A DNA stretch of 15,833 nt, from NCBI GenBank assembly GCA_019058295.1, contig JAHPZI010000027.1, positions 1-15,833 on the forward strand. Direction: 5' to 3'. This DNA is from Promethearchaeota archaeon. Lineage in GTDB: Archaea; Asgardarchaeota; Lokiarchaeia; Sigyniarchaeales; SOKP01. The translations under genes were made by a program, and so were the position numbers. Below are positions 1 to 15,833 of the stretch, piece after piece. Under the pieces are notes generated by a model that worked only from the letters and a program-made list of their open reading frames with translations, was not told where the DNA came from and did not search any database. How positions within the stretch are numbered: position 1 is the stretch's first letter; every line of letters begins with the position of its first letter.

Positions 1-843
1 TTCAATTTAAAACTAATATTAGAATCCAATAATTACCAAGTGATTACTGCAAAAAATGGAAAAGAAGCGATTGATGTTCTCTCAAAACTAAAGGAAAATC
101 CAGAAATCATTTTAAGTGACATTATGATGCCAGAATTGGATGGTTACGACTTTTTTAAAACTATTTCTGAGGATCCAAGATGGGGACACATTCCTTTTTT
201 GTTTCTAACGGCTAAGGCTTCCCCTAAAGATATCCGATTTGGTAAAATGCTAGGTGTAGACGATTATATCACTAAACCTTTTAAAGAACAGGATTTACTC
301 GCAGTTATATCTGGAAAAATTACTCGTAAAAAAAGAATTAATACTATAAATAAGGAAGTTGAAGAAATGCTGTTATCAGTTAGTAAGGATGGAATGCATT
401 CTATTTCAGATGAGGATAAAAGTCAGGTGATCTTATTATTAGTTTTTTGGGACGACCATTTAGGACCTACAATTAAAAATTATTTTCCTAAAGAAGAAGA
501 CCTCCCATTTTCAATCAACCAAGTTGGTCAACAGCTATTTCAGGCAACAGTGAGTATTTATGGGCATGAATTAATAAAAAAGGCCGAAGGCATGTTGCTT
601 AATATTGAAAATATTAGTAGAAACGGATATATCTTATTTGATTCGTATCCTGAGCCTTCTACTAGGTCGAAAAAAAGAGAATATATGTTAGGTGTTATTG
701 CTCCAAAAATTAGCTATTTCAATTCTTTAAAAATAAAGGAAATACTCAAAGAAGCTTCAAAACAAATAAAAACAAAAAATCAGCTTGATTTAGCAGATTA
801 TAGAGAAAAAATTTTAAATTTATTATCAACGCCATTGATATAG
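1..843 (+). CDS. Response regulator receiver (REC) domain fused to a C-terminal uDENN/longin-like domain; 5'-truncated by the window edge
   Basis: The frame is open from base 1 (FNLKLILESNNYQVITAKNG), so GTG at 40 is internal. REC motifs: ILSDIMMPELDG (phosphoacceptor Asp), FLTA, DDYITKPF. The C-terminal domain has LLVFWDDHLGPTIKNYFP and STRSKKREYMLGVI, resembling uDENN/longin motifs. The REC call is firm; the C-terminal call is moderate. Confidence 0.88.
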   Translation, partial: FNLKLILESNNYQVITAKNGKEAIDVLSKLKENPEIILSDIMMPELDGYDFFKTISEDPRWGHIPFLFLTAKASPKDIRFGKMLGVDDYITKPFKEQDLLAVISGKITRKKRINTINKEVEEMLLSVSKDGMHSISDEDKSQVILLLVFWDDHLGPTIKNYFPKEEDLPFSINQVGQQLFQATVSIYGHELIKKAEGMLLNIENISRNGYILFDSYPEPSTRSKKREYMLGVIAPKISYFNSLKIKEILKEASKQIKTKNQLDLADYREKILNLLSTPLI

Positions 844-856
844 TAAAAGTAGTATT

Positions 857-1393
857 TTACTCTGTTATCCTCTTGGAGAATATTACATATACAGATGTAT
901 TAAAAATCTGATAAAAAAAATCAGTACTATCTAATTTCTCTTTAACTTTATCTTTCAAACTATTTATTTTCTTATCAAGTGCATCATTTTTAATTAGATC
1001 AGGGTCAAACTTGTGTAAAAATACAGATAACTCGATATTGTTACCATTTTTTTCTGCTTCAGTTAAATCAATTATTTTCTCAAAATACTGCAAAGCTAAC
1101 TCGTATCTTTTTGTGTCTTGAATATCAAAAACGAAAATTAATTTATTACATCCATACATATAATCATCAAAATCGCTTAAATATTCCTTTCTAAAGGCTT
1201 CTTGACCTCCTAGGTCCCAAATACTGAAATCCGTATCCGATATATTGATAGATATTATCTTATTTCCTTTTGTAGGTTTAATTTCACAAAAGCTAGTTAA
1301 CTTCTTTGTTCCTGATAAACATTTAACTATCGATGTTTTTCCAGCATTATCGAGACCAATAAACAGAATTTTTTTAGGTGTAGATTTTGTCAT
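857..1393 (-). CDS. Small GTPase, Asgard Arf/Rag(Gtr)-like
   Basis: G1 GLDNAGKTS, G2 PTKG, G3 WDLGGQ, G4 HKFD, G5 TSVY. 178 aa, with no C-terminal Roadblock domain. Confidence 0.93.
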   Translation of the reverse strand: MTKSTPKKILFIGLDNAGKTSIVKCLSGTKKLTSFCEIKPTKGNKIISINISDTDFSIWDLGGQEAFRKEYLSDFDDYMYGCNKLIFVFDIQDTKRYELALQYFEKIIDLTEAEKNGNNIELSVFLHKFDPDLIKNDALDKKINSLKDKVKEKLDSTDFFYQIFNTSVYVIFSKRITE

Positions 1394-1422
1394 TGTTTTA
1401 CTCTCCTGAATTTTTCTGTAAA

Positions 1423-1758
1423 TTAAAATAAAGTGTCATATATATCTAATTCTGCCGCTTTTTTCAACTTCTCATTATGTAAAGTAATAACAAATGATTG
1501 TATAAATGTAAGAATTTTAAAAATATAATCGTATTTTATTCTATAATAGTTCTTATTTTCTTTTTTCTCAAAATCAATGAGTTCCATTTCAATAAGTATT
1601 TTTAAATGTTGGGAAATTGTAGATTGACTCTTATCCAATGTATCTTCAATTTCTTTTGATGTCTTTTCTCCATTTTTTAATAAGTCTAGTACTTCAAGGC
1701 GTGTTTGATCTCCTAACACCTTTAAAAAATCGGCAATTTTTTCAGTTAGTTCGCTCAT
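1423..1758 (-). CDS. ArsR/SmtB-family winged-HTH transcriptional regulator
   Basis: FLKVLGDQTRLEVLDLL ... SQSTISQHLKIL ... NYYRI. No Cys, so it is not a classical arsenite-sensing ArsR. It lies 29 bp upstream of the GTPase on the same strand. Confidence 0.92.
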   Translation of the reverse strand: MSELTEKIADFLKVLGDQTRLEVLDLLKNGEKTSKEIEDTLDKSQSTISQHLKILIEMELIDFEKKENKNYYRIKYDYIFKILTFIQSFVITLHNEKLKKAAELDIYDTLF

Positions 1759-1890
1759 TTTTTTATTTTCTTCAATGGTAAAAATTCCTTGTTGATTTAA
1801 TTAAAAAAAAAATGATTTTTAAAGATTTTACTAATGAATTATTAGTTTTTTAAATTTTAGACTCTTAAATTAAAAATTAAACTACCAACA

Positions 1891-1904
1891 CAAAAGTTTA
1901 AATA
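1891..1904 (+). promoter_or_regulatory. Putative archaeal BRE + TATA box for the Lrp/AsnC gene
   Basis: Purine-rich CAAAAG followed directly by TTTAAATA (1897-1904), upstream of the ATG at 1997. Confidence 0.55.
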
Positions 1905-1916
1905 TGAAAGTTGACA

Positions 1917-1964
1917 ATATAGTTATATAGGCATATAGCCATATATCGATGTGCCGATATAAAA
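1917..1964. promoter_or_regulatory. Putative operator: six 8-bp units containing a 7-6-7 inverted repeat
   Basis: ATATAGTT ATATAGGC ATATAGCC ATATATCG ATGTGCCG ATATAAAA. Includes TATATCG-N6-CGATATA at 1942-1961. Lies between the divergent ArsR and Lrp genes. Confidence 0.65.
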
Positions 1965-1996
1965 TTATTTTATCAAATAAAAAGTGATTTAAGGAA

Positions 1997-2497
1997 ATGA
2001 TGTCCGAAATATTAAAGATAGATGATATTGATAAGCAAATTATTAATTTAGTTCAAGAACAACCTAATCTTACTCATACTCAAATAGCCCAAAAAGTTAA
2101 CCGATCTCAGCCCACAGTGGGTATGAGAATCCGAAAACTTGAGGAAATGGGGGTATTGCAATTTCAAGCAGGCATAAATCTTAAAACTGCTGATATGTAC
2201 TTTTCCAGAGTTGAAATTCAGACCAAATCACCAGAAGAGATTTATGAAATTGTTAAAAAGTGCCCATTTATGCTGAATGCGTTCCGTGTGAGTGGAGATT
2301 TTAACGTAAGCATTCTTATAACGAGCTTTGCACTTGAAGATATAGAATTTATTGTTAATTTTCATTTTAGGTCTAATCCAGAAGTTAAAAAAGTAGAAAT
2401 TACCTTTATTACGGATGTCCTAGAAAATTTCATCATACCCATTAATTTTGATTTTAACTGTGGATGTAAACATTGTATAATTTTACAAAAGGATTAA
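1997..2497 (+). CDS. Lrp/AsnC-family transcriptional regulator with a C-terminal CxCxxC tail
   Basis: IDDIDKQIINLVQ...THTQIAQKVNRSQPTVGMRIRKLEEMGVL HTH; RAM domain motif RVSGDFNV; ends in CGCKHCIILQKD. Confidence 0.92.
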   Translation: MMSEILKIDDIDKQIINLVQEQPNLTHTQIAQKVNRSQPTVGMRIRKLEEMGVLQFQAGINLKTADMYFSRVEIQTKSPEEIYEIVKKCPFMLNAFRVSGDFNVSILITSFALEDIEFIVNFHFRSNPEVKKVEITFITDVLENFIIPINFDFNCGCKHCIILQKD

Positions 2498-2500
2498 AAA

Positions 2501-2520
2501 CTTTTTCTTTCTTTTTATTT
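2501..2520 (+). terminator. Putative oligo-T (archaeal-type) terminator
   Basis: ctttttctttctttttattt just after the Lrp stop codon, in a convergent gap. Confidence 0.4.
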
Positions 2521-2565
2521 AAGAGATTTATAGATATTTAAAAAAAGAATAGTTTTAAAAATAAA

Positions 2566-3819
2566 TTATAACTTTTCCAAAATATGTACACACATGGCAG
2601 CTTCTCCAGGTCCTATATTACCTCCTCCATTCTCAGCTAATGCAATTCTTGGTTGATTAACCTGCCTTTTACCAGCTTCTCCACGTAATTGAGTCACCAA
2701 TTCATAGATTTGTGCCAAACCACTAGCTCCGATCGGATGTCCACGGGAAAGTAATCCTCCACTCGGGTTAATAGGAATTTTTCCATCAAGAGCTGTGGCT
2801 CCGCTCTCTGCAAATTCCCCGCCTTTTCCTATTGGACAGAATCCCATCTGTTCTGTCTGATGTATTTCTCCAAAAGCCGTAGCATCGTGAACTTCTGCCA
2901 CATTTATATCTTTAGGCCCAAGATCGGCCATTTTATAAGCGAATTTGGAAGCACGTGCGGCAATATCATTTTTATTCCAAGATCCAGACTGCAAAACCGA
3001 TGCTCGTACTAGGACCGCTCTTAAATTTGGATGTTGTTTTAAAAATTTTTCTGAACAAAGAATGGCAGCCGCAGCACCATCTCCGATTGGAGCGCACATC
3101 GCCCTTGTCAGAGGATAAGAAACTTCATAATCTTCCAAAACTTGCTCCACAGTCATAGGAAAAGTGTATTGAGCAAGTGGATTCAGTGTCGAATTATTGT
3201 GGTTTTTTGCGGCTACAATAGCCAATTGTCTTTGTGTTAACCCATATTTTTTCATATGCACACGGGCTCCTGCTGCATAAAGGTCCATAAACGCCGAGTG
3301 GCCCCCTTTTTTTTTTTTAACTTCAGTTCCTTGTTTTTTGGCCATCATCGCCTTTCGTTTTTCAGCCATTTTTTTTAATTGCTCGATAAGTTTACGGGTT
3401 TTTACAACATCCGTCCCTGCGAGGAATCCTTCCATTACCTTGGACCGATCCTCAAAATATAGTTTTTCAGCACCGATAGCTAAGGCACAATCATAGACTC
3501 CTGCTTTTATTGACATCCAAGCTCCTTGGAAAGCGGTACTCCCACCAGCGCAAGCATTTTCCACATTTGTTATAGGTATTTTATCAATGCCATTGGCAGT
3601 AAGTGCTACTTGCCCTCGTATACAATGCTGAAAATCTTCACTCATACCCCAACCAGAATTGGAAAACCAAGCAGCTTCGATGTCCTCTAGATTTACATCA
3701 TTTTCACAGTCCTTTAGGAGCGATTCAAGTGCTTCTCCTGTCAGATCCTTAATACTTTTTTCTAAATATTTCCCAAACTTGATCATTCCTACGCCAAATA
3801 CATACACTTTATCACTCAT
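2566..3819 (-). CDS. Thiolase, SCP2/SCP-x-type (acetyl-CoA acyltransferase family)
   Basis: VFGVGMIKFGK, NVENACAGGSTA (catalytic Cys), EVHDA, NPSGGLLSRGHPIGASG, ENGGG in place of CxGGG. ATG at 3819 (MSDKVY) is preferred over TTG at 3828. Confidence 0.93.
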   Translation of the reverse strand: MSDKVYVFGVGMIKFGKYLEKSIKDLTGEALESLLKDCENDVNLEDIEAAWFSNSGWGMSEDFQHCIRGQVALTANGIDKIPITNVENACAGGSTAFQGAWMSIKAGVYDCALAIGAEKLYFEDRSKVMEGFLAGTDVVKTRKLIEQLKKMAEKRKAMMAKKQGTEVKKKKGGHSAFMDLYAAGARVHMKKYGLTQRQLAIVAAKNHNNSTLNPLAQYTFPMTVEQVLEDYEVSYPLTRAMCAPIGDGAAAAILCSEKFLKQHPNLRAVLVRASVLQSGSWNKNDIAARASKFAYKMADLGPKDINVAEVHDATAFGEIHQTEQMGFCPIGKGGEFAESGATALDGKIPINPSGGLLSRGHPIGASGLAQIYELVTQLRGEAGKRQVNQPRIALAENGGGNIGPGEAAMCVHILEKL

Positions 3820-3881
3820 GTTATTCAACTTTTTCGATTTATCTTGATTTAATAAATGGTGATTAATACAATAATATTATT
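3818..3881. promoter_or_regulatory. Compact divergent thiolase/esterase-1 promoter region; copy 1 of a duplicated element
   Basis: Near-palindromic ATTTAATAAAT at 3847-3857, about 30 nt from both start codons. Nearly identical to 5463-5523. Confidence 0.65.
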
Positions 3882-5399
3882 ATGAAAACAGAAATTATTG
3901 AAAAAACTGATATTATTGAAATTAAATCTGGTAAGATTCAAGGTTATAAAGAAGATGAATTAGAGATATTTAAGAATATTCCATTTGCAGAACCTCCAAT
4001 TGGCGAATTAAGGTTTCTCCCCCCCGTTGCTAAGAAGCCCTGGGATGATGTGCTTGAAACAACTGAATATGGGAATGTCGCATGGCAAGGATACACACAA
4101 CTCGAGGAGTTTCTTGGTAAAGATGGCCCAGAAGATGAAGATTGTTTAAATTTAAATATATGGACCCCAGCAACTGATGATGGAAAACGTCCTGTTATGG
4201 TTTGGATACATGGTGGCGCCTTCATTACTGGGACAGGTGCTAATCCAATATATGATGGATCTGCTTTAGCTAAGCGTGGTAACATTGTAATAGTCACGAT
4301 TAACTATAGGTTAGGATCTTTTGGATACCTTAATTTTAAAGGAAAAAAGACTCTTAATGTAGGCTCTATTGACCAAATAGCCGCATTGAAATGGGTCAAT
4401 GAAAATATTTCTAAATTTGGTGGTGATCCTGATAATGTAACAATCTTTGGTGAATCTGCAGGAGGTTATTCTGTAGTTTCCTTATGCTCAATGAAAGACG
4501 CAAAAGGATTATTTCGAAGGGTTATTGGTCAGAGTGCCCCATTTATTCCACCTGAAATAGATGACAAAACTACTAAGAAGATTATGCGTAAATTAGGTTT
4601 AAGAAAAGGGACTTTTGAAGATCTGCTTGAAATTCCTCCCGAAAAAATCATTGACGCTCAAAATGCGGTATTTGAAGCGGATCCCACGAATATTATGGCA
4701 TTAAGACCTATGGTTGATGGTAATATTTGGCCTAAGCATCCATTGCAAGCTTTTAGAGATGGAGACTGTGCTGATATAGATTTTATGATTGGATCTAATA
4801 TGGATGAGTTTAAACTATTCTCTGAACAAGAAAATTTGAAAAAATTAATAGAAGATGGTGATTTGGTAAAATTATTTGTCGGATTTTTAGGAATGGCAGG
4901 AATCCCCTCAGAGAGAAGCGCTAAAATCATTGATGTCTATAAAGAAGCAAGAGAGGGAAAATTCTCAAATGAACCAACAGATCTTTTTACCGCCCTTGTA
5001 AATGATTATGCATTCCGTATATCTACAATTCGCCTTCTTGAGGCTCAGAGACCACACCAGCCTAACACATATAATTATTTATTTGATTGGAAATCTCCCG
5101 GACTAGATGGCAGATTAGGTGCATGTCATGCATTGGAGCTTCCATTTGTATTTGGAACTCTTAATTATCCAGTTCTAAAAGAATTTGTTGAAGGTGCTCC
5201 TCGTGAATTATCTGAAAAAATTATGGATGCTTGGATTGCATTTGCAAAAACTGGCAATCCCAACCATAATGGACTCCCCGAATGGCCTGCATATGATGCT
5301 GAAAAACGAGCAACAATGATCTTTGCAGAAGAATGTAGAGTTGAAAATGCACTCTTTGATAAAGAAAGAGCTGCTTGGGATGGACTATTAGAAGTCTAA
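3882..5399 (+). CDS. Type-B carboxylesterase/lipase (para-nitrobenzyl esterase-like), paralog 1
   Basis: EDCLNLNIW, WIHGGAF oxyanion hole, INYRLG, GGDPDNVTIFGESAG nucleophile, GSNMDE acid, GACHALELPFVFG His. No signal peptide. Confidence 0.95.
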   Translation: MKTEIIEKTDIIEIKSGKIQGYKEDELEIFKNIPFAEPPIGELRFLPPVAKKPWDDVLETTEYGNVAWQGYTQLEEFLGKDGPEDEDCLNLNIWTPATDDGKRPVMVWIHGGAFITGTGANPIYDGSALAKRGNIVIVTINYRLGSFGYLNFKGKKTLNVGSIDQIAALKWVNENISKFGGDPDNVTIFGESAGGYSVVSLCSMKDAKGLFRRVIGQSAPFIPPEIDDKTTKKIMRKLGLRKGTFEDLLEIPPEKIIDAQNAVFEADPTNIMALRPMVDGNIWPKHPLQAFRDGDCADIDFMIGSNMDEFKLFSEQENLKKLIEDGDLVKLFVGFLGMAGIPSERSAKIIDVYKEAREGKFSNEPTDLFTALVNDYAFRISTIRLLEAQRPHQPNTYNYLFDWKSPGLDGRLGACHALELPFVFGTLNYPVLKEFVEGAPRELSEKIMDAWIAFAKTGNPNHNGLPEWPAYDAEKRATMIFAEECRVENALFDKERAAWDGLLEV

Positions 5400-5411
5400 A
5401 ATTAAAATTGA

Positions 5412-5437
5412 GTTATTTTTTCTTTATCTTTTTTTTT
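5412..5437 (+). terminator. Putative oligo-T terminator after esterase 1
   Basis: Long T tracts right after the TAA at 5399, suggesting esterase 2 has its own promoter. Confidence 0.45.
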
Positions 5438-5462
5438 AATTACCTGATTTTTGGTTTTAGAA

Positions 5463-5523
5463 ATGTTTTTCAACTTTTTCAAATTATCTTGATTTAATAA
5501 ATAGTGATTAATACAATAATATT
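5463..5523 (+). repeat. Copy 2 of the duplicated upstream/promoter element
   Basis: Matches 3818-3881 at 57 of 61 aligned bases plus one 3-nt indel next to the ATG (manual alignment). Confidence 0.85.
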
Positions 5524-7038
5524 ATGAAAGCACAAACTATTGAAAAAACTGATATTATTGAAACTAAATCTGGGAAAGTCCAAGGCTATCGCAAAAATGG
5601 TTTAGAAATATTTAAGGGAATTCCTTATGTAGAAGCCCCAATTGGTGAATTGAGATTTAAGCCTCCTATTGCTAAGAAACCCTGGGAAGGAATTCTTGAG
5701 ACTACAAAATATGGTTCTTGTGCTTATCAAGGATATACAGAACTCGAAGATTGGCTTGGTAAAGCTCAACCCGAGAGTGAAGATTGTCTTTTTTTAAATA
5801 TTTGGACCCCAGCAACAGATAATAAAAAACGTCCGGTTATGGTTTGGATACATGGAGGAGCATTTATCATGGGAACTGGAAATGATCCGATGTACAATGG
5901 CTCAGCTTTAGTTCAACGCGGGGATGTTGTAGTAGTTACTATTAATTATCGGTTAGGTGTTTTTGGTTTTCCATATATCTCGGGGGTAACTGCAAATATA
6001 GGCTCTCTTGATCAGATTGCTGCTCTGAAATGGGTAAATGAAAATATTCAACATTTTGGCGGGGATCCTAATAATGTCACGATTTTTGGAGAATCTGCGG
6101 GTGCGTATAGCGTTGTTTCATTGTGCTCGATGCCTTCTGCTAAGGGGCTTTTTCACAAGGTAATTGCTCAAAGCACGCCAATTATAGATCCAGGAATCAG
6201 TGAAAAACCTACTAAAAAGATATTACGGAAATTGGGAATTAAAGGAGGAAATATTGATGCTGCGCGTGATATCCCTGCTGAACAAATTGTTGAAGCACAG
6301 AACAAATTTTTTAAAGAAAATCCTCAAAATGCCTTGGCGCTAAGACCTCAAATAGAAAAAGAAATCTGGCCAAAACATCCAGAAAAAGCTTTTAAAGAAG
6401 GCGATTGTTCAGACATCTTTTTTATGATAGGGACGAATTTAAACGAAGCAAAATTGTTCACAGCCATGAAAGCTTTTATCCCATTGGTTAATAAAGGAGA
6501 AAAATTTATAATAGATTTTTTGGGTATGCAAGGAATCAAGGAAGAGAGAAGCAAAAAAATAATAAATGTATATAAGGAGGCGAGAGAAGGAAAGCTTTCT
6601 AACGAACCCAAGGAACTTGCGGATGCTTTTCTAACAGATTTAATGTTTCGTATCTCTACAATACGATTACTTGAGGCTCAAAGACCTCATCAACCTAATA
6701 CATATAATTATATGTTTTCTTTGATATCGCCAGCATTTAACGGAATTTTAGGATCATGCCATGCTCTTGAGATACCTTTTGTATTTGGTACGCTTGAGGC
6801 ACCTACAATGAAAGGTTTCGTACCTGTTAATTCTGAAGCTAAAGGCGTCAGTGAAAAGATGATGGACTCATGGATTGCTTTTGCTCATACTGGAAACCCA
6901 AATCATAAAGGCATTCCCGAGTGGCCAGCTTATGATGCTGAGAAGAGAGCAACAATGGTCTTTGGAACTGAATGTAAAGTTGAAAATGGTATTTTCAATA
7001 AAGAGTATAAAGCCTGGGACGGTCTTTTAGAAATATAA
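5524..7038 (+). CDS. Type-B carboxylesterase/lipase, paralog 2 (tandem duplicate)
   Basis: SEDCLFLNIW, WIHGGAF, GESAG, GTNLNE, GSCHALEIPFVFG. Collinear with paralog 1 end to end; both finish AWDGLLE(V/I). Confidence 0.95.
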   Translation: MKAQTIEKTDIIETKSGKVQGYRKNGLEIFKGIPYVEAPIGELRFKPPIAKKPWEGILETTKYGSCAYQGYTELEDWLGKAQPESEDCLFLNIWTPATDNKKRPVMVWIHGGAFIMGTGNDPMYNGSALVQRGDVVVVTINYRLGVFGFPYISGVTANIGSLDQIAALKWVNENIQHFGGDPNNVTIFGESAGAYSVVSLCSMPSAKGLFHKVIAQSTPIIDPGISEKPTKKILRKLGIKGGNIDAARDIPAEQIVEAQNKFFKENPQNALALRPQIEKEIWPKHPEKAFKEGDCSDIFFMIGTNLNEAKLFTAMKAFIPLVNKGEKFIIDFLGMQGIKEERSKKIINVYKEAREGKLSNEPKELADAFLTDLMFRISTIRLLEAQRPHQPNTYNYMFSLISPAFNGILGSCHALEIPFVFGTLEAPTMKGFVPVNSEAKGVSEKMMDSWIAFAHTGNPNHKGIPEWPAYDAEKRATMVFGTECKVENGIFNKEYKAWDGLLEI

Positions 7039-7072
7039 AAAACAGAAAAATGAAAAATTTTTTCTACTAATT

Positions 7073-8209
7073 TTATTTTTTTTTACTAGAATATTCTTCC
7101 CAAGTCGGGGGATAATATGTTATTTCATTACCATTCTCATCAATTTTCTTAACATATTCTCTACCTTTCTCATCAAGGAAAACCTTTCCTGAATTTTTTA
7201 ACATTTTATATAGCTTTGCTCTTTTCTTAGGATCTGCTACACAAATAAAAGCGCAATTACCACAACGGGGGAACTCACGTTGCTCTATGGATAATAAAGC
7301 CATATTTTCAAGTTTCGAAGCAAGTGCAAATGATTTTAGAAGCTCTTTATTCACTTTTTGTATATTTTCTGAAGGATTATTCAAAATTTGAACCATTATT
7401 TTTTGCCTAACTTTAAGATCATTCCACTCTTCACGTGATATTTTTTTTAAGCATATATGATTAGGCGACCATATTGTCCAGATTCCATCCTCAGATAATC
7501 CTGCTAAGCCAGCACAGCTTATCCCACATTTTGTATATGTCCCTCGTTTAGAATAAATCTCTTTTTGTCCTCCAATGATTACTTCTTGTGTATTTTCTTC
7601 CTCATCCATAGAAGGATAACCAGAAGTACAAGCTTTTATACATATTTTACATCTATTACAATTATTTTCCTCTGCCATCGTGTCTGGATCGAGTGGAGCC
7701 GTAGTTAGAACACCTCCTAGAAATAATGATCCACCATATTCTTTTGTTACTAAATTTCCCGACCATCCTATATGACCCAACCCCGCTGCTACAGCCCCAT
7801 ATCGGAGAGAAAAATCTGGATATGCAATATCCGTTTTAAAGACATTAGAAAATGTTTTTTTCTCATCTTTTCTGTATTTTAAATTTGGAATGACTGGAAA
7901 GGCGGTATATTCTGTATTTTTTTCAATGAATTCTGCTATATTTTGTGCCGCTTTCCACGCATTGGTATATGAAACATGGAGTACTTTTTTAAGGCTCATC
8001 CTTTCTTTCTTAGAAAAATAACTTTCAAGGGCTTCTATTGGATTAGGATAAGCAAAAATGATACAACTCTGTGCTCCGGGAAGGCAATAATCCATATTAC
8101 CTGAGGGCGGTGCATCTTTAAGGCGTTCTCTACTACCAACACCAACCAATTTAGCTCCCGAATTGTGAGCTATTTTTTTTACTGCTTCTTTTAATTCCTT
8201 TAAATCCAT
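7073..8209 (-). CDS. Epoxyqueuosine reductase (QueG)/reductive dehalogenase-like cobalamin and 4Fe-4S protein
   Basis: GAKLVGV; AVAAGLGHIGWSGNLVTKEYG...LGGVLTTAPL; CNRCKICIKAC (7628-7660); later CGISC and RCGNCAFIC. No Tat signal. Confidence 0.8.
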   Translation of the reverse strand: MDLKELKEAVKKIAHNSGAKLVGVGSRERLKDAPPSGNMDYCLPGAQSCIIFAYPNPIEALESYFSKKERMSLKKVLHVSYTNAWKAAQNIAEFIEKNTEYTAFPVIPNLKYRKDEKKTFSNVFKTDIAYPDFSLRYGAVAAGLGHIGWSGNLVTKEYGGSLFLGGVLTTAPLDPDTMAEENNCNRCKICIKACTSGYPSMDEEENTQEVIIGGQKEIYSKRGTYTKCGISCAGLAGLSEDGIWTIWSPNHICLKKISREEWNDLKVRQKIMVQILNNPSENIQKVNKELLKSFALASKLENMALLSIEQREFPRCGNCAFICVADPKKRAKLYKMLKNSGKVFLDEKGREYVKKIDENGNEITYYPPTWEEYSSKKK

Positions 8210-8226
8210 TATTTGTTTTTTTTAAG

Positions 8227-9375
8227 TTAAAATTTCTTTATTATATAATAAAACCTAATAAAAACAACTAAGCTGAATAAAAATATGAAAAAAATGGGGG
8301 TTAATTCTTTCAAAATAAAAAAGAATATTAATAACATATATATTAATGACAGACATACCGTTGTTAAAGCTTTAATCTGATTTCTCTTATCCCCTTTACT
8401 TATTAACTTATTTCCATATATTATATTAAATATACCAAATATAATGCAAATAACTACTACTAAATAATGTGGATCTGGTGGTCGAAGATAATCTAAAAAT
8501 CCAAAACATAAGTTCATTCCTAATCCTCTTATTAATATAATAGAAAAATAATTTAGTTTTTCATCTGTATCCATATTATTTAACTTAGATTTTGTGTTAA
8601 AAAATATCAGGAAATTAACCATATTAAGACATAACACAATGTATATTAATATATTCAAGTAAAATCGTCCTTCTGTATCTCCATTGAGTAAAAATATCAA
8701 ATAATTCAGTGAGTTTAAAATAGTAATTGTTGTGATAGATATCAAAATTTCCGTTTCATCAATTACATTAATTTTTACTAATCTAGTAAACCAAATAGAA
8801 AGCCAAATAACAAAAAATGCAAAGATAAAAGCGGTTATAGGTACAGTTAATAACCCCAAGGCTAAAATACCTATAATTATGTGTAAAATACCGGAGAAAA
8901 AGAATAATCTAGCGGCTATAAATGGTTTCGTTCTATTTTCAAGATATTTTGGCTTTGGCTCCTCACTATCAGGTAAAAAGGAGAATAATTTTTGAAGAAT
9001 AACGAAATAAATAAGCCCTCTAACCTTAATTTTCCCTGTAGCAACCATTTTCAATAATTTATTCTGTGATATCATTCCGGCAGCAAGTTGCAGAAAGAGT
9101 TGCAATTTCATGGCCATTTTACCATTCCATCCCAGTTTCTTCTTCTTTAAATTACTTGGGTCATCATTGCGTATTCCTTCAATGTTCAATGTTCCTTTAT
9201 CGATAGTTATTAACGCAGCATATTTTCCATCTAATGGGTTTAGCAACAATTTAACGCTAATATCCTTAGAATACTCCTTAAATTCATCAATATCTTTAAC
9301 TAATTTAAGTCTATTTCCTAAAGTTGCGGCAAAACCTCTTAATCTTTCCGGCCTTTTTAGTTTTGTCTCAGACAT
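8227..9375 (-). CDS. SCP2 (sterol/lipid carrier)-like N-terminal domain fused to a ~8-TM membrane domain
   Basis: The first ~135 aa have ALITIDKGTLNIEG ... FLQLAAGMIS...KMVATGKIKVRG, typical of an SCP2 C-terminal half. A PDSEEPKPK linker follows, then eight hydrophobic segments. Confidence 0.68.
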   Translation of the reverse strand: MSETKLKRPERLRGFAATLGNRLKLVKDIDEFKEYSKDISVKLLLNPLDGKYAALITIDKGTLNIEGIRNDDPSNLKKKKLGWNGKMAMKLQLFLQLAAGMISQNKLLKMVATGKIKVRGLIYFVILQKLFSFLPDSEEPKPKYLENRTKPFIAARLFFFSGILHIIIGILALGLLTVPITAFIFAFFVIWLSIWFTRLVKINVIDETEILISITTITILNSLNYLIFLLNGDTEGRFYLNILIYIVLCLNMVNFLIFFNTKSKLNNMDTDEKLNYFSIILIRGLGMNLCFGFLDYLRPPDPHYLVVVICIIFGIFNIIYGNKLISKGDKRNQIKALTTVCLSLIYMLLIFFFILKELTPIFFIFLFSLVVFIRFYYIIKKF

Positions 9376-9491
9376 TTTACTATAGATTATATTTTATATC
9401 TTTTTTCACGATGAATTCTATTTATAGTTTTAGATTCCTAATTTATCTATCAAAGCATTAGCATCTATTTTAAGAGTTTTCATCATCATAT

Positions 9492-10223
9492 TTAGTCTGA
9501 AGCGATCAGCTTTTTAAACCATTTTGGCATTCCAAAGGCAAAATATATTTCTAAAAATGCAGAAAGAAATATAATGGCTACTATAAATAGAGTATAAATA
9601 TTTAATGAAAAGACTAAACTTATGATTATTCCCATGCAATAAGAGACTATTGCTAATAGAAAAAATAAACCTTTAAACCTAATTTCTGGATCTTTAGCCT
9701 TTCTTGACTCCTTAAAAAATATTATAGCTGTTATTAATGTAATAATTATTGCTATTGCGTTCACAAAATTCCATATCATATTTGGCCTAAAATGAAGGGG
9801 TGTGTCTGATGGATATCCCATATTACTAGGATCTACCAATAGAAAATAAATAAATATTGTCCTATGTAATACGGTATATACTGTCATGAATGACAAAATT
9901 AATTTTTGCTTATCTTTATATATAGTATTAGTAAATGCAATAAGCCATAATATGGCTGAAACATGAGATAAAATTGAGGATAACATAAAATAGACCTGAA
10001 TAGATAATCCTTTTCCTGTTATGAGAATGGATATAAAAGCACCTAATACCCCCCAAAAAAAAGAAGTAATGCATATTAAGCATAAACCCATAAATAATAG
10101 TGTGTTTTCTTTATATCTTATGTACTTTTTAATCATTAACAATCCTAAAAAAATACCAATCGAGATTATAATTATCGTTATTATTCCATTAGCATAATCT
10201 AACGGTAAAAGTTTAATTGCCAT
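9492..10223 (-). CDS. Uncharacterised 7TM membrane protein (Lokiarchaeia-type)
   Basis: Seven hydrophobic stretches with basic loops KKYIRYKE and ESRKAKDPEIRFKG. No Lys within TM7. Confidence 0.8.
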   Translation of the reverse strand: MAIKLLPLDYANGIITIIIISIGIFLGLLMIKKYIRYKENTLLFMGLCLICITSFFWGVLGAFISILITGKGLSIQVYFMLSSILSHVSAILWLIAFTNTIYKDKQKLILSFMTVYTVLHRTIFIYFLLVDPSNMGYPSDTPLHFRPNMIWNFVNAIAIIITLITAIIFFKESRKAKDPEIRFKGLFFLLAIVSYCMGIIISLVFSLNIYTLFIVAIIFLSAFLEIYFAFGMPKWFKKLIASD

Positions 10224-10301
10224 TCTTTTCCTCTTTAATACTATATAATTCGAAGTTTGATAATATTTCTATAACTTATCTAAATTTAACCTTTCTTATC
10301 T

Positions 10302-10342
10302 CAAAATATTTATATATTATTATCAAATTATATTATATATAA
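10302..10342. promoter_or_regulatory. TATA-like elements in the divergent 7TM / AbrB-ligase intergenic region
   Basis: CAAAATA-TTTATATA (TATA at 10309-10316) and the palindrome TTATATATAA (10333-10342). The AT-rich background lowers specificity. Confidence 0.4.
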
Positions 10343-10375
10343 AGATTACTCACGTAGGAATTACGGCAGTAAAGA

Positions 10376-12229
10376 ATGATCGGAAAAAAGTTAAATTATT
10401 CAATAAAAAAAACTAAAGCATTCGGTCGAATCACTGTCAGAAAATCTGGTGGGAATGGTTATTTAAGTAATTGGATATATATACCAACTAAAATAGTTAA
10501 AAATGATTTATTTCAATATAAAAATAATGATAAAGTTCAAATTGAAATAACCAAAGATGGAAAACTCTTAATTAGTAAAGTTGATGAACTTGTTAAACTT
10601 ATTAATGAATATGGACTTAAAAATGCAACATTACCTAGTGTTATAGAAAAAAAAGCATTAGAAAATAAATCTCGGCCATTTCTCTATTATAAAGATAAAG
10701 TATTTTCTTATAAAGAGCTAAATGAAGAATCTAATCGCATTGCTCATGGAATTATTAATTTATTAGAAGAAATTGGGTTAAGAAATCCTAAAAAAACAAT
10801 AAAAAGACAAATAAAGATAGCATTAATGCTTCCTAATTGTCCCGATTTTATATTTTCCTGGATCGGGATTATAAAGTCTCGTTGTATTGCAGTCCCGATC
10901 AATCCTGCTTTAGAGGGGAATATTCTAAAAGAAATTCTTATTGAAAGTGAAAGTGAAGTAATGATATTAGATTATCAATATTTTGAAACTTTTGAAAAAA
11001 TTAAAGATGAATTACCCAGAATAAAAAAAATTTTTATTCTAAATGCACCATCGAAATTTGAATTTAATGCAAATGTTCTTAATTATAATAAAATTAACAC
11101 ATCAAACATAATAAATCCCAATTTAAAAGTTAAAGATTTTTATCAAATGGAAATACTATATACATCGGGAACAACAGGAAAACCTAAATCACTTCTCTTT
11201 AGAAATTATTATGCTCTTACAGGAATCAATGTGGGTAAAGAATTAAATAAAATTGGTCTTGACGAAAATTCAATTATTTATTGTCCTTTTCCATTATATC
11301 ACGCATTAGGACAATTACTAGGAGTTCTACCTGCACTCTTCTATAATGCATCAATAGTTATTCCAGAATCTTTTACACCTATAAAATTTTGGAAAGATGT
11401 TAATAAATATGAAATTACGGGAATTTTTTGTTTTAAAAAATTTTTACAGCAATTGATGGACCAAATACCCTCCAAAACCGATAGTAATCATTCAGTTAAA
11501 TGGGCGTTTGGATTTGGAGTTCTTGATGATATTTGGGAAAGTTTTGAAAAAAGATTTGGAATAAAAATATATACAAGTTGGACTTTAACCGAAGCAGTTG
11601 GAATAACAATAAATACAATAGGGTCAAAAGGAGGTAAAGTGGGTTCGGTCGGAAAACCAGTAAGTGGATATGAAGTTAAAGTAATTGATTTGAATGGAAA
11701 TATTTTACCACCAGGAATAGGTAATATAGGTCAAATAGTTTCGAGAAGTACTATACCAATTCCTTTAGAATATTATAAAAATAAAAATAAAAGTAAAGCT
11801 GAGAATAGTTGGTTTGAAACAGGGGATTATGGTTATAAAGATAAGGATGGTTTTTTTTATTATGTAGGAAGAGAGTCAGATATGATAACTTCTGATAAAG
11901 AAATATTCTTTGCAAGGGAAATTGAATCAATAGCAAATTCTCATCCCTATATCTTAGAATGTGCTGCATTCGAGATTCCAAATAGAAAGGGTATTAAAAT
12001 TTGTATTGTTTTAAAAAAACCAGGATTATTAACCCACAGAGAAATTTATGATTACTTAAATCAAAATCTTGCATATTTCATGGTTCCAAAATATATTGAA
12101 ATCAAGAAACATTTGCCAAAATCCACTCTAGATTTTATTAAGAAATATAAATTAAAAGAAGAATGGGAAAATAAAAATTCTTATAATAATACCTGGAATG
12201 CAGAAATAAAAGACTTTTTAAAAAAGTAA
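10376..12229 (+). CDS. AbrB/SpoVT-like N-terminal domain fused to an AMP-binding (CaiC-like acyl-CoA ligase) fold with degenerate C-terminal motifs
   Basis: N-terminus GRITVRKSGG...WIYIPTKIV...NDKVQIEITKDGKLLISKV. ANL motifs YTSGTTGKPK, PLYH, WTLTE, WFETGD, GRESDMI, AYFMVPKYI, LPKSTLDFIKK. Confidence 0.85.
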   Translation: MIGKKLNYSIKKTKAFGRITVRKSGGNGYLSNWIYIPTKIVKNDLFQYKNNDKVQIEITKDGKLLISKVDELVKLINEYGLKNATLPSVIEKKALENKSRPFLYYKDKVFSYKELNEESNRIAHGIINLLEEIGLRNPKKTIKRQIKIALMLPNCPDFIFSWIGIIKSRCIAVPINPALEGNILKEILIESESEVMILDYQYFETFEKIKDELPRIKKIFILNAPSKFEFNANVLNYNKINTSNIINPNLKVKDFYQMEILYTSGTTGKPKSLLFRNYYALTGINVGKELNKIGLDENSIIYCPFPLYHALGQLLGVLPALFYNASIVIPESFTPIKFWKDVNKYEITGIFCFKKFLQQLMDQIPSKTDSNHSVKWAFGFGVLDDIWESFEKRFGIKIYTSWTLTEAVGITINTIGSKGGKVGSVGKPVSGYEVKVIDLNGNILPPGIGNIGQIVSRSTIPIPLEYYKNKNKSKAENSWFETGDYGYKDKDGFFYYVGRESDMITSDKEIFFAREIESIANSHPYILECAAFEIPNRKGIKICIVLKKPGLLTHREIYDYLNQNLAYFMVPKYIEIKKHLPKSTLDFIKKYKLKEEWENKNSYNNTWNAEIKDFLKK

Positions 12230-12294
12230 GAAAAAATGAATAAAAAATAAGGTGAAATTTAATTAAAATTAATGTTTTTTGGAAGTTTTTTAAA

Positions 12295-13002
12295 ATGAAT
12301 ATTCTAAGCATATTAAGTATGTATAATATTAAGCTAGGATATATTGATTATATAGAATTAAGCTTATGGATAATTTTATGTGGTGTTCTAGTTTTTGGCT
12401 GCATTGCAATTTTAATGAAATATAGAAAAACTCAGATTTCCTTGTTTTCTATATATGTAATAGTTTGTATTTTTTTCTTAATTGCAACAATTCTTAGAAT
12501 TTATATGAAGTTTTTTATGGGAAAACCTATTGAGGGAAATCCTTATTATCCTCCAGATGTTTTAATCTTACTTATTTTAGTTGCGATTTTTAATAATATA
12601 TCATTGTTTTTATTGTATTTTGATTTAGAAAAAAAACAAATAAAAGAATCTCATTATGCTTTTTCTATAATGGTATGGGTATTATTGACTATTATAATCT
12701 TAGAAGCTATAACAAGAGATATATTAATTAGAATAATCTTGATAATAATGTTTATTATAGTTGTAGCAGGATTACCCTTTATGTATTTATATATTGGAAT
12801 AAAAGCAAAAGGTAATCTTAGAGCTAGAGCTCTAATGATAGGTATAGGAATAATGCTAGTTTGTTTAAGTATAGCTATGGATCAGCCTGTTGGTGAAATA
12901 GTTTTTAGTGGAGTACATGAGATAATTAGAGCTATATTTGTTCCAACAATCTATATAATTGGAATGCTCTTATTAATATATGGTTTAGGAAAAGCACAAT
13001 AA
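12295..13002 (+). CDS. Uncharacterised 7TM membrane protein
   Basis: Seven hydrophobic segments with basic loops MKYRKTQ and IKAKGNLRARA in the same positions as in 9492-10223. The exact start is uncertain (M1 or M9). Confidence 0.78.
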   Translation: MNILSILSMYNIKLGYIDYIELSLWIILCGVLVFGCIAILMKYRKTQISLFSIYVIVCIFFLIATILRIYMKFFMGKPIEGNPYYPPDVLILLILVAIFNNISLFLLYFDLEKKQIKESHYAFSIMVWVLLTIIILEAITRDILIRIILIIMFIIVVAGLPFMYLYIGIKAKGNLRARALMIGIGIMLVCLSIAMDQPVGEIVFSGVHEIIRAIFVPTIYIIGMLLLIYGLGKAQ

Positions 13003-13067
13003 AAGCTAATTTCAAAGAAAGAAAAACAATTTTTTATTTTAAAAATAATACTTTAGGTGCCATAAAA

Positions 13068-14606
13068 ATGAGTGAAAAAATGAATGTATTGTTTATAATA
13101 ACTGATCAACAACGTGCTGATCATCTAAGTTGTGCAGGAAATCCTGATTTAAAGACACCAAATCTTGATGCTCTTGCAAATGACGGGATTAGGTTTACAA
13201 ATTGTTTTTGTTCAAACCCAATGTGTATGCCTAATAGATCCACATTTTTTACAGGATTATATCCTAGCTTGCATGGAGTACGATGTAACGGCATCAATTT
13301 AAATCCAGAAATACCAACAATAACTGATACATTACATAAAGCTGGTTATCATAATGTTTCTATAGGAAAGGTACATTTAAATTGGAGTGCTAAGGGATAT
13401 ACTAGGAAAGATAAATCTGTAGAAACCTTAACTGATTGGTTGTTTAGACCGAAAAAAAAACGACCTAAAATCCCAATACCTTATTATGGATTAGATGAGG
13501 TTGAGATAACAATAGGACACGGGGACGCGGTAGGAGGGGATTATACGGATTGGATTGAGGAAAAAGCACCTCAAATGCTTAGTGAATTAATTGAGAGAGC
13601 TCCAAAATTATTTGAGAAGCTTTATTATGATACTACACTACCAGAAGATTTATATCAAACTACTTATATTACGGAAAGGACTATTGCCTTTCTTGAGAGA
13701 TTTGCTGAAGGAAAATATGAAAATCAGCCTTTTTTCATGCAATGTTCATACCCAGATCCGCATCATCCTGTCTGTCCTCCTTCACCCTATAATGAAATGT
13801 ATAAACCTGAAGAACTTACCTTACCTCCTCAATTTAAAGAGTCTTTTGATGAGCATCCATTAGTTGGACCTTTTTTAAAAGATCCAGTCTTCTCAAGGTT
13901 AGTTCTTCGTAAATCAACAGAGGAAGAAGTACGAAAATTCTTGGCGTATACTTATGGTTCTTTAACAATGATTGATCATGGAGTAGGTCTAATTCTCTCA
14001 GCTTTGAAATCATTAGGTCTTGAAAAAAACACAATGGTTATTTTTACAAGTGATCACGGAGATCTCGGCGGAGAATATAAACTTTTATTAAAAGGACCTG
14101 CACACAGCAGAGGGCTTTTAAATATTCCCTTAATATGGAAGGTTCCTGGAATTACAAAGAAAAATACAATAACTAATTCTCTCGTATCCACTATCGACTA
14201 TCCAATCACCATATTAAAATTATTGGATATTGACCCAAAATTATATCCTCCAGAAATGCAAGGCTATGATTTAAGTCCAATTCTAATAAATCCAGAAGAA
14301 AAAGTTAGAGATCATGTACTCATTGAAGAAGATGAAGAATTACCAAGAATGATTAAAGGTAAAGATATTAAAATTCGTGTTAGGACCTTAATCCAGGAGT
14401 ATAATGATTCTTTATACAAAATATCATTATGGCAAGGAAACGATGATTACGGAGATCTTATAAATTTAAATGAGGATCCATTAGAAATTAATAATTTATG
14501 GCACGATAATAATTCAAAAAATTTACGATTTGAACTTTTAAATAAATTGTTCCATGAAGTATTAAAATTACAAAGTAATTTACCAAAGAAGCAAGCTTTA
14601 ACTTAA
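13068..14606 (+). CDS. Formylglycine-dependent (Cys-type) sulfatase, arylsulfatase/choline-sulfatase-like
   Basis: NVLFIITDQQRAD, CMPNRST (CxPxR), GKVHL, PDPHHP, FTSDHGD, LLKG, DPLEINNL. No signal peptide. Confidence 0.93.
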   Translation: MSEKMNVLFIITDQQRADHLSCAGNPDLKTPNLDALANDGIRFTNCFCSNPMCMPNRSTFFTGLYPSLHGVRCNGINLNPEIPTITDTLHKAGYHNVSIGKVHLNWSAKGYTRKDKSVETLTDWLFRPKKKRPKIPIPYYGLDEVEITIGHGDAVGGDYTDWIEEKAPQMLSELIERAPKLFEKLYYDTTLPEDLYQTTYITERTIAFLERFAEGKYENQPFFMQCSYPDPHHPVCPPSPYNEMYKPEELTLPPQFKESFDEHPLVGPFLKDPVFSRLVLRKSTEEEVRKFLAYTYGSLTMIDHGVGLILSALKSLGLEKNTMVIFTSDHGDLGGEYKLLLKGPAHSRGLLNIPLIWKVPGITKKNTITNSLVSTIDYPITILKLLDIDPKLYPPEMQGYDLSPILINPEEKVRDHVLIEEDEELPRMIKGKDIKIRVRTLIQEYNDSLYKISLWQGNDDYGDLINLNEDPLEINNLWHDNNSKNLRFELLNKLFHEVLKLQSNLPKKQALT

Positions 14607-14695
14607 AAAAATAGAAATTTTCCATCTAAGGGATTCAGCAACAATTTAACTTTAAGAATAAAAAGTGATGTAAAATACAAATAAAATTTAAAAGA

Positions 14696-15115
14696 TTGAA
14701 TATTGCTATATTACTGTTTTTAATAGTTATAATATTTAGTTTTGTAATTGGTCTTATCTATGCGATCTTTGGAACATTTATGCCATATCACGTAGCTTAT
14801 ACGGGTAAAACTGAAAGTAATGTAAGGGCATATGATTCTGAATTAATGCTACTAATAGGAGTTTTTATTCGATTGTGTGGAATTTATGCTATGACTCTAT
14901 CAATTGCAAATTTATTTATTTTATTCTTTGGATTTCGCAAAAAGGAAAAATGGGCTTGGATTTATTTATTAATAAATGTTTGTATTATTTTTGGCTCATT
15001 ATTAATTATAACTTTTCCAGTTTTAGGTTTTAGTATAACATACATTACTTTTGTTATTTTAATAATTCTTGGGATAATAGCTTTAATAATATCTTATAAG
15101 GAATTTTTTGGATAA
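14696..15115 (+). CDS. Small 4-TM membrane protein with an FMPYH motif, function unknown
   Basis: TTG start; four hydrophobic segments; loop FMPYHVAYTG; GFRKKEKWAW. Confidence 0.7.
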   Translation: MNIAILLFLIVIIFSFVIGLIYAIFGTFMPYHVAYTGKTESNVRAYDSELMLLIGVFIRLCGIYAMTLSIANLFILFFGFRKKEKWAWIYLLINVCIIFGSLLIITFPVLGFSITYITFVILIILGIIALIISYKEFFG

Positions 15116-15119
15116 TTAC

Positions 15120-15512
15120 CTATTTTTTCAAAGTCTCATGCATTGCAAGAAAGTTTTCTAATTTTACTGCGGGATTAATACTATGACCAGAGCTTAGTAT
15201 ATATCCTCCTCCAGGAGCAATGTCACTAATTAACCTTTTTGTATATTTCTTTATATAGTCAGGGTCTTTATCCGCGAGATCTTGAGGTGATACATTCCCA
15301 CTAAGCGTAATCTTATCTCCATATTTATCTTTTAAATTAAAAATATTATAATCAGGATTCGGTGTGGTTGGCTCTATAGGATGAAGTCCATCTATTCCTG
15401 CTTTTACAAGATCTTCGAGAATTTTTGATATTTCACCACAAATATATAAAATAACTTTAAGGTTTGCCTTATGAGCTATTTTACAGAGCTGATTTAAATT
15501 ACGAACGTAAAA
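15120..15512 (-). pseudogene. C-terminal fragment of a uroporphyrinogen decarboxylase / MtaA-CmuA methyltransferase family gene
   Basis: Manual translation: FYVRNLNQLCKIAHKANLKVILYICGEISKILEDLVKAGIDGLHPIEP...LKDKYGDKITLSGNVSPQ...IAPGGGYILSSGHSINPAVKLENFLAMHETLKK*. An in-frame TAG (15515-15513) precedes it, there is no start codon at the 5' end, and the N-terminal part is absent. Confidence 0.85.
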
Positions 15513-15596
15513 CTAATGAAAGACTATAAATAGAAATGATTTATATTTATACTAATTGTAAATTACATTCATTTTAAATGAAATAATGAATTGGCG

Positions 15597-15833
15597 ATGA
15601 ATCTAAATAAAAAATCGAAATATTTTCTAATCATAATAACAGTATTTTTAATTGGAAGCAATTTTATTATTTTGAATAATAGTTCAAATTCTTCTTTCTC
15701 TTCACACGATGAAATAATTAATACCCAAGATAATAAAAAACCTAGAATAAGTGGTAAAATATATGAAATTAATATTACTAGTTCTACAGCTTGTTATCCT
15801 GGTTTAACAGATATCGCTAATGATTTCATGGCA
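15597..15833 (+). CDS. Secreted or membrane-anchored protein, probably a PstS-like substrate-binding protein; 3'-truncated by the window edge
   Basis: Manual translation: MNLNKKSKYFLIIITVFLIGSNFIILNNSSNSS...IYEINITSSTACYPGLTDIANDFMA. Basic plus hydrophobic N-terminus; the tail resembles the PstS-type IxIxGSTTVxP..A..FM start. Confidence 0.6.
   Translation, partial: MNLNKKSKYFLIIITVFLIGSNFIILNNSSNSSFSSHDEIINTQDNKKPRISGKIYEINITSSTACYPGLTDIANDFMA

Follow-up and report, generated by a model that had tools for sequence, protein, structure and literature searches.

The gene at the start of the window (the 15,833-nt stretch of Promethearchaeota DNA analyzed in this study) encodes a response regulator in which a receiver (REC) domain is joined to a longin domain of the FLCN/NPRL2/C9orf72 type. 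In Asgard archaea this REC-longin gene is linked to genes encoding a small Rag/Arf-like GTPase and a membrane histidine kinase. We predict, with moderate confidence, that the protein is a phosphorylation-controlled longin GTPase-activating protein (GAP) for the GTPase of its operon. The prediction builds on observed domain identities, fold, motif conservation, gene linkage, and gene fusions; binding, phosphotransfer, and GAP activity are inferred and were not measured.

The REC-longin gene occupies positions 1-843 on the plus strand, where frame 1 is open for 280 amino acids followed by a stop codon. The window begins exactly at the contig start (G000:C27:1), which cuts the 5' end of the gene, so that about 13 codons of the N-terminus are missing, among them those of the acidic pair in strand 1. 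These codons lie at the end of contig G000:C23, which matches window positions 1-55 exactly and in frame and contributes ..NPLILVVEDNEDILFNLK. The full protein is thus about 293 amino acids long; the predicted protein P0001, 100% identical to the open reading frame of the window, is a 288-residue call from an internal start. In an independent 7,070-bp assembly (L081) the genes for the histidine kinase, REC-longin, GTPase (minus strand), ArsR (minus), and AsnC (plus) follow one another without interruption. Given this order and the C23 overlap, the REC-longin gene is intact in the genome. The receiver domain, described as intact in the first-pass annotation, is therefore complete in the genome, but inside the window it lacks the N-terminal codons.

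In the product, a long linker helix connects the REC domain to a 145-residue domain without a Pfam match. The REC domain (positions 4-309, plus strand) is matched by Response_reg (PF00072) over residues 2-103 with 74.7 bits against a cut-off of 30.2 (E 8.3e-21). It has all features expected of the family, namely the acidic pair in VVEDNED (sequence coming from C23), the phospho-acceptor Asp in SDIMMP (nt 115-132), the Thr/Ser position, here Thr in FLTA (nt 202-213), and the Lys in TKPF (nt 271-282), all on the plus strand. Across 47 family members there is no variation at the Asp, the Lys-Pro, or the acidic residues. In the full-length AF2 model, helix 5 of the REC domain is extended by the linker helix (P0001 residues 104-135, positions 286-381, plus strand), the terminus of which has low pLDDT. 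A search for an upstream histidine kinase, suggested by the first-pass annotation, found one directly 5' of the REC-longin gene in both C23 and L081. This 774-residue protein has the architecture MASE3-PAS-PAS-HisKA-HATPase_c, and its gene stops about 60 nt before the REC-longin gene. Where a locus has enough upstream sequence, a histidine kinase gene nearly always comes before the REC-longin gene, and two proteins (P0089 and P0101) are single-chain fusions of a histidine kinase, REC, and longin.

No Pfam family matches the C-terminal 150 residues of the product. With no HTH, GGDEF, or kinase family matched there in Pfam, an output of these kinds is rejected, in agreement with the initial reading. 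That reading had proposed a longin-like domain instead, and the structural models bear it out. The AF2 model of the domain (positions 409-840, plus strand; pLDDT 87.2, pTM 0.84) has the b-b-a-b-b-b-a-a topology, and its top VIA-align matches are all longin domains. The best of them is the Lokiarchaeota longin 8yqg (Z 14.1, with 132 residues aligned at an rmsd of 2.7 A), and Lst4 (Z 12.3), C9orf72 (11.4), a chain of the FLCN-FNIP2 complex (11.3), and a GATOR1 chain (11.3) also match. The longins of DENND1B-Rab35, Mon1-Ccz1, TRAPP, and Fuzzy-Inturned are further structural matches, with Z of 8-10.5. The best Foldseek matches are chains of the GATOR1 and FLCN complexes, and Atlas TM scores reach 0.72-0.77 against uDENN clusters of the C9orf72, SMCR8, and FLCN types. 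Judging from these models, the output domain adopts a longin fold, and the closest class comprises FLCN/FNIP, NPRL2/3, C9orf72/SMCR8, and DENN.

At the sequence level the relationship is hardly visible. When the Folliculin (PF11704) and NPR2 (PF06218) models were run over the whole genome, the REC-longin gene of the window remained unmatched. The only sequence links to known GAP longins are weak Folliculin matches in 4 of 90 relatives (best E 0.0015) and a match of the whole-family profile to PDB sequences, which retrieved C9orf72 alone at a sub-significant E of 0.78. A profile of the 23 most divergent family members gave only noise against PDB sequences. The REC-longin protein ends after the longin domain, and neither a C-terminal DENN domain nor an NPRL2-specific domain is present. 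Nor was a second longin gene found in the cluster that could supply the heterodimeric partner typical of GAP-type longins.

The first hairpin of the longin domain, between strands 1 and 2, carries WDDHLGP (nt 448-468, plus strand), which confirms the G-P motif of longin/uDENN modules noted there originally. In the family this WD[DE]xxGP motif is conserved at W in 85, at G in 86, and at P in 87 of 90 members, and in an HMM alignment its spacing equals that of WDNILGP in C9orf72. A later motif, TRSKKREYMLGVI (nt 661-699, plus strand), includes a conserved Arg in the loop between strands 4 and 5 (positions 664-666, plus strand; window residue 222, P0001 R230), which is a candidate arginine finger. 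This Arg occurs in all of 31 close members and in 71/90 of the wider longin family; together with WD[DE]xxGP it makes up the most conserved positions of the family. According to PMC12290439, the combination of a GP motif and an Arg finger is specific to GAP longins and occurs in some Asgard longins, whereas non-GAP longins (adaptins, TRAPP subunits, and DENND proteins, for example) lack the GP motif and the neighboring Arg. The Arf GAP activity of C9orf72-SMCR8 requires W33/D34 of C9orf72 and R147 of SMCR8 (PMC8213707).

The neighboring gene (positions 857-1393, minus strand) encodes a minimal GTPase of 178 residues, matched by Gtr1_RagA (PF04670; E 2.2e-23, 83.4 bits against a cut-off of 22) and Arf (PF00025; E 6.2e-22, 78.3 bits against 22.3). 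Since it is on the minus strand, the stop codons of the two genes are separated by 13 bp (844-856). The small, convergent Arf/Rag-like GTPase reported earlier is thus real. Its G-motifs, invariant in 37 orthologues, are the P-loop GLDNAGKTS (1331-1357), switch I PTKG (1265-1276), switch II DLGGQ (1202-1216), G4 HKFD (1004-1015), and G5 NTSV (890-901), all on the minus strand; H127, K128, D130, and T166 are also invariant. The protein meets the Arf criteria by its GLDNAGKTS P-loop and WDLGGQ switch II and the Rag/Gtr criteria by its HKFD G4 and NTSV G5. Its best eukaryotic matches among PDB sequences are RagC/RagD over the whole G domain, followed by Arf6/Arf1/Arl3. The C-terminal roadblock dimerization domain is absent, as the chain ends just past G5, and so are the N-terminal amphipathic helix and myristoylated Gly2 of Arf, only seven residues (MTKSTPK, without Gly2) preceding strand 1. 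The catalytic Gln of DxxGQ is retained and the relevant P-loop position in GLDNAGKT has no Arg, which makes it plausible that an Arg is supplied in trans. An ArsR-family HTH regulator gene (1423-1758, minus strand; HTH_5, E 1.6e-15) has the same direction as the GTPase gene and lies directly upstream of it in canonical loci. It is adjoined divergently in most loci by an Lrp/AsnC-family regulator gene, which in the window is at 1997-2497 on the plus strand (HTH_24 and HTH_AsnC-type). Both regulator genes belong to the conserved cluster.

The pairing of the REC-longin and GTPase genes is conserved across Asgard genomes. A GTPase was considered linked if it belonged to the same subfamily (about 182 residues), scored at least 150 bits, and lay within 3.5 kb, and Asgard loci with at least 3.5 kb of upstream sequence were considered informative. 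A linked GTPase was found in 42 of the 52 informative loci, and 38 of these 42 have the order ArsR, GTPase, histidine kinase, REC-longin; of 59 assemblies, 45 contain one or more linked loci. Among 42 GTPase-profile matches in the genome only three fall in this subfamily, and no member of it was found in 575 kb of more distant flanks. These two counts rule out chance adjacency in a GTPase-rich genome, and the pairing is not accidental. In the rearranged loci (the window, L012, L013, L063, and L071) the GTPase gene stays beside the REC-longin gene and not beside the histidine kinase gene. The earlier caution that adjacency of convergent genes proves nothing by itself referred to the layout of the window; this layout is a derived, rearranged form of a cluster that is usually co-directional. 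About 20% of the 52 informative loci lack a subfamily GTPase, and several loci without one (L067, L075, and L019) have a different small GTPase next door. The Heimdallarchaeota locus shows no GTPase, though only 1.8 kb of upstream sequence is present there. Within the longin family, direct GTPase-longin fusions occur (P0083 and P0189), with which we count a 274-member Promethearchaeota Arf/Ras cluster matched at TM 0.77. A protein of 131-145 residues encoded after a paralogous GTPase (contig C1, L003, and L008) had no significant similarity to the longin profile (hhalign probability 0.2).

The complex was predicted from two longin copies and the GTPase with GTP and Mg, alongside three controls. 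It scored 0.74, and the best of the three controls scored 0.00, which supports binding at the level of a model, as the multimer prediction proposed by the first-pass annotation was meant to examine. Among 80 solved complexes 58 attain this mark, as do 2 of 110 mismatched pairs; these counts are only approximate here, because the prediction relied on our own alignments and on riding ligands. At least 90% of contacts are shared between the runs, with partner pLDDT of at least 80. The predicted interface joins longin residues 21-28 (WDDHLGPT), 48-63, and 93-94 (the conserved Arg) to GTPase residues 15-16, 39-45, and 64-67. In it, the WDxxGP loop is placed on the P-loop and switch II, and the Arg is predicted to contact residues 16 (P-loop) and 40 (switch I); the Arg and the GP hairpin touch the same GTPase residues in this model; no residue-level superposition on FLCN R164, SMCR8 R147, or NPRL2 R78 was made. 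Confident contacts come from only one longin copy, which leaves a dimeric pocket unsupported. Similar longin-GTPase complexes have been solved (7mge, 8dhb, and 7t3b), and the prediction may therefore pass because the model has memorized them.

We suggest that the MASE3-PAS-PAS histidine kinase in the membrane would phosphorylate the REC Asp, and that the signal would travel via the long helical linker, probably through REC-driven dimerization, and thereby alter the engagement of the longin domain with the cluster-encoded GTPase. The most likely action would be that of a GAP, although the direction of the effect is inferred, as is any downstream output. Based on the motifs and the predicted complex, the longin would use its WDxxGP hairpin and helix 1 to dock on the P-loop and both switches, and the Arg at window residue 222 would serve as an arginine finger beside the catalytic Gln64 of the GTPase itself. 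A REC-switched longin acting on the neighboring GTPase, as originally hypothesized, is thus favored by the fold, the kinase, the linkage, and the predicted complex, though no biochemical activity has been shown. The genome encodes three paralogous GTPases, namely the copy in the window and those at C1:79231-79788 and C21:147282-147824, so the adjacent one may not be the true client.

Linkage, fusions, and predicted binding would fit equally well if the longin bound the operon GTPase as a GEF or as a nucleotide-state-specific platform or effector (compare TRAPP, Mon1-Ccz1, DENN, and Ragulator/MglB), with REC phosphorylation controlling activation or localization of the GTPase. GEF or platform modules are the commoner role of longin domains (TRAPP, Mon1-Ccz1, and DENN are examples), and the DENND1B-Rab35, Mon1-Ccz1, TRAPP, and Fuzzy-Inturned longins are among the structural matches listed above. 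Most longin-GTPase regulators are GEFs (PMC12290439). On the other hand, the GP motif and Arg, missing from non-GAP longins according to the same paper, are the best conserved residues here, the model with GTP brings the Arg to the P-loop and switch I, and the eukaryotic structures matched most strongly are longins of GAP complexes. We accordingly consider a GEF or effector role less likely than the GAP role, and regard it as a serious but rather unlikely alternative.

Information could also flow in reverse, the GTP-bound GTPase binding the longin or the kinase and modulating phosphotransfer or REC dephosphorylation, with ArsR and AsnC providing the output. The canonical position of the GTPase gene after arsR and before the kinase gene, in a cluster where an AsnC regulator is always a neighbor, is compatible with this, as is the reinterpretation of the Myxococcus REC protein RomR with RomX as an effector of MglA-GTP and not a GEF (PMC13408092). 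We nevertheless find it improbable, since the longin domain is C-terminal to REC, the usual place of response-regulator output domains, a pure sensor would have no evident use for the conserved Arg and WD-GP motifs, and the GTPase tracks the REC-longin gene and not the kinase gene in rearranged loci. It is slightly more improbable still that the genes are merely co-regulated neighbors and that the longin has a function unrelated to GTPases, such as attachment to a membrane or to a SNARE-like or other protein partner. Some longins (SNARE longins and sigma adaptins) indeed do not regulate GTPases, and about one-fifth of informative loci, as well as the Heimdallarchaeota locus with its short upstream sequence, show no subfamily GTPase. 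But the linkage over zero background, the direct fusions in the same domain family, the complex prediction that passes where its controls do not, and the different small GTPases adjacent in L067, L075, and L019 all argue to the contrary.

The known eukaryotic longin GAP complexes, whose catalytic core is built from longins of this class, act on RagC/D (FLCN-FNIP), RagA/B (GATOR1 NPRL2-NPRL3), and Arf (C9orf72-SMCR8). The phosphorylation-controlled longin GAP proposed here shares with them the fold (Z 10-11.4), the WD and GP in the first hairpin, a conserved Arg that may lie spatially near them, and, putatively, a Rag/Arf-like client, and its predicted docking on the P-loop and both switches resembles the ARF1 complex of C9orf72-SMCR8 (PMC8213707). 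Unlike them, REC-longin has neither a DENN domain nor a separate partner subunit; WD, GP, and Arg reside on one chain, whereas they are divided between subunits in C9orf72-SMCR8. Its longin is fused to REC and, by inference, controlled by a histidine kinase, its GTPase has neither the Rag roadblock domain nor the Arf N-terminal helix, and, unlike FLCN and NPRL2, it is not recognized by the corresponding Pfam models. The Lokiarchaeota Roadblock-Longin protein 8yqg is likewise of Asgard origin and has the longin fold, but it is only 11% identical and its longin is fused to roadblock, not to REC. The Myxococcus MglA/MglB/RomR-RomX circuit also combines a prokaryotic small GTPase, a roadblock/longin-superfamily regulator, and a REC protein. 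There, REC and the roadblock GAP belong to two distinct proteins, and MglB is not known to supply an arginine finger, while the Asgard protein unites REC and longin with a conserved Arg in one chain; the families differ.

NPRL2-like longins fused to two-component domains in Asgard archaea were already reported by Liu et al. (preprint 10.1101/2020.10.19.343400), so the REC-longin fusion itself is not new. That work also places most ESP genes outside conserved neighborhoods. Asgard FLCN/SMCR8-type longins with GP and Arg motifs were described in PMC12290439, which covers 15 Asgard longins and explicitly leaves open whether their partners are ArfR or Rag/Gtr GTPases. The REC-longin of the window is of the same kind as these families, belonging to or beside them. 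In the text available, neither paper describes a GTPase partner or a conserved operon for such longins, and the GTPase operon was not found in the searchable literature.

As a REC-longin fusion in a conserved cluster with a sensor kinase and a Rag/Arf-like GTPase, the locus has the look of a prokaryotic counterpart, switched by phosphorylation, to the longin GTPase-activating complexes of eukaryotes. Together with its 40-odd syntenic relatives, it names a candidate client for the Asgard longins with GP and Arg motifs, the minimal Rag/Arf-like GTPase, and a candidate upstream input, the MASE3 histidine kinase acting via REC. Both the GTPase and REC-longin are small and soluble, so the GAP question is directly testable. 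If the prediction is true, arginine-finger longin GAP chemistry would predate eukaryotes and would once have been wired to a prokaryotic phosphorelay, which bears on the origin of Rag/TOR-type nutrient signaling. It is possible, although we hold this only tentatively, that the cluster is a complete prokaryotic switch in which the membrane sensor kinase would govern the nucleotide state of a Rag-like GTPase via a phosphorylation-gated single-chain longin GAP; if so, it would be a present-day relative of the system from which the GATOR1/FLCN-Rag axis of nutrient signaling descends, dating from a stage at which a two-component system, and not TOR, still drove that axis.

The gene at 1–843 (+) is open in frame 1 up to a stop codon at 841–843. 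Its product begins with a canonical receiver domain of about 100 residues (Pfam Response_reg, E 8.3e-21), and no Pfam family matched the last ~150 residues. Both strings quoted in the first-pass annotation are present (WDDHLGP at nt 448–468 and TRSKKREYMLGVI at nt 661–699), as is the GTPase gene on the opposite strand (857–1393, 178 aa), with 13 bp between the two stop codons. The receiver domain had been taken to be intact, which is true of the genome but not of the window, where the start of contig C27 truncates its gene. Contig C23 of the same assembly ends in 55 nt (locus L002, G000:C23:76711-76765) that are identical to window 1–55 and extend the reading frame upstream to ..NPLILVVEDNEDIL. 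Further, L081, an independently assembled 7-kb contig, runs across the junction unbroken, with the histidine kinase, REC-longin, GTPase (−), ArsR (−), and AsnC (+) genes in this order. Thus the gene is intact, and C23 and C27 should be joined in this metagenome-assembled genome (79% complete).

About 55 close homologs of ~295 aa with the same architecture were found in Promethearchaeota (Lokiarchaeia) and a few other Asgard lineages. An exhaustive search yielded 159 clusters at 50% identity; the domain occurs in 150 of 400 genomes of the phylum, mainly in the window's own family (118/134) and one other (19/22). The longin-like fold suspected from the sequence was recovered in a confident model (pLDDT 87.2, pTM 0.84, 90-sequence alignment) with the longin topology strand-strand-helix-strand-strand-strand-helix-helix. 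The top Foldseek matches in PDB are chains of GATOR1, the FLCN-FNIP2 complex, a Lokiarchaeota Roadblock-Longin protein, DENND10, DENND1B, the yeast SEA complex, and Lst4. In VIA-align, the best match is the Lokiarchaeota longin 8yqg (Z 14.1, rmsd 2.7 Å, 132 aligned), followed by Lst4 (12.3), C9orf72 (11.4), and chains of FLCN-FNIP2 and GATOR1 (11.3 each), with the generic longins of TRAPP, VAMP7, Sec22, and sedlin ranking next (Z 9–10.5). The ESM Atlas shape search returned, at TM 0.72–0.77, an archaeal cluster partly annotated as Folliculin, a 274-member Promethearchaeota GTPase-fusion cluster, and eukaryotic C9orf72, SMCR8, and FLCN/SMCR8-type uDENN clusters. The evidence for longin kinship is far weaker in sequence than in structure. 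The only full-length match of the family profile among PDB sequences is the C9orf72 longin (E 0.78), in an alignment that pairs WDxxLGP with WDNILGP residue for residue; Pfam Folliculin weakly matches 4 of 90 family members, and neither it nor the NPR2 model detects the window's gene.

Conservation in the family is highest at the W, G, and P of the first-hairpin motif WD[DE]xxGP (W in 85, G in 86, and P in 87 of 90 members) and at an arginine in the strand4-strand5 loop (31/31 closest members, 71/90 overall). According to PMC12290439, a GP motif at exactly the same place, spatially adjoining an arginine finger, is common to C9orf72, SMCR8, FLCN, and NPRL2 and recurs with the arginine in some Asgard longins, whereas FNIP2, NPRL3, and non-GAP longins lack it. 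In SMCR8 the arginine finger is R147, and Arf GAP activity requires W33/D34 of C9orf72 (PMC8213707). All three motifs, WD, GP, and Arg, are united in a single chain in the window's domain. Elsewhere the family is fused to a Ras-like GTPase (P0083), an Arf-like GTPase (P0189), an RsbRD_N sensor domain (P0062), and, in P0089 and P0101, whole hybrid kinases; the four of these included in the alignment, which left out P0189, all retain the motifs.

The neighboring GTPase matches both Gtr1/RagA (E 2.2e-23) and Arf (E 6.2e-22) in Pfam. Its Arf-like P-loop GLDNAGKTS and WDLGGQ are combined with Rag-like G4 (HKFD) and G5 (NTSV), and 37 orthologs show no variation in any G motif or in the switch II glutamine. 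RagC and RagD are the best named eukaryotic matches in PDB sequences (whole G domain, E ~1e-19), with Arf6, Arf1, and Arl3 just behind; unlike Rag, the protein has no roadblock domain, and unlike Arf, no N-terminal helix.

The pairing of the two genes, first noticed in the window alone, is conserved across Asgard genomes. We considered 66 longin-encoding loci from species-representative genomes, all Asgard or unclassified archaea, counting a GTPase of ~182 aa as a subfamily member at ≥150 bits to the ortholog profile. Such a gene lies ≤3.5 kb from the longin gene in 42 of 52 informative loci (those with ≥3.5 kb upstream; related genomes among them do not count independently), and none was found farther out, in 575 kb of flanking sequence. 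By genome, 45 of 59 assemblies have a linked locus, and nine of the other 14 simply lack upstream sequence. The one-strand order GTPase>HK>REC-longin holds in 38 of the 42 linked loci, in most cases with an ArsR gene and a divergent AsnC/Lrp gene ahead of it. The upstream kinase anticipated for the window was located on C23, where a 774-aa MASE3-PAS-PAS-HisKA-HATPase_c protein precedes the REC-longin gene, and L081 has a kinase gene at this place, too. The window and its close relatives L012 and L013 carry a rearranged cluster, with the ArsR-GTPase pair inverted downstream of REC-longin and AsnC still adjoining ArsR. In the reshuffled loci (the window, L063, L071) the GTPase remains beside REC-longin, not beside the kinase. 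Loci L019, L067, and L075 have no subfamily GTPase, yet another small GTPase is next door.

In L075 and L067 this other GTPase gene is directly downstream of REC-longin: in L075 (10466-11032) it follows on the same strand at 22 bp, and L067 has two (11132-12856), one of 329 aa. REC-longin is tandemly duplicated in L063, L071, and L073; the duplicates of L063 and L071 are not separated from the GTPase by a kinase gene. The window's cluster is flanked by large open reading frames at 2566–3828 (−, 420 aa) and 3882–5399 (+, 505 aa), by eye thiolase-like and carboxylesterase-like, respectively.

The window's genome contains only three subfamily GTPases, and the window copy is separated from the GTPases of canonical operons by a long branch. 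A second AsnC<, ArsR>, GTPase> module (L078, G000:C21:145500-153500, genes at C21:145966-147824) encodes a paralog (166 bits) and continues with an M28 peptidase gene, not with HK and REC-longin. Next to the third paralog (C1:79231-79788, 253 bits; L079, G000:C1:76000-83000), downstream and co-directional, is a gene for a 131-aa protein without Pfam match, homologous to a 145-aa protein after the GTPase of locus L003 (26% identity, E 7e-13); locus L008 has a 142-aa ORF at the equivalent position, with no sequence comparison made. The 131-aa protein may be a dedicated small partner; proteins of this type showed no significant similarity to the longin profile. Finally, a 376-aa ORF with a weak longin-profile match (C18:90732-91862, E 6.6e-4) has, 3.5 kb away, a gene for a Rag-like GTPase of 311 aa (C18:86214-87149; region G000:C18:86214-91862).

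An association of the two products, as the first-pass annotation had envisaged, was also favored by complex prediction. A prediction with two longin copies, GTPase, GTP, and Mg scored 0.74, against 0.00 for the best of three controls; solved complexes reach this mark in 58 of 80 cases and mismatched pairs in 2 of 110, a benchmark that is only rough here because we supplied our own alignments and let ligands ride along. Contacts agree to ≥90% between runs, with partner pLDDT ≥80. The confident contacts all come from one longin copy and join its residues 21–28 (WDDHLGPT), helix 1 (48–63), and 93–94 (Arg) to the GTPase P-loop (15–16), switch I (39–45), and switch II (64–67, including the catalytic Gln). 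The predicted docking matches the described placing of ARF1 on the longins of C9orf72-SMCR8 (PMC8213707). The score may reflect memory, because like complexes are already solved; the prediction shows likeness, and binding is only inferred.

Most likely, though without activity data, the MASE3 kinase would phosphorylate the receiver (an inferred phosphotransfer), the long linker helix would couple this to the longin domain, probably via dimerization, and that domain would act on the operon GTPase as an arginine-finger GAP. The direction of this action is inferred, and the domain could instead be a GEF, platform, or effector for the GTPase; it carries the GP and Arg motifs described for GAP longins. 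Signal flow could also be reversed, the GTPase modulating the two-component system, and the observed linkage could reflect mere co-regulation of neighboring genes; the predicted contacts and the GTPase fusions speak against this last possibility. Phosphorelay control of the GTPase through the longin domain remains the best supported reading, with its output likewise inferred; the analysis itself establishes the domains, the fold, the motifs, the gene linkage, and the fusions.

Liu et al. (10.1101/2020.10.19.343400) already report NPRL2-like longins fused to two-component domains in Asgard, so the REC-longin fusion itself was known; PMC12290439 describes Asgard longins with the GP and Arg motifs and leaves the partner GTPase open. 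According to Tran et al., the GTPase genes of strain MK-D1 do not as a rule share operons with genes for roadblock or longin proteins, and the ArfR preprint does not discuss gene neighborhoods. No description of the ArsR-GTPase-HK-REC-longin cluster was found in the literature text searched, which excluded figures and supplements. Liu et al. also propose that Asgard growth regulation centers on two-component systems. To this known kind of longin regulator, the present locus adds a specific candidate GTPase as client and a phosphorelay as input, both client and input being inferred.
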